64,000 nucleotides of DNA from an uncultured Rhodospirillales bacterium (GTDB taxonomy: Bacteria; Pseudomonadota; Alphaproteobacteria; Acetobacterales; Acetobacteraceae), in NCBI GenBank assembly GCA_903864895.1, contig CAIPHQ010000167.1:277-64276 (forward strand). The letters are read 5' to 3'. Shown piece after piece: positions 1 to 64,000 of the stretch (the first letter of the stretch is position 1; every line of letters begins with the position of its first letter). The notes below the pieces were generated by a model. It did not search any database, was not told the DNA's origin, and worked only from the letters and a program-made list of their open reading frames with translations. The position numbers and the translations under genes were made by a program.

Positions 1-545
1 ACCATGGAATCAGCGTACTTGGTCTTGGAGATCGATTTGTGCTCGAACTCCGGCGCGGGCTGATGCACCTTCGTGAAGTTCAGGCTGATGAAGAACGGGT
101 TCTTCGACTTCGCCGCCGTATCCAGGAACTCCAGCCCCGCCTGCTCGATGTATTTGTCGATGAACGGAATGCCGGCCACGCCCTTTTCGGGTGTATCGAC
201 GTATTGGCCGTTGACCTTGAATTCCTCGTGCGGCGCTTCCCCGGCCTTGCCGGACAGCATGACCTTGGTGACCTTGTCGAACATCGCCCGCGTGGCTGCA
301 CTCATCGACGGAAACCACGTCGGGTCGCCATAGGTATAGGCGTTCAGATGGTACAGGCCGACCTGCTTCATCACGTCGTAGCCCTGCGCATTCGGCAGCG
401 CGTAGCCGGCTTCACCCAGATGCCACTTTCCGGTGAAATACGTGCCTTAGCCACCAAGTTTCAGCACCGACGCCAGTGTCCATTCCGCCGCCGGCAGCCC
501 GCCGCCCTGGCCCTGGAACGCCACCGCTCGGCGGTTGCTAGTTCT
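1..545 (-). pseudogene. arylsulfatase-family remnant (5'-truncated, internal TAA; 3' part continues beyond window start)
   Basis: Minus-strand frame reads ..LPAAEWTLASVLKLGG*GTYFTGKWHLGEAGYALPNAQGYD...NPFFISLNFTKVHQP... The GKWHLG block and the F-x-x-H-x-P block are sulfatase hallmarks. The TAA at 447-449 sits where sulfatases carry Tyr (..GY.T..GKWHLG). The frame is closed upstream by TGA at 546-548, so the signal peptide and the C-x-P-x-R formylglycine motif are missing. Confidence 0.55.
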
Positions 546-900
546 TCATTTTCCACTTGCCGTCCGGCGCGAGACACCACGTGGTGTCCAGCGGTGTTGG
601 CGGGGTTTGCCCGCTGGCCACAATTTCGTGATGCACGCCGTGGCAGGACAGGCCCTGTGACTGGAACAGGCTGGTGATGGCGGCCGATCCATAGCTGCCG
701 GTCTTCGGGTTGGACCAGTCATCGGAATCGCCGACTTTCAGGCCCGCTGTGCCGTTGAGTTTGGCAACACCGGCCAGCAGCAAATCCACATCGTCACCGG
801 CCAGGCGTGTGCCGTTGCGTGTGTTCCAGCCAAGGCTGAACTGCGCCGAGGCCGGGGCGGCCAGCACGACAGTCAGCATCAGCGCAATTATCGTCTTCAT
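538..900 (-). CDS. small secreted surface-antigen-like protein (COG4520 / RT0821-Lpp0805-like)
   Basis: 120 aa from ATG at 900. N-terminal signal peptide MKTIIALMLTVVLAAPASA. C-terminal pattern W-x-NP-x-TG-x-x-G ... C ... C-x-x-PDG-x-W. The rest of the listed 272-aa ORF is an Arg-rich spurious upstream extension. Confidence 0.6.
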   Translation of the reverse strand: MKTIIALMLTVVLAAPASAQFSLGWNTRNGTRLAGDDVDLLLAGVAKLNGTAGLKVGDSDDWSNPKTGSYGSAAITSLFQSQGLSCHGVHHEIVASGQTPPTPLDTTWCLAPDGKWKMKN

Positions 901-974
901 GCGAAAATTCCATCCGCAGCGTGCAAGGCACAGCATGGGGGCGAATGCCCCATCCAGCAACCGCGGTGGCCCGC

Positions 975-1985
975 CTAGTCGACGATATCGATCCGCGCCC
1001 AGCTTGTGTCCGGGTTGAAGCTGTGGATGGCGGCCGCGTGTTTGCCGGTGTCTTCGCCCAGATCCTTCTGGAACACCACACCGTCCTTGTCGGCGATGAA
1101 GGTGTAGATGCCGGAGTTGTTGTACTCGGCAGGCCACGCAATGAAGGCGAAGCCGCCGGTCATCTTGCCGTCCTGCACATACGGCTTGGCCCCGCCCGGC
1201 GCGTAGGCGCCCTGCTTCAGCAGCAGGCGGAACAGATAGCCGTGATAGGCCGCCTGCGTGCCCTTGGCGGTAACGGCACCGGGATAGCCATCCTCGCGCG
1301 CCTGATCGATCAGCGGGGCCAGCGGGCTTTGCGGCTCGCCTTCGGCGGCGTCCCAATACAGCCCGTCCTGCATTCCGGGCGTGCTGGCCACGCGCTGGGC
1401 ATAGGCCCCGGTGCCGGTGCCAGCCTGCACCCGCTCAAAATAGTCCTGTTGGGCAGCCACGGCGGCCAGCAGCGTGCGGATGGTCAGCAACTCGTTGCGG
1501 CCAATGCGCCGGTCAACGATTTCCTGGGCGGCGGCGGCGGTGTCGAAGAACCAGCCTGCGCCGTCCTTGACGATGGGAATCGGCAGCGGCCACGCATTGG
1601 GGCCGATGCTGAGCACCATTTTGCCGTCACCTTCGGCGGCCAGCGTGTGCGCGGCGGCGTAGCTTTCCAGAAATTTCGCGCGCTGGGCGGCATCGGCCAC
1701 CTTGTCGCCCGAGGAGATCACTTTTTCGCTGCCTGCGCCGAGCACGGCATGCATCGCCACCGGGTCGCCGGATTGCAGCACCCGATTCAGGGCTTCTGCC
1801 GCTGCCTCGGCAGTGGCGAAATGCTGTTGCGGGGGCGGCGGCGTGGCATGGCCGGGCAGCGGCACCGCTGCGGCAAATGCCAATGCCAGCAGTCCCGCCG
1901 CGGCACGGCGCAGGCGGCGGCACGGATCAATCGACTCGATCATGAAGCGCTTCCCCATGCTGCCTGCTACAAGCCGGTCCGCCAT
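975..1985 (-). CDS. DUF2950 family secreted protein
   Basis: 336-aa ORF with hydrophobic leader ..LLALAFAAAVPLPGHA. Blocks GPNAWPLPIPIVK, AYHGYLFRLL and GGFAFIAWPAEYNNSGIYTFI match my recollection of DUF2950. The ATG at 1985 directly abuts the stop of the upstream gene (TAAATG). Confidence 0.75.
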   Translation of the reverse strand: MADRLVAGSMGKRFMIESIDPCRRLRRAAAGLLALAFAAAVPLPGHATPPPPQQHFATAEAAAEALNRVLQSGDPVAMHAVLGAGSEKVISSGDKVADAAQRAKFLESYAAAHTLAAEGDGKMVLSIGPNAWPLPIPIVKDGAGWFFDTAAAAQEIVDRRIGRNELLTIRTLLAAVAAQQDYFERVQAGTGTGAYAQRVASTPGMQDGLYWDAAEGEPQSPLAPLIDQAREDGYPGAVTAKGTQAAYHGYLFRLLLKQGAYAPGGAKPYVQDGKMTGGFAFIAWPAEYNNSGIYTFIADKDGVVFQKDLGEDTGKHAAAIHSFNPDTSWARIDIVD

Positions 1986-3485
1986 TTACCTTGCCCGCCC
2001 GCCCTGCTGGGGCATCCGCCCGCCGCCACCGCCGGACTGGCGCGGCCCCTCGGCGGCCCGGCTTTGCGCGCCACGGTTGCCGTACTGGCCCGCAGCCTTG
2101 CCGTCGCCCATGCCCGACAGCGCCCCGGTTTGCGGGCGCGCGCGCTGCGCCGGTTGCTGCGACGGTTGCTGCGACGGGCGGTTGGCACCGCCAGCATTCC
2201 CGCCGGATGGCCGGTTCGCTCCGGCGTTGCCGTTCCCCGGGTTGATCGCCGGCCGGTTGGCGCCCGCGTTGCCGTTGCCGGGGTTTATGGCCGGGCGGTT
2301 GGCGCCCGCGTTGCCGTTGCCCGGGTTGATGGCCGGGCGGTTGGCTCCGGCATTGCCATTGCCGGGGGTGCCCGGCGCGCGGTTGCCGCCGCCATTGCCG
2401 GGGTTGATCGGCGGGCGGTTGGCACCGTTGCCCGGCCCGGCATTGGACGGCGGCCGCACCACGTTGCCGGGCACCGATACGCCCGGCCGCCCGACGCTGT
2501 TCGGCGGCAACCCGCCCGGACCGCCCGGACGCCCCACCGGCCCGCCATTGGGCGGGCGGTAGCCGCCGCCGCCCGCAGGCGGGCGCGGCTGCCAGTTGCC
2601 ATTGTTGATCGGCGGGCGGTTGACGTTGATCTGGTTGTAGCGATTGACGTTGACGTTGACGTTGCCGCGGCCCCAGTTCGGGCTGCCCCAGCCCCACAGG
2701 CTCGACGTGATGGCAATACCCGCGCCGAACGCCATGCCGGTCAACAGCGCGCTGCCGAACGCGTAGCCCGGCGGCGGCGGCCAATAGACCGGCGGATAGG
2801 ACGGGTACGGCCACGAGCCATACACCACCGCCGGGTTATACATCGGCACATACAGCACCGAAGGCTGCGCCGGGGCGATGATGATGGTCTGGCCTTCGCT
2901 GCGGACCACCTGTTGCTCTGTGGTTTTCAGCTGGCCCTGAATCTGCGCCTGCCGGCGAAGGCGCTGCACGGACTCCAGCACCGCGCTCTGCTGCACCTGC
3001 ATCGCATAGCCAACCTGCTGCATCCAGTCGAGCTGGCTGTTCATCATCGTCAGCGCCTGCGGAAACGGCACCAGCGCCTTGACGGCCGGGTCCCACGGTT
3101 TCGGCGTCAGCGCGTTGACCAGCTTGTCCCCGGTCAACCCCTTGTTGGCCGGATCTTCCACCCAGCGCGCCGCCTCGACGATTTCCAGCGGGTAGGAGCA
3201 TGCCATCAGCACATGCGTCAGCAATTCATCCGGATACAGCGCGATGGGCGCCATCAGCGCGTCCAGCTGTTCCAGACTGTAGCCGGCCGGTGCCGCTGCG
3301 TCCGACGTGGCGGCAACGGTCGTCTGCGCGTACAGCGGCGCAGGGACATTGGCGAAAAGGACGCTGGCAGTGGCCAGCACAGAGGTCAGCAGACGGAACC
3401 GCCTATGCCCGGATCGCAATTCGACCTCCCTGTTCAGGCCCGCACCGCCCGTGACGGCGGCAGCGCGCTGACGCATCTTGGGCAT
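1986..3485 (-). CDS. DUF3300 domain protein with Gly/Pro/Asn-rich repetitive C-terminus
   Basis: Block LDALMAPIALYPDELLTHVLMACSYPLEIVEAARW is typical of DUF3300. Hydrophobic N-terminal segment LLTSVLATASVLFANVPAPLYA. Start placed at ATG 3485 (MPKMRQR), although the ORF is open to 3569. The C-terminal ~200 aa are low-complexity. Confidence 0.75.
   Translation of the reverse strand: MPKMRQRAAAVTGGAGLNREVELRSGHRRFRLLTSVLATASVLFANVPAPLYAQTTVAATSDAAAPAGYSLEQLDALMAPIALYPDELLTHVLMACSYPLEIVEAARWVEDPANKGLTGDKLVNALTPKPWDPAVKALVPFPQALTMMNSQLDWMQQVGYAMQVQQSAVLESVQRLRRQAQIQGQLKTTEQQVVRSEGQTIIIAPAQPSVLYVPMYNPAVVYGSWPYPSYPPVYWPPPPGYAFGSALLTGMAFGAGIAITSSLWGWGSPNWGRGNVNVNVNRYNQINVNRPPINNGNWQPRPPAGGGGYRPPNGGPVGRPGGPGGLPPNSVGRPGVSVPGNVVRPPSNAGPGNGANRPPINPGNGGGNRAPGTPGNGNAGANRPAINPGNGNAGANRPAINPGNGNAGANRPAINPGNGNAGANRPSGGNAGGANRPSQQPSQQPAQRARPQTGALSGMGDGKAAGQYGNRGAQSRAAEGPRQSGGGGGRMPQQGGRAR
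2209..2412 (-). repeat. 42-bp in-frame tandem repeat (about 4 good copies plus degenerate copies) inside the DUF3300 gene
   Basis: Units at 2209-2250, 2251-2292, 2293-2334 and 2335-2376 are near-identical (ggccggttggcgcccgcgttgccgttgccgggttgatggcc-type) and encode NPGNGNAGANRPAI x4. Further degenerate copies extend to about 2412. Confidence 0.85.
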
Positions 3486-3574
3486 GTTGTAGGATTGTCG
3501 TCCGGCGTTGTGCAAGCGGCGCGAAACGTGCTCGACACGCGCCGGCGCGTCCCGCATGTTCGCCGCCACGCCCC

Positions 3575-5929
3575 GTGCGGGCGCGGATTCCGGCCCGAGG
3601 CAGCACCACCATAATGACCTTTTCGTTCTGGCGGATGATGCCGTGCCGCAGCATCGGATGGCTGATGCTCTGCATGGTCTTGGCGTGCCGGCTGGCGGTT
3701 GCTGCAGCCGCCGGTGAACCCGCAGGCTTCACCGGCAGCGCCGCCTGCGCCGGATGCCATGCCGGACAGGCTGCGCTGTGGCAGGCGTCGCACCATGCCC
3801 TCGCCATGCAACCGGCCACGCCCGAAACGGTGCTGGGCGACTTCGGCGATGCCAGCCTGACCAATGGCAGAGTGACCACCCTGTTTCATCGCGATGGCGG
3901 CCGCTTCATGGTCCGCACTGACGGGCCGGATGGCACGCTGCACGATTTTCCGGTGGCCTACACATTCGGCGTGTTCCCGTTGCAGCAATACCTGATCGCG
4001 CTGCCCGGCGGCCGCTATCAGGCGCTGGGCCTCGCATGGGATACTCGCGCCAAGGAATCCGGGGGGCAGCGCTGGTATCCGCTCTATCCGGGCCAGAGCA
4101 TTGCCGCAGGCGACCCGCTGCACTGGACCGGGCGTGACCAGAACTGGAATTTCATGTGCGCCGGCTGCCATTCGACCGGCGTGCAGAAGAATTATGACGC
4201 CGCCAGCGCCACCTATGCCACCAGCTTTGCCGAAGTGGATGTGGGTTGCGAAGCCTGCCACGGCCCCGGTTCACGCCACATCGCGTGGGCGCAAAATCCC
4301 GGCCAGATGCCGGAGGATTTGCACAAGGGCATCACCGCGTGGCTGGACAAGGCCGAACTTGGCACCTGGGTGATGAACCCGGACACCGGCATTGCCCGGC
4401 GCAGCGAGAAACCGGCGTCGGCCACAGAACTGAACGCCTGCGCCGGGTGCCATGCCCGCGCGTCTCAGATTGCCCCCACATTCGATGCCGCCACGCCGTT
4501 TCTGGACGCGCACCTGCCGGTGCTGCTGGAGCCGGGGATGTATCACCCCGACGGGCAGATCGACGGTGAGGTGTTCGAATACGGCTCCTTCCTGCAAAGC
4601 CGGATGCACGCGGCGGGCGTGACCTGCGCCAATTGCCATGAGCCGCATGGGCAGACACTGCGCGCCGAGGGCAATGCGCTGTGCGCGCAGTGCCACATGC
4701 CGGCGAAATTCGACGTGCCCGCGCATCACCACCACCCGGAGGGCAGCGCCGGCGCGCAATGCGCCAACTGCCACATGGCCACCAAGACCTACATGGGCGT
4801 GGATGCGCGGCGCGACCACAGCATCCGGGTGCCGCGCCCGGATCTGTCGGTCAAGCTCGGCACGCCGAATGCCTGCACGCAGTGCCACACCGGCAAGCCT
4901 GCCGAGTGGGCGGCAGGCGTGGTGGCCGGATGGTTCCCGGGCGGGCGGCAGACGCAGCCGCATTATGGTCTGGCGCTGGCCGCCGGGCGGGCCGGGCGGC
5001 CGGGGGCAGAGCGGGCGCTGGATGCGCTGCTGGCCAACCCGGACGCACCGGGCATCGCACGCGGCAGCGCCGCCCTGCTGCTGCGCAATCTGGGCACCGC
5101 TGCCTCACTGCCCGCTTGGCGGGCGGCGCTGGCCGATGCCGACCCCTTGGTCCGTATCGGCGCGGTGCGGGCGCTGCCGCCGTCGCCGCCTGCGGAGTTG
5201 CTGACGGCCGCGCTGCCGTTGCTGTCCGACCCCACGCGCGCCGTGCGCATCGAAACCGCGCGCGCGCTGGCCGGGGCCGATCTGCAAGCCGTCACCGCCG
5301 CCCAGCGCGCGGCCCTTGCCGCCGCCACCGCCGAACTTGTGGCCGCCGAGAATGTTGCTGCCGACCGGCCCGAATCACATCTGAATCTGGCCCTGCTGGC
5401 CGTCCGCCAGCAGCAACCGGCGGCAGCGGAGGCGGAATATCGCGCGGCCCTGCGCATCGACCCCAACTTCGTGCCCGCGCTGGTCAATCTGGCCGATCTC
5501 GACCGGATGCGCGGGCAGGACGCCGACGGGGTGGCACTGCTGCGCAAGGCGATTGCGCTGGAGCCGGGCAATGCCGAGGCGCATCACGCGCTCGGCCTGC
5601 TGCTGGTGCGCCAGCACGATTACGCGGTGGCGGTGCCGGAACTGCGCCGCGCCAGCGAACTCGCACCGGACAACGCGCATTTCGCCTACACCTACGCGAT
5701 TGCGCTGAATTCCACCGGCGCCCCCGCCGAGGCGATGGCGCGCCTGAAACGGGCGCACGCGGCGTTTCCCGCCAATGTCGAAATCCTGTCCGCGCTGCTG
5801 GCCTTCGCACGGCAGGCCAAGGATTACTCGGCCGCACTGGGCTACGCCCGCGCCTTGCAGCAACTGTTCCCCGCCGAGGTGCAACTGGCGCTGCTGATCC
5901 GCAGCCTGGAGCAGCAACAGCCGCGTTAG
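3575..5929 (+). CDS. octahaem c-type cytochrome fused to C-terminal TPR-like repeats
   Basis: Eight CxxCH motifs (CAGCH x3, CEACH, CANCH x2, CAQCH, CTQCH) in the first ~430 aa. The C-terminal ~300 aa are Ala/Leu-rich TPR-like (..AEAEYRAALRIDPNFVPALVNLADL.., ..GNAEAHHALGLLLVRQHDY..). GTG at 3575; ATGs at 3614/3635 just before the hydrophobic leader are alternative starts. Confidence 0.8.
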   Translation: MRARIPARGSTTIMTFSFWRMMPCRSIGWLMLCMVLACRLAVAAAAGEPAGFTGSAACAGCHAGQAALWQASHHALAMQPATPETVLGDFGDASLTNGRVTTLFHRDGGRFMVRTDGPDGTLHDFPVAYTFGVFPLQQYLIALPGGRYQALGLAWDTRAKESGGQRWYPLYPGQSIAAGDPLHWTGRDQNWNFMCAGCHSTGVQKNYDAASATYATSFAEVDVGCEACHGPGSRHIAWAQNPGQMPEDLHKGITAWLDKAELGTWVMNPDTGIARRSEKPASATELNACAGCHARASQIAPTFDAATPFLDAHLPVLLEPGMYHPDGQIDGEVFEYGSFLQSRMHAAGVTCANCHEPHGQTLRAEGNALCAQCHMPAKFDVPAHHHHPEGSAGAQCANCHMATKTYMGVDARRDHSIRVPRPDLSVKLGTPNACTQCHTGKPAEWAAGVVAGWFPGGRQTQPHYGLALAAGRAGRPGAERALDALLANPDAPGIARGSAALLLRNLGTAASLPAWRAALADADPLVRIGAVRALPPSPPAELLTAALPLLSDPTRAVRIETARALAGADLQAVTAAQRAALAAATAELVAAENVAADRPESHLNLALLAVRQQQPAAAEAEYRAALRIDPNFVPALVNLADLDRMRGQDADGVALLRKAIALEPGNAEAHHALGLLLVRQHDYAVAVPELRRASELAPDNAHFAYTYAIALNSTGAPAEAMARLKRAHAAFPANVEILSALLAFARQAKDYSAALGYARALQQLFPAEVQLALLIRSLEQQQPR

Positions 5930-6792
5930 GGTGGCTGCGGCGCGGGATAGTTCTCCAGCACATGTTCCAGCGACACCGGCTTGACCACGATCAGTCCGCG
6001 CGCGGGCCGGTCGAGATCGACGATCAGCAGAATCAGGCCGCCGAGCGTGACCGACATCAGCGCGATCGACACGATCCGCTTGCCGCCCGAGGTGCCGACC
6101 AGATAGCCGGTGAACCCCATCGCCACCATGGCCACCCCGATCAGAGCCCCCATGACCACGCGCGGCACATGATACAGCAGCGCGCTCAGTCGGCGCTCGT
6201 GGATATTGTTGATTTCGTTCAATGACGCCACGAAGCGATAGGCTGGCAGCGATTGTGGCGCCGCCGCCGTGACGTCCACGGCATGCTGCCACAGCCGGTT
6301 CTGCAGATCGAGCGAACGGGCAATATCGCGCTGAAACTTGTCCGGGTCGAAGGGAACTCCCAACCCGGCGCGCACTTCGGTGTATTCGTGCAGCAGATCC
6401 AGAATGGGTTTCTGGGCCGGGCGTGGCAGCATCAGCGCGAAATTGGCCGTGCTGCTGATGGCGTTGGCTTCCTCCACCACCCAGTTGCGCCGCGCTTCGT
6501 AGCGCGACAGCGCCAGTGAGAAGGTGAACGCCAGCAGCAGACCCACCAGACCGAGCGTGGCCCCGGACAATGTGCTGGTATCGCTGCGCCCGGCTTCGCT
6601 GCGCTGCGCCCACTCGCCGAACCGGTCGCCGACAAACGCCGCCGCCACGATAAACACGACAATGGCCCCGTAGGCCAGCAGCGGATGAAACTGCTCAAAC
6701 AAATCCACGACCACGTTTGTCCCCGCCGGCTCTGCTGGCAGACAGGTTGCACCAATCGCCGGGCCGCTGGAAGGCGGCTGAGTCCTGCGCAT
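5926..6792 (-). CDS. DUF4239-like membrane protein
   Basis: 288 aa from ATG 6792 (an alternative GTG near 6714). Two N-terminal and two C-terminal hydrophobic helices flank a soluble region (..SRYEARRNWVVEEANAISST..), as in DUF4239. The upstream 295 aa of the listed 583-aa ORF overlap the opposite-strand OMP gene and look spurious. Confidence 0.55.
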   Translation of the reverse strand: MRRTQPPSSGPAIGATCLPAEPAGTNVVVDLFEQFHPLLAYGAIVVFIVAAAFVGDRFGEWAQRSEAGRSDTSTLSGATLGLVGLLLAFTFSLALSRYEARRNWVVEEANAISSTANFALMLPRPAQKPILDLLHEYTEVRAGLGVPFDPDKFQRDIARSLDLQNRLWQHAVDVTAAAPQSLPAYRFVASLNEINNIHERRLSALLYHVPRVVMGALIGVAMVAMGFTGYLVGTSGGKRIVSIALMSVTLGGLILLIVDLDRPARGLIVVKPVSLEHVLENYPAPQPP

Positions 6793-6864
6793 ACATGCAT
6801 TGAACCGGTGGCGCAGGCGGCGGGATTGGCGCAGATTTGCTGCCACGCAGACGGAGGGGGCGAG

Positions 6865-7725
6865 ATGGTAAAGACTTCGATCGTTGCTTTGATCGCGCTG
6901 GGCAGTATCAGCCTGACGCATGTCGCGGCGGCCCAGTCCCCCGCAGATGCACCGGCTGTCCGGCTGGCAGACTCCAATGACGCCGCTGCCGACGAGACGG
7001 CGCTGGCCAAGAAGCTGCAAAACCCGGTCGGGGACCTGTATACGTTTCCGTTTCAAAGCAATACCAACTTCAATACCGGCCCCAATAACGGCACGCAGGA
7101 AATTCTGAACATCCAGCCTGTGGTCCCGATTCACGTGAACGCCGACTGGAACATCATCACCCGCACCATCCTGCCGCTGATCTGGCAGCCGTCGATGGCG
7201 CCGGGCCACACGGTGCCGTTCGGCACGGGGGCCACCACGTTCACGGCATTCCTGTCGCCCAGCCAGCCCACCAACGGGCTGCTCTGGGGCGTGGGCCCCG
7301 TTGTGCAGGTGCCCACCACCAGTGACCCGAGCCTTGGGTCCAATGTCTGGGGCGCGGGCGCCTCGGGGGTGCTGGTCTATATGAAAGGGCCGTGGGTGGC
7401 CGGCGCGCTGGCCAACAATGTGTGGTCGATGGGCGGCACCACCGGTCGCGGCGGCACGCGCTACAACACGTTTCTGGTGCAGCCGTTCGTCAATTATAAC
7501 ATTCCCGGCGGCTGGTACGTCGGCAGTTCGCCGGTGATCACGGCCAACTGGTACGCTGCCGGTAACAATGCCTGGACGCTGCCGGTTGGCGCGCAGGTGG
7601 GAAAAGTTCTGAAAGTGGGCGGTGTGCTGCCGGTGAACCTGCTGCTGGGCACCTACTACAACGCACTGCGCCCGCAATACGGCGCGGACTGGCAGTTGCG
7701 CACGCAGGCCACGATTATCTTTTAG
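6865..7725 (+). CDS. putative outer-membrane beta-barrel protein
   Basis: ATG 6865 preceded by GGAGGGGG. Signal peptide MVKTSIVALIALGSISLTHVAAA. Alternating aromatic/Gly beta-strand pattern. C-terminal ..WQLRTQATIIF with terminal Phe, typical of OMPs. Confidence 0.65.
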   Translation: MVKTSIVALIALGSISLTHVAAAQSPADAPAVRLADSNDAAADETALAKKLQNPVGDLYTFPFQSNTNFNTGPNNGTQEILNIQPVVPIHVNADWNIITRTILPLIWQPSMAPGHTVPFGTGATTFTAFLSPSQPTNGLLWGVGPVVQVPTTSDPSLGSNVWGAGASGVLVYMKGPWVAGALANNVWSMGGTTGRGGTRYNTFLVQPFVNYNIPGGWYVGSSPVITANWYAAGNNAWTLPVGAQVGKVLKVGGVLPVNLLLGTYYNALRPQYGADWQLRTQATIIF

Positions 7726-7772
7726 GCCGGGATTTGCCGGCGACGCCGGGCCAGATGGGAAAGGAACGCAGA

Positions 7773-9170
7773 ATGGCCCGTGCCAAGCCGGTCACCGCGG
7801 TTGCTGCGGCACCAAAATACCGCTCTGCGGACGAACGCCGGGCGCTGGGCAAGGCGCTGCGCACGGCGGTGCCGCGCGCGTCACAAGCCGGGTGGAAGCC
7901 GCCCGAAGGACGCTTCGACCCGGTGGATCTGCTGGTCCGTTCCAGCGAGGGGCGGATGCCGGAACTCATCCCGATCCGCTACGGCCGCATGGCGCAGTCG
8001 CCGTTCGCGTTCTTTCGCGGCAATGCGCTGCTGATGGCCGCCGATCTGGCCGCCACGCCGCGCAGCGGGCTGGTGGCGCAGATCTGCGGTGACGCCCATC
8101 TGAGCAATTTCGGCGGCTTCGCGACGCCCGAACGCAATGTGATTTTCGACATCAACGACTTCGATGAAACCCTGCCCGGTCCCTGGGAATGGGACATCAA
8201 GCGTCTGGCGGCCAGCATCGTGATCGCCGCGCGGCATTTGCGTTTCAGCGAAAGCGACGCGGCGCGTGCGGCCGCCAATGCGGTACTGAGCTATCGCGAG
8301 CGGATGGCCGACTATGCCGGCATGCGGATGCTCGAAGTGTGGTACGACCGGCTGGATGCCGCGCGTGCGTTGAAGGAGTTCCGCAGCGAGGAACATCGTG
8401 CAGCGCTGGAGAAGCGCATCGAGCAGGCCGCGCACAAGAGCGCGCCGGACTACCTGTTTCCGAAACTCGTCCAGCATGTCGGTGACCTGCCGAAGATCAA
8501 GGACGAACCGCCGCTGATCTTTCACGCGCCGCGCGATTATGTTCCGGGGGAACGCGACGGCTATCGCACCGCGTTGCAAACCTATCGCGGGTCGCTGCCC
8601 GAACATGTGCGCGCGCTGTTCGACCGGTTCCATTTGCAGGATCTGGCATTGAAAGTGGTGGGTGTGGGCAGTGTGGGTACACGCTGCGCGGTGGCGCTGC
8701 TGATGGCAGCCGACAACGACCCGATCTTTCTGCAGGTCAAGGAAGCGCGGCCCTCGGTGCTGGCACCGTATGCGGGTGCCAGCCTGCACCATAACAACGG
8801 GGAGCGGGTGGTGGCCGGGCAGCGCCTGATGCAGGCGGCCAGCGACATGTTTCTGGGCTGGACACGCGGCGATGACGGCAACGACTATTATGTCCGCCAA
8901 CTGCGCGACCTGAAGATCAGCCCGGTCATCGAAGATCTCGATGTCAGCTCACTGCGGTCACACGCAAGGCTGTGCGCGTGGTCACTGGCGCGCGCCCATG
9001 CCCGTTCGGGCGATGCGGCGATGATCGCCGGGTATCTGGGGTCCACGCCGGTGTTCGACGATGCGGTGTGCGAGTTCGCGGTGGAGTATGCCGACCAGAA
9101 CCAGAAGGATTACCGCGCCTTCCTGAAAGCGATCCGCGAAGGCCGCATCAGCATCATCAGCGACGCCTGA
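7773..9170 (+). CDS. DUF2252 domain protein
   Basis: Blocks RYGRMAQSPFAFFRG, CGDAHLSNFGGFATPERNVIFDINDFDET and PWEWDIKRLAAS match DUF2252. ATG 7773 has AAGGAA 6 nt upstream; the ORF is open from TTG 7734. Confidence 0.75.
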   Translation: MARAKPVTAVAAAPKYRSADERRALGKALRTAVPRASQAGWKPPEGRFDPVDLLVRSSEGRMPELIPIRYGRMAQSPFAFFRGNALLMAADLAATPRSGLVAQICGDAHLSNFGGFATPERNVIFDINDFDETLPGPWEWDIKRLAASIVIAARHLRFSESDAARAAANAVLSYRERMADYAGMRMLEVWYDRLDAARALKEFRSEEHRAALEKRIEQAAHKSAPDYLFPKLVQHVGDLPKIKDEPPLIFHAPRDYVPGERDGYRTALQTYRGSLPEHVRALFDRFHLQDLALKVVGVGSVGTRCAVALLMAADNDPIFLQVKEARPSVLAPYAGASLHHNNGERVVAGQRLMQAASDMFLGWTRGDDGNDYYVRQLRDLKISPVIEDLDVSSLRSHARLCAWSLARAHARSGDAAMIAGYLGSTPVFDDAVCEFAVEYADQNQKDYRAFLKAIREGRISIISDA

Positions 9171-9174
9171 GCCG

Positions 9175-9942
9175 CTATGCCACCGCGCCGAGAAACTCGT
9201 TCACCACATCGGCGAATTCGGCGGCGCGCGTGGCCGGGTAGAAATGCCCGCCGCCGTCCAGCATGTGCAGCGTGCTGCCCGGCAACGCGGCGTGCAGCGC
9301 CTGTTGCAGATTGGGCGGAACCACCCGGTCATCGCCGGTGCCAATGATCAGCACCGGTGCGGCAGGCGGCGGCAGGGCCGCGCCGTCGAACGCCATCAGC
9401 GCGTCGATGCGCTCGCCGATCACCGTGGCATCCGCCTCGCTGGCATCCGGCGCTGGCGGGTGGGCGGCGACCCAATCCGGCGAAAAGCCCAGCAGGGCCC
9501 CGATCTGCACATAGGCCACCGGGTCACTGGCCAGCACCCGCCGCCGCATGGCGAATTGCACACGCATATAGGTGTCGCTGCGATGCCACGTGCCGCTGAG
9601 GATCAGCTTGCGTACCCGCTGCGGCGCGACAGCCGCGATCGTCTGCGCGGTCACACCGCCCATCGAATGCCCCAGCACATCGGCGGTGGCGATGCCATGC
9701 GCGTCCAGCACTGCCAGCGCATCCTCGGCAATGCAGGCCACATCCATCCGCGCCGTGCCCCGGCTGCTGCGCCCGATGCCGCGCTGGTCGAAGCGGATCA
9801 GCGTGCGGCCCGCCAGCAGCGGCAGCGCCGCATCCCAGAACGCCGCCCGGCCGCTGAGGCCGGTGATCAGCAGCAGCGGCGGCCCGTTGCCGGAGATGTC
9901 ACTGTGCAGGATCGCCCCATCGGGCCTGGCAACAAGAGTCAT
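9175..9942 (-). CDS. alpha/beta-fold hydrolase
   Basis: 255 aa. Nucleophile elbow GHSMGG, HG-type region LLLITGLSG, and C-terminal His (GGGHF). The start ATG overlaps the upstream stop (ATGA at 9939-9942). Confidence 0.8.
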   Translation of the reverse strand: MTLVARPDGAILHSDISGNGPPLLLITGLSGRAAFWDAALPLLAGRTLIRFDQRGIGRSSRGTARMDVACIAEDALAVLDAHGIATADVLGHSMGGVTAQTIAAVAPQRVRKLILSGTWHRSDTYMRVQFAMRRRVLASDPVAYVQIGALLGFSPDWVAAHPPAPDASEADATVIGERIDALMAFDGAALPPPAAPVLIIGTGDDRVVPPNLQQALHAALPGSTLHMLDGGGHFYPATRAAEFADVVNEFLGAVA

Positions 9943-10880
9943 GGCGGGTCCAGTTCGGTACGCAGGGCGCGCAGGGCGGCAATGCGGGCATCGCGCCACG
10001 CCGTGCGCGCGGGCAGGTCCGTCAGCGGCAGTGCGGCCCGGCGGGCGCTGTCCAGCATGGCCACCAGTTCGGGTGTCACCACCTTGTCCGTGGCTCCGGC
10101 TTCCTGTGCCATGCCGTCGAAGATGAAGCCGTAGCGGCCCAGATAATCGGCGATGCCGCCCGGCGCGTTCAGGTCGATGCCCGCCAGCGGCCCCATGAAC
10201 GCCCAGCGCAGCCCGAACCCGTCTCCGATCAGGCGGTCCACGTCTTCGGGCGACATCAGGCCTTCCGAAATGGTGCGGAACATCTCGATCAGCAGCGCGC
10301 CTTGCAGCCGGTTCATCACGAAGCCCGGCGTCTCGCGCCGCACCAGCACCGGCACCTGCCCCACATCGCGCATCACGGCAAACGCCCGGTCGATCAGCGC
10401 CTGCGGGGTGAACGGCGCGCCCACCACCTCGACCACCGGCATCAGATGCGGCGGTGTCGCCGGGTGCACCACAAGGCAGCGCGCCCGCCCCGGCAGGCCG
10501 GCGGCAAAGCGCGAGATGCCGAAGCTGGAGGTGGAACTGGCCAGTAGCGCGCCGGGTTCGGCCAGTGCATCCATCCCGGCGAACAGCGCGGCCTTCACCG
10601 GCAGCGATTCGCTGGCGCATTCCTGCACCCACTGCGCACCCGCCAGCGCCTCGGCCAGCGTGGCGCAGACGGTGATGCGGGCCATCAGCGTCGCGATGGC
10701 CACATCAGGTGCGACGGCCTGCGCCCGGGCGGCGGCCTGTTCGATGCGGGCGGGCAGCGTGGCGCGGCGGTCCTCATTGCGCTCGTACACCGCCACCTGC
10801 CAGCCAGCGCGGGCGAACACGATGGCCCATGAGGCCCCGATGATGCCTGCGCCCGCAATGGCGGCGCGCGGCGCGGTCAT
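9939..10880 (-). CDS. 3-hydroxyacyl-CoA dehydrogenase-family protein, lambda-crystallin/L-carnitine-dehydrogenase-like subgroup
   Basis: Rossmann motif AIAGAGIIGASWAIVFARAG. C-terminal block GFGLRWAFMGPLAGIDLNAPGGIADYLGRYG resembles L-gulonate/L-carnitine 3-dehydrogenases. Start at M51 of the listed ORF, overlapping the upstream stop (ATGA). Confidence 0.75.
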   Translation of the reverse strand: MTAPRAAIAGAGIIGASWAIVFARAGWQVAVYERNEDRRATLPARIEQAAARAQAVAPDVAIATLMARITVCATLAEALAGAQWVQECASESLPVKAALFAGMDALAEPGALLASSTSSFGISRFAAGLPGRARCLVVHPATPPHLMPVVEVVGAPFTPQALIDRAFAVMRDVGQVPVLVRRETPGFVMNRLQGALLIEMFRTISEGLMSPEDVDRLIGDGFGLRWAFMGPLAGIDLNAPGGIADYLGRYGFIFDGMAQEAGATDKVVTPELVAMLDSARRAALPLTDLPARTAWRDARIAALRALRTELDPP

Positions 10881-11191
10881 CGGATGGGCGAGAACGAGGA
10901 GGGGGTCAGGATGCGGGTTTCCTGCGTCTCGATCAGGTGCGTGACCATATCCAGATACGCATGCCAGCGCGGGTCGGCCAGCATCCGCCCGCGCCGGGCG
11001 CTGCGGTCGGCCAGATCGTCGTAGCGCCACAGCGACACCACGCGGTTCAACTCGCCGATTTCGGTGGTGAAGTAGCCCAGCAGCCCGCCCAGAAACTCAA
11101 GTTGCAGCGGCAGGCCGTGTTCCGTGTAGGTGGCGACGAACAGGCCAAGCTTGCCGGTGCGGATGCGGTAGTCACGTTCCTCGACGATCAT
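10877..11191 (-). CDS. NIPSNAP family protein
   Basis: 104 aa. MIVEERDYRIRTGKL...ELNRVVSLWRYDDLADR is typical of the NIPSNAP dimeric alpha-beta barrel. ATGA overlap at both ends. Confidence 0.7.
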   Translation of the reverse strand: MIVEERDYRIRTGKLGLFVATYTEHGLPLQLEFLGGLLGYFTTEIGELNRVVSLWRYDDLADRSARRGRMLADPRWHAYLDMVTHLIETQETRILTPSSFSPIR

Positions 11192-11706
11192 GATGCGGGT
11201 CCTTGGGTCTGTGCGGTCCAGCCGAACACGGTGCGGCGCTCAATTTCGGCCACATCATCGGGGCGGGGGAAGGGGGCGGGGGCGGGTTCGCCCGGCGTGC
11301 GCGGGCGTCCGATGGCGGCGAAGAACGTGTCGAGCCCGCCTGGCATCAGCATCCACAGATAGGTCAGCGGCGCATCCGGCGGCGCGTGGAAACTGTGGCG
11401 GCTGTTGGCGGCCAGATACACCGCCGCCCCCGGGGCCAGCGCATGGTCCTCGCCATCCAGCCGCACGGTGCCGGTGCCATCCAGCACGTAGATCAGTTCG
11501 TCATGCGCGTCATGCGCGTGCTCGCGCACGAAGGCTCCGGGGGCGACGGTCTGCGTGCCCATCGAAAACGGCGCCTGCGCGCCCACGGCGGCGCTGTTGA
11601 GGATGCAGCGCACGAAGCCATTGGCGGGCACGGGCTGCCAGAAGGAGTCCCCGCCGTCCGGCCCCACCACCACCGACCGGCCCGCCTGCACCGGAGCATC
11701 CATCAT
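11188..11706 (-). CDS. cupin domain protein
   Basis: Cupin motifs G(x)5HxH..E (VREHAHDAHDELIYVLDGTG) and G..(x)..H (AANSRHSFH). Start at MMDAPV (11706/11703). Stop overlaps the next gene. Confidence 0.7.
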   Translation of the reverse strand: MMDAPVQAGRSVVVGPDGGDSFWQPVPANGFVRCILNSAAVGAQAPFSMGTQTVAPGAFVREHAHDAHDELIYVLDGTGTVRLDGEDHALAPGAAVYLAANSRHSFHAPPDAPLTYLWMLMPGGLDTFFAAIGRPRTPGEPAPAPFPRPDDVAEIERRTVFGWTAQTQGPAS

Positions 11707-11848
11707 CTGCCGCCTCTCCCTGACCGGCCCATGCTGTGCCGTATGCCGCCATCCTGACAAGGCACTGCCGTGGCGTGATGCAGACCGGCTCATGCGGCGG
11801 GCTGATGACGCTCCGCGCGGATCATGCTTTCATGTTAGATGACCGCAG

Positions 11849-11865
11849 CGTGGCACCATGCCACG
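11849..11865. promoter_or_regulatory. perfect 17-bp palindrome in a divergent promoter region (candidate operator)
   Basis: CGTGGCA-CCA-TGCCACG read directly at 11849-11865. It lies next to an unusually AT-rich patch (atcatgctttcatgttagatga, 11821-11842), between the cupin operon and the desaturase-like gene. Confidence 0.35.
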
Positions 11866-11976
11866 GAAGCAAGGTGTTCGCGGCGGCCAGGGCGGACACC
11901 ATCATCGAGGCGCACCGGCGGACGGGGTCACCCGGACCCGGCGGCAGCCCCGGAACAGGCGTGCTGGGAGGATGCT

Positions 11977-13086
11977 GTGGCAGAAGGCTTCGTGAAGCGC
12001 GACTACTCGCTGGTTGGGCCGCTGAATGCGCGGGCGGTGGAACTCGGGCTGGCGAATGCGGAGTGGTACCGCACCCCCATCCCGCGCGACCGCATGAAGC
12101 AGTTGATGAAACGCAGCGATGCCCCGGCCACGCGCGACACGCTGCTGTGGATCGGCCTGCTGATCGCCACCGGCGGTCTGGGCGCCTATTTCTGGCCAAC
12201 ATGGTGGTGCGTGCCGTTCTTTTTCGTCTACGGCGTGCTGTATGGCTCGGCCGGGGACAGCCGCTGGCATGAATGCGGCCACGGCACCGCGTTCAAGACG
12301 CAGTGGAAGAACGACGCGGTCTATCAGCTGGCCTGCTTCTTCATGATCCGCAACCCGACCGTCTGGCGCTGGAGCCACTCGCGCCACCACACGGACACCA
12401 TCATCGTCGGCCGCGACCCGGAGATCATCACGCCGCGCCCGCCGGATGTGCAGTCTCTGCTGCTGAACATCTTCGGCATTCTGGACGTGCCGCGCGGTCT
12501 GGCCATGATGTGCCGTTACGCGATGGGCACGCTGACGCCCGCCGAGCAGGATTTCATCCCCGGCAGCGAGCGCGGCAAGGTGGTGGGCACCGCGCGGGTG
12601 TGGCTGGCAATCTATCTGGCGGTCGTGGTGGCCTGCGTGTGGATGCAGTCGATCCTGCCGCTGATGCTGATCGGCCTGCCGCGCATGTATGGCGCGTGGC
12701 ATCACATTCTGACCGGCGTGACGCAGCATATCGGGCTGGCCGAGGACGTGCTGGACCACCGGCTGAACTGCCGCACGGTGTACATGAACCCGTTTAGCCG
12801 CTTTGTGTACTGGAACATGAACTACCACGTGGAACACCACATGTTCCCGATGGTCCCGTACCACGCGCTGCCGGACCTGCATCGTGAGATGCTGAAGGAT
12901 TGCCCGAAGCCCTACAGCAGCTTCTTCGATGCGTATCGCGAGATCATCCCCGCCCTGATCCATCAGTTGCGCGACCCGGCGTTCTTCGTGCATCGCAGCC
13001 TGCCCTCCACCGCCCGCCCGGCGCAGCCCGGACCGTTGGCCGAGGAACTCGGCTTCGACGGGATGCACGCCGCCCACGCCGACTGA
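11977..13086 (+). CDS. membrane fatty-acid-desaturase-family (di-iron, His-box) protein
   Basis: His boxes HECGHG, HSRHH and HVEHH. Hydrophobic helices. GTG 11977 preceded by GGGAGGA (369 aa). The ORF is open from 11839, but that extension is Arg/Pro-rich. Confidence 0.75.
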   Translation: MAEGFVKRDYSLVGPLNARAVELGLANAEWYRTPIPRDRMKQLMKRSDAPATRDTLLWIGLLIATGGLGAYFWPTWWCVPFFFVYGVLYGSAGDSRWHECGHGTAFKTQWKNDAVYQLACFFMIRNPTVWRWSHSRHHTDTIIVGRDPEIITPRPPDVQSLLLNIFGILDVPRGLAMMCRYAMGTLTPAEQDFIPGSERGKVVGTARVWLAIYLAVVVACVWMQSILPLMLIGLPRMYGAWHHILTGVTQHIGLAEDVLDHRLNCRTVYMNPFSRFVYWNMNYHVEHHMFPMVPYHALPDLHREMLKDCPKPYSSFFDAYREIIPALIHQLRDPAFFVHRSLPSTARPAQPGPLAEELGFDGMHAAHAD

Positions 13087-13108
13087 ACGACGCACCGGAG
13101 CACACCGA

Positions 13109-14020
13109 ATGCTGGCGAAACTGGGGATCGCGCCGATTGCGTGGTCCAATGATGACCTGCCGGAACTCGGCGGCGAGACGACGCTGGAAACCTGCCTGCG
13201 TGAGAGTGCGGCGGCCGGGTTCACCGGGGTGGAAACCGGTGGCAAATTCCCGAAAACGGCCGCCGGACTGCGCCCGAAACTGGCGGAATTCGGCCTGAAC
13301 CTCGCCTCCGGCTGGTTTTCCGGCACGGTGCTGGACGCGCCGGACGATCTGGCCGCCGAGAAGGACCGGGTGGCACCGCAACTGGCGCTGTTCCGCGAAC
13401 TCGGGGCTGCCTGTCTGGCCTATGGCGAGACGGCGGGCACCATCCAGAACGTGCGCAGCGCACCGCTGGCCACGCGGCGGCGGCTGTCCGAAGACCAGAT
13501 CAAGGTCTATGGCCGCCGCCTGACCCGCTTTGCCGAGCATTGCGCGGATGCTGGGATGCCGCTGGGCTTTCATCACCACATGGCGACCGCCATCGAGACC
13601 GAGCAAGACCTCGACCTGCTGATGCAGCACACCGGCCCGGCGGTGGGGCTGCTGTACGACGCGGGGCACATGCGCTTTGCGGGCGGTGACGTGCTGCGGG
13701 TGATCGGCAAGCACGGCAAGCGCATCATCCACGCACACATGAAGGACGTACGCGGCCCGGTCATCGCCGGGCTGGACCGCAGCAAGCAGTCGTTTCTGGA
13801 TGCGGTGCTGGAGGGCGCCTTCACCGTGCCGGGCGACGGGGCCATCGACTTCATGGCCGTGGTGCAACGGCTGGCCGATGTGGGCTACGAAGGCTGGTTC
13901 GTGGTGGAGGCCGAGCAGGACCCGGCCAAGGCCCCGCCTGCCGAATACGCCGGGATCGGCTATCGCACGCTGACCGCAGCACTCGCCAAGGCCGGATACA
14001 CGCTCGCCCCGCGCGGCTAG
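13109..14020 (+). CDS. iolE: myo-inosose-2 dehydratase (IolE)-like TIM-barrel protein
   Basis: LGIAPIAWSNDDLPELG, GFHHHMATAIETEQDLDLLM, GLLYDAGHM, HAHMKDVR and FTVPGDGAIDF..GWFVVEAEQDP are collinear with B. subtilis IolE as I remember it. Confidence 0.75.
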   Translation: MLAKLGIAPIAWSNDDLPELGGETTLETCLRESAAAGFTGVETGGKFPKTAAGLRPKLAEFGLNLASGWFSGTVLDAPDDLAAEKDRVAPQLALFRELGAACLAYGETAGTIQNVRSAPLATRRRLSEDQIKVYGRRLTRFAEHCADAGMPLGFHHHMATAIETEQDLDLLMQHTGPAVGLLYDAGHMRFAGGDVLRVIGKHGKRIIHAHMKDVRGPVIAGLDRSKQSFLDAVLEGAFTVPGDGAIDFMAVVQRLADVGYEGWFVVEAEQDPAKAPPAEYAGIGYRTLTAALAKAGYTLAPRG

Positions 14021-14115
14021 CAGCGCCCCGCCCGTTGCCTGTTACGGCAGCGGCAGTGCAGGATCGGCCCCAGAACGCCGCCCGGTGAACGGAAGCGGCA
14101 GCAGGGGGGCGATCC

Positions 14116-15552
14116 ATGTACGAGAATTTCGGCCTGTTCATCGGCGGTGAATGGCGCACGCAGGGCGGTTTGGGCCGGCAGGAGGTGTTCGACCCCGCCA
14201 CCGGCGCATTGCTGGGCGCGGTGCCCGCCGCCGATGCCGCCGATGTGTCCGAAGCCATTGCCAGTGCCGAGGCGGGGCTGGCGCTGTGGCGCGATACCCC
14301 GGCGTGGACGCGCGCGGAATTGCTGCACGCCTGCGCCGAGATCATGCGTGCCCGCACCGAGGAAGCCATTCGCTGCATCACGCAGGAAACCGGCAAGCCG
14401 CTGGCGCAGTCGCGCCGGGAATGGGGCCTGTCGGCCGACCAGTTCCGCTGGTACGCCGAGGAAGCCCGCCGTATCTATGGCCGCGTGGTGGAAAGCCGCG
14501 CCCCGGGCGGGCGGGTGGAAGTGCTGCACGCCCCGGTGGGTGTGGTCGCCGCGTTCACCGCATGGAATTTCCCGGCGTTTCTGGTGGCCCGCAAGGTGGC
14601 CCCGGCGCTGGCCGCCGGGTGCTCGGTGGTGGTGCGGCCCTCGAACGAAACCCCCGGATCGGCGATGATTCTGGTGGATTGCTGCAAGCAGGCCGGAATT
14701 CCGGCGGGTGTGGTCAATCTGGTGATTGGTCCCACCTCGACCACCTATGCCACGCTGATGGCCTCCCCCGCAGTCCGCAAGGTCTCGCTCACCGGGTCCA
14801 CCGCCGTCGGCCAGCAGATGCTGCGCGACGCCGCCGCCACGCTGAAGCGCGCCAGCATGGAATTGGGCGGCAACGCGCCGTTCATCGTGTTCCCGGAAGC
14901 CAATGTGGACACGGTGCTGGACATCGCGGTGCCGACCAAATTCGCCAATGCCGGGCAGGTCTGCGTGTCGCCCGACCGGTTCTATGTGCATGAAAGCCTG
15001 CACGATGCGTTCGTGACCGGCTTCGTGCAGCGCGCCCGGGCGCTGAAGCTTGGCCACGGGCTGGATGAGTCCACGCAGATGGGGCCGCTGATCAACCAGC
15101 GCCGGGTGGATGCCATTGAAAAAGTGGTGGAGGACGCGCGCGCCCATGGCGGGCGCATCGAAACCGGCGGCCGCCGCCCGCCGGGCCAGAACAAGGGCTT
15201 CTACTTCGAGCCCACCGTCATCACCGGCCTGCCGGACAGCGCGCAGGCACTGGCACAGGAGAATTTCGGCCCCGTCGCCGCCATCACCACCTTCTCGACC
15301 AGTGACGAGGTGTACCGCCGCGCCAATGACAGCGAGCATGGTCTGGCCGCCTACGTGTTCAGCCGCGACCCGGCGCGGATGCGCGAGGCCGTCACGCGCA
15401 TCGAGGCGGGCATGATCGGCGTGAACAGCGTGGCGCTGGCCGCCGCCGAAGCGCCGTTCGGCGGCATCAAGGCCAGCGGCATGGGCCGCGAGGGCGGGGC
15501 GGAGGGGATTGACGACTATCTGAACGTCAAGCTCGCGCAGGTGGCCGTCTAG
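14116..15552 (+). CDS. NAD(P)-dependent aldehyde dehydrogenase (succinate-semialdehyde dehydrogenase-like)
   Basis: 478 aa. FTAWNFP, KVSLTGST, catalytic MELGGNAP and GQVCVSPDR motifs. Confidence 0.85.
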   Translation: MYENFGLFIGGEWRTQGGLGRQEVFDPATGALLGAVPAADAADVSEAIASAEAGLALWRDTPAWTRAELLHACAEIMRARTEEAIRCITQETGKPLAQSRREWGLSADQFRWYAEEARRIYGRVVESRAPGGRVEVLHAPVGVVAAFTAWNFPAFLVARKVAPALAAGCSVVVRPSNETPGSAMILVDCCKQAGIPAGVVNLVIGPTSTTYATLMASPAVRKVSLTGSTAVGQQMLRDAAATLKRASMELGGNAPFIVFPEANVDTVLDIAVPTKFANAGQVCVSPDRFYVHESLHDAFVTGFVQRARALKLGHGLDESTQMGPLINQRRVDAIEKVVEDARAHGGRIETGGRRPPGQNKGFYFEPTVITGLPDSAQALAQENFGPVAAITTFSTSDEVYRRANDSEHGLAAYVFSRDPARMREAVTRIEAGMIGVNSVALAAAEAPFGGIKASGMGREGGAEGIDDYLNVKLAQVAV

Positions 15553-15572
15553 CGCCGCCCGCCTGCCAAAAG

Positions 15573-15604
15573 GCCTGCGGTTGCGGCGTTTGTGCGCCGC
15601 AGGC
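15573..15604 (+). terminator. stem-loop downstream of the aldehyde dehydrogenase gene
   Basis: gcctgcgg (15573-15580) pairs with ccgcaggc (15597-15604), with a 16-nt loop. There is no clear U-tract. Confidence 0.25.
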
Positions 15605-15671
15605 ATCTTGGAATGCACGCGGCCCGGCACACGTCACGGTCTCGGGTCAGTTACACTGGAGACCGGATTGC

Positions 15672-16430
15672 ATGTTGCCAGATCCCATCGTGCCGGATTG
15701 CATGTTGCAGGTGCGTGGGCTGTGCAAGTCGTTCGGCCGCCCGGCGGTGGACCATCTGGACCTGACGATCCACGCGGGGGAAATCTACGCCCTGCTCGGC
15801 CCGAACGGCGCGGGCAAGACCACCACGCTACGCATGGTCTGCGGCCTGTTGCAGCCGGACGCCGGCAGCATCCGCATCGGCGGCATCGACGCGCTGGCCG
15901 AACCGGCGCAGGCCAAGCAGATCACGGCATGGCTGGCCGATGAGCCGCTGCTGTACGACCGGCTGAACCCGCTGGAATACCTGGAATTCGTCGGCGGGCT
16001 CTGGCAGGTGCCGCCCGATGTGGCGCGCCCGCTGGCCGAGGAGTTGCTGCGCGAGTTGGGGCTGTGGCCGCATCGCGGCGAGCCGTGCGAGGGGTTCTCG
16101 CGCGGCATGAAGCAGAAAACCGCGCTGGCGGGTGCGCTGTTGCACGACCCGGCGCTGCTGGTGATGGATGAGCCGCTGAGCGGGCTGGACGCCGGGGCCT
16201 CCCGGCAGGTGAAAGACCTGCTGCGCGCCCGCGTGCGCACCGGGCGCACCGTGGTGCTGACCACGCATGTGCTGGAAGTGGCCGAACGGCTGGCGGACCG
16301 CATCGGCATCATTCGCGGCGGGCGGATGGTGGCCGAGGGCAGTTTCAGCGACCTGCGCGACCGCGCCGGTCCCGGCCAGACCACGCTGGAGGATGTGTTC
16401 CTGCACCTGACCGCCGGAGAAGTGGCGTGA
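15672..16430 (+). CDS. ABC transporter ATP-binding protein (ABC-2/export type)
   Basis: Walker A GPNGAGKTT, signature LSGL variant (PLSGLD) and Walker B LLVMDEP. GGAGA lies upstream of ATG 15672. A second in-frame ATG at 15702 sits in a duplicated 16-mer. Confidence 0.85.
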   Translation: MLPDPIVPDCMLQVRGLCKSFGRPAVDHLDLTIHAGEIYALLGPNGAGKTTTLRMVCGLLQPDAGSIRIGGIDALAEPAQAKQITAWLADEPLLYDRLNPLEYLEFVGGLWQVPPDVARPLAEELLRELGLWPHRGEPCEGFSRGMKQKTALAGALLHDPALLVMDEPLSGLDAGASRQVKDLLRARVRTGRTVVLTTHVLEVAERLADRIGIIRGGRMVAEGSFSDLRDRAGPGQTTLEDVFLHLTAGEVA

Positions 16431-17848
16431 CGCTGCCGCCCGGCTCGGTGCTGTGGCTGCTGGCGCACGACATCCGGCTGGCAGGGCGCGAGTTGCGCAC
16501 CGGGTCGCGCCGCAAGCGGCTGATGTTGCGCGGCCTGCTGATCACCATTCTGCTGGTGCTGCACGCGGCGGGCTATCTCGGCTCGGAATTTCTGGTGATC
16601 CTGCATCAGCGCAAGCCGGGGCCGCTGCTGCTGGGCGTGTCGCTGGCGCTGGCCGGGGCCGCGATGGTGTTTTTGTCCAAGGCGATTTCCGAATCTGCCG
16701 AATCGCTGTTCCAGCGCGGCGATCTGGATCTGCTGCTGTCCTCGCCCATTCCGATGCGCCGGGTATTGACCACGCGGTTGCTGGCGATTGCGGTCACGGC
16801 GGGGTTCACGACGATGCTGCTGGTGCTGCCGCTGGTCAACGGCATGATGCTGGACGGCGAGTTCGCATGGGCGGGTCTGTATCCGGCGCTGATTGGCATG
16901 GCGCTGCTGGCCGCCGCCTTCGGGGCGGTTTTCACGTTCGGGCTGCTGGCATGGCTGGGCCCGCGCTGGACCAAGATTGCCGCGCGTGCGCTGGCCGCCG
17001 TGTTCGGCGGGCTGACCTTCGTGTTCATTCAGGCCAAGCTGATTCTGGGTGCCAGGCTGCGCGGCGAGATCTGGACGGCGCTGGAGCCGGACGGCACGCC
17101 GTGGGGCGTGCTGTGGTGGCCGGGCCGTGCGGCGCTGGGTGAGACACTGCCGATGATCGTGGTGTTTGTGGTGGCGGTGCTGGCCGTGATGCTGGCCAGC
17201 GCGGCGCTGGGCCGCGCCTATGCGGCGGGCGTGATGGGCACGCTGGCCCTGCCGCGCGGTGCGCGGGTGGCGGGGGTGGCACGCCGGTTCGAGGGCGGCA
17301 CGTTGCGTGCGCTGCTGCGCAAGGAATGGCTGCTGATGCTGCGCCATCCGGGTCTGGGCGCGCAGGTGTTCTATCAGGCGGTGTTTCTGGTGCCCGGCAC
17401 GGTGGCCATGCTGAACGTGGGCGGGCCAGGGCGGGACTCACCGGCCGGCGTGGTGTTCCTGACCGCGATGATGACCGGGCGGATCACCAAGATCATCGTG
17501 GCCGCGCCGTTCGAGTCCGACCAGTCCGAGGGGCTGGCCGCCACGTCGCCGGTGCCGCACCGGATGGTGCTGCGCGCCAAGGTGCTGGTGACTTCGCTGG
17601 TGGTGGGGGTCATCGCCGGTTTGCCGGTGCTGGCCATCGGCTGGTTTGTGGCCGCCGCGGTGCCCGCGCTGTGGCTGGCCAGCGCGGCGGCTGCGGCGAC
17701 CCGAATGGGGCTGGCCATCGCGCGGCCCCGGCATTTGTGGCGCAAGGGCCTGCAAGGCCGCCTGCGTGTCAGCACCGATGGGGTGCTGGGTGTGGCGATC
17801 GATATCGGCTGGGGCGTGGCCGGGGCGCTGCTGTTCCGGTTCGTCTGA
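16427..17848 (+). CDS. multi-pass membrane protein, putative ABC-exporter permease partner
   Basis: 473 aa and very hydrophobic (at least 10 predicted helices). GTGA overlap with the ATPase gene. Confidence 0.6.
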   Translation: MTLPPGSVLWLLAHDIRLAGRELRTGSRRKRLMLRGLLITILLVLHAAGYLGSEFLVILHQRKPGPLLLGVSLALAGAAMVFLSKAISESAESLFQRGDLDLLLSSPIPMRRVLTTRLLAIAVTAGFTTMLLVLPLVNGMMLDGEFAWAGLYPALIGMALLAAAFGAVFTFGLLAWLGPRWTKIAARALAAVFGGLTFVFIQAKLILGARLRGEIWTALEPDGTPWGVLWWPGRAALGETLPMIVVFVVAVLAVMLASAALGRAYAAGVMGTLALPRGARVAGVARRFEGGTLRALLRKEWLLMLRHPGLGAQVFYQAVFLVPGTVAMLNVGGPGRDSPAGVVFLTAMMTGRITKIIVAAPFESDQSEGLAATSPVPHRMVLRAKVLVTSLVVGVIAGLPVLAIGWFVAAAVPALWLASAAAAATRMGLAIARPRHLWRKGLQGRLRVSTDGVLGVAIDIGWGVAGALLFRFV

Positions 17849-17853
17849 GCCGG

Positions 17854-18606
17854 TCAGCCGGCGGCGCGGGCGGCGCTTGGCAGCAGACCGCCGAGGCGAC
17901 CGCGCGTGAGGGACGCCATCAGGCCGCCCGCGCGGGCCAGCGTGCCGCCGGTGGCACGCGCCAGACTGGCACTGCCCTGCGCCACGCCCTTGGCGCGGGC
18001 CAGCGCCGGGGCCAGCCGCGACGGCGGGTTTTCCAGCTTGGCCATCAGCGACACCTTGTCGCGCTCGCTGGTCACAGTCGCCAGCACGCGGGCGCCCGCC
18101 ACGATCAGGCGCGAGCGGGTGTCGCGCAGCGCCTGCGGGGTGGTGTGCCCGGACTGCGTGACAATGATGGTCAGATCGGCGGCGCCAGCCACGCTGGCCC
18201 CGCGCAGGGCGGCATCGGCGCTCAGCACCGGGGCGGTGTCAAACACCACAACCCCATATTGCCCGGCCCAGGTTTCGGCGCGATGCGCCAGCACGGCGGA
18301 GTCGCGCCACATCTCAAGGTCATCTTCATGCGGTTGGGCCAGCACGGTGATGCCGTGCAGCGCCACCATCTCACCCGGCTGCGGCCGCAATCCCATCAGG
18401 CGGGCAACCGCCGGGCGGGTGCGGTTGAGGTCCACCAGCAGGCCGCCGATGCCAGCAATTCCGGCGCGGCGGGCCAGCGCTGCGGCGATCATGGTGGTGC
18501 CTTCACCCGCGCCCGCCGACACCACGGCCACGCTGCGCGCGCCGGCGGCGATAATGGCGCGCCACAGGGTTTCGATTTCGGGATCGTAGGGGGAGAGCAT
18601 GGTCAT
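17854..18606 (-). CDS. BY-kinase/MinD-like P-loop protein with degenerate Walker A (polysaccharide co-polymerase-associated pseudo-kinase?)
   Basis: VVSAGAGEGTTMIAAALA aligns to the CapB/Wzc Walker A (..GxGKS/T) but has Thr in place of Lys. VDLNRTRP corresponds to Walker A' (DxDxR with D->N). VVVFDTAPVL corresponds to Walker B. The Ala/Gly/Arg-rich tail contains no Tyr. Confidence 0.55.
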   Translation of the reverse strand: MTMLSPYDPEIETLWRAIIAAGARSVAVVSAGAGEGTTMIAAALARRAGIAGIGGLLVDLNRTRPAVARLMGLRPQPGEMVALHGITVLAQPHEDDLEMWRDSAVLAHRAETWAGQYGVVVFDTAPVLSADAALRGASVAGAADLTIIVTQSGHTTPQALRDTRSRLIVAGARVLATVTSERDKVSLMAKLENPPSRLAPALARAKGVAQGSASLARATGGTLARAGGLMASLTRGRLGGLLPSAARAAG

Positions 18607-18652
18607 GATCTGACGTCCGGTTGGGGTTCGGCGCGGCGCAGCTTCAGGCGTG

Positions 18653-19033
18653 TCAGGCGCGGGCGGTGGTCCGGCCCGCGAACCAGCCGCGCCCGGCCGC
18701 CGGGCGGGCGGCGGCGGTTTCGATGCTCAGCAGGCTGGCGAGGCCCAGTTCGGTCAGCATCTTCAGCGGCTGCCCGGCCACGCTGGATACCACCAGCTTG
18801 CGGCCCCGCGACATCAGCCGCTTGAAGAGGAAAGAAATCGCCCCGAGGCCGGAGCCATCCATGGCCGATACCGCAGACATGTCAAGAACAACGCGCTTGG
18901 CATTGGAAGCAGCCACGGTCTCGAAGGCCGTGCGCCATGCGGCAACATTGTCGGCATTGAATGCGCCGGTCAGCTGCAGCCGGATTTCAGCTTGGTTGCC
19001 TGAGATGATGGCGGCGGTGGCGAGAGCGGTCAT
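18653..19033 (-). CDS. STAS domain protein (anti-sigma-factor-antagonist fold)
   Basis: Start at MTALATAAIISGNQ. The pattern LDMSAVSAMDGSGLGAISFL...VVSSVAGQPLKMLTELGL is classic for SpoIIAA-like STAS. It lies 46 nt upstream of the P-loop gene on the same strand. Confidence 0.7.
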   Translation of the reverse strand: MTALATAAIISGNQAEIRLQLTGAFNADNVAAWRTAFETVAASNAKRVVLDMSAVSAMDGSGLGAISFLFKRLMSRGRKLVVSSVAGQPLKMLTELGLASLLSIETAAARPAAGRGWFAGRTTARA

Positions 19034-19321
19034 GGCACTTGATCCTGCGAATACGGTCGGTTGCCGGTGTGTCAGCAAGCCCCGTGCCAGAGATTCGCAG
19101 CTTCCTGACAATGCAAGATTCGCGTTTTGCAAGGCGTGCCGCCCGCCGCACCGCCGGGCCGGGGCAGGATCGGCTTAATCCGGCGGAAAGCCACGATTCG
19201 CAGAATGCAAGGCGGGCCTGGATTCGGCCTGTACTGGTTGTGGCACGCCTGATGCAGTTGTCCTGCGCAACAGCCTTCGCCACCGCAATCCGCCTGCCGT
19301 CCCTCAGACAGGAGCCGCATC

Positions 19322-20815
19322 ATGCCAGCCCATCGTTTTCCGATTGCCGCGCTGAACCGCGCCCTGGCCCTCTGGTCCGGCCTGTCCGGCGGCCTGCGTG
19401 ACTCAGTCTTCTATGGGGCAAGCCTCGGCTGGACCAAGGCGCTGGCCATGCTGACGCTGCCGCTGCTGACTGCCATGCTGGCGCCTGCGGATTTCGCCCG
19501 GTTGGAACTTCTGTCCAGCGCCGGTGAAATCGGCGCGCTGTTCGCGGGTGCCGGGCTGGTCGATACCGCTTACCGCTTCGCCAGCGGCACCGATGCAAAG
19601 GGCAAGCGCGCGGCGGGCGAAATCCTGGGTCTCGCCACGCTGATCGCGCTGGCGGGCATCGGCCTGACGGTGGCCTTCGCGGCGCCGCTGGCGGCGATGA
19701 TGCCGCTGCCCACCAAGGCGGCCGAAATCGTGCTGCTTGGCTCGGCCGTGGCGCTGGAAGCGCTGATTGCCGTGCCGCTGGCCTTCATGCGGATGCGCGG
19801 CAAGGCTGGTACTTATGCAGCGGCGACGGCCATCCGCTCCACCGTGCAGGCGGGCCTTGTGGCGGGCTGCGTGGCGGCGGGCTGGGGTGTCACCGGCGTG
19901 CTGGCCGGTGGCATGGTGGCCGCCGTGGCGGCTGCCGGGGTGCTGGCGGCGCGGCAGGCGCGCGACAGCGGGCTGATCGTGGCGCCGCAGCGGTCCGGCC
20001 ATCTGCTGGCCTATGGTGTGCCGCTGGTGGGCGGCGGGCTGGCCAGCTTCGTGCTGGGCACCGCCGACCGCTGGCTGCTGGCAGGGACCGTGGATGCGGC
20101 CAATATCGGCCAGTATGCGCTGGCGGCCAAGATTGCCATGGTCGCCGCCCTGCTGACCCAGCCCTTCGAACTGTGGTGGTATCCGCGCCGCGTGGGCCTG
20201 CTGACGCAGACCGGCGGCATCGCGCAGAGTGCGCGCATTGTCACCGCCGGGATCACGCTGACCGTGCTGGCCGCCGCCGGGGCTGCCGTGGCCGGGCCAA
20301 TCCTGATCCATGCGCTGACCCCGCCCGCCTATCACGCCGCTGCGGCGATGGTGCCCTGGCTGTGCGCCGCCATCGCGCTGCAAAGCCTGGGCAGCCTGGT
20401 CAATGTGGGCTGCTACGCGGGCAAGACCGGCGCCATGCCGATGTTGATCAACATGGCCGCCGCCGCCGTGGCGCTGGCCTGCTATGCGCTGCTGATCCCG
20501 GCGTACGGAGTGGACGGCGCGATTGCCGCCACGGTGGCTGCACAGGGCGCGCGGTTCGGGCTGTTCCTGATCGTCTCCCAGCGCCGGGTGCATGTGCCGC
20601 TGAGCCTGCGCCCGCTGCTGCTGCCGATTGGCTGCGCCATGGCCGCTGCCGCGCTGCCGCAGGTGCCGGGGCTGGGCCTGCTGGGTTATGCCGGGGGCGT
20701 GGCGCTGATGCTCGCCGGGGTGGTGCTGGCCATGATCTCCGGCGCGGTGCCCTCGCCGGTGGCGTTCCGCGCCCGCCCGGCCGCGGCACTGGCCGAGGCT
20801 GGCGCTGGGGCCTGA
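19322..20815 (+). CDS. polysaccharide/oligosaccharide flippase (Wzx/MOP superfamily)-like membrane protein
   Basis: 497 aa with about 12-14 hydrophobic helices and Ala/Gly/Leu-rich composition. CAGGAG lies upstream of the ATG. Confidence 0.6.
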   Translation: MPAHRFPIAALNRALALWSGLSGGLRDSVFYGASLGWTKALAMLTLPLLTAMLAPADFARLELLSSAGEIGALFAGAGLVDTAYRFASGTDAKGKRAAGEILGLATLIALAGIGLTVAFAAPLAAMMPLPTKAAEIVLLGSAVALEALIAVPLAFMRMRGKAGTYAAATAIRSTVQAGLVAGCVAAGWGVTGVLAGGMVAAVAAAGVLAARQARDSGLIVAPQRSGHLLAYGVPLVGGGLASFVLGTADRWLLAGTVDAANIGQYALAAKIAMVAALLTQPFELWWYPRRVGLLTQTGGIAQSARIVTAGITLTVLAAAGAAVAGPILIHALTPPAYHAAAAMVPWLCAAIALQSLGSLVNVGCYAGKTGAMPMLINMAAAAVALACYALLIPAYGVDGAIAATVAAQGARFGLFLIVSQRRVHVPLSLRPLLLPIGCAMAAAALPQVPGLGLLGYAGGVALMLAGVVLAMISGAVPSPVAFRARPAAALAEAGAGA

Positions 20816-20836
20816 GCCGAGCCTAACCGGGCGCGC

Positions 20837-21997
20837 TCAGGACTGCGCGTCCGGCGAGACCACGATGCAGTTGCCGTGATGGCTGATCTTCTCGCACGCC
20901 TGCACCGCCGCATCGCGCGACAGGCCCGTCAGACGGGCGCGGTACAGCGTGGCCTTGGACTGGCGCACCGTGCCGACGAAGGGCTGCGCGCTGGCCAGCA
21001 CGGTGGTTTGCGTCTTGGCCGCCACCGCCGCGCTGCGCGCCTGCGATTCACTGGCATAGGCGCCGACCTGAATGGCCCAGTTGCCGCTGACCGGCCCGCC
21101 GCGCGTAACGGGCATGGTCTCAGCCATGGCGCGCGGGATGATGTGGAACCCGCTGCCGGGCGGCTTGGGCGGCGTATCCGGCATGGATTGGGCCGAGGCC
21201 AGTTGCAGCATCGGTTGCGGCGCTGCGGCGGGCGGGGCGGGCAGTGAGGCCATCTGCACGTCGTTCTTGGTCCAGCCATTGCTGCGCCGCGTGTTGGCGG
21301 CCAGTGCCACCGGGGCCTGAGCGCGCGTCTTGGGATAGCGCGGGCCGGGCGGAATGTTCACTGGCAACTGGTTCATGGCGTATTGCGATGCGGGCGACAG
21401 GCGTTGCGGATAGGCACCCGCGATGTTCGGCCCGATCCGCGCCACGTAATGCCGGGTTTCATCCGGCAGCGGGCGGTTGTGGCTCAGGTAGTCGTCCAGC
21501 CGCTTCGGCCCGGCGTTGTAGGCGGCCAGAAAGCCCGGCGAGCCATACAGATCATACAGTTCGCGGATATAGGCGGTGCCCGCCATGATGTTGTCATGCG
21601 GGTCGAACGGGTCGTCACCCAGATTGTAGCGGGCCCGCAATTCGTCAAAGGTGCCCGGCATCACCTGCATCAGCCCCATCGCCCCGGCGCTGGAGGTGAT
21701 CAATTTGCCGTTCTCATACAGCCGCCCGCCGGATTCCTGGCGGATCACGCCGCGCACCCAGGTTTCCGGCACGTCGTATTTGGCAGCGGCTTCAACGATA
21801 TAAGGGCCCCACGGGTCGCCGGGCGGGCCGGGCGGGCGGTAGTCGTGCTTGGCGCGGGCCAGATATTGTGCGGCTTCCTTGTCGGCTGACATCGGTGCCT
21901 GCTGATGCCCGCACCCGGCCAGGGCCGCCAGCATGGCAAGCGCCACAAGCGTTTCGCCCGGGCGCCTGAACCGCCGGATAGCCCCAGGCTTGCACAT
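20837..21997 (-). CDS. lytic transglycosylase (SLT domain) lipoprotein with C-terminal SPOR domain
   Basis: Lipobox LAALAGC. SLT motifs IRQESGG..., AMGLMQVMPGTF and AAYNAGP. The C-terminal WAIQVGAYASESQARS...YRARLTGLS is SPOR-like. Start at ATG 21997. Confidence 0.8.
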   Translation of the reverse strand: MCKPGAIRRFRRPGETLVALAMLAALAGCGHQQAPMSADKEAAQYLARAKHDYRPPGPPGDPWGPYIVEAAAKYDVPETWVRGVIRQESGGRLYENGKLITSSAGAMGLMQVMPGTFDELRARYNLGDDPFDPHDNIMAGTAYIRELYDLYGSPGFLAAYNAGPKRLDDYLSHNRPLPDETRHYVARIGPNIAGAYPQRLSPASQYAMNQLPVNIPPGPRYPKTRAQAPVALAANTRRSNGWTKNDVQMASLPAPPAAAPQPMLQLASAQSMPDTPPKPPGSGFHIIPRAMAETMPVTRGGPVSGNWAIQVGAYASESQARSAAVAAKTQTTVLASAQPFVGTVRQSKATLYRARLTGLSRDAAVQACEKISHHGNCIVVSPDAQS

Positions 21998-22204
21998 GCA
22001 CGCAACGCTCCCGCTCTGGCGCAGCCGATTCCGTGGGCCGGGAAGATGACCTTGCCCGGTGTGTTTGAAAGTGGCCCGCAGCAACAACGTGTAACCCATT
22101 AAATGAGTTGCAGGAATCCTGCAAGGTCAAGCTGCGGTGCGGGCAGGGGGTGTTGCATGGCGTTTGGTGCCTGTAGTCTGCGCCGCAGCGAAGGCGGGGG
22201 TCGT

Positions 22205-22546
22205 ATGCGAGTGTGGCGTTTTGGGGCCGGATTGGCGGTGCTGGCCGGGCTGGCAGGGTGCGCAGGCCAGCCTCCGGCACCGCCGCCTGCGGTGGTGAGC
22301 GCGCAGGACGTGACTGGCGTGATCGTGGCCATCCGCCCCTTGCCGCCCGCGCCGGGCGGCAAGGTGTTGACTGCGCTGGGAACCCAGCCTGCCGCCGCCA
22401 CACCGGGCACCAGCGAGTTCATCCTGCGCGACCCCACCGGCCGCACGCTGTCGGTGGTGCAGGCCAATCCGGGCCAGTTGCGGCTGCACGACCGCGTTCG
22501 CCTTGCCGGAACCGGCCATTCCCGTCTGGTGCGGCTGGACGGATGA
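22205..22546 (+). CDS. small lipoprotein, function unknown
   Basis: MRVWRFGAGLAVLAGLAGC lipobox. 113 aa. Lies upstream of wzm/wzt-like genes on the same strand. Confidence 0.5.
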   Translation: MRVWRFGAGLAVLAGLAGCAGQPPAPPPAVVSAQDVTGVIVAIRPLPPAPGGKVLTALGTQPAAATPGTSEFILRDPTGRTLSVVQANPGQLRLHDRVRLAGTGHSRLVRLDG

Positions 22547-22607
22547 GCCGGGCAGGCGGGCGCGAAGGTTGCGGGGGGCGGGGCGATCCTGTAGTGCGCT
22601 GCGGTAA

Positions 22608-23468
22608 ATGAGCGCCTCATCCGACAACGCGGCCCGCCCGGCCGCCGTACTCGATTTCACCCCCGACGTCACATGGGCCGCCCGCAGCCGCTGGGCCTAT
22701 CGCGACGTGATGGAGGCGGCACGGCTGTGGCGGCTGTGCTGGATGCTCGGCTGGCTCGACATCAAGCTGAAATACCGCGGCTCGGTGCTCGGCCCGTTCT
22801 GGCTGACGCTGTCCACTGCGGTGATGGTGGCGGCGATGGGCGGCATCTACGCCACGCTGTTCCGCATGAACCTGCACGAATACCTGCCGTTCCTGACCCT
22901 GTCGCTTGTGCTGTGGGGCTTCGTGGGCGCGGTGGTGAACGAAGGCTGCAATTCCTTCGTGCAGCAGGAAACCATGATCCGCTCCGAGCGGATGCCGTAC
23001 ACCGTGTATGCGGTGCGCATTGTGCTGCGCAACCTGCTGGTGCTGGGGCATAATCTGGTGGTGATCGTGGGCGTGTTCGCGGTGCTGGACACGTGGCCGG
23101 GCTGGAACGCGCTGCTGTCGCTGCCGGCCATGCTGCTATGGCTGCTGGACGCGCTGGCGCTGTCGTTCCTGCTGGGCGCGCTGTGCGCACGCTTCCGCGA
23201 CATTCCGCCCATCGTCAACAGCCTGCTGCAAATGGCGTTTTTCGTCACCCCGGTGATCTGGAAGCCCGAACTGGTCGGCCCGGACCGCGCCTGGCTGCTG
23301 CCGATGAACCCGTTGTTTTCGGTGCTGGACGTGGTGCGCGCGCCGCTGCTGGGGCAGGTGCCCACGCTGATGGTGTATGTGTCTGCCATCGGCTACTCGG
23401 CGCTGCTGTGCGCGCTGACCTGGGTGTTTTTCGTGCGTGCCCGCGGGCGCGTATCGTTCTGGATTTAG
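22608..23468 (+). CDS. ABC-2 type polysaccharide export permease (Wzm/KpsM-like)
   Basis: 286 aa. LKYRGSVLGPFWLTLS is the ABC-2 signature region. Six hydrophobic helices. Confidence 0.8.
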   Translation: MSASSDNAARPAAVLDFTPDVTWAARSRWAYRDVMEAARLWRLCWMLGWLDIKLKYRGSVLGPFWLTLSTAVMVAAMGGIYATLFRMNLHEYLPFLTLSLVLWGFVGAVVNEGCNSFVQQETMIRSERMPYTVYAVRIVLRNLLVLGHNLVVIVGVFAVLDTWPGWNALLSLPAMLLWLLDALALSFLLGALCARFRDIPPIVNSLLQMAFFVTPVIWKPELVGPDRAWLLPMNPLFSVLDVVRAPLLGQVPTLMVYVSAIGYSALLCALTWVFFVRARGRVSFWI

Positions 23469-23471
23469 CTG

Positions 23472-24245
23472 ATGCCCACCGAAATCGTCGTCGAAGGCGT
23501 CAGCCTGGACTTCCCGCTGTACCACGGCAACGCGCGCAGCCTGAAGCGCACGGTGTTTTCCGGTCTGTCCGGGCGGATGAGCAGCGATTCCAAACACCGT
23601 CTGGTGGTGCGTGCCCTGCGTGACGTGAGCTTCCGGCTGGGCCGGGGCGACCGGCTGGGGCTGGTGGGCACCAATGGCGCGGGCAAGACCACCCTGCTGC
23701 GCATGCTGGCGGGCATCTACGAGCCGGTGGTGGGCCATATGCGGGTGGCGGGCAATGTCAGCGCGCTGCTGGACCCGCGCCTTGGCATGAACATGGACAT
23801 GACCGGGCGGGAGAACATCAAGCTGCGCGGGCTGTTCAACGCCATGAGTCAGCCCGCGATCCGCCGCATGGAAGACGATGTCGCCGAATTCGCCGAGCTT
23901 GGCCACTTCCTCGACCTGCCGGTGCGGATTTACAGCTCCGGCATGGTGATCCGGCTGGGCTTCGCGCTGGCCACCTCGCTGCGCCCGCAGGTGCTGCTGA
24001 TGGACGAGTGGTTTCTGGCCGGCGATGCGGTGTTCATGGAGAAGGCGCGCGGGCGTCTGGAGGATATGGTGCGCGGTGCCGATATTCTGGTGCTGTCGTC
24101 ACACGCCGCCAGCGTGGTGCGGGACTGGTGCACGCGGGTGATCTGGATGGATCAGGGGCGTATCCGTGAGGACGGCCCGGCGGACGAGGTAATGGACCGC
24201 TATCAGGGCCACAAGATGACGGCCATCTCCGGCCAGGACGACTGA
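23472..24245 (+). CDS. polysaccharide/polyol-phosphate export ABC ATPase (Wzt/KpsT/TagH-like)
   Basis: Walker A GTNGAGKTT, YSSGM signature variant and Walker B LLMDEW. Starts 4 nt after the permease gene. Confidence 0.8.
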   Translation: MPTEIVVEGVSLDFPLYHGNARSLKRTVFSGLSGRMSSDSKHRLVVRALRDVSFRLGRGDRLGLVGTNGAGKTTLLRMLAGIYEPVVGHMRVAGNVSALLDPRLGMNMDMTGRENIKLRGLFNAMSQPAIRRMEDDVAEFAELGHFLDLPVRIYSSGMVIRLGFALATSLRPQVLLMDEWFLAGDAVFMEKARGRLEDMVRGADILVLSSHAASVVRDWCTRVIWMDQGRIREDGPADEVMDRYQGHKMTAISGQDD

Positions 24246-24293
24246 CAGGCGCCTCGGCGCGGCCCGAACGGCCGCAACAATGGGCCGCCACAC

Positions 24294-24311
24294 GGGGCCG
24301 CGAACGGCCCC
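24294..24311. terminator. GC hairpin between convergent wzt-like and nusG genes
   Basis: ggggccg-cgaa-cggcccc (7-bp stem, 4-nt loop). A second hairpin, gcggcc-cgaac-ggccgc, lies at about 24259-24275. Confidence 0.4.
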
Positions 24312-24319
24312 GCCCTGCG

Positions 24320-24850
24320 TCAGACCTTCTCGACCTGGCTGTATTCCAGTTCCACCGGGGTGGAACGGCCGAAGATGGATACGCTGACCTTCACGCGGCC
24401 GCGTTCCTCGTCCACGTCCTCGATGGTGCCGTTGAAGCTGGTGAACGGGCCATCCGCCACGCGCACCTGTTCGCCGATTTCGAAGATGATCGCGGGGCGC
24501 GGACGCTCCACGCCTTCCTGGCTCTGCTTGAGGATGCGGTCGGCCTCGGCCTCGGTGATCGGGGACGGGCGCAGCTTGGTGCCGAGGAAGCCGGTGACCT
24601 TGGGGGTATCTTTCACCAGGTGCCAGGCGTCGTCCGACAGTTCCATCTTCACCAGCACGTAGCCGGGGAAGAATTTGCGCTCGGCGTTGACCTTCTGGCC
24701 ACGGCGCAGTTCCACCACCTCTTCGGCGGGCACCAGCACCTCGTCGAACTGGTCGGCAAGCCCCTTCTGGGCGGCCTGCTCCTTGATCTGCTGCGCGATC
24801 TTTTTCTCGAAACCGGAATAGACGTGTACGACGTACCAGCGCTTGGCCAT
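24320..24850 (-). CDS. nusG: transcription termination/antitermination factor NusG
   Basis: MAKRWYVVHVYSGFEKK..., FPGYVLVKM, and the KOW region GEQVRVADGPFTSFNGTIEDVD. Confidence 0.95.
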   Translation of the reverse strand: MAKRWYVVHVYSGFEKKIAQQIKEQAAQKGLADQFDEVLVPAEEVVELRRGQKVNAERKFFPGYVLVKMELSDDAWHLVKDTPKVTGFLGTKLRPSPITEAEADRILKQSQEGVERPRPAIIFEIGEQVRVADGPFTSFNGTIEDVDEERGRVKVSVSIFGRSTPVELEYSQVEKV

Positions 24851-24861
24851 TTGATTCTCCG

Positions 24862-25065
24862 TCAGCCCCCGGCGCTGAACAGGGCGCGAACGCCAATACC
24901 GATCAGCTGATCGGCGACGAAGAAGAACACGGTCGCCAGCGCGGCCATGGCGAACACCATACCGGTGGTCACAAGCGTCTCCTTGCGCGACGGCCAGGTG
25001 ACCTTGGCCACCTCGCTTCGCACTTCGCGAATGAATTTCGCCGGATTCAACGCCACGCCGCTCAT
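24862..25065 (-). CDS. secE: preprotein translocase subunit SecE
   Basis: 67 aa from ATG 25065. KFIREVRSEVAKVTWPSRKE followed by a single TM helix. Sits directly upstream of nusG and downstream of tRNA-Trp. Confidence 0.9.
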   Translation of the reverse strand: MSGVALNPAKFIREVRSEVAKVTWPSRKETLVTTGMVFAMAALATVFFFVADQLIGIGVRALFSAGG

Positions 25066-25126
25066 ACTCCGTCCAAACCTTTCGCTATCCTGGGAACCGC
25101 CAGCCGGGTCGCGGGCCGGGCCGGCA

Positions 25127-25203
25127 TGGCAGGGGTGGAGGGTCTCGAACCCCCAACCTCCGGTTTTGGAGACCGGCGCTCTAGCCAATTGAGCTACACC
25201 CCT
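25127..25203 (-). tRNA. trnW: tRNA-Trp (anticodon CCA)
   Basis: Reverse complement reads AGGGGTGTAGCTCAATTGGCTAGAGCGCCGGTCTCCAAAACCGGAGGTTGGGGGTTCGAGACCCTCCACCCCTGCCA. Cloverleaf arms are readable, the anticodon loop is CT-CCA-AA, and the 3' CCA is encoded. Confidence 0.95.
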
Positions 25204-25251
25204 ACCGGCGCGCCGTCCGTTCTTCAACGGAGCGTCGGGTCCGAGGCGCGC

Positions 25252-25280
25252 TAAAAAGAATGCCGCGCCCGGAAAGTCAA
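25252..25280 (-). promoter_or_regulatory. candidate sigma70-type promoter for tRNA-Trp/secE/nusG
   Basis: On the minus strand: TTGACT (25280-25275), a 17-nt spacer, then TTTTTA (25257-25252). It lies about 45 nt upstream of the tRNA 5' end. Confidence 0.35.
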
Positions 25281-25293
25281 GGGCAGGGTACGC

Positions 25294-27090
25294 CTATGCA
25301 GGTGTGAGCGGCGCGGGGGCGGCATGGACCGGGGTGGGAATGCCCTCCAGCCGCGCCTTCAATTGCAGTGCCAGGAACTGCGAATAATGCCGCGACAGGT
25401 GCAGGTTGCCGCCTTGGAACCACAGATTCGGCTGCGCGGTGGGCTTCCACAAATTCCGCAATTCGCCCTGCCACGGCCCCGGATCGCGATACACGCCCGA
25501 CCCGATGCCCCAGCACGGCCCCACGGAATCGGCCACCTGCCGGGAGATGATCTTGGCCGCGTTCTCGTGCATCGAGCGGTAGCCGGTGGCGTAGACGATC
25601 AGATCCGCCGCAATCTGGCTGCCGTCGCTCAGGATCAGCCCCTCCGGCGTCAGGCGGTCGATGGACACCGGGGCGCGCACAGCCACCTCACCGCGAATGA
25701 TCAGGTCCGACGCCCCCACGTCGATGTAGTAGCCGCTGCCGGTCCGCAGCGCCTTCATCATCAGGCCCGAGCCATCCTCGCCCCAGTCCAGCAGGAACCC
25801 GGCGCGGCGCAGCGCGTCGTAGAACGGCGCGTCGTGGGCAGCGATGGCCTCGTACATCTTGCGCTGCCCGTCCGGCATCAGCCGGAACGGCATCGAGGCG
25901 AACAGCAGGTCCGCCACATCGGTGGTGATGCCCTGCGCCAATGCGTCCTCGGAGTACAAATCCTTGAAGCCGAATTGCATCAGCGTCTCGGATTTCACCA
26001 CCAGCGTCGGCGAGCGTTGCAGCATCGTCACCTTGGCATCGTGCTCCCACAGATCGGCGCAGATGTCGTGCGCCGAACTGTTGGAGCCCACCACCACGCA
26101 GTTTTTGCCCGCATAGGGCGCGCCGGATTGGTAACGGCTGGAATGGTATTGCTCACCCCGGAAGGTCTCGGCGCCCGGCGGTGTCACCTCATTCGGCGGG
26201 CCGTAGGCGCCGGTGGCGAACACCAGATGCTTCGGCCGCAACGTGCAGGGCGTGCCTGCCCGGGTGACCTGCACCGTCCATTCCCCCGCAGCATCGTCGA
26301 ACCGGGCGGCAGTGACCTCGGACGAGCCCCAGTAGTTGATCTCCATGATCTTCACATAGGCTTCCAGCCAGTCGCCGATCTGGTCCTTCGGCGCGAACAC
26401 CGGCCAGTGCTCGGGGAACGGCAAATAGGGCAGGTGGTCGTACCAGACCGGGTCGTGCAGCACGAGCGAGCGGTAGCGGTTGCGCCAGGAATCGCCGGGG
26501 CGGGGGTTCTTTTCGATCACGATGGCGGGCACGCCCAGCCGCTTCAGCCGCGCGCCCAGCGCGATGCCGCCCTGCCCGCCGCCGATGACCACCACATAGG
26601 GCTGCACCGTGCTGCCAAGCGCCGCCTCCTCGGCGGTGCGGCGCTCCTGCCAGTTCGGGCCGTGCTGGATACCGCCATGCACAATGCCCTGCGGGCGGGT
26701 GCGGCCGCGCTTCTCCTCATGGCCGGTCAGCCCTTGCAGCGTGGTCAGCAGGGTCCAGCACAGCCCGTCCTTCAGCCGCAACAGGCCGCGCCCGTGCCCG
26801 GCGGCGGTCTCGAAGGTGAACCATACCTGGGTCACGCCATCGGCAACGCTGGCCGGACCGTCGATGCGCCACTGTGACGGGCGTGCGGCGGGCAGGGTGG
26901 CGGCCAGCATGGTGGCGATGGCGTCCCGCCCCTCGAACGTCTTGATGTTCCAACTGAACGCCACAAGGTCGCGCCAGTAGCTGTCGGCGGCGAACAGCGC
27001 CGCGGCAGCCGCTGCATCGCCCGCCTCGGTGGCGGCGGCCAGTTTTTGCAGCCATGCGTCGGCCTGCGCCTGCGGTTCCGTTGCGCTCAT
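25294..27090 (-). CDS. FAD/NAD(P)-dependent flavin-containing monooxygenase (Baeyer-Villiger/CzcO-like) with N-terminal NTF2-like domain
   Basis: VVVIGGGQGGIALGARL dinucleotide motif. DSWRNRYRSLVLHDPVWYDHLPY. Second GxGxS motif VVVGSNSSAHDI. 598 aa. Confidence 0.8.
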   Translation of the reverse strand: MSATEPQAQADAWLQKLAAATEAGDAAAAAALFAADSYWRDLVAFSWNIKTFEGRDAIATMLAATLPAARPSQWRIDGPASVADGVTQVWFTFETAAGHGRGLLRLKDGLCWTLLTTLQGLTGHEEKRGRTRPQGIVHGGIQHGPNWQERRTAEEAALGSTVQPYVVVIGGGQGGIALGARLKRLGVPAIVIEKNPRPGDSWRNRYRSLVLHDPVWYDHLPYLPFPEHWPVFAPKDQIGDWLEAYVKIMEINYWGSSEVTAARFDDAAGEWTVQVTRAGTPCTLRPKHLVFATGAYGPPNEVTPPGAETFRGEQYHSSRYQSGAPYAGKNCVVVGSNSSAHDICADLWEHDAKVTMLQRSPTLVVKSETLMQFGFKDLYSEDALAQGITTDVADLLFASMPFRLMPDGQRKMYEAIAAHDAPFYDALRRAGFLLDWGEDGSGLMMKALRTGSGYYIDVGASDLIIRGEVAVRAPVSIDRLTPEGLILSDGSQIAADLIVYATGYRSMHENAAKIISRQVADSVGPCWGIGSGVYRDPGPWQGELRNLWKPTAQPNLWFQGGNLHLSRHYSQFLALQLKARLEGIPTPVHAAPAPLTPA

Positions 27091-27295
27091 CGCCCGTCTC
27101 TCCCCCGGTCATCGGCGCAAGCTTGCCGCCACCCCGGCGGATGGGCAACAAGCGGCCTGACGATTCCCGGCTTGCCGCCGGGGATGTGAAGCCCCATATC
27201 CCGGCAGACGCGGGGTAAATCTGGATTGTGAGCCGTCCAATCCTTCGCCGGGCACGTTTTGTGCGCCTCCGGAGCCAGCCCGACCGGAGATTTCA

Positions 27296-28336
27296 ATGAA
27301 AACCAGCCCACGCACGACGCCCCCCGGCGCCGATTTCGACAAGCGCGCATTGCAGGCGGCCCTGGCGCCGCATCAGGCCCCGGTGCTGGGCCGCAGCCTC
27401 GGCCAGATTGCCTCCACGTTCCTGCCGTTCTTTGCCGTGGTGGCAGCGATGTATCTGTTGCGCGGCGTCTCGGTGTGGCTGACGCTGGCGCTGAGCCTGC
27501 CCGCCGCCGGGCTGATCGTGCGGATTTTCATCATCCAGCACGATTGCGGCCACGGTGCGTTCTTCCGCAACCGCACCGCCAACATGTGGGTGGGGCGGTT
27601 TTGCAGCCTGTTCACCATGACGCCCTATGCCCACTGGCGCCGTCACCACTCGGTGCATCACGCGGAATGGAACAATCTGGATCTGCGCGATCGCGGCGCC
27701 GACATCTACTCCACCATCCTGACCGTGGCGGAATACCGCGCGCTGCCGCCGCTGCGCCGCGCCGGCTACCGGGTGCTGGTGCATCCGCTGGTGGCGCAAG
27801 TGCTGCTGCCGCCGGTGGTGTTCATGCTGCTGTTCCGCATCCCGTTTGACACGCCGCGCGCCTGGCGCAAGGAAATCTGGAGCGTGCTGCTGACCGATCT
27901 GGGGCTGGCAGGCTTGTTCACCGTGCTGGTGCTGCTGCTGGGCGCAGGGCCGGTGGCGCTGGTGCAACTGCCGACGATGGCCATGGCAGCGATTCTGGGC
28001 GTCAGCCTGTTCTCGGTGCAGCATCGCTTCGAACATGCTTTGTGGGCCCGTCAGGCGGACTGGACGCCCGCCGGGGCGGCATTGCTGGGCAGTTCGTATC
28101 TGCACCTGCCGCGCGTGCTGCAATGGTTCAGCGGCAATATCGGCTTTCACCACATGCATCATCTGCTGCCGCGGGTGCCGAACTACCGGCTGGAAGCCTG
28201 CCACCGCGCCTGCGCCGGTATGGCCCCGGCCGCGCCGCCGATGTCGTTCTGGCAGGCATGGCGCGCGCCCGGCTATGCGCTGTGGGATGAGGACAAGGCA
28301 CGGCTGGTGCGCTTTGCCGATCTGCGCGCGGCGTAA
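27296..28336 (+). CDS. fatty acid desaturase family protein
   Basis: His boxes HDCGHG, HHSVHH and HHMHH. Four or more hydrophobic helices. 346 aa. Confidence 0.8.
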   Translation: MKTSPRTTPPGADFDKRALQAALAPHQAPVLGRSLGQIASTFLPFFAVVAAMYLLRGVSVWLTLALSLPAAGLIVRIFIIQHDCGHGAFFRNRTANMWVGRFCSLFTMTPYAHWRRHHSVHHAEWNNLDLRDRGADIYSTILTVAEYRALPPLRRAGYRVLVHPLVAQVLLPPVVFMLLFRIPFDTPRAWRKEIWSVLLTDLGLAGLFTVLVLLLGAGPVALVQLPTMAMAAILGVSLFSVQHRFEHALWARQADWTPAGAALLGSSYLHLPRVLQWFSGNIGFHHMHHLLPRVPNYRLEACHRACAGMAPAAPPMSFWQAWRAPGYALWDEDKARLVRFADLRAA

Positions 28337-28353
28337 TTTAGCAGTCCGTGCGG

Positions 28354-28382
28354 CTTGCATCTGCGTGGCCGCCCTGCCATTT
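28354..28382 (+). promoter_or_regulatory. weak sigma32-like promoter candidate upstream of small ORF/groESL
   Basis: CTTGCA (28354-28359), a 17-nt spacer, then CCATTT (28377-28382). This only partially matches CTTGAA-N17-CCCCATNT. Confidence 0.2.
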
Positions 28383-28577
28383 GCTGCTGTGTGATCTGGC
28401 GCGGCGGGCCATTTGGCCAAACGCACGGCCAGATGTTCCCGGCAACACGCCATGTCTTGCGAACGGCCCGCGCCCGCGCGCGTGCGTTCGCGCATTGCCG
28501 TGCCGGACCGGCTGGGCGCGATCCCAGCAAACGCGCCCCGGCACTGTTGGCCGCGGCCAACAGGAACAGGAAGTGTC

Positions 28578-28718
28578 ATGGCCAAAGGACAGATGCGGAG
28601 CAACCGCGAGGCCAAGAAACCCAAGGGTGGCAACAAGAAACCCGCCGCTACCGTGGCCGCCGCCGAGGCGCGCAGCGCGCAGACCACCAAATCCATCGCG
28701 TTGAAAAACCCGAAATAA
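28578..28718 (+). CDS. small basic protein (46 aa), conserved-hypothetical type
   Basis: AGGAAG lies 4 nt upstream of the ATG. MAKGQMRSNREAKKPKGGNKKP... resembles small Lys-rich ORFs I recall from other proteobacteria. The stop is 30 nt before groES. Confidence 0.5.
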   Translation: MAKGQMRSNREAKKPKGGNKKPAATVAAAEARSAQTTKSIALKNPK

Positions 28719-28748
28719 CCCAAACGTCGATTCCTGAAAGTTTGCAGC

Positions 28749-30666
<1,918 letters not shown>

Positions 30667-30692
30667 GCTGACACATTGCAGGGCAGGTCATC

Positions 30693-30893
30693 ATGGACAC
30701 GAAAGCCAAAACCACGCTGACCGGCCCTGCCATGACCCAGTACCAACAAATGCGTGAAGCCGCCCGCGCCGCCGCTGCGGCGGCGGTGGGCGGCTCTTCG
30801 CTGGCGATGGAATCGACCCTCGCGGCCATCTCGGAAGAAGTGACCGAGGAAGCTGTCGAGAAGCGGCGTCTGGCCGCGCTGGGGCGCCTTTAA
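30693..30893 (+). CDS. hypothetical small protein (66 aa)
   Basis: ORF only. Weak RBS, Ala-rich, and overlaps the convergent SDR stop by 4 nt. Confidence 0.2.
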   Translation: MDTKAKTTLTGPAMTQYQQMREAARAAAAAAVGGSSLAMESTLAAISEEVTEEAVEKRRLAALGRL

Positions 30894-31663
30894 CTCACGC
30901 CCAGCCGGGCAATCAGCCCGCCATCGACCAGATAGTCGCCGCCGGAGCAGAAACTGCCGCGCGGCCCGGCGAGGAAGGCGATCATTTCCGCCACTTCCTC
31001 GGGTTCGGCGATGCGGCCAATCGGGTGGGCCGCGCCGAAACGGCGGAACACCGCCTCGATATCCGCATCCTCCCCGTCGAATTTGCGCGCCGCCATTTCC
31101 AGAATGGGCGTGCGCACCGAACCGGGGCTGACCGAGTTCACCCGGATGCCGTCCGAAGCATGGTCGAGCGCCATCGCCCGCGTGAGCGCATGGATGGCCC
31201 CCTTGGTCGCCACATAGGCGGCCACGCCTTGCTGGCAGGCATGGCCCTGCACGGACGCCACATTCACAATCGTCCCGCCGCCGCGCCTGCGCAGTTCCGG
31301 CACGCCGAAATGCGCGGTCAGGTAAATTCCGCCGATATTCACCGCCATGGTGCGCGCCCATGTGGCCGGGTCGGTGCTTTCCACCGTGCCATAGGGGTGG
31401 ATGGCCGCCGAATTGACGATGATGTCGAGCCCCCCGAAGGCGCCCACTGCCGCCGCCACGGCCGCCTGCACGGCGGCGGGGTCGGAGATGTCGGACTCGC
31501 GCACCACGATGCCCGGCAGTTCGGCCTGCAAAGCGGCGTTGGCCGCCTTGTCGATGCCGCAGGCCAGCACCTGCGCGCCCGCCCGCGCCAGATGCGCGGC
31601 GGTGGCGCGGGCGATGCCCGATGTGCCGGTGATCATTGCGGCCTTGCCCGCGAATTCGCCCAT
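30890..31663 (-). CDS. short-chain dehydrogenase/reductase (SDR)
   Basis: TGTSGIA cofactor motif (TGxxxGxG variant), NSAA, and catalytic YxxxK (YVATK). Start at MGEFAGKAAMITG. Confidence 0.8.
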   Translation of the reverse strand: MGEFAGKAAMITGTSGIARATAAHLARAGAQVLACGIDKAANAALQAELPGIVVRESDISDPAAVQAAVAAAVGAFGGLDIIVNSAAIHPYGTVESTDPATWARTMAVNIGGIYLTAHFGVPELRRRGGGTIVNVASVQGHACQQGVAAYVATKGAIHALTRAMALDHASDGIRVNSVSPGSVRTPILEMAARKFDGEDADIEAVFRRFGAAHPIGRIAEPEEVAEMIAFLAGPRGSFCSGGDYLVDGGLIARLGVS

Positions 31664-31748
31664 CGTGCCGTCCTTCCTGCCCTGTTGCCGCACAGGCTAG
31701 CTTGCCGGCGTTCCGGCAACTAGCGTCCGGCTAACACGGGGGGAAACC

Positions 31749-32981
31749 ATGCGGCGGCCGAAAATCACCGATCTGCGCGCGACAACCGTCACGGTGCCGC
31801 TGGAAGCGCCGCTGCGCCACGCCAACGGCGCGCATTGGGGCCGCTTTGTGCGTACCATCGTCGAGGTGGAAACCGATACCGGCCTGATCGGGCTGGGTGA
31901 GATGGGCGGCGGCGGCGAGAGTGCCGAGGCGGCCTTTCGCGGGCTGCGCAGCTACCTGATCGGGCATGATCCGTTCGAACTCGAAGCCCTGCGCTTCAAG
32001 ATCTGCAACCCCACGGCCAGCCTGTACAACAACCGCACCCAGATGCACGCGGCCATCGAGTTCGCCTGTCTGGACATTTGCGGCCACACGCTGGGCGTGC
32101 CGGTGCATGACCTGCTGGGCGGCAAGGTACGTGAAACCGTGCCCTTCGCCAGCTATCTGTTCTTCCGCTACCCGGATGCACAGGGCCGCCATGAGGTCCG
32201 CAGCGCCGAACAACTGGTGGCCCATGCAAGCGCGCTGAAACAGCAATACGGCTTCACCGTCCACAAGCTGAAAGGCGGCGTATTCCCGCCCGCGCATGAA
32301 CTGGCCTGCATGCGGGCGCTGGGGGCAGCGTTCCCCGATGACAAGCTGCGCTACGACCCGAACGCAGCGCTGAGCGTGGAGGAGGCCATAAGTTTCGGCC
32401 GTGCCATCGAAGACCTCAACAACGACTATTACGAAGACCCCACCTGGGGCCTGAACGGCATGCGCCGCCTGCGCCGCGACGTGCGGATTCCGCTGGCCAC
32501 CAACACGGTGGTGGTGAATTTCGAACAACTCGCCGCCAACATCCTCGACCCGGCGGTGGATGTGATCCTGCTGGACACCACGTTCTGGGGCGGCATCCGC
32601 CCCTGCATCAAGGCGGCGGGGGTGTGCGAGACGTTCCAGCTTGGCATCGCGGTGCATTCATCCGGCGAACTGGGCATCCAGCTGGCCAGCATGCTGCATC
32701 TGGGCGCGGTGGTGCCCAATCTGGCGCACGCGGCAGACGCGCATTATCACCATCTGCTGGACGATGTGATCGTGGGCGGCAAGCTGCGCTACGAGAACGG
32801 CGCCATCGCGGTGCCGAAAGGCCCCGGATTGGGCGTGGCGCTGGACCGCGCCAAGCTGGCCGAATACGCCGAATTGTACCGCGAGGTGGGCGGCTACCCG
32901 TATGACCGCGATCCGGGCCGCCCCGGCTGGTATCCGCTGCTGCCGAATACCGATTGGGCGGACCCGAACGCGGTGCCATAG
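31749..32981 (+). CDS. enolase-superfamily enzyme (glucarate dehydratase-related / mandelate racemase family)
   Basis: 410 aa. [24 protein letters not shown] and YYEDP metal-ligand regions are typical of GudD-like proteins. Confidence 0.75.
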
Positions 32982-32986
32982 CCGGC

Positions 32987-35200
32987 TCAGGCGGCCTTGC
33001 GCGCAGCCGCCTGCGGCCCGATCAGCCCGCCCAATGCTGCCGCCGTGGCTGCGCCGGCGGGAAACTGCACGTGCAGCACGCCGTCGCGCGCATTCACCAC
33101 CCGGCCCGGCAAGGGCTGGGCAGACAGCCCGGCCACGGTGGTTTCCTGCCCCACCGGCAACCCGGCGTCGCTGGCAATGGCCGCCCCCCCGGCGGAGATA
33201 TTGCGCACCCGCCCCGCTTGCGGCGCGCCGCCCGGCACGGTCAGCGTGACGGCGCGGTCGATCTCGAAGCGCTGATGCGCCCGGCGCTCATTGGCGTCGG
33301 CCATGTCGCGCAGGAACCCCTCGATTTCCTCACGCAGCTTTTGCGCCTGTGCCGACATGCCGCTGGCCGATTGCAGCAGGGATTGCGCCGACTCGCCGGT
33401 GGCGGTGGCTTCGGCGCGCACGGTGGCGATGCCGTCCGACACCGCGCCGGTGCAGCGCGCCGATTCATGCACGCTGCGGCTGATCTCCCCGGTGGCGGCG
33501 TGCTGTTCAGACACGGCGGCGGCGATGGCGCTGCTGCTGGATTCCACGTTGCGCACCAGATCGGCCATGCCGCGAATGATCCGCGCCGCGTCGGCGGCGG
33601 ATTTGCCCACCGCGCCCAGCCGCCCGGCAATGTCGCTGGTGGCGTTGGCAGTCTGGGTGGCCAGCGTTTTCACCTCCTGCGCCACCACGGCGAAGCCCTT
33701 CCCGGCCTCACCGGCACGGGCGGCCTCGATGGTGGCGTTCAGCGCCAGCAGATTGGTCTGCCGGGCAATGCCGCCGATGAAATCCACCACCTGTGAGGTG
33801 CCCGCCATCACGCTGGTCAGGTCGTTCACCAGGGCGCGCGCCATCTCCGCCTGCTCCACCACGCCTTGTGTGGCGCGGGCGGCGGTTTCCACCTGGGCGG
33901 CGATTTCGCGGCTGGAGGCGGACAACTGCTCGGTCGCCGCCGCCACGGTGCCCGCGTTCTGGGTGGCGACGGCCGCACTGGATTCCACCACGCCCGATTG
34001 CGCCGTCGTGCGCTCGGCCCGCCCGGCCAGTTCACTGGCCACGCCGCGCAACGCCAGCGCCTCGGCAGCCACGCGTTGCAACTGACCGCTGATGGCAGCG
34101 TGAAACGCCCGCGTCAGCCGGTCGGAGGCTTCCTGCCGCGTGCGGAAGCCCTCGGCGGCGCGCGCCTCGGCCTCCTGCCGCGCCCGGTTTTCCAGCAGGG
34201 CGGTGCGAAACACCGCCAGCGCACGGGCCAGATCGGCCAGTTCAGCAGCACCCTGGCCCACCGGCACCGGCGTATCCAGATTGCCGCTGGCCAGTTCCGC
34301 CGTGGTCCGGGTCAGGCCGGTCAGCGGACGGATCACCGCACGCCGCGCCACCAGCAGCACGGCGGCGGCGGCCAGCAGGAACAGCGCAAAGCTGACCACG
34401 AAATTGCGCAGCTTGGCGGTTTCCAGCCCCTCCACCCGCGCGGCCAGCAAATGTTCCAGTTCGCTCGCCGCCAGTGCTGCGAATTGCGCCGTGGCGGTCA
34501 GCATGGGCCGCGCATCCGCCTTGCCGCCCGGGGTTTGCAGGGCGGCCATCAGCGCTTCGGCCCGCTGGCGCAACGCCGCCGCCGGATCCTGCAACGCCAC
34601 GGTCAGGCGGCCATCGGCGTTGTAATGCAGGGCCGAGCCCAGTGACGCGCCGAGCGAGTCCAGCACGCTGCGGAACCCGCCGATCTTTTCCGGCAGCCCG
34701 GTCCCGGCGGCCCCGCCGCCCATGTCCGCCGTGCGATCCAGCAAGTCAGGAAGGCGGTTCAGCGCCGCGTCGGTCAGGTAATAACTGTCCAGCACGTTAT
34801 CGAGAATGAGGTTGGAGTGGTCGCCCACCAGCCCGATCAGGGCGCGCAGTTCCGCCTGCGCGGCCGCCCGGTCCGGCCCGGCCAGCGCGCGGGCGGCTTT
34901 GTCGAAGCCGGTGGCAACGTCCAGCCGCGCTGCTTCCCCGGCCAGTTGCGTGTGCAGAGTGTGCAGCTTGGGAGCTGGAAGTGGCGTGCCGTCCAGCACC
35001 GCCATGTTCATGTCCGCCTGCACCACCAGCAGCCCGCGCAGCAGCCGCACCCCGTCCAGTTCGCGGCTGGCGAAGCGGATATCGGCGTTTTCCTGTGCGG
35101 TCAGCAGCCAGATCAGGTAGCCGACCGGAAACAGGAACAACAGCGCCGCCAGACCCAGTCGCGGGCCGGCGCGCAAGGACACTCTGCCGAACTCTGCCAT
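32987..35200 (-). CDS. methyl-accepting chemotaxis protein with C-terminal PilZ domain
   Basis: ATG 35200 (MAEFGRVSL..). Two TM segments flank a ~260-aa periplasmic region. HAMP domain, then MCP signalling hairpin (..[28 protein letters not shown]..). C-terminal RRAHQRF...[11 protein letters not shown] matches PilZ RxxxR / (D/N)xSxxG. The upstream 288 codons of the listed ORF are spurious. Confidence 0.85.
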
Positions 35201-35292
35201 TGTTACCCCTACCCCATTGCATGCGGCGCCGTGGCGCCTGCGTTGGAGTCTGGCTAACGGGGTGAGGTTAACATTGTGTGGGCAGCGCCCGA

Positions 35293-36426
35293 TCAGAACG
35301 GCATGAACTGCCAGCCGCCCGCGCGGTCGGCCAGCCACCCCAGCGCCAGCAGCGCCGCCGCGCCGGACGCGCCGGGCAGCAGCGCGCGGCGGGCCAGCCC
35401 GGCGTGGCCCATCAGCCAGCCTACGGGCAGCAGCAGCGCGGCCAGCGCCAGTTGGGCGGCTTCCAGCCCCAGATTGAACGCCAGCAGCGCCACGGCCAGG
35501 GCTCCGGGCGGCAGATGCAGCGGCCCCAGCGTGGCGGCGTAGCCGAAGCCGTGGATCAGCCCGAACCCGAACGCCAGCGCCCAGCGCGGGCCGGGCAGAA
35601 ACGGGCGGATATTGTCCAGCGCCGTCAACAAAATGGTCAGCGCGATGGCACCGTCCACCATCGCGGGCGGAAGACTCAGCACGCCCAGCACGGCGCTGCC
35701 CAACGTCAGGGCGTGCGCGGCGGTGAAGGCGCTGAACACGACGGCCGCCGACCGGAACGCTGCCCACCCGCCAGCACCGCCACCCGGCCCGCCGCGCCAC
35801 AGCAGCGCAGGCAGCAGCAGCATGGCGGCGAACAGCAGATGGTCCGGCCCGGTCAGCAGATGCGCCGCCCCGGTCAGAAAGAACCGCCCGAACGAACCGG
35901 CCAGCCCCGCCTGCCCGTCGAACGTGGCGGCGGGGCGGGCGGGGGAGAGTGCGAGTGCCTGCACCGCACCATCCACGCTCACCCGCAGCAGGCCGCGATG
36001 CAGTGGATCGCGGTCGAACAGCAGCCCGTAACGCACGCCAATCTGGCGCGGCGCGGCCGGGCACGCCGCTGTGAAGCGCAGTACGGCGTAGCCGCCATCG
36101 TTCAGCCGGTCGGCCAGCAGGGCCACCTTGCCGGGCGGGCAGGCCGCGCCATCGGCCTCCAGCCGCAGCCGGGCCAGTGCGTAGGCTTCGATGTCCGCCT
36201 GATGCGCCTGCACGGCGCCCCAGGTGAGTGCGCCGCTGCCCGTATCATCCAGCCCCACCACGTCATCCAGATCGCGCAAGGCGATGGACCACTGCACATC
36301 CAGCTTTGGCCCGTCTGCCGTGATGTCCAGATAGGCCGTGCTTGCGCTGTGCCCCCAAGCAGGGTGGATCCAGGCGGGGTTGGCCAGCAACAGCAGCAGG
36401 CACAGCGTCAGCAGGTGGCGCATCAT
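35293..36426 (-). CDS. HupE/UreJ-family membrane protein with ~190-aa N-terminal periplasmic extension
   Basis: Signal peptide [26 protein letters not shown]. The C-terminal half has HupE-like helices ([41 protein letters not shown]). Confidence 0.7.
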
Positions 36427-36436
36427 GGCGGCCTCC

Positions 36437-37666
36437 TCAGTTGGCGGCGTGACGGGCGGGGGCGAGCAGGCGGGTCAGGGCGGCGTCCTCGACATGATTG
36501 GTCCGCATCCAGCCCAGCGCGGCCTCGGCCTGCTCCGGTGCCCCGGCGGCGATGGCGGCTTCGATCAGGATGCGGGCGTCGGCGGGTTCGCGCTGCACTA
36601 GCCAGTTGGCCTGCGCCAGTGCCAGCGCCTCGGCAGGGCGGTGCAGCAGGGCGAGCGTGAAGCGGGCCTCCTCACGCCGGTGCACCGTCTCGCCGCGCAG
36701 GCGGGCCGTGTCGAAGCGGGCCTGCAAGTCGGCGGCGTGCGTGTCAAATTCCGCCAGCCCCAGCACCTGTTCGGCCAGCGCCAGCCGCAGCAGCAGCGGA
36801 TCGTTGCAGGTGAAGCCGCGTAGCAGGGCGGCAGCCTCGGCGGCACGATGCTGATCGAGCAGGAAATCGGCGTAGGCGCCGAGCAGGTAGCTGTCCTGCG
36901 GGTCGAGGCGCAGGGCGGCGGCGAAGTGCGCTTCGGCCGAAGCCGCATCGTCCAGCCGTACGGCGATTTCGGCGGCCAGCGTTTCAGCCCACAGCCGCAC
37001 CGGCACGGCATCCTCCGCCGCGTTGCGCAAGGCCACGCCCAGCGCCGCCTGCGCCAGCCGCGCATGTCCGGTCAGGCTGCTGACGGAAGCGGTGCAGATC
37101 ATCGATGCTGCGCCAGTGTCCAGCAGCGCCAGCTTGCCGCAATCCTCCAGCGCCGCCGGATAGGCGGCCTGCACGGTCTCGATACTGGCCCGCGTCAGAT
37201 AGGCCTGCGGCGTGCGCGGGGCGGCGGCCAGCAGGCGGGCGAGTGCGGCGCGCGCCCCGGCAAAATCATGCAGGCTCTGCCGCAGCACCGCGCGCAACAG
37301 CAGCACTTGGGGCGGCGTGTCCGGCCCATCAGGCCAGTGCGCCAGCGCCGCCTCGGCGCGGCCAAGATAGCGCGGATCAGCTTGCCGGCGGCCGATGGCC
37401 ATGTCCTGCGCCGCGGCTTGCAGGGCGAGGTCCAGATTATCCGGGCTGGCGGCGAGTTGCCGGTGCAAGCGCCGCGCGTCGCGGGCGGCGCTGTCGCCGG
37501 AGTCCGGGCGCTGCTCCAGCACCACCGCGTCGCTGGCGGGCACGAACGGGGTGGCACGGCACAGCCCGGGCAGCACCAGTGTGGCGGCAAGTACCAGCAG
37601 GGCGGGCAGGGGCCGGCGGCGCGGGGAAACCCCCGCGCCGCACTTGCCATGTGTGTCAGTGGTCAT
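36437..37666 (-). CDS. secreted TPR-like repeat protein
   Basis: Leader ..LPALLVLAATLVLPGLCRA. Ala/Leu-rich helical repeats (..AEAHFAAALRLDPQDSYLLGAYADFLL..). Its stop is 10 nt from the HupE-like start. Confidence 0.65.
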   Translation of the reverse strand: MTTDTHGKCGAGVSPRRRPLPALLVLAATLVLPGLCRATPFVPASDAVVLEQRPDSGDSAARDARRLHRQLAASPDNLDLALQAAAQDMAIGRRQADPRYLGRAEAALAHWPDGPDTPPQVLLLRAVLRQSLHDFAGARAALARLLAAAPRTPQAYLTRASIETVQAAYPAALEDCGKLALLDTGAASMICTASVSSLTGHARLAQAALGVALRNAAEDAVPVRLWAETLAAEIAVRLDDAASAEAHFAAALRLDPQDSYLLGAYADFLLDQHRAAEAAALLRGFTCNDPLLLRLALAEQVLGLAEFDTHAADLQARFDTARLRGETVHRREEARFTLALLHRPAEALALAQANWLVQREPADARILIEAAIAAGAPEQAEAALGWMRTNHVEDAALTRLLAPARHAAN

Positions 37667-37689
37667 GGCTGGCCTCCGTTACTGCCGGA

Positions 37690-39126
37690 TCAGGGCGAAC
37701 CGGCGAGCGGGGTGCGGATGTAGGGGAACGCGCCGTCGAAATAGCTCGCGTCCACATACGCACCGTCGGTGAAGTCCAGCCCGCCGGACGGGGCGTCCGC
37801 AGGGCTGCCGAACAGGCCCAGCGTGTACAGCCGCCCCATCGCCGCGCGCAGCGTGATATCCACCACGTCGTCGCCGGGGCGGCGGCCGTTGGGATAGCCC
37901 GCGTTGTCGCCGCCGATCACGCCCAGCCGGTTTTGCGTGGCGGCCGGGGTGGGCGGAATGCTGGTGTTCAGCCGCAGTTCCTCGCACGGCGTGCTCAGAT
38001 GCTGCGGTGCCGTCACGCCGGCGATGCCGGTCAGGAACACGCTCACCAGATCCTGCCGGGGGAACGCGGTCGGTGCCTTCACGCCCGCGCCGCCGAACAG
38101 AAGTTCCAGAATGGCCGGAAACGTCGGGTTGGTGACGTAGGTGGCAAACTGCGCGTCGTTGAACGGCACGCTGCTGTTCCAGCGGTCCTTGTCCTTCAGC
38201 CCGATCACCACTTCATTGACCAGCGGGCTGCCGAGGCGGGACTTCTGGTGTAGCGTGGTCGAGCCGTCGCTGGTCTTGATCATCTTGGACGCGGTGGTCC
38301 AGCCGCCGATCACCGGGTCGGTGCCGCTGGTCAGGCAGGCGGTGGGCACTTCCAGGATCATGGAGGTCACGTTGTCCCCGGCCAGCGTGTCCTGCGTTGA
38401 GTTGGAGTACTCATCGCCGATCGGGTTGGCGATGTTCACCAGATCGAAGGTCTGGCCCAGATTGACCACGAACGGGTCCTTGCGCTGGCCCGCAAACACG
38501 CGGCCCGCGCCACAGCCGGGAATGTTGATGTTGGCGATCATCGCCGAGGCATAGGCGGCATAGTTCGGCAGGGTCTTGTTGCCGATATTGTCGATGGGCT
38601 TGGAGAACACCGGCGAGCCGGTGGCAGAATTGATCAGCGGCGTGGCGCCGCTTTGCGTGATCATGGTTACCGTATAGGTTTCCAGCACGTTGGCGTTGGC
38701 ATTGTCGGTTGGGTCGCCACCGCGCCCGATCTGGCCGATTTCCAGCAACGGCTCGGCCACCTTCTTGCCGCCGATGTTCAGCTTCAGGTTGCGCTGGGTA
38801 TTGGTGAACTGAAACCGGAAGGTGATTTGCGGCAGCCCGGTTCCGGCGTTGTCGATATTGATGTCATAGACCGCTTCCGGGTCCATCAGGAAGTAGTTTG
38901 GGCCGCCGCCGGGAACCTGAAACGGCTGATAGTTGGCAATCAGCGTGGTGTAGTTGCTGCGCCCCGGCTCATAGCTGCGGAACATGTAGAAGTCGGTGCC
39001 GTCGATTCGCGGCGTGCCGGCCACCAGCGGGGCTTCGCGATGGCTAGATGCTTGCACATCCGAAATTGTGGCCATCGAAAGCACGCCAGCCGCCGCCAGT
39101 GTGGCGGCCAATCCTGTGTATCGCAT
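37690..39126 (-). CDS. DUF4331 family secreted protein
   Basis: GGAGGG RBS precedes ATG 39126. Signal peptide MRYTGLAATLAAAGVLSMATISDVQA. The mature N-terminus SSHREAPLVAGTPRIDGTDFYMFRSYEP...GGPNYF..DPEAVYDINIDN is the DUF4331 hallmark. Confidence 0.8.
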   Translation of the reverse strand: MRYTGLAATLAAAGVLSMATISDVQASSHREAPLVAGTPRIDGTDFYMFRSYEPGRSNYTTLIANYQPFQVPGGGPNYFLMDPEAVYDINIDNAGTGLPQITFRFQFTNTQRNLKLNIGGKKVAEPLLEIGQIGRGGDPTDNANANVLETYTVTMITQSGATPLINSATGSPVFSKPIDNIGNKTLPNYAAYASAMIANINIPGCGAGRVFAGQRKDPFVVNLGQTFDLVNIANPIGDEYSNSTQDTLAGDNVTSMILEVPTACLTSGTDPVIGGWTTASKMIKTSDGSTTLHQKSRLGSPLVNEVVIGLKDKDRWNSSVPFNDAQFATYVTNPTFPAILELLFGGAGVKAPTAFPRQDLVSVFLTGIAGVTAPQHLSTPCEELRLNTSIPPTPAATQNRLGVIGGDNAGYPNGRRPGDDVVDITLRAAMGRLYTLGLFGSPADAPSGGLDFTDGAYVDASYFDGAFPYIRTPLAGSP

Positions 39127-39236
39127 AAGTAATCCCTCCGCACGATCGGTTGGTGCCTCGCTGTCGGAGCGGGCATCGGGGATACCGGCCGTGCGGCAGG
39201 GCGGATGCAGCCTGCGGCGAATTTTTTTGGGGCGGT

Positions 39237-39377
39237 TCAGTGGCAGGCGTGGGGGTGCCAATAGCACCATCCGGGGGATGGTCCGGGGCGGACGGGTACC
39301 ACGATGCAGCCGCCCAAAGTGGCGGCCATGGCGAGCAGGCACAGCGGGGCGGCGAACCAGCGCAGGTGGTAGGGCAT
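39237..39377 (-). CDS. 46-aa lipoprotein with Cys/His-rich C-terminus
   Basis: GGAGG lies 5 nt upstream of the ATG. Lipobox LGGC in MPYHLRWFAAPLCLLAMAATLGGC. The mature ~25-aa peptide ends GWCYWHPHACH (2 Cys and 3 His in the last 9 residues). Confidence 0.55.
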   Translation of the reverse strand: MPYHLRWFAAPLCLLAMAATLGGCIVVPVRPGPSPGWCYWHPHACH

Positions 39378-39397
39378 GGGGCCTCCGTTCGGGCAAG

Positions 39398-39435
39398 GTG
39401 ATTGCGGCGACAGCCCTGCCGTACGCCGCAATCAC
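39398..39435. promoter_or_regulatory. perfect 12-bp inverted repeat upstream of the small lipoprotein gene
   Basis: gtgattgcggcg (39398-39409), 14 nt, then cgccgcaatcac (39424-39435). It lies between the stop of the upstream MCP gene and the RBS of the lipoprotein gene, with no U-tract after it on the minus strand. Confidence 0.4.
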
Positions 39436-39496
39436 GCCAGAATTTTGGCCGTAACTTTACAACCGCTTCATGTGTTCGGCTATTTGGCTGGGCTTT

Positions 39497-41212
39497 TCAG
39501 GCCGCTGCCCGGGCCGGCGTTTCGCGCAGCGCGTCAACCACGGTTTGTTGAAGTCCGGCGACCAGCTTGGCCAGTTCGTCCGCGCCCGACCGCACCGCCG
39601 CCGCCTTTGCCCCGGTCTGTTCGGTTTCCGCTGAAACCTCGGCCACCCGCCCGGCGACCTCATGCGCGATGCCTTCGGTGGCGGCAATCAGCCGGGCGAT
39701 TTCGCGCGCCGCCGCATCCTGCTGGCGCACAGCGTCGGCGATGGACCCGGCAATCTGGTCCATGCCGCCGATGGTGGTTTCAATCCGCGCCACGGCAGCC
39801 GCGGCTTCCTCGGTGGCGGTGCGCACCTCGGCGATCTGGCCCGCGATCTCGTCGGTGGCGCGCGCGGTCTGGGCGGCCAGTTGTTTGACTTCGCTGGCCA
39901 CCACGGCGAAGCCCTTGCCCGCGTCACCGGCCCGCGCAGCCTCGATGGTGGCGTTCAGCGCCAGCAGATTGGTGCGCTGGGCGATCTCGGCGATCATCCC
40001 GGCCACTGCGCCGATGCGGCCCACGCGGCCGGTGAGTGCGTCAATACTCTCTCGCGTGCCACGCCCGGCGGCCACGGCGTCCGCGCCGACGCGGGTGGAC
40101 TGGGTCACGCGCTCACTGATGTCGGCGATGGCGGCGGCCAGTTCCTCGGCAGCCCCGGCCACGCCCTGCACGTTGCTGAGCGCGCCATCGGCCGCCTGCG
40201 CCGCCGCGCGGGCGTTGCCACCGGACCGCTGGGCGGCTTCGGCCATGCCATCGGCGATGCGCGCCAGTTCGCCGCCACCGGCCGCAACCTTGGCCGCCAC
40301 CGCATCGGTGGCGTGCTGCACCGTCTCTGTGGTGGCGGTGCGCAGCGCCTCCCGGTCCCGCTCGGCCTGCGCTGCGGCCTCGGCGGCGGCGGTGCGGGCT
40401 GCGGCGGCCTGCTGCGAGGCATCACGCAACGTCATCAGCGCGCGCGCCATCTGGCCCACCGAATCCGTCCGCCCGGTATGCGGCACCGTCACGTCCAGCG
40501 CACCGCCGGCCAGTCGCGTCATCACCCCGGCCAGTTGCCCCAGCGGGCGCAGCGCGCGGCGGATCAGCCAGCCGAGGATCAGCGCCACGGCCAAGGCCGC
40601 CACCGCCCCGCCGATTTCGGCGCGGCGCAACACACTGTCCACCGCCGCGTCCACGGCGGCGAGCCGGACACCCACGAACAGAATACCCACCCGCTTGCCC
40701 GCCGCGTCGAACACCGGCTCGTACACGGTCAGATGCGGCGTGCCCAGAATGATGTTCTGGCCACGATAGGTCTTGCCCTGTCCCACCACGCTGTCGAACG
40801 CGGGGCCTGCGGCCAGCGGCGTGCCCACCGCCCGCGCGCCGTCCGGTTTCTGCACGTTGGTGGCGATGCGCGTGGTATCCTGAAAGATCGTCGCCACCGC
40901 CCCGGTGACGGATTTCACGTCATCGGCGATGTCATTGCGCCCGGCCAGCGGCGTACCGCCCAACACCAAGCCGCGCGCGTCCTGCATCCATTCGTGGCCC
41001 AGCGGGGCGAGGCGCTGGTGCAGCAATGCGAGGCTCGCATCAAGTTGTGCCTGTGCCTGCTCGCGGCTGGCATCCTCCACCGCGCTCAGCGTCCAGACCT
41101 GCACCAGTGCGACAGATACTGCCATTGCGGCCAGTGACAGCACCATCAAACGTGCCACCAACCCCATGCGGCCGATTGCCCGGCCGACCGATCCCAACAC
41201 CATACCAGCCAC
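39497..41212 (-). CDS. methyl-accepting chemotaxis protein with single-Cache-like periplasmic sensor
   Basis: 571 aa. The periplasmic region ..[41 protein letters not shown].. is sCache-like. HAMP domain. MCP hairpin ..[28 protein letters not shown].. Confidence 0.85.
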
Positions 41213-41322
41213 TCCCGCAGATGCGCGGCGTCAGGATGCGGGGCGGGGCTTACGATTCGGTTTACCGGACCCGCTGCCCGGCCCACTGGCGCGCCAGGCG
41301 CAGGCGCGGCATTGCTCGCGCC

Positions 41323-42561
41323 ATGTCCGATCCCACCCGCGAGACCGCCTTCGCCCTGCTCACCGCCGTGTTCGACCGGCACCGCCCGCTGGAGGAGGCG
41401 CTGGATGCGCTGCCGCCCACCGATGCGCGCGACCGTGCCGCCGGGCACCGTCTGGCCGCCGCCGTGCTGCGCCACGCAGGCACGCTGGATGCGGCGCTGG
41501 AGCCGTTCCTGAACAAGGCCCCGCCCGGCCCGGTGCGCCACGTGCTGCGCATCGGTGCCGCCGGGCTGCTGCTGCTGGAAACCCCCGCCCATGCCGGGGT
41601 GGCCACCGCTGTGGCGCTGGCCCGCTCGCAGGGGCTGGCGCCGTTCGCGGGCATGGTCAACGCGGTCTTGCGCCGCGTGTCCGAACAGGGGGCCGCCGCG
41701 CTGGAAGGGCTGGACGGCCCGCGGTTGGACACGCCCGGCTGGCTCTGGAGCGCGTGGGGCAAGCAGGCGCGCGGCATTGCCGAGGCACATTGCACCGAAG
41801 CGCCGCTGGATCTGTCCCTGATGCCGGGTGCCGAGGCTCCGCCCGGCGGTGGGGCGCTGCCCACCGGATCGTGGCGCTATCCGGCCGGCACCCGCGTCGC
41901 CGAACTGCCCGGGTTCGCCGAAGGTGCGTTCTGGGTGCAGGACGCCGCCGCCGCCTTGCCCGCCCGTCTGCTGGGCGTGCGCCAAGGTGAGCGGGTGGCC
42001 GACCTGTGTGCCGCCCCCGGCGGCAAGACCGCGCAACTGGCCGCAACCGGCGCGCATGTGACGGCCGTCGAGCACAGTCCGGCGCGTCTGGCCCGCTTGC
42101 AGGAAAACCTCACCCGCCTGCGCCTGACGGTCGAGACGGTGAACGCCGATGCCACCCTGTGGCAACCCGGCGAGACCTTCGATGCCGTGCTGCTGGACGC
42201 GCCGTGCAGCGCCACCGGCACCGCGCGGCGGCATCCGGACGTGCTGCACCTGAAGCGCCCGCGCGACATCGGCGCACTCGCTGCCCAGCAAGACCGGATG
42301 CTGGATGCTGCTGCGGCCATGCTGAAGCCGGGCGGATGGCTGGTCTACGCCGTGTGCTCGTTGCAGCACGAGGAAGGCCGCGACCGCGCCACCGCCGCAC
42401 AGGCGCGGCTCGGCCTGCGCACGCTGCCGGTGATGCCGGAGGACGTGCCGGGGCTGGCCGAGGCGATCACGCCGGAAGGCTGGCTGCGCACCCTGCCGTC
42501 AATGTGGCCCGAGCGCGGCGGCATGGACGGGTTTTTTGCCGCGCGCTTCGTCAAGCCGTGA
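41323..42561 (+). CDS. rsmB: 16S rRNA (cytosine-C5)-methyltransferase RsmB/Sun family
   Basis: ATG 41323. NusB-like N-terminus. SAM motif DLCAAPGGKT, then DAPCSATG and the catalytic VYAVCS. Confidence 0.8.
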   Translation: MSDPTRETAFALLTAVFDRHRPLEEALDALPPTDARDRAAGHRLAAAVLRHAGTLDAALEPFLNKAPPGPVRHVLRIGAAGLLLLETPAHAGVATAVALARSQGLAPFAGMVNAVLRRVSEQGAAALEGLDGPRLDTPGWLWSAWGKQARGIAEAHCTEAPLDLSLMPGAEAPPGGGALPTGSWRYPAGTRVAELPGFAEGAFWVQDAAAALPARLLGVRQGERVADLCAAPGGKTAQLAATGAHVTAVEHSPARLARLQENLTRLRLTVETVNADATLWQPGETFDAVLLDAPCSATGTARRHPDVLHLKRPRDIGALAAQQDRMLDAAAAMLKPGGWLVYAVCSLQHEEGRDRATAAQARLGLRTLPVMPEDVPGLAEAITPEGWLRTLPSMWPERGGMDGFFAARFVKP

Positions 42562-42616
42562 CGTGCCGCCCGGTGATTGCTTGTGCGCGGCGGAGTCGGG
42601 TGGCTAGAAACCGGCC

Positions 42617-43291
42617 ATGACCGTTCCCGCATCCCGGCACGTTGTGATCGCCCCGAGCATTCTGGCCGCCGATTTTTCGCGATTGCGCGAGGAAGTGCAG
42701 GCGGTGGCGGCGGCTGGCGCGGACTGGCTGCATCTGGATGTGATGGACGGGCATTTCGTGCCCAACATCACTTTCGGCCCGGCGCTGATCCGCAGCCTGC
42801 GCCCGCACTGCAAGCTGCCGTTCGACGTGCATCTGATGATCGCACCCGCCGAGCCCTATCTGGCCGCGTTCGCCGAGGCCGGGGCCGACCATATCCTGGT
42901 GCATCCGGAATCCGGCCCGCATCTGCACCGCTCGCTGCAGACCATTCGCGGTCTGGGCAAAAAGGCCGGCGTGGTGCTCAATCCGGCGACGCCAATCGAT
43001 TCGGTGGCGTGGGTGATGGATCTGGTCGATGTGGTGCTGGTGATGGGGGTCAATCCCGGATTTGGCGGACAGAGCTTCCTTGACAGCCAGTTGCCGAAAA
43101 TCGCCGCGTTGCGCCGTATCATCGACGCCACGGGGCGGCATATTCCGCTGGAAGTCGATGGCGGCATCAGCCTTGCCACCGCCGCCCGGGTGCGGGACGC
43201 CGGGGCGGATGCGCTGGTGGCGGGCACCGCGATCTTTGCCGCGCCGGACTATGCGGCTGCCATAACCGGCCTGCGGGGCGGGAGCGCCTGA
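42617..43291 (+). CDS. rpe: ribulose-phosphate 3-epimerase
   Basis: [32 protein letters not shown] and VDGGI. Confidence 0.95.
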
Positions 43292-44889
43292 TGGCGGACG
43301 GGCCGAAAACCTGGCTGCGGGACGCACGCCGCTCGCTGGCCCGGATGCCCAGCCTGCGCATGGCCCGTGTGCCCGACGCGCCCGCGCTGCCGGTGCGCGA
43401 CCCTTGGCCGGGCGACCCGCAGCGCGGGGCCAATCTGCTGAAGCAGGAAATCGAGATTTCGGGCAGCGCCGGGCGGCTGGTGCCGGGGGCGATGTCGTCC
43501 ATCGGTGGCTCGGCGGTGCTGCGCGCCTATGCCCACAGCTTCGTGTGGCTGCGCGACCTGCGCGGACTCGGCTCGGACGCGGCGCGGGTGCGGTGCCGCG
43601 CGCTGGTGCAGGAATGGATTGCCGACAGTGCGCTCGACCCGCTGGCCGAGCGCCCTGACGTGATGGGCGCGCGCATCGCGGCGTGGCTGGGGAACTACGA
43701 CTTCTTCGCCGCCAGCGCCGATGATGTGTTCCGCCAGCGCCTGATGGCCCGCCTGATGGCCGATGCGCGCACCCTGTCCACCCTGCTGCCCGCCGAGGAA
43801 CTCGACGCCCGCGCGCTGACCGCCGTGAAGGGGTTGATCGCGGCGGCGGTGGCGCTGCCGGAAAATACCGGGTTTCTGGCCCGCGCGCTGCGCGTGCTGC
43901 CGCAGGAAATCGCCCGGCAGGTGCTGCCCGATGGCTGCCATTGTGAGCGCAGCCCGGCGCAGTTGCTGGCGGCGTTGCAGGATCTGACCGAAATCCGCGC
44001 CCTGTTGCAGGCGGCGCAGGCCATGCCGCCGGTCTCGCTGGCCAATGCCATCGAACGCATGGCCCCGGCATTGCGCGGCCTGCGCCACGGCGATGGCGGT
44101 CTCGCGCTGTTCAACGGCAGCAAGGAAGACAGCCCGGCGCTGATCGAGTTGGTGCTGGCGCAGGCGGGCCGCGCCGGGCGCGCGCCGATGGCCTTGACCG
44201 AGGGCGGGTTTCACCGGTTGCAGGCGGGCAAGACCGTGCTGATCGCCGATTGCGGCCCGCCCGCGCCGCCCAAGCTGGACCGCTACGCCCATGCCGGCAC
44301 GCTGTCGTTTGAACTGTCGGTGGGCCGGGAGCGCATGATCGTCAATGTCGGCGCGGCGCCGGCGGGCGGCCCGGAATGGCGCACGGCCACCCGCGCTACG
44401 GCGGCGCATTCCACCCTGACGATCGCCGATACCTCATCCTCGGAACTCAAGCCCGATGGGCTGGGGCGGCGGGCGGAGAAGGTGGAGGTGCAGCATCAGG
44501 ACGCCAGCGGCGCGCACTGGCTGGAAGCCAGCCATGACGGCTACGAACGCCCGTTCGGCGCCGTCCACCGCCGCCGCCTGTATCTGAGCAAGAGCGGTGA
44601 CGATGTGCGCGGCGAAGACGTGGTGGAGGCGGCAGATCCGCAACCGTTCACGTTGCGCTTTCACCTGCACCCGGATGTCGATGCCAGCCTGCAGCAGGAT
44701 GGCGAGGCGGTGCTGCTGCGCCTGCCCTCCGGCAGCGGCTGGCGGCTGCGCGCCGATGGGGCACCGTTGGCGCTGGAAGAAAGCATCTATCTGGGCGGCC
44801 CGCAGCCGCGCAAAGCCGAACAAGTGGTGCTGACCGGCTATCAGGACGGCCCGCAACAGGTGAAATGGGCGATCAGCAAGGTGGGATGA
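43291..44889 (+). CDS. heparinase II/III-like family protein
   Basis: 532 aa. HxDxLSFEL-type block (HAGTLSFELS). Its position between rpe and purH matches the arrangement I recall in alphaproteobacteria. Confidence 0.6.
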   Translation: MADGPKTWLRDARRSLARMPSLRMARVPDAPALPVRDPWPGDPQRGANLLKQEIEISGSAGRLVPGAMSSIGGSAVLRAYAHSFVWLRDLRGLGSDAARVRCRALVQEWIADSALDPLAERPDVMGARIAAWLGNYDFFAASADDVFRQRLMARLMADARTLSTLLPAEELDARALTAVKGLIAAAVALPENTGFLARALRVLPQEIARQVLPDGCHCERSPAQLLAALQDLTEIRALLQAAQAMPPVSLANAIERMAPALRGLRHGDGGLALFNGSKEDSPALIELVLAQAGRAGRAPMALTEGGFHRLQAGKTVLIADCGPPAPPKLDRYAHAGTLSFELSVGRERMIVNVGAAPAGGPEWRTATRATAAHSTLTIADTSSSELKPDGLGRRAEKVEVQHQDASGAHWLEASHDGYERPFGAVHRRRLYLSKSGDDVRGEDVVEAADPQPFTLRFHLHPDVDASLQQDGEAVLLRLPSGSGWRLRADGAPLALEESIYLGGPQPRKAEQVVLTGYQDGPQQVKWAISKVG

Positions 44890-44973
44890 CGGATGGCAGC
44901 CGTTGCGCCTAGAGTGACGCCATGAGCCAACCGACTTTGCCCCACGCGTCGTTCGCCCCGGTCAAAGGCGTAC

Positions 44974-44993
44974 CCGGGCGCGATGCCCGGTTT
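44974..44993 (+). terminator. short hairpin plus TTT downstream of the heparinase-like gene
   Basis: ccgggc-gcgat-gcccgg followed by ttt. The stem is only 6 bp. Confidence 0.25.
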
Positions 44994-45216
44994 CAGCGCG
45001 AGGCAGCTGAAATCGCCGCGCCATCCGAGGCTTGAAGGAACATCCGTGCTGCTATCCGCCCGGTGTTCATGACGGCATTCAGGAATTGCCCACTCGGCGG
45101 CATCGGGTGCTTAACATCGTTACACCGGATACCGGGGATCATCGAACCGCCGGGGATATTCTTGTCATCCGGGTCTATGGCCCGGGCCAGGACCGCAGCA
45201 ACGCAACTGGTCTGCC

Positions 45217-46317
45217 GTGAAAATCATCGAAGTCACCAACGTCGATTTCTCGCTGCGGCATTTCCTGCTGCCGCTGATGCGCGGCTTGCGCGGGCGCGGG
45301 CACGAGGTGATCGGTGTGTCCGCCGATGGCCCGTTGCTGGACGTGGCGCGCGCCGAGGGTTTCCGGTGTGAGGCGCTGCCACTGGCGCGCAGCCTGTCGC
45401 CGGTGGCGCAGGCACGCGCGTTCTGGGCGCTGTACCGGCTAGTCCGCCGCGAACGGCCCGATATGGTCCACGCGCACATGCCGATCAGCGGCTTCCTTGC
45501 GCGTTTGGCCGCGCGTGCGGCGGGCGTGCCGCGCGTGGCCTATACCTGCCATGGTTTCCTGTTCAACCAGCCCGGAAAATGGCCGCGCCGCGCGGCGTCG
45601 CTGGTGATGGAGTTCATTGCCGGGCGGCTGACCGATACCTACATGACCGTCTCACTTGAAGAAGCGGCCGACGCGCGGCGGTTGCGCCTGCATCCGCGCG
45701 CCACCGGCATCGGCAATGGCCGCGACCCCGCCCGCTTCCACCCCGACCCCGAAGCCCGCGCCCGAATCCGCGCCGAACTTGGCGTGCCGGGGGATCGCGT
45801 GGTCGCCGCCGCCGTCTCCCGCCTCGTGCGCCACAAGGGCTACCCCGAACTGCTGGCGGCGATGCGTGATAACGATGCCGAGCTCTGGGTGGTGGGCGAA
45901 CGCCTCGCCTCCGACCACGGTGAGGACATGGAGCCGTATTTCGCGGCCAGCGGCCTCGCTGCCCGCCTGCGCCGCCTTGGCTACCGCGAGGACGTGCCTG
46001 CCATTCTGGCCGCCGCCGACATGTTCGTGCTGCCCAGCCATTTCGAAGGCCTGCCGATGTCGATCATCGAAGCCATGCTGACCGGCCTGCCGGTGGTGGC
46101 CACCGCCATTCGCGGACCGCGCGAACAGGTGGTGGAGGGTGAGACCGGGCTGCTGGTGCCGCCACAGCAATCCGCGCCGCTGGCCGTGGCACTGCGCCGC
46201 CTGACCGATGACGCCGCGCTGCGCGCCCGCATGGGGGAAGCCGGACGGGCGCGGGCGGTGGCGCTGTATGACGAGGCCAGCGTTGTGGCCCGCACACTGG
46301 ACCTGCTGGGGGCCTAG
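45217..46317 (+). CDS. glycosyltransferase family 4 (GT-B, group 1)
   Basis: GTG start. MKIIEVTNVDFSLRHFLLPLM... The C-terminal motif is PSHFEGLPMSIIEAMLTGLPVVAT...E.V..G.TG.LV. Confidence 0.8.
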   Translation: MKIIEVTNVDFSLRHFLLPLMRGLRGRGHEVIGVSADGPLLDVARAEGFRCEALPLARSLSPVAQARAFWALYRLVRRERPDMVHAHMPISGFLARLAARAAGVPRVAYTCHGFLFNQPGKWPRRAASLVMEFIAGRLTDTYMTVSLEEAADARRLRLHPRATGIGNGRDPARFHPDPEARARIRAELGVPGDRVVAAAVSRLVRHKGYPELLAAMRDNDAELWVVGERLASDHGEDMEPYFAASGLAARLRRLGYREDVPAILAAADMFVLPSHFEGLPMSIIEAMLTGLPVVATAIRGPREQVVEGETGLLVPPQQSAPLAVALRRLTDDAALRARMGEAGRARAVALYDEASVVARTLDLLGA

Positions 46318-46353
46318 CGTTATTGGCCCCGCTTTGATGTGCAGGACCCCCGC

Positions 46354-47928
46354 ATGACCGGCATTGCCCCCATCCGCCGCGCGCTGATTTCCGTCTCCGA
46401 CAAGTCCGGTCTGGTCGAATTTGCCCGCGCGCTGGCGGCCGGCGGCGTGGAAATCCTGTCCACCGGCGGATCGGCCAAGGCGCTGCGTGAGGCGGGGGTG
46501 CCGGTGGTGGAGGTCTCGGACCATACCGGATTTCCGGAAATCCTCGACGGACGGGTAAAAACGCTGGTGCCGCAGATCCATGGCGGCATTCTGGGCCGCC
46601 GCGACCTGCCCGAGCATGTGGCGCAGATGCAGGCGCACAGCATCGCGCCGATCGATCTGGTGGCGGTGAACCTGTACCCGTTCGAAGCCACCGTGGCGCG
46701 CGGGGCGGCGTTTGAGGACTGCGTGGAGAATATCGACATCGGCGGCCCGGCACTGATCCGCGCCGCCGCCAAGAACCATGATTTCGTCAGCGTGCTGACC
46801 GAACCGGCGCATTACGCCGAGGTGCTGGCCGAGTTTGCCGCGCATGGCGGCACCACGCTGGCGCTGCGGAGAATGCTGGCCGGGGCCGCCTATGCCCGCA
46901 CAGCTGCCTATGACGCAGCCATCGCCGCGTGGTTCGCGGCTCAGCGCGGGGTGACCTTCCCGCCGCGCCTGACCATCGGCGGCACTTTGCGCCAGACGCT
47001 GCGCTACGGCGAAAACCCGCACCAGCAGGCCGCGTTCTACGCCAGCGGCACCCGCCCCGGTGTGGCCACCGCCCGGCAGGTGCAGGGCAAGGAACTGTCC
47101 TACAACAACCTGAACGACACTGACGCCGCTTTTGAGTGCGTGGCCGAGTTCGACACGCCCGCCGTGGTCATCGTCAAGCACGCCAACCCCTGCGGCGTCG
47201 CCACGGCGGCGGCCTTGCCCGAGGCGTGGGCGGCGGCACTGCGCTGCGACCCTGTCTCGGCGTTCGGCGGCATCGTGGCGCTGAACCGCACGCTGGATGA
47301 AGCCACCGCCGAGGCGATTTCGGCGATCTTCACCGAAGTCATCGTCGCCCCCGATGCCACGGACGCGGCGCAGGCCGTGCTGGCGCGCAAGAAGAATGTG
47401 CGGCTGTTGCTGACCGGCGGGTTGCCGGATGCCACAGCACCCGGCCTGACCTTCCGCAGCCTGTCCGGCGGGATGCTGGTGCAGTCACGCGACGCCGGGC
47501 GCATCACGGCCGCCGGCCTGCGCGTGGTGACACAGCGCGTGCCCACTGAGGCCGAACTGGCCGACCTGCTGTTTGCCTTCCGCATCTGCAAGCACGTGAA
47601 ATCCAACGCCATCCTGTTCGCCAAGGGCGGGGCCACGGTGGGGGTGGGCGCCGGGCAAATGAGCCGGGTGGATTCGGCGCGCATCGCGTCCTGGAAAGCC
47701 GCCGAGGCGGCGCGCGCCGCAGGGCTGGATGCGCCGCTGACACACGGCAGCGTGGTGGCGTCGGACGCGTTCTTCCCGTTCGCCGACGGGCTGGAAGCCG
47801 TGATCGCCGCCGGGGCGACGGCGGTGATTCAGCCGGGTGGCTCGATGCGCGATGCCGAGGTGATCGCCGCCGCCGACGCCGCCGGGATCGCCATGGTGTT
47901 GACCGGGATGCGGCATTTCCGGCACTGA
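46354..47928 (+). CDS. purH: bifunctional AICAR transformylase / IMP cyclohydrolase
   Basis: [30 protein letters not shown] and [15 protein letters not shown] 46354 is preferred; the ORF is open from GTG 46339. Confidence 0.95.
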
Positions 47929-47938
47929 AAGCGGAGAG

Positions 47939-49027
47939 TTACTGAGGCGTCGGCTGGACCACCCGGCTTATGGCCGCCGCAAATCGCGCTGCGAATGCTT
48001 CGTTGCTGAACTTCGCCTCCACCATCAAGCGCGCCTCTGCGGCAAGCGCGGAAGCCCTCGCAGGGGCGGCGCGCAATGCAACAATTGCGTCCCGCAGGCT
48101 TGCCGGGTCGTTGGGTGGCACAACCACCGCAGTCGCATCGGCCACGTAGAAATCGCTGATCGGAGGGTTTTCCGAAACGATCAGCGGCACACCCATCGCC
48201 ATTGCTTCCAGCATTGAACTGACACCGCTGCAATTTAAAGTGCGGTGCAATGGTACGACGCAGATACTTGCCGAACCATACAATGCACGGAGCTCAATGA
48301 AGCTTATGCGATTGCTGATGTGTGTTATTCGTGCCCGCCCTGGACGGCGCTGGGGTGCCTTGCTGGTCCGGAAAATGACGTCGATGTCCAGGTCACTGAC
48401 CGCTTCCAGCAGCGTCTCGAAATCCCTTCCGGAGTCGTCACCGATCACGACCAGCGGTCCATCCGGATTCCAGATACCCGGGACATAGAAACCAGAGTCG
48501 ACGGAATGGCCAATTACGGTGGCATTGGTGCGATTGTAATGTTCATGAAGATAAGCTGCATGATACTCGCTTAGCACAAAAAAATGGTCCACCCGCGGGA
48601 ATGTCGCGCGCTGCATCATCAGCCTCGGCAGCCAAGTTTGGGTGGGAACCAAATCCCACATGGCAATCTTGGCTTTGAAACTCACGAGTTTGCGTAACAT
48701 CAATGGTACCACTGCGCCGGCTTCGAGAACGGTTAGCACCATGTCGAACCGGCGAAAGTTCACCAGAAGTTCGAGTCCGCGAATTGGGTCAAAACCGGTG
48801 TAGAGGGAAGGCAAGCCTCGCGTCAGGCGCTGAGTGAATGCGCTCGGGTCCACCAACGTCATTTCCACGCCATGCAGGCGCATTTCCCGAAATACCGCCA
48901 ACGGGTCCGGGCCCGACCCGCTGCGATATGCATCCCACCCGCCGCGCCATGGAACCGGTGGCGCTACGGCGACCTTAATCGGGCGGAAATTTGTTGCTTT
49001 TAACTCCAGCATATATGCCGCGATCAA
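47939..49027 (-). CDS. glycosyltransferase (GT4-like), compositionally atypical
   Basis: C-terminal GT-B motif [29 protein letters not shown]. Hand-counted GC is 31/60 (48241-48300) and 28/60 (48541-48600), against about 43-44/60 in neighbouring genes. Confidence 0.7.
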
Positions 49028-49101
49028 AATTACATTTACACGTTATCATATGCAGAAAATGGCATCAATGCCGCTGGGTCAGCCTGTAGGCTGTATCCAG
49101 C

Positions 49102-50133
49102 ATGGCCATCTGGCAATTATTTGGAGGAGATACGTTGAACAATTACCGGCTTGGCGTCACCGGCCCGCGCGTCTCCGCCATCGGCCTCGGCTGCATGGGC
49201 ATGTCGGGCATGTACGGCCCGTCCGACCGTGCGGAGAGCGTCGCCACCATCCATGCGGCCCTCGATGCCGGGGTGACGCTGCTCGATACCGGCGATTTTT
49301 ACGGCATGGGCCACAACGAACTGCTGATCGGCGAGGCGCTGCAGGGCGGCCGCCGGGACCAGGCCATTCTGAGCGTGAAGTTCGGCGCACTGCGCGACCC
49401 TGCAGGTGGCTGGATGGGGTTCGACGCGCGACCGGCGGCGGTGAAGACCTTTCTGGCCTACACGCTGCAACGGCTTGGCGTGGACCATATCGACATCTAC
49501 CGCCCGGCCCGGCTGGACCCGAACGTGCCCATCGAGGACACGATTGGCGCCATCGCTGACATGGTGAAGGCGGGCTACGTGCGCCATATCGGCCTGTCCG
49601 AAGTGGGTGCCCACACCCTCCGCCGCGCGGCGTCTGTGCATCCCATTGTTGATCTGCAAATCGAATACTCACTGCTGTCGCGCGGCATCGAGGCGGCGAT
49701 TCTGCCCGCCTGCCGTGAACTCGGCATCGGCATCACCGCCTATGGCGTGCTGTCACGCGGCCTGCTGGGCGGGCGCTGGCATGCGGCCGGGCCGGGCGAC
49801 TGGCGCGCCCACAGCCCGCGCTTTCAGGGCGAAAACGCGGCGCGCAACCTCGCCTTGGCCGAGACCCTGCGCCATGCGGCGGATCTGCGGGGTGTGACGG
49901 TGGCGCAGGCGGCCATTGCGTGGGTGCTGGCGCAGGGCCACGACATCATTCCGGTGCTGGGGGCCCGCCGCCGCGACCAACTGGCGGAAACGCTGGGCGC
50001 GCTGGCCGTCGATCTGGCCCCGGAGGATCTGGCCGCCATTGAACAGGCGGTGCCGAAGGGTTCGGCAGCGGGCACACGCTATGCCGAGGCGCAGATGGCG
50101 CATCTGGACAGCGAGCGCACCCACGCGGGCTGA
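49102..50133 (+). CDS. aldo/keto reductase
   Basis: IGLGCMGMSG.YG, LDTGDFYG..NE.L.G, and KAGYVRHIGLSE. An alternative TTG start at 49135 follows GGAGGAG. Confidence 0.85.
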   Translation: MAIWQLFGGDTLNNYRLGVTGPRVSAIGLGCMGMSGMYGPSDRAESVATIHAALDAGVTLLDTGDFYGMGHNELLIGEALQGGRRDQAILSVKFGALRDPAGGWMGFDARPAAVKTFLAYTLQRLGVDHIDIYRPARLDPNVPIEDTIGAIADMVKAGYVRHIGLSEVGAHTLRRAASVHPIVDLQIEYSLLSRGIEAAILPACRELGIGITAYGVLSRGLLGGRWHAAGPGDWRAHSPRFQGENAARNLALAETLRHAADLRGVTVAQAAIAWVLAQGHDIIPVLGARRRDQLAETLGALAVDLAPEDLAAIEQAVPKGSAAGTRYAEAQMAHLDSERTHAG

Positions 50134-50136
50134 CGG

Positions 50137-51048
50137 TCAGCCGGGCAGCGCCGCCATGATTTGCAGTGCGGGCGCGTGGTACGGGTGCTGCCTCAGCGCC
50201 CGGTTTGCTGCGGCCCCTGCCGCCTCCGAATCACCGGTGGCCAGCGCCGCCTCGGCTTCGGCGGTATCGCTGGTGATGGCGGCGATCCTGGCCGCGTCGC
50301 CCATCCAGAAAAGGCCGCGTGCGGCGAATTCCCGCGCATGGTGGCTGTGGCGCTGCGCTTCCGCGGACAGGGTGTAGTAACAGGTGTAGGCACCGCTCGC
50401 GGCCCAGTCCGGGTGTTTCAGCAGCGCGGTGAACACCAGCCGGTCCTCGCCGGTGCCGTCCGGGAAGGCGGCCAGCGACCAGTACGGCAGCACGAAATGC
50501 AGCGGTTCGCGGTCCAGCAGCAGCGTGCTGGGGCAGGCGAAGCCGCCGAACCGCGCCGCGTTGATGCCGCGCCCCGGCCCCACCGAATCCCACTCGTCGC
50601 GGCAGATCGGCCAGCCTGTGGCGGCATCGGCCAGCCAGCGATACGAAAACGCCCAGGTCTTGCCCGTAATGGCGGCCAGCAGCGTGGACAGGTGCATGGG
50701 AGCCCACCAGTCATCATCGTCCAGATAGGCCAGATACTTGCTGTTGGCGGCGTAGCTGAGGATGGTGCGCAGGCTGCCGCTGTACTGGTTCGGGAACAGC
50801 CCGCCATGGCGGCGGCTGGTGGAATAACCCAGATCCAGCACCGTCAGCGCACAATGCGCCGGGCAGTCGCGGGCCAGTTCCGCCAGCACCGTCCTGTCGC
50901 CCAGATTCTGGTCGAGCCCGATCAGAATCTGGATGCGCGCATCCGCATCCTGCGCGAACACCGACCGCACCGCGCGCGCCAGCGTGGGCCGCAGCACGGT
51001 GGGCAGCACCACCGCCACGTCGAACGGGCGCTGCATGTCCGTGGCCAC
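50137..51048 (-). CDS. glycosyltransferase family 2-like protein
   Basis: FDVAVVLPTV..R..L.RAVRSV..Q at the N-terminus and a YLDDDDWW (DxD) motif. 303 aa. Confidence 0.65.
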   Translation of the reverse strand: MATDMQRPFDVAVVLPTVLRPTLARAVRSVFAQDADARIQILIGLDQNLGDRTVLAELARDCPAHCALTVLDLGYSTSRRHGGLFPNQYSGSLRTILSYAANSKYLAYLDDDDWWAPMHLSTLLAAITGKTWAFSYRWLADAATGWPICRDEWDSVGPGRGINAARFGGFACPSTLLLDREPLHFVLPYWSLAAFPDGTGEDRLVFTALLKHPDWAASGAYTCYYTLSAEAQRHSHHAREFAARGLFWMGDAARIAAITSDTAEAEAALATGDSEAAGAAANRALRQHPYHAPALQIMAALPG

Positions 51049-51052
51049 CCTG

Positions 51053-51805
51053 TCAGGCCCGGATGTCGTAACCGGCGCTGGAGCGCAGCAAATCCTGCGT
51101 GTGCCGGTGCTGCACCGCGCCGGTGGCCAGCGCGTCCGAACTGGTCAGTTCCACCAGCGCGCCCTGCTGCATCACGCCCACCCGGTCGCACAGATGCGCA
51201 ATCACCGCCAGATCGTGGCTGACCATCAGCATGGTCAGCCCGCGCTCCCGCCGCAGGCGCACCAGCAGGTTCAGAATCTCGGCCTGCACGGAAACGTCCA
51301 GCGCGCTGGTGGGTTCATCGAGCAGCAGGATTTGCGGGGCGACGATCAGGGCGCGCGCGATGGCCACGCGCTGCCGCTGCCCGCCGGAGAGTTGGTGCGG
51401 GAAGCGGAAGCGGTGTTCCGGCCCCAGCCCCACTTCACGCAGCGCGGTGGCAATGCGCTGCTCGCCATCGCCAAGCCCCTGAATCCGCAGCGGGGAGGCG
51501 AGGGTCTGGTCCACCGTCTGGTTCGGGTGCAGCGAGCCGTACGGGTCCTGAAACACCATCTGCACCAGCCGCCGCTGGGCGCGGTTGCGCTGCTTGGGCA
51601 TGGGCTGACCGGCCAGCACCACCTGCCCCTCGGCATGTGGAATCAGCCCGGCGATGGCGCGCAGCACGGTGGATTTGCCGCTGCCCGATTCGCCCACCAG
51701 CCCGAACGCCTCGCCCGGCGGCACGCTGAACGAAATACCGCTCGCCGCCGTCATGCTGTGGCGGCCCTGCCCGTAGCGCACGCTGACCTGTTCCAGCCGG
51801 ATCAC
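51053..51805 (-). CDS. peptide/nickel-type ABC transporter ATP-binding protein (DppF-like)
   Basis: Walker A GESGSGKST, signature LSGGQRQR and Walker B LLLDEP. GTG 51805 overlaps the upstream stop (GTGA); the ORF is open to 51820. Confidence 0.85.
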   Translation of the reverse strand: MIRLEQVSVRYGQGRHSMTAASGISFSVPPGEAFGLVGESGSGKSTVLRAIAGLIPHAEGQVVLAGQPMPKQRNRAQRRLVQMVFQDPYGSLHPNQTVDQTLASPLRIQGLGDGEQRIATALREVGLGPEHRFRFPHQLSGGQRQRVAIARALIVAPQILLLDEPTSALDVSVQAEILNLLVRLRRERGLTMLMVSHDLAVIAHLCDRVGVMQQGALVELTSSDALATGAVQHRHTQDLLRSSAGYDIRA

Positions 51806-52647
51806 GCGCCGTCCGCCCACGCCGGGTCGCGTTGCAGTTGCGGCAGCACGGCGCGGCGGTGGCCGAGTTCGGGCAGTGAATCCAGCAGGCCGCGCGTGTA
51901 GGGGTGCTTCGCCTCCCGCAGCTTGCCGGCCTCACAGGTTTCCACCACGCGGCCCGCATACATCACCAGCACCCGGTCGCAGAATGCCGAGACCAGATGA
52001 AGATTGTGGCTGATCAGGATCAGCCCCATGCCGCGCCCGCGCACCAGTTCGTCCAGTATCGCCAGCACCTGCACCTGCACGGTGGCATCGAGTGCGGAAG
52101 TAGGTTCGTCGGCGATCAGCACGTCGGGGTTGGCGATCAGCATCATCGCGATCATGGCGCGCTGCCCCATGCCGCCCGAGACCTGATGCGGATACAGCGC
52201 GAACACCCGCTCGGGGTCGCGGATGCGTACTGCCTCCAGCATCTCCAGCGCCGCGCGCCTGGCCGCTGCCGTGCCGCCGCCCACATGGGCGCGGTGCGTT
52301 TCCACAATCTGTGCGCCGATGCTCATCACCGGGTTCAGCGCGTATTTCGGGTCCTGCAACACCATCGCCACCCGCCCGCCGCGCAGGCGGCGGAAGCCGC
52401 GCTCGCTCAGGCTTCGCAGATCCACATCGCCGAGCCGCAGTTCATCGGCGGAAATCCGCCCCGGCGGCGGCACCAGACCCATGATGGCCCGCCCGGTGGT
52501 GGACTTGCCCGAGCCGGATTCGCCCACAATCCCGAGCCGTTCGCGGCCAAGGGTAAAACTTACGTCCCGCACCGCGTGCGTATCGCCCTGCGCCGAGGGG
52601 TAGGTGACGCGCAGGTTGCGCACCGTGAGCAGCGGAGCTTCGCTCAT
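51802..52647 (-). CDS. peptide/nickel-type ABC transporter ATP-binding protein (DppD-like)
   Basis: ATG 52647 (MSEAPLLTVRNL..). GESGSGKST, VSGGMGQR and LIADEP. The N-terminal 309 codons of the listed ORF are a spurious overlap with the permease gene. Confidence 0.85.
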   Translation of the reverse strand: MSEAPLLTVRNLRVTYPSAQGDTHAVRDVSFTLGRERLGIVGESGSGKSTTGRAIMGLVPPPGRISADELRLGDVDLRSLSERGFRRLRGGRVAMVLQDPKYALNPVMSIGAQIVETHRAHVGGGTAAARRAALEMLEAVRIRDPERVFALYPHQVSGGMGQRAMIAMMLIANPDVLIADEPTSALDATVQVQVLAILDELVRGRGMGLILISHNLHLVSAFCDRVLVMYAGRVVETCEAGKLREAKHPYTRGLLDSLPELGHRRAVLPQLQRDPAWADGA

Positions 52648-53549
52648 GCCGACCGCGAGTCCGACACGTCGCGCAACCCGTCGCCGAGCAGGTTGAAGCC
52701 GACCGAGGTGATGAAAATGGCGATGCCGGGAATGGTCGCCACCCACCATTGCGTCAGCAGCACCTGCCGTCCGGAAGCGACCATGGCCCCCCATTCCGGC
52801 GCAGGCGGCTGCGCGCCGAGGCCCAGAAACCCGAGGCCCGCCGCGGTGATGATGATGCCCGCCATGTCCAGCGTGAGGCGGATCAGCACTGAGGACAGGC
52901 ACAGCGGCACGATCTGCCGCGCCAGAATGCTGGCGTGGGACGCGCCTTGCAGCACGGCGGCCTGCACGAACTCGGCATTGCGGCGTGTGAGGGTCTCGGC
53001 GCGGGCGAGGCGGGCATAGGGCGGCCACGCCGTGAGTGCGATGGCGATCACCGCGTTCTCGATCCCCGGCCCGAGGGCTGCGGCAAACGCCAGCGCCAGC
53101 ACAAGCCGCGGAAACGCCAGGAAAATATCCGTCAGCCGCATCAGCACCGCATCGATGCTGCCGCCGAAATACCCGGCGGGCAGGCCGATGCCCAAGCCCA
53201 CCGGCACCACGATGGCGCTGACCAGGGCCACGATGGTCAGCGTGATGCGGGAGCCGAACACCACGCGGGCGAACACGTCGCGGCCGAGTTCGTCGGTGCC
53301 GAACCAGTGCGCGGCGGAGGAAGGTTGCAGCCGTTGCGCCAGATTTTGCAGCGTGGCGGCGTTGGGGTCGGCCAGCAGCGGGGCGGCGATGGCGATCAGC
53401 ACAAGGCTTGCCACAATCAGCAGCCCGGCCATGGCGAGGCTGTTGGATTGGAAACTCAGCCACGCCCGGTACCAGCGCCCGAACCGCGCCTGACGGCGGC
53501 TGTGCGGCGCCGGGTCCAGCAGCCAGCCGCGCATTGTGGTGCCGCTCAT
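52644..53549 (-). CDS. ABC transporter permease (DppC-like)
   Basis: 301 aa and six helices. EAA-type loop ..ARAETLTRRNAEFVQAA... ATGA overlaps at both ends. Confidence 0.85.
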   Translation of the reverse strand: MSGTTMRGWLLDPAPHSRRQARFGRWYRAWLSFQSNSLAMAGLLIVASLVLIAIAAPLLADPNAATLQNLAQRLQPSSAAHWFGTDELGRDVFARVVFGSRITLTIVALVSAIVVPVGLGIGLPAGYFGGSIDAVLMRLTDIFLAFPRLVLALAFAAALGPGIENAVIAIALTAWPPYARLARAETLTRRNAEFVQAAVLQGASHASILARQIVPLCLSSVLIRLTLDMAGIIITAAGLGFLGLGAQPPAPEWGAMVASGRQVLLTQWWVATIPGIAIFITSVGFNLLGDGLRDVSDSRSA

Positions 53550-54601
53550 TTGCGGTCCCGCGCCCTTGGGTCAACCAGCGGATACAGCAGGTCGGACAGC
53601 ATGTTCAGCACGATATACACCAGCCCCACCAGCACGGTGCCGCCCAGCACCGCGTTGAGATCGGCGTTGAACAGCGAGTTTTTCATGTAGAGGCCAAGGC
53701 CGGGCCAGGAAAACACCGTCTCGGTCAGCACGGCGCCTTCCAGCAGGCTGCCGAAGGTCAGCGCGATCACGGTGATCAGTTGCACCCATACATTGCCCAG
53801 CGCATGGACCCACACCACGCGAAAGCCGCTGAGCCCCTTGGCCATCGCCGCCAGCACGTATTCCTGCCGCAACTGCCCCAGCATGAAACTGCGCGTCATC
53901 CGCGCCACATAGGCCAGCGACAGGTAGCCGAGGATCGACGCAGGCAGGATCAGGTGACTCAGCGCGTTGGCGAACACCTCATATTCGCCCGCCAGCAGCG
54001 CATCCACGGTGATCATGCCGGTCACGGCCGGTACGATGTCGTCGTAACTCACATCCAGCCGCCCCGGCCCCTCCACCCAGCCGAGCTTGGCGTAGAACAG
54101 CAGCAGCCCGATCAGCCCCAGCCAGAACACCGGCATGGAGTAGCCGAACAGGCTCAGCAGGCGCACCACATGGTCGGGCCAGCGCCCGCGCTGCGTGGCC
54201 GCCACCACGCCCAGCGGCACGCCCAGCACCACGCCGATCGCCAGCGCCAGAAACGCCAGTTCCAGCGTGGCCGGAAACACGTGCAGCATGTCCTGCAACA
54301 CCGGCTGAGACGTGATCACCGAGGTGCCGAAATCGCCGTGCAGCACCTTGGTCAGATAACGCCAGTATTGCACCGGCACCGGCTGATCCAGCCCGATTTC
54401 AATCCGCACCCGGTCATAGGTTTCCACCGACGCCTTCGGGCCGACAATGGCCAGCACCGGGTCGATGGGGATGATGCGGCCGATGAAGAACGTGACGATG
54501 GTCAGACCCAGAAAGGTCAGTACCACCGAGACCAGCGTATTCAGAATGGAGCGGCCGATCCCCAGCAACAGGGACCGGCCGCCTTTTGTGGAAGCCGCCA
54601 A
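53546..54601 (-). CDS. ABC transporter permease (DppB-like)
   Basis: 351 aa. ..YWRYLTKVLHGDFGTS.. and ..ARMTRSFMLGQLRQEYVLAAMAKG.. are typical of family-5 system permeases. Confidence 0.85.
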   Translation of the reverse strand: MAASTKGGRSLLLGIGRSILNTLVSVVLTFLGLTIVTFFIGRIIPIDPVLAIVGPKASVETYDRVRIEIGLDQPVPVQYWRYLTKVLHGDFGTSVITSQPVLQDMLHVFPATLELAFLALAIGVVLGVPLGVVAATQRGRWPDHVVRLLSLFGYSMPVFWLGLIGLLLFYAKLGWVEGPGRLDVSYDDIVPAVTGMITVDALLAGEYEVFANALSHLILPASILGYLSLAYVARMTRSFMLGQLRQEYVLAAMAKGLSGFRVVWVHALGNVWVQLITVIALTFGSLLEGAVLTETVFSWPGLGLYMKNSLFNADLNAVLGGTVLVGLVYIVLNMLSDLLYPLVDPRARDRK

Positions 54602-54604
54602 TGC

Positions 54605-56191
54605 CTAGTGCTTCGCGGTCAGCCGGAAGAAGGTGATGTCTTCAGTCAGACCCGCCTTGAAGCCGGTGACGTTGGCGCGCACGGCAATCGGCTGTGCGCT
54701 CTGGAACATCAGCGCGAACGGCCCGTCGTCGGTCACCTTGCGTTGCAGGTCTTCGTACATGCCCACGCGCTTGGCGGTGTCGAGTTCCTTGGCCGCGTCA
54801 GCGGTTTCCTTGCTGATTTCCGGGATGTACCAGGAATTGCGCCACGCCAGCGGCTTGGACGCCGGCTTGTCCGCGTTGTCGGTGTTGCGGGCGAAGGCGT
54901 CGGCGTTGGTGTGCGGGTCGAAATAGTCCGGACCCCAGTTCACCAGCAGCAGCTGATGCTTGCGTGAGCGGAAGGTACCCAGCACCGCCTTCAGTTCGGC
55001 CGGCTGGATGCTGACCTTCACGCCGCCCTGACCCAGCGTTTGCTGAATCGACTGGGCGATTTCGGTGAACGGCGAACTGTTCGGCGAATCCAGCGTCAGC
55101 GAGAAGCCGTTCGGATACCCGGCTTCGGCCAGCAGCGCCTTCGCCTTGGCAACATCCAGCTTGTACGGGTCATAGTTCAGCGCACCCAGAAAGCCCTGCG
55201 GCAGGAACGTCTGGTGGACGATGAAGCGGCCCTTCAGGAAGCTGTCGGTCATGCCCTGATAGTCGATCAGGTATTTCAGCGCCTGCCGCACCTTCGGGTT
55301 CTTGATGTGCTCCTCGGCGGTGTTCATCGCCATGTACCAGCTGTCCGAGCCGGGGAACACTTCCACCTTCACGTCCTTGTTGCCGGCCAGCGTGGCAAGC
55401 TGATCGGGTGACAGGTCGTGCGCGATGTCCACATCGCCCTTCTGCAGCAGCAGCAACTGCGCCGAGGTTTCCGGCACGTGGCGCACGATGAAGCGCTTGT
55501 TCAGCGGCGCGCCGAAATGGAATTTCGGGTTGGCTTCCAGCACCACGCTCTCATTGGGCTTCCACGCCACCAGCTTGTAGGCACCCGACGCGGCGGAATG
55601 CGACTTCAGCCAGCCATTGCCCAGATCGCCCTTTTCCTCGTGCTCCAGCGCCACCTTCTTCTCGACCACCGAGGCGGTGATGGAGGTCATCAGGTTCAGC
55701 ACCAGCGACGGGGCCAGATCGGCGGTGACGGTGAATTGCAGTGAATCCGGCCCGGTGACCTTCACCAGATCCTTCACGTTGTCCTTGGTCCAGCCCAACT
55801 GCGTGAACAGGAAGGCCGGGGTTTTATCCAGCAGGATCACGCGTTGCAGCGAGAACACCACGTCCTCGGCCGTCACCGGCGCGCCGTCGTGGAACTCCAT
55901 GCCGGCGCGCAGCTTGAAGGTGAACACCTTGCCGTCGGGGCTGATGGTCCAGCTTTCGGCGGCACCGCCGATCAGCTTGGAGACGTCATCGGCTTCATAG
56001 CGCAGCAGGCGATCATAGACGTTGGTGGCAATTTCCACGCCGGTCAGTTCGTAGTCTTCGCCCGGGTCCAGCGTGATGATGTCGTCGATCTGCTTGGCCA
56101 TCACGACGGTGTCGGCCGGGGTGGCGGCATAGGCGGCGGAGACTGCCATAGGCAGCACCATCGCGGCGGCGAGCAAGAGCCTGCGTTTCAT
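54605..56191 (-). CDS. ABC transporter substrate-binding protein, family 5 (peptide/nickel/opine type)
   Basis: Start MKRRLLLAAAMVLPMAVSAAYA (signal peptide). ..DPGEDYELTGVEIATNVYDRLL.. 528 aa. Confidence 0.85.
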   Translation of the reverse strand: MKRRLLLAAAMVLPMAVSAAYAATPADTVVMAKQIDDIITLDPGEDYELTGVEIATNVYDRLLRYEADDVSKLIGGAAESWTISPDGKVFTFKLRAGMEFHDGAPVTAEDVVFSLQRVILLDKTPAFLFTQLGWTKDNVKDLVKVTGPDSLQFTVTADLAPSLVLNLMTSITASVVEKKVALEHEEKGDLGNGWLKSHSAASGAYKLVAWKPNESVVLEANPKFHFGAPLNKRFIVRHVPETSAQLLLLQKGDVDIAHDLSPDQLATLAGNKDVKVEVFPGSDSWYMAMNTAEEHIKNPKVRQALKYLIDYQGMTDSFLKGRFIVHQTFLPQGFLGALNYDPYKLDVAKAKALLAEAGYPNGFSLTLDSPNSSPFTEIAQSIQQTLGQGGVKVSIQPAELKAVLGTFRSRKHQLLLVNWGPDYFDPHTNADAFARNTDNADKPASKPLAWRNSWYIPEISKETADAAKELDTAKRVGMYEDLQRKVTDDGPFALMFQSAQPIAVRANVTGFKAGLTEDITFFRLTAKH

Positions 56192-56270
56192 CGTTGCGAT
56201 CTCCCAAAATCCCTGGCCGCGCATTAGGCAACAGGCCGGTCGTTCCTGCAAGGCTGCCCCGCGCGGGCGA

Positions 56271-57809
56271 TCAGGCGGGAGAGTCCAGCCGCGTCAGCGC
56301 GTGGCTCACCGGGGCCAGTGCCGGATAGAACGGGCGGTAGGCCTGCTGATACAGCGCGCCATAATGCGCCGCCCATGCCGGGTCCGGCTCTACTGTCTCG
56401 ATGGGCTGATCGATGGCGGCCAGTGCCGCATCCAGATCCGCCCACAGGCCCGCTGCCAGCCCGCCCAGCAGTGCAGCCCCCAAGGCGGTGGCTTCCGGCT
56501 CACCGATCACGCTCAGCGCGCGGCCATAGATGCTGGCCTTGATGCGCAGGAACAGCTTGTTGCGGGTGCCGCCGCCGATCACGCGGATTTCGGCGGGCGT
56601 GCCCGCGCCATCTAAGGCTGCCACCGCGTCCAGACATTGCCGCGCCTCGAACGCCAGACCCTCCAGCACGGCACGGAACAGCGCGCCGCGCGTGGTGCCG
56701 GTGGTGAGCCCCGCAAACGCGCCGCGGCTGGCCAGATCCACATTGGGCTGCGTGGCGTAGGCCAGATGCGGCAGGAACAGCGCACCATGGCTGCCGGGCG
56801 GCACGGCGGCGGCCTCGGCGATCAATGAGTCGCGCGCCGCATCGCCCAGCAGACTGCGGAACCATTCCACCGTGCCGCCGGAACTGTTGATGCCCGCGCC
56901 CACATAGGCGAATGGCCGGTGCAGCCGCACCAGACCCTGCCAGAAGCCCTGTTGCCGGTTGGCCGGTGTCACCACCGGCCCGGCGACGGTCATGTACAGC
57001 GCCTCGGCGGTGCCCATGCTGTCCAGCAGCACGCCGGGCCGCCCCGCCCCGGCGGCAAACCCGCCGCACACATGGTCGTGCCCGCCCAGCCCCACCACGG
57101 GCCGCCCCGGCAGCCCGGTTTGCGCCAGCACCGTATCCAGCACCGGCCCCAGACAGGTTCCGGCGGCGCGCAGCGGCGGCAACAGCGACAGGTCCAGCCC
57201 GGCGGCGGCCATCACTTCGCCGGACCACGCGCGCGCGGCGATGGCCAGACACAGCGTGCGAGAGGCGAGCGATTCGTCGCAGGCGGCCACGCCGCTCAGC
57301 CGGAACGCAATCCAGTGGGCCAGATTCAGCACCGTGCGCGCGCGGGCGAACAAATCCGGCTGATGGTCGCGGTGCCACAGCAGTTTGGGCAGGGTCAGCG
57401 TGGGGTCGGCGGGCAAGCCGGTGATCTCGAACAGGCGTTCGGCGCCAATGGCCTGCTCGAACGCCGCCGCCTGCTTTTCGGTGCGCCGGTCGAACCACGT
57501 GATGGCGTGGCCCAGCGGCGCGCCCGCCGCATCCACCAGCACGCAGGCTTCACCCATGCTGGCGCAGGCGATTCCGGCGACCTCGCCGCCCGGCGGCACG
57601 TGGGCGGCAAGTTCGCGCAGGTCTTCGACCACGCAGCGCCACAGCGCCTCGGGGTCGTATTCCGCCTGCCCATCGGCAATCACGATGGCAGGCGTGGGCC
57701 GCGCCGCGCAGGCCACGGTGCGGCCCCGCGCATCCGCGAGCAGCGCGCGGATGCTTTGGGTGCCGAGGTCGATGCCGATAAGGTACTGGGCTATCAAGTT
57801 CGGGGCCAT
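56271..57809 (-). CDS. FGGY-family carbohydrate kinase
   Basis: N-terminal YLIGIDLGTQSIRA. The C-terminal ..IRVIGGGTRNKLFLRIKASIYG.. is typical of xylulokinase/glycerol-kinase-like enzymes. Confidence 0.8.
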   Translation of the reverse strand: MAPNLIAQYLIGIDLGTQSIRALLADARGRTVACAARPTPAIVIADGQAEYDPEALWRCVVEDLRELAAHVPPGGEVAGIACASMGEACVLVDAAGAPLGHAITWFDRRTEKQAAAFEQAIGAERLFEITGLPADPTLTLPKLLWHRDHQPDLFARARTVLNLAHWIAFRLSGVAACDESLASRTLCLAIAARAWSGEVMAAAGLDLSLLPPLRAAGTCLGPVLDTVLAQTGLPGRPVVGLGGHDHVCGGFAAGAGRPGVLLDSMGTAEALYMTVAGPVVTPANRQQGFWQGLVRLHRPFAYVGAGINSSGGTVEWFRSLLGDAARDSLIAEAAAVPPGSHGALFLPHLAYATQPNVDLASRGAFAGLTTGTTRGALFRAVLEGLAFEARQCLDAVAALDGAGTPAEIRVIGGGTRNKLFLRIKASIYGRALSVIGEPEATALGAALLGGLAAGLWADLDAALAAIDQPIETVEPDPAWAAHYGALYQQAYRPFYPALAPVSHALTRLDSPA

Positions 57810-57817
57810 CAGCCCCG

Positions 57818-58987
57818 TTACATCAACGCGACGTCCTTGTCAGCCGCGGCGAATTGCTGCCCGCCGCTGCCGTCTTCCAGCAGATGCAGATCCTGCGCGT
57901 CCCAGCGCGCCACCACCCGGTCACCGATGTCGATCGGGTCGCGGAAATACTCGCCATCCGGCACGTAGGCCACGAATTCCTCGCTGGTGTTCAAATCCAG
58001 CGTGACCTTCACGTAGGTGCCCTGATTCTCGATGGCGTGCACGATGCCCACGGCGGCGTTGGTCTCCTCGCCGTTGCGGTAGGTGTTGTTCTTGGTCAGG
58101 TGGATGCGGTCGCGGCGAATGGCGGCAAACAACTCCGCCCCCTTGGCCGGGCTGCTCTTGCCCAGCGGGAACTGCGCCAAGGCACCTTCGGCGTTGCGCA
58201 CGGTGGCCATGCCGCCGCCCGTGCTTTCCACCCGCCCGGTCAGCACGTTCTGCCCGCCGATGAAGCGCGCCACATAGGCGCTGCGCGGCGCGGTGTAGAT
58301 GTCGCGCGCCGTCGCCGCCTGTTCGATGCGGCCCTGTGTCATCACCACCACCACATCGGCCACCGCAATGGCTTCCAACTGCGTGTGCGTGACATGGATG
58401 AAGGTGATGCCGAGTTCCTTCTGCACGCGCCGCAACTCGCCGCGCATCCGCAGGCGCAGATACTCGTCGAGCGCCGACAGCGGCTCATCGAGCAGCAGCA
58501 CGCGCGGGTTGGTGATCAACGCGCGCGCCAGCGCCACGCGCTGCTGCTGCCCGCCCGACAATTCGGCGGGCAGGCGGTTGGCGAACTTCTCCATATGGAC
58601 TTTTTCGAGCAGTTCGCGCGCCTTGGCGTTGCGATCGTCCTTGCCGAGTCCGCGCATCTTCAGCGCGAAGCCGACATTCTCGATCACACTGCGGTGCGGG
58701 AACAGCGCGTAGCTCTGGAACATCATCGCCGTGCCGCGCTGCACCGGGTCCAGCCCGACCACGGATTGCCCGCCGATGCGCACGTCCCCGCTGGACGGCG
58801 ATTCGTGGCCCGCGATCATGCGCAGAATGGTGGTCTTGCCGCAGCCCGACGGGCCAAGCAGGCAGCAATAGCTGCCATGGTCGATATTCAGGCTCAGATT
58901 GGCGACGGCCGTGGTGTCACGGAACTTCTTGGTGACATTCATCACCTCGATGCGGCCGTTACCGTTTGTGGGGGCGTTCATGCGCAA
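57818..58987 (-). CDS. ABC transporter ATP-binding protein (PotA/MalK-like)
   Basis: GPSGCGKTT, LSGGQQQRVALARAL and LLLDEPLSALD, plus a C-terminal regulatory/OB domain. Confidence 0.85.
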   Translation of the reverse strand: MRMNAPTNGNGRIEVMNVTKKFRDTTAVANLSLNIDHGSYCCLLGPSGCGKTTILRMIAGHESPSSGDVRIGGQSVVGLDPVQRGTAMMFQSYALFPHRSVIENVGFALKMRGLGKDDRNAKARELLEKVHMEKFANRLPAELSGGQQQRVALARALITNPRVLLLDEPLSALDEYLRLRMRGELRRVQKELGITFIHVTHTQLEAIAVADVVVVMTQGRIEQAATARDIYTAPRSAYVARFIGGQNVLTGRVESTGGGMATVRNAEGALAQFPLGKSSPAKGAELFAAIRRDRIHLTKNNTYRNGEETNAAVGIVHAIENQGTYVKVTLDLNTSEEFVAYVPDGEYFRDPIDIGDRVVARWDAQDLHLLEDGSGGQQFAAADKDVALM

Positions 58988-58999
58988 GTCTCCGGCGCG

Positions 59000-59845
59000 T
59001 CAGGTGGAATCGCCGCGGGAGACCCGGCGGCGGCGTGAAATGAGGCCAATGGACCCCAGGGCGGCGCCGACAACGAAGAACGAGACCAGCGTGGTCACCG
59101 TTCCCAGCGCATACAGCGCGGGAGAGGTAACGTTGGTGGTCATCGCCCAGATCGTGATCGGCAGAGTGTTTTCGGTGCCGGAGACCAGCACCGTGCGGGC
59201 GAATTCGTCATACGACAGTGTGAAGCCGAACAGCGCCACGCCGATGATGCCGGGAAGCAGAATCGGCAGGGTCACTTCCTTCATGCGCTGCCACGGTGTT
59301 GCCCCCAGATCGCGGGCGGCTTCCTCGTACGACCGGTTGAAGCGGCCCAGCACGGCGAACATGATCAGCAGGCCGAACGGCAACGTCCAGGTCAGCTGCG
59401 CACCGAGGCCGGACGTGGTCCAGTCCGGCTCCCAGCCCAGTTCGCTGAAGAACACGTTGATGCCCAGACCGATGAACAGCCCCGGCATAATCAGGCTGGC
59501 AATGGCGATGTAGAACAGCACGCCCGAGCCGAAGAAGCGGCGGCGGAAGCCAAGGCCCGCTGCCACCGACAGGAACACCGTGATGCACGCCACCATCGCG
59601 CCAAGGCCGATGGAGCGATTGAACGAACTGGCAATGTCGCCCGAGCGTGAGTCCGGGTTGACCAGTTCGCCGAACCATTTGGTGGACACCCCGTTCATCG
59701 GGAAGGTCAGGCCGCCGCTCTCACCCTGGAACGACAGCACGTACACCACGAACATCGGGCCGTACAGAAAGATAACGAACAGCACGAAGAAGGCGGCGAA
59801 GAACCAGAAGGTCCACGGGCGCTTGCCCGTATCATGCATGGCCAT
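59000..59845 (-). CDS. ABC transporter permease (PotC-like)
   Basis: 281 aa and six helices. EAA loop ..SYEEAARDLGATPWQRMKEVTLP.. Confidence 0.85.
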   Translation of the reverse strand: MAMHDTGKRPWTFWFFAAFFVLFVIFLYGPMFVVYVLSFQGESGGLTFPMNGVSTKWFGELVNPDSRSGDIASSFNRSIGLGAMVACITVFLSVAAGLGFRRRFFGSGVLFYIAIASLIMPGLFIGLGINVFFSELGWEPDWTTSGLGAQLTWTLPFGLLIMFAVLGRFNRSYEEAARDLGATPWQRMKEVTLPILLPGIIGVALFGFTLSYDEFARTVLVSGTENTLPITIWAMTTNVTSPALYALGTVTTLVSFFVVGAALGSIGLISRRRRVSRGDST

Positions 59846-59857
59846 GTCTGGTTCTCC

Positions 59858-60718
59858 TCAGGACGCGAGCTGCTTGCGCACGTCAACCACACGCAGGATG
59901 GCGGCTACCATCAGCGTCACCACCGCCAGCAGGCACACGGCACTCGCCGCCGCGGGCGGGTATTGCAGCGCGTTCACCTGATTGTACAGCGCTGAGACCA
60001 CCGACGTGCTCTGCGACCCGCTCATCACCTTGACCACGAAGAAATCGCCCATCACCTGCGTGATGACGAAGATCGAGCCCAGCGCGATGCCGGTTTTGGA
60101 CAGCGGCAGCACCACTTCATAGACGATGCGGAAGCGCCCGGCGCCGGCATCACGCGCGGCTTCCAGCAGGCTGCGGTCGATGCGCGCCATCGAGTTGAAG
60201 ATCGGCACCACCATGAACAGCGTGAACAGGTGAACGTAGCCGACGATCACGGCGAAATCCGAATACAGCAGGAATTCCAGCGGTGTGTTGATGATGCCCA
60301 GCTTGATCAGCGCCGAGTTGATCAGCCCGTTCTTGCCCAGCACCGGCAGCCAGGAAATCATCCGGATGATGTTGGAGGTCCAGAACGGCACCGTGCAGAC
60401 CAGGAACAGGCCGATTTGCAGCAGCACGCCATGGACGTGGAACACCAGGAAGTAGGCGACGTTGAAGCCGATCAGCAGCGTCAGTGCCCAGACGATGGCG
60501 GCGAACTTCAACGAGTTGAAATATTCCGTCAGCGTGACCGCTGAAGTGAACACATCACGGTAGTTGTCAAGAATGAATGTCTCGACGATTGAACCATCCT
60601 GATAGTCAAAGAAACTGACGGCGATCACCACCAGCATCGGGATGAAAAAGAAAAACATCAGCAACAGGGCCGTAGGGCCGACCTGCAGCCACGATACCAG
60701 CGTTGGGGGGATTTTCAT
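59858..60718 (-). CDS. ABC transporter permease (PotB-like)
   Basis: Start at MKIPPTLVSWLQ. EAA loop ..SLLEAARDAGAGRFRIVYEVVLP.. Confidence 0.8.
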   Translation of the reverse strand: MKIPPTLVSWLQVGPTALLLMFFFFIPMLVVIAVSFFDYQDGSIVETFILDNYRDVFTSAVTLTEYFNSLKFAAIVWALTLLIGFNVAYFLVFHVHGVLLQIGLFLVCTVPFWTSNIIRMISWLPVLGKNGLINSALIKLGIINTPLEFLLYSDFAVIVGYVHLFTLFMVVPIFNSMARIDRSLLEAARDAGAGRFRIVYEVVLPLSKTGIALGSIFVITQVMGDFFVVKVMSGSQSTSVVSALYNQVNALQYPPAAASAVCLLAVVTLMVAAILRVVDVRKQLAS

Positions 60719-60811
60719 GGAACCACGTGCAAGCCGAAGGGGTCGTCTATGGATGATCGGGGGCGGGCCGCGCATGGCGGTCCGCCCCCTTTCATGGTGT
60801 CAGGCCAAGGC

Positions 60812-62116
60812 TCAGGCGGAAACGAAGTCGTTCCAGCGCTTGGTCAAGTACTTGTCTTCATCCATCTGCGTATTCCAGCAGGCGATGTTGCCGATGCGAT
60901 CCCAGAACGAACCGCCATCGCGCGTGGAACCCGCCTTGTCCATCAGCTGGCCATACGGATCCTTGATGTCGGCCTGGGCGGGCTTGCCCTCGTACCAGTA
61001 GCCCCACTCATCGGCGGTCATGAAGTTCTTCGCCGTCTCGGGCACCGCGCTGTAGTAGCCCTGCTTGGCGATGAAGCCGCCCTGCCAGCCGCTGTTGTAC
61101 CAGTTCAGGTACTGCATCGCGCAATCGGCCTTCAGGCCGGTCAGGTGCGCCATCGGCGACAGCAGGCTGAACCAGCCGCGATAGCCTTCCTTCAACGGCG
61201 CGTAGTAGCAGGAAATGCCACGGCTCTTCACCGCGGTCACCGCCGGCGACCACATGGACTGCAGCACCACTTCGCCCGACGCCATCAGGTTCACCGACTG
61301 GTCGAACGCTTCCCAGAACGCGCGGAAGTGGCCGGACTTCTTCAGCGGGATCATGATCTCGATGGTCTTGTCGATCTCCGCCTTGGTCATGTTGCCCTTG
61401 TCGGCGTATTTCAGATCGCCGCGCGACTCCAGCGCCATGGCCACGTCCATGATGCCGATGCCCGGGTAACCCACCAGCGCGGCCTTGCCCTTGAATTCCG
61501 GGTTCAGCAGTTCGTGCCAATGCTCGATCTTGCGGCCGACGAGGTCGGGGCGCATGCCCAGCGTGTCGGCGTTGTAGATCATCGGAATGCCGGTCAGCCA
61601 GTCGGTCGCCTGGTAGTGCGACAGCTTGCTGCCGTCCTTGTCGGCCCAGTACTGCACCGAGAACGGCGACGTGCCCTGGCGGGACACTTCACGGCCATCC
61701 GGATACTTGCCCGTGGTGTACATGGGCACGGTCTTGTCGTAGAGCTTGTATTCCTTGACATTGACCGGCCGCAGAATCTTCTTGCCCTGCAGGCGCTTCA
61801 CATCAAACGACTCCATGTCGTTGATGTCGATGGTCTTCGGCTGGGTCAGCAGCCGGTTCAGCTGCGTGTTCGGGTCCACCACCTGGATTTCAACGGTGAA
61901 GCCCAGGTCCTTGCTGGCCTGCGCGCCGATTTCCTTGATGGCCGAGTACGACTGGCCGACATGGAGCAGCTTGATGTCCTTGATGTTCTGCGCCCAGATC
62001 GTCGGGAAGCCCTGGATTGCGCCCGAGCCGACGGCGGCACCGGCTACGGCGGCCGCGCCCTTGAGTACATGGCGGCGCGAAATCCCGCCGGCCGGCGGGG
62101 TAGTGTCGTTGGTCAC
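60812..62116 (-). CDS. extracellular solute-binding protein (PotD/PotF-like) with twin-arginine-type leader
   Basis: GTG start after GAGGAG. Leader ..GISRRHVLKGAAAVAGAAVGSGA.. 434 aa. First gene of the transporter block. Confidence 0.75.
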   Translation of the reverse strand: MTNDTTPPAGGISRRHVLKGAAAVAGAAVGSGAIQGFPTIWAQNIKDIKLLHVGQSYSAIKEIGAQASKDLGFTVEIQVVDPNTQLNRLLTQPKTIDINDMESFDVKRLQGKKILRPVNVKEYKLYDKTVPMYTTGKYPDGREVSRQGTSPFSVQYWADKDGSKLSHYQATDWLTGIPMIYNADTLGMRPDLVGRKIEHWHELLNPEFKGKAALVGYPGIGIMDVAMALESRGDLKYADKGNMTKAEIDKTIEIMIPLKKSGHFRAFWEAFDQSVNLMASGEVVLQSMWSPAVTAVKSRGISCYYAPLKEGYRGWFSLLSPMAHLTGLKADCAMQYLNWYNSGWQGGFIAKQGYYSAVPETAKNFMTADEWGYWYEGKPAQADIKDPYGQLMDKAGSTRDGGSFWDRIGNIACWNTQMDEDKYLTKRWNDFVSA

Positions 62117-62315
62117 TGCGGCATCTCCTCAAGTGATCGCGTCATTGGCCACCGACCCCGATCCCACGTTGCACGAAGGCGGGCCGCGCCGCTTTCAGCG
62201 GTTTGGCGGCACGCCCGAGGCTGCAACGCGAACCATCCGGGTCCGGCAATCCGGCGGCACGTTAGCACCGGATGCCACTTTCGCAAGGGTGCAGGACTTT
62301 GCAGACCCGTGCCGG

Positions 62316-64000
62316 CTACAGGTTGAAGTCCGAAAACGTCTTTCCTGCGGCGACCGTCTCACGCAACAGCGGTGCCGGCTCCCATCCCGCGCCGTACTCG
62401 GCGTGCATTTCCTCAACCACGCGCAGAATCTCGGCCACGCCGAGCGCGTCCGCCGCATGCATCGGCCCGCCGCGCCAGGCCGGGAACCCGTAGCCGTTCA
62501 CCAGCACCACATCGATGTCGCCCGGCCGGTGCGCGATACCTTCGGACAGGGTTTTCGCCGCCTCGTTCACCATCGCCGCCAGAATGCGGGTCTGGATTAC
62601 TTCGGGCGAAATGGCGCGCGGCGTGATGGATTTTTCGGCGCGCGCCTGTTCGATCAGCGCCGTTACCTCCGGGTCGATCACGCGCTTGCCGCCCTCGTGG
62701 CGGTAGTAACCGGCCCCGGTTTTCTGGCCGAAGCGGCCGCGCTCGCACAGCCAGTCACCGAGTTTCACATACCGCGCCGCCGGGTCGCGGGTGGCGGCCA
62801 TGCGCTTGCGCACCGCCCAGGCAATGTCCAGCCCGGCCAGATCCGCCACCGCGAAATAGCCCATGGCCCAGCCATAGGCTTCCATCGCCGCGTCCACCTC
62901 ATGCGGCAGCGCGCCGTCCTCCAGCGCGTATTCACACACCAGCCGCCAGCGCATCAGCAGGCGGTTGCCAATGAAGCCCTCGCCACTGCGGCACAGCACC
63001 GCCTGTTTGCCGGTGCGCTTGGCCACGGCCAGCGCCGTTGCTGCCACCTCGCCCGATGTCCGGGGCGCGCGCACCACTTCCAGCAGGCGCATCACATGCG
63101 CCGGGCTGAAGAAATGCATGCCCAGTACGCGCTCGGGCGCGTCCACCATGTCGGCCATCAGGTCGATGTCGATATAGCTGGTGTTGCTGGCCAGCACGCA
63201 GTCCCGCCGCACGATGCCGGACAATTGCCGGAACACCGCCTGCTTGGCGGCCACGTCCTCAATCACCGCCTCGATCACCAGATCGCAATCGGCCAGCGCA
63301 GGCAGGTTGGTGGTGTAATGCAGACGGTCCAGCCGTTCGCGGTGCGCAGAGGCCGTCAGGCGGCCGGATTTCAACTGCCGGTCGAACACCGCCGCCACCC
63401 GGCCTTCCGCCGCGCGGGCGGCTTCGGGCGAGGTTTCCACCAGTGTTACCGGCAAACCCGCCTCGGCCAGCGCCACCGCAATGCCCGAGCCCATCGTGCC
63501 GCCGCCGATCACGCCGCAACGCCGTACCGGCCAGCCGTGCAGGTCCTGCTCGTGCTTCGGCAGCTTCGCCGCCTGCCGCTCGGCATGGAACACATGCCGC
63601 AGCGCCCGGCTTTGCGGGCCAAGGCGCAATTCGCGGGAGCGCGCACCCTCACGGGCCAAGGCCTCGTCGAACGGCAGATCGAGCGCCCATGCAATGGCCT
63701 CCACCGCCGCCACCGGGGCCAGCGCGCCGCGCGCCTTGGCGCGGATGCCCGCTGCCGCCGCGTCCAGCGCCGCGCGGTCCGCCACCGGCACGGCCAGGTC
63801 GCGCACACGCGGGCGCTGCCCGGCATCGGCCAAGCGCCGCGCCAAGGCGGTTGCTGCCGCGCGAATGCCGGTGGCGATCTCGTCGGCCACGCCCAGTTTT
63901 ACAGCCTCATCGGCGGAAATCTGTTTGCCTGCGGCGATCAGGTCCAGCGCCGCCAGCGCGCCCACCAGACGCGGCAGGCGCTGCGTGCCGCCTGCGCCGG
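62316..64000 (-). CDS. multifunctional enoyl-CoA hydratase / 3-hydroxyacyl-CoA dehydrogenase (FadB/FadJ-like), N-terminus outside window
   Basis: The frame stays open to the window edge and reads ..GAGGTQRLPRLVGALAALDLIAAGK.. (crotonase fold). This is followed by the Rossmann motif VIGGGTMGSGIAVALAEAG and 3HCDH C-terminal domains. Confidence 0.85.
   Translation of the reverse strand, partial: GAGGTQRLPRLVGALAALDLIAAGKQISADEAVKLGVADEIATGIRAAATALARRLADAGQRPRVRDLAVPVADRAALDAAAAGIRAKARGALAPVAAVEAIAWALDLPFDEALAREGARSRELRLGPQSRALRHVFHAERQAAKLPKHEQDLHGWPVRRCGVIGGGTMGSGIAVALAEAGLPVTLVETSPEAARAAEGRVAAVFDRQLKSGRLTASAHRERLDRLHYTTNLPALADCDLVIEAVIEDVAAKQAVFRQLSGIVRRDCVLASNTSYIDIDLMADMVDAPERVLGMHFFSPAHVMRLLEVVRAPRTSGEVAATALAVAKRTGKQAVLCRSGEGFIGNRLLMRWRLVCEYALEDGALPHEVDAAMEAYGWAMGYFAVADLAGLDIAWAVRKRMAATRDPAARYVKLGDWLCERGRFGQKTGAGYYRHEGGKRVIDPEVTALIEQARAEKSITPRAISPEVIQTRILAAMVNEAAKTLSEGIAHRPGDIDVVLVNGYGFPAWRGGPMHAADALGVAEILRVVEEMHAEYGAGWEPAPLLRETVAAGKTFSDFNL

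Follow-up and report, generated by a model that had tools for sequence, protein, structure and literature searches.

What do four closely spaced genes for envelope proteins, lying between two chemoreceptor genes of an uncultured Rhodospirillales bacterium, have to do with one another? The window analyzed here, a stretch of 64,000 nucleotides, encodes all four on the minus strand: a 46-aa mini-lipoprotein (39,237–39,377), a 478-aa DUF4331 protein (37,690–39,126), a 409-aa exported TPR-like protein (36,437–37,666), and a HupE/UreJ-2 permease fused to an N-terminal domain (35,293–36,426). The ORF coordinates reproduce the successive gaps of 110, 23, and 10 nt given in the preliminary description, which had proposed that the four genes form an undescribed periplasmic module for metal capture or delivery. 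Comparative evidence supports such a module for the DUF4331, TPR, and HupE-type products and excludes the lipoprotein. Searches with family profiles, which had been suggested as a check, matched DUF4331 and HupE_UreJ_2 strongly and TPR weakly. Signal peptides were assigned by eye and from the conservation of cleavage sites.

We used tblastn to locate the partner genes in the 62 genome loci with sufficient flanking DNA (informative loci). The order DUF4331, TPR, HupE fusion was complete in 45 of these, a TPR-family partner was immediately downstream of DUF4331 in 49, and 13 loci carried DUF4331 without a permease. Loci bearing the cassette span the Alpha-, Beta-, and Gammaproteobacteria, Verrucomicrobiota, Nitrospirota, and Melainabacteria. 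Reverse look-ups starting from the HupE fusion arrived at the same cassette in three of three cases. The expected co-occurrence of the three families was thus found, and from its gene order the DUF4331–TPR–HupE cassette appears to be an operon conserved across many phyla. The searchable literature gave no account of such a cassette. Neither hydrogenase nor urease genes turned up within ~10 kb of the window permease. Chemoreceptor genes do occur on both sides, but this bracketing is local synteny, shared with a close relative (L083) and absent at other loci.

The upstream limit of the unit is suggested by a promoter motif. The dominant dyad found de novo upstream of DUF4331 was CATCC-N16-CGTA (31 of 81 loci, compared with at most four in shuffled sequences), and a relaxed form precedes the gene in at least 49 of the 81. 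The dyad matches the published ECF18 consensus (−35 xGCATCC, −10 xxCGTATx; PMC13492112, Table 4) and represents an ECF18-type, promoter-like element. Its counterpart in the window, TGCATCC-N16-GGTAT (39,182–39,209, minus strand), is located in the gap that separates the lipoprotein gene from DUF4331, ~56 nt ahead of the start codon of the latter, and is kept in the alignment with L083. Because the lipoprotein gene is upstream of this conserved element, it probably falls outside the DUF4331 transcription unit.

The mini-lipoprotein nevertheless looks like a real gene. It has a GGAGG 4 nt ahead of its ATG, is called in the source assemblies, and encodes the lipobox (LGGC) and the GWCYWHPHACH terminus noted earlier, with a mature part of 23 residues. 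The L083 orthologue keeps the lipobox and GWCYWHPxAC despite divergence of the DNA; this conserved part includes one His and a pair of Cys that may form a disulphide, whereas the histidines of PHACH are replaced (PGACR in L083). The lipoprotein adjoins DUF4331 only in close relatives of the window (L001, L083/L084). The peptide was absent from 80 of 80 genome loci, and the 31 metagenome loci with the motif had no DUF4331 in the recovered DNA, with some versions of the lipoprotein in unrelated contexts. One could still argue that all four genes cooperate and that the lipopeptide, with its Cys and His, is a membrane-anchored metallochaperone for DUF4331 and the HupE fusion: the gene is a near neighbor on the same strand, and the adjacency is preserved in a relative with 75% identity in DUF4331. 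Moreover, a different small lipoprotein is found within the cassette in most other phyla, which suggests that a lipoprotein partner is common and that the one in the window could be a non-orthologous replacement. However, given the promoter downstream of the gene and the loss of the PHACH histidines, we regard this reading as very improbable, and the four-gene version is largely refuted by the distribution of the family. The mini-lipoprotein represents an unannotated family of its own, made up of small secreted proteins with GWCYWHPxAC at the C-terminus, and lies outside the cassette.

The first gene of the cassette proper was correctly recognized from its SSHREAP N-terminus. The DUF4331 ORF matches PF14224 over residues 27–473 (profile positions 1–421, E 5e-136), and the profile begins exactly at SSHREAP, right after an AxA signal-peptidase site. 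Cleavage of the Sec signal peptide is predicted between VQA and SSHREAP, leaving Ser-Ser-His as the predicted mature N-terminus. ASSHREAP is invariant in alignments of 21 and of 76 homologues, in which His29 is the sole invariant His, and among 113 diverse representatives, 108 show the pattern X-X-H-x-[EDS]-[AGS]-[PS] after the signal peptide, preceded by A or G (position −1). This N-terminus is predicted to be an ATCUN-type Cu(II)/Ni(II) motif. Like those of serum albumin and histatin-5, it combines X-X-His, a non-Pro residue at position 2, and a flexible tail, but it is carried by a large exported bacterial protein with a new fold, and here both cleavage and binding are predictions. In the AF2 model (pTM 0.85) the N-terminal tail is disordered and is followed by a confidently folded body of ~440 aa with no fold match among PDB structures.

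This body raises a first alternative. Across the 76 sequences ~80 positions are invariant, among them many Asp, Glu, Arg, and Asn, a conserved Cys pair, and charged motifs that include GQRKDPF, SRLGxPLVNE, and DNAGYPNGRRPGDDVVD, and the Asp, Glu, Arg, and Asn residues could equally form an active site. DUF4331 might then protect against stress, or act in the periplasm or outside the cell as an enzyme that depends on a metal, within an ECF18 (SigK/RskA-like) envelope-stress regulon. The TPR protein and the HupE fusion would provide maturation or cofactor supply as NosL and NosDFY do for NosZ, and the operon would not serve nutrient uptake. A body of this size without a fold relative exceeds the needs of a simple chelating tail, and the 13 loci without a permease also fit such a role. 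Yet DUF4331 resembles no enzyme family by either sequence or fold.

The permease matches HupE_UreJ_2 (PF13795, E 3.4e-36) over residues 182–339. It is laid out (AF2 pLDDT 89.6) as a signal peptide, a periplasmic beta-sandwich at ~26–170, and a HupE/UreJ-2 membrane domain at ~175–377; the N-terminal extension recognized earlier is ~150 aa long. The His start proposed for it was borne out: the predicted mature N-terminus, after cleavage between AWG and HSAS, is a His that is invariant in 62 homologues. Also invariant are C96/C122, H143-R144, H189...D195-H196, H238, D271-N272, and H292 in addition to this H26, and the membrane domain retains H189xxxGxD195-H196 plus other His, Asp, and Asn residues. 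Foldseek matched the N-domain with a probability of 1.00 to ZrgA (8F1B), Ang-1 (9GCE), and PA4063 (7AMX). ZrgA and PA4063 were the best structural matches (target-normalized TM-scores 0.60–0.66), with E 5e-6 and TM 0.66 for Zn-bound ZrgA compared with E 9e-6 for Cu-bound Ang-1; the closest fold matches are Zn binders. ZrgA (V. cholerae) and PA4063 (P. aeruginosa) are likewise periplasmic metal-binding beta-sandwiches, but each stands alone, with no permease attached, and is encoded in an ABC transporter operon under Zur control; a search of the window gave no Zur box.

The fusion itself is not new. The combination of Ang-1 and HupE/UreJ-2 domains was described in October 2025 under the name "anglerase" (Franco Cairo et al., Nat Commun, PMC12537917); DUF4331 appears only twice in the neighborhood counts of that study and nowhere in its text. 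RbAng-1a uses His1 to bind Cu2+ (Kd 74 nM) and Ni2+ (Kd 220 nM), and a role in supplying the permease has been proposed for it (PMC12537917). The Ang-1/ZrgA-like fold and the invariant mature His suggest that the window permease is of the anglerase type, sharing with RbAng-1a (9GCE) the signal peptide, His1, the beta-sandwich, a flexible linker, and the PF13795 domain. It differs in belonging to a subfamily that has a conserved Cys pair and a loop resembling an EF hand and that is tied to DUF4331 and TPR; its N-domain has no HMMER-detectable relation to RbAng-1a and is 18% identical to it in the structural alignment. The membrane domain is also related to the HupE/UreJ Ni/Co permeases, with conserved His/Asp motifs, although it matched PF13795 rather than classical HupE and has the periplasmic domain added. 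R. leguminosarum HupE is implicated in Ni uptake, and HupE-type permeases are known to import into the cytoplasm (reference 26 of PMC12537917).

The TPR assignment of the third product was supported by a match to TPR_19 (E 1.7e-6) and weaker matches to further TPR models. The protein belongs to one particular orthologous family that accompanies DUF4331. Among 51 orthologues, D97, Q130, H133, W226, D267, R324, R331, Q358, and D363 are invariant, H329 and C176 are each present in 50, and C191 in 46.

Regulation can be read in two ways. The same promoter motif precedes DUF4331, the neighboring receptor gene, and the neighboring ECF sigma gene. A SigK-like sigma factor, which scores under the NCBIfam SigK model cut-off, adjoins the cassette in 14 loci and an RskA-domain anti-sigma factor in 8. 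The consensus promoter and these neighbors recall the SigK/RskA-type ECF18/19 regulons (M. tuberculosis SigK, C. metallidurans RpoP, P. putida RpoT), but the reported members of those are mpt70/mpt83 and solvent efflux genes, with DUF4331 not among them. ECF18/RskA control has been linked to redox and fits a stress response as well as nutrient limitation. Control of most loci by an ECF family with redox or unknown signals, and not by Fur, Zur, or NikR, favors the enzyme reading. An importer, however, would not metallate a periplasmic enzyme, and genes typical of uptake recur nearby; we therefore consider that reading unlikely.

Those neighbors occur at a minority of loci. Elsewhere the core gains a small acidic lipoprotein, a TonB-dependent outer-membrane receptor, an ECF sigma/RskA pair, or NikR, none of which the window has. 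Seventeen loci have a TonB-dependent receptor, and L077 has a TonB-like protein; NikR is near the cassette in 4 loci and NicO in 2. DUF4198, which binds nickel in vitro (PMC12537917), is encoded immediately downstream of DUF4331 in 5 loci with neither TPR nor HupE. In L052, the receptor gene has an ECF-type promoter that coincides in part with a perfect NikR box (GTATGA-N15-TCATAC). These genes resemble the TonB/NikR/DUF4198 nickel uptake loci, but they are absent from the window, and DUF4331 and TPR are not described in such loci. The window has no sigma or anti-sigma gene, NikR, receptor, riboswitch, or NikR, Fur, Zur, or CueR box, so the metal assignment draws on this minority of other loci, where the occasional neighbors point to metal uptake, with nickel favored.

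Could the module instead buffer or detoxify excess periplasmic Cu or Ni, with DUF4331 and the Ang-1-like domain as sequestering agents that metal or oxidative stress would induce through an ECF sigma factor? The very tight binding of Cu(II) at ATCUN sites suits sequestration, and metal-stress responses are commonly driven by ECF sigma factors. The related DUF6702 fold has been read as a "sequesterase" (PMC12537917), and the window N-domain matches DUF6702 weakly (E 0.35); by inspection, L010 has a PCuAC-like gene close to NikR and NicO. On the other hand, the cassette neighborhoods show no recurrent efflux pump, multicopper oxidase, or CopA-type ATPase, and both TonB-dependent receptors and HupE/NicO permeases serve import. 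With abundant nickel, NikR represses uptake genes, and its operator on the L052 receptor promoter follows import logic. Detoxification is thus doubtful, and somewhat less probable than the enzyme reading.

We give roughly even chances to the interpretation that the DUF4331, TPR, and permease genes form an envelope operon for acquiring a divalent transition metal under an ECF18-type (SigK/RpoP-like) promoter, with Ni(II) the likeliest substrate, Cu(II) plausible, and Zn possible. DUF4331 would be exported and its signal peptide cleaved, and the freed Ser-Ser-His on its flexible tail would chelate Cu(II) or Ni(II) in ATCUN fashion. The TPR protein may act as a periplasmic adaptor or scaffold. 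The metal could then be handed to the permease's tethered Ang-1/ZrgA-like domain, whose N-terminal His would receive it as a "mono-histidine brace"; this domain would swing above the channel mouth and load the conserved membrane His/Asp sites, and import would follow. An ATCUN-type DUF4331 protein, a helper, and a permease with its own metal-catching domain would most likely constitute an undescribed route of Ni/Cu uptake.

The four minus-strand genes that a preliminary description had grouped as an envelope cluster proved correct in their particulars (reading frames, gaps, DUF4331 match, HupE domain, and chemoreceptors on both sides), and the gene calls of the source metagenome assemblies match all four. 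The first, at 39237-39377, encodes a 46-residue mini-lipoprotein with a GGAGG Shine-Dalgarno sequence, a lipobox (TLGG-C24), and a mature part of 23 residues ending in GWCYWHPHACH. It is followed after 110 nt by the gene for a 478-residue DUF4331 protein (37690-39126), after a further 23 nt by a gene for a 409-residue TPR protein with an N-terminal hydrophobic leader (36437-37666), and after another 10 nt by a gene for a 377-residue HupE fusion (35293-36426). Profile searches matched the DUF4331 protein end to end (PF14224, 454.7 bits against a gathering cut-off of 27, E 5e-136, profile positions 1-421 of 421) and placed a HupE_UreJ_2 domain at residues 182-339 of the fusion (PF13795, 124.7 bits against a cut-off of 24.5). 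The TPR matches of the 409-residue protein were weak. Methyl-accepting chemoreceptor genes flank the region on either side. The downstream one (approximately 32987-35200, minus strand; 737 residues in the source annotation) combines HAMP and MCPsignal domains with a PilZ domain at its C-terminus, an architecture known from Tlp1 of Azospirillum, a c-di-GMP-binding chemoreceptor. The nearest genome relatives of the window are Acetobacteraceae such as Lichenicoccus.

To evaluate conservation of the cluster, we scanned a single genome from each species using an alignment of DUF4331, which gave 80 loci from Alpha-, Beta-, and Gammaproteobacteria, Acidobacteriota, Verrucomicrobiota, Planctomycetota, Nitrospirota, and Melainabacteria. 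Searches of these loci with the proteins of the window (tblastn) recovered the order DUF4331, TPR protein, HupE fusion on a single strand. Among the 62 informative loci, defined by at least 3.2 kb of sequence downstream of DUF4331, both partners were found in 45, the TPR gene only in 4, and neither in 13, which bears out the proposed association of the three genes. Three HupE-fusion homologues picked solely for their long contigs were all in the same cassette. The TPR protein belongs to a specific orthologous family in which H133 is invariant (51 orthologues), H329 is present in 50 of the 51, a Cys pair is nearly invariant, and several acidic and Arg residues are invariant; it had no match among PDB sequences. 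About 41 of the 80 loci encode a different small lipoprotein between the DUF4331 and TPR genes, as a fourth cassette member (L006-L082; for example L018 9427-9672 and L117 8434-8679). This lipoprotein is 70-100 residues long and combines a lipobox (LAACGG, for instance) with a Pro-rich linker and an acidic C-terminal end (..SPEDAEP..ID....T.PEDTEPV). No Pfam family covers it, it is annotated as a hypothetical protein, and neither the window nor its Acetobacteraceae relatives gave a homologue.

Two plasmid-borne loci have unusual surroundings. In the 32.5-kb plasmid of Jannaschia sp. W003 (L118, 7001-15602), the DUF4331 gene and a small hypothetical one adjoin the type II secretion genes gspD, I, J, K, and N, a hint that certain DUF4331 proteins may be exported past the periplasm. 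In plasmid pHP-187 of Marinobacter adhaerens HP15 (L117, 1-6521), genes annotated as alkaline phosphatase D family, metallophosphoesterase, DUF3299, and PKD-domain proteins lie upstream of the cassette and may link it to metal-dependent phosphatases or Zrg-like systems.

Many of the DUF4331 loci also share a promoter motif. Gapped-dyad counting in the 300 nt upstream of DUF4331 returned one dominant dyad, CATCC-N16-CGTA, in 31 of 81 loci, while any shuffled dyad reached at most four. The relaxed form TG(C/A)ATCC-N15-17-(C/G)GTA was found in 49 of 81 loci from several phyla, in most cases 30-130 nt upstream of the start codon. In its strict form the motif has 51 occurrences across 1.14 Mb of locus DNA; 28 sites were assigned to DUF4331, two to an adjacent TonB-dependent receptor gene, and two to an adjacent ECF sigma gene, and many of the other 19 likewise lie just upstream of DUF4331 or a sigma gene. 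The ECF18 consensus tabulated for C. metallidurans RpoP has a -35 element xGCATCC and a -10 element xxCGTATx (PMC13492112). Our motif fits this promoter class (-35 GCATCC, -10 CGTAT, spacing of about 16 nt), and the window carries a promoter-like element of this type, TGCATCC-N16-GGTAT (39182-39209, minus strand), about 56 nt before the DUF4331 start, with a -10 that begins with G, not C. Apart from this element, the window has a single CATCC-N16-SGTA match (13726-13750, plus strand), which is probably not a promoter, since it lies inside a 303-residue coding region and 0.42 such matches per window are expected by chance.

In other loci, sigma and RskA anti-sigma genes adjoin the cassette (14 and 8 loci, respectively). 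The sigma factor is SigK-like, scoring under the cut-off of the NCBIfam SigK model, and the anti-sigma factor carries an RskA_C domain; tblastn matched no homologue of either in the 64-kb window. According to published work, what induces the ECF18/19 SigK/RskA systems is not known (PMC7509140, PMC7826278). Consensus scans upstream of DUF4331 for Fur, Zur, NikR, CueR, Irr, and CopR sites did not rise above shuffles, and the window itself is without a Fur, Zur, NikR, or CueR box. A riboswitch scan of the window and 8 loci was empty, so these sequences hold no B12 or NiCo riboswitch. The scan for sigma-70 promoters and terminators across the operon was uninformative.

The promoter-like site in the window, which is conserved in the alignment with L083, lies downstream of the mini-lipoprotein stop codon, and this bears on the place of the mini-lipoprotein in the cluster. 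The peptide had no tblastn match in the 80 genome loci and stands beside DUF4331 only in close relatives of the window, namely a near-identical contig (L001) and L083/L084. The preliminary description had counted it as one of four components of a possible metal capture or delivery module; its distribution and the promoter position argue against a four-component version with the lipopeptide as a chaperone, which we consider very improbable. In the window, TLGG-C24 at the end of the signal peptide was taken as a lipobox (pattern [LVI][ASTVI][GAS]C), and the variant LSA-C occurs in the orthologue or family members from L083, L087, and L102. The peptide of L083/L084 (at 5731-5874 in L083) reads MTTFLRRSAAALGLMLLAASLSACIIEERGPGRPGGGWCYWHPGACR, so that the conserved part comprises the lipobox and GWCYWHPxAC only.

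Protein homology searches with the mini-lipoprotein returned its own cluster alone, and it was a DNA-pattern scan that exposed a wider family. Scanning metagenomes for DNA coding for exactly GWCYWHPxAC yielded 31 loci from soil and peat (L086-L116), where by our rough estimate chance matches would number well below one. All 31 encode small secreted proteins with a C-terminal end of ...GRGWCYWHPYACY... or alike, and most members of this GWCYWHP[YG]AC family are rich in Gly, Trp, and Tyr (...GYGRGWCYWHPYACYR). Two of the 31 (L087 and L102) are lipoprotein versions, and the first of these sits in what by inspection is an apparent exosortase/glycosyltransferase locus. DUF4331 was found in none of these metagenome stretches, most of which span just 1-10 kb, and no Pfam or NCBIfam model covers the family. 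Its two conserved Cys residues, seven residues apart, suggest a disulphide loop. The 46-residue reading frame was also considered as a RiPP or methanobactin-like precursor; gene calls over some 10 kb around it comprise no RiPP maturation enzymes.

DUF4331 is a large family, with 6277 clusters at 50% identity for E up to 1e-3 and 1141 for E up to 1e-30. The AF2 model of the protein from the window (pTM 0.85) is confident except for residues 1-38, and had no significant fold match among solved structures (best probability 0.21); searches of PDB sequences gave no match, and permissive Pfam thresholds gave no further family. The Pfam profile starts at S27 of VQA/SSHREAP, and H29 within SSHREAP is the sole invariant His. 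Among 113 diverse, N-terminally complete representatives, X-X-H-x-[EDS]-[AGS]-[PS] directly follows the signal peptide in 108, with the tripeptide SSH in 100, and the preceding residue is Ala in 88 and Gly in 10. Ala or Gly at this position is as expected for signal peptidase I. The motif and the residue before it together predict a mature N-terminus of NH2-Ser-Ser-His on a flexible tail. NH2-X-X-His is the sequence definition of an ATCUN site for Cu(II) or Ni(II), and this pattern (His at position 3, non-Pro at position 2) is family-wide in DUF4331, its free N-terminus resting on predicted cleavage. A different account of the same cassette would make DUF4331 an enzyme or a stress protein that the TPR protein and the HupE fusion mature; we think this unlikely.

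The HupE fusion can be compared with a characterized class of proteins. Its first approximately 170 residues match no Pfam family, and the AF2 model (pLDDT 89.6) shows a beta-sandwich at about residues 26-170 and, after it, a helical membrane domain with conserved His, Asp, and Asn residues in the predicted helices. In Foldseek searches of the PDB the sandwich matched zinc-bound ZrgA of V. cholerae (8F1B; probability 1.00, E 5e-6, TM 0.66), PA4063 of P. aeruginosa (7AMX; probability 1.00), and the Ang-1 structure 9GCE (probability 1.00, E 9.3e-6, target-normalised TM-score 0.54). The last was published by Franco Cairo et al. (2025; PMC12537917), who named proteins that join an Ang-1 or Ang-2 domain to a HupE/UreJ-2 permease anglerases, described a His1 mono-histidine brace with a Kd of 74 nM for Cu2+ and 220 nM for Ni2+, and proposed that the tethered domain catches metal and hands it to the permease. 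Their neighbourhood analysis yielded mostly unknown proteins; DUF4331 appears twice in the source data and never in the text.

The HupE fusion shares with anglerases its architecture, an Ig-like beta-sandwich N-terminal to PF13795, and a predicted His1: at AWG/HSAS the first mature residue would be H26, which is invariant in 62 sequences with Ala or Gly at -1. It is a divergent member of this kind, with no detectable sequence relation to RbAng-1a: against PDB sequences, among which 9GCE should be, neither phmmer nor profile searches gave an Ang-1 match at E up to 10. We therefore treat its N-terminal domain, judged on sequence, as a distinct subfamily of the Ang-1 fold, set apart by a conserved Cys pair, an H143-R144 motif, and an EF-hand-like loop. 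The canonical loop consensus of the subfamily is LDxDGDGAITWGE, and the only PDB sequence match of the domain is the EF-hand protein calsensin (E 0.2). In the protein from the window the loop is degenerate (residues 59-72; 36246-36287, minus strand), and any Ca2+ site may therefore be lost there. A variant cassette in L030 (9565-13436) consists of DUF4331, a canonical TPR protein, a 571-residue NicO-type fusion, and a second NicO-like gene. The permease domain of the fusion occupies residues 300-561, and the region before it appears to start with His after the signal peptide (AFA/HPMGNF). The tethered-domain idea seems to recur on another permease family.

Neighbouring genes in other loci favour uptake, of nickel in particular. 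NikR is encoded next to the cassette in four loci (L121, L010, L052, L031), and NicO permease genes occur in L010 and L030. In a Solimonas metagenome-assembled genome (L052), nikR is transcribed divergently from a TonB-dependent receptor gene whose promoter, CATCC-N16-CGTA, has its -10 element overlapped by a perfect NikR operator, GTATGA-N15-TCATAC (12575-12620). An ECF sigma factor and NikR appear to control this receptor gene jointly; the perfect box was found only here, with a degenerate form in L121. DUF4198 lies directly 3' of DUF4331 in five loci that are without the TPR and HupE genes, and DUF4198 binds nickel in vitro (PMC12537917). TonB-dependent receptors are encoded in 17 of the 80 loci and a TonB-like protein in L077, but as the receptors had only generic NCBIfam and PDB matches, their subtype is uninformative about the metal. 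The window itself has no such informative neighbour: it holds neither nikR nor the operator GTATGA-N15-16-TCATAC, NicO and DUF4198 are likewise missing, and gene calls out to some 10 kb from the cassette include no TonB-dependent receptor. Copper is plausible because Ang-1 prefers it and ATCUN sites bind Cu(II) best, and zinc is also possible given that the best fold matches are zinc-binding proteins. A module that sequesters or detoxifies metal rather than importing it would run against the neighbours that favour uptake, and we find it somewhat less probable than the enzyme or stress-protein account.

The best-supported reading, in which our confidence is about even, is a metal-acquisition relay expressed from an ECF18-type promoter. 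DUF4331 would capture metal through its predicted N-terminal ATCUN site, the TPR protein would act as an adaptor between DUF4331 and the tethered Ang-1-like domain, and this domain followed by the HupE/UreJ-2 channel would form the last stage. More tentatively, DUF4331 could be an exported Ni(II)/Cu(II) scavenger of new fold that, with its TPR partner, feeds anglerase-type permeases and, where present, TonB-dependent receptors in a widespread and unrecognised metal-acquisition pathway.

Periplasmic metal capture feeding a permease is a known kind of system; its largest component here, DUF4331, is uncharacterised in function and structure. The literature we searched has no mention of DUF4331 in main text, nor did we find in it the cassette of DUF4331, TPR protein (with or without the acidic lipoprotein), and anglerase, the family-wide ATCUN-type N-terminus, or the ECF18-type promoter. 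A large family with no assigned function or solved structure is now tied to a permease class characterized in 2025, a specific TPR partner, and one sigma-factor promoter. Nickel and copper supply matters to soil and water bacteria for urease, hydrogenase, Ni-SOD, N2O reductase, and methane oxidation. If the ATCUN prediction is true, bacteria make widespread use of this site for metal acquisition, and the "N-terminal histidine" search strategy would widen from His at position 1 to position 3. The cassette may also offer a physiological handle on ECF18/RskA signalling: if the scavenger proposal is true, the near-universal ECF18-type promoter of DUF4331 would suggest that at least some members of the SigK/RskA (ECF18/19) family respond to metal availability.
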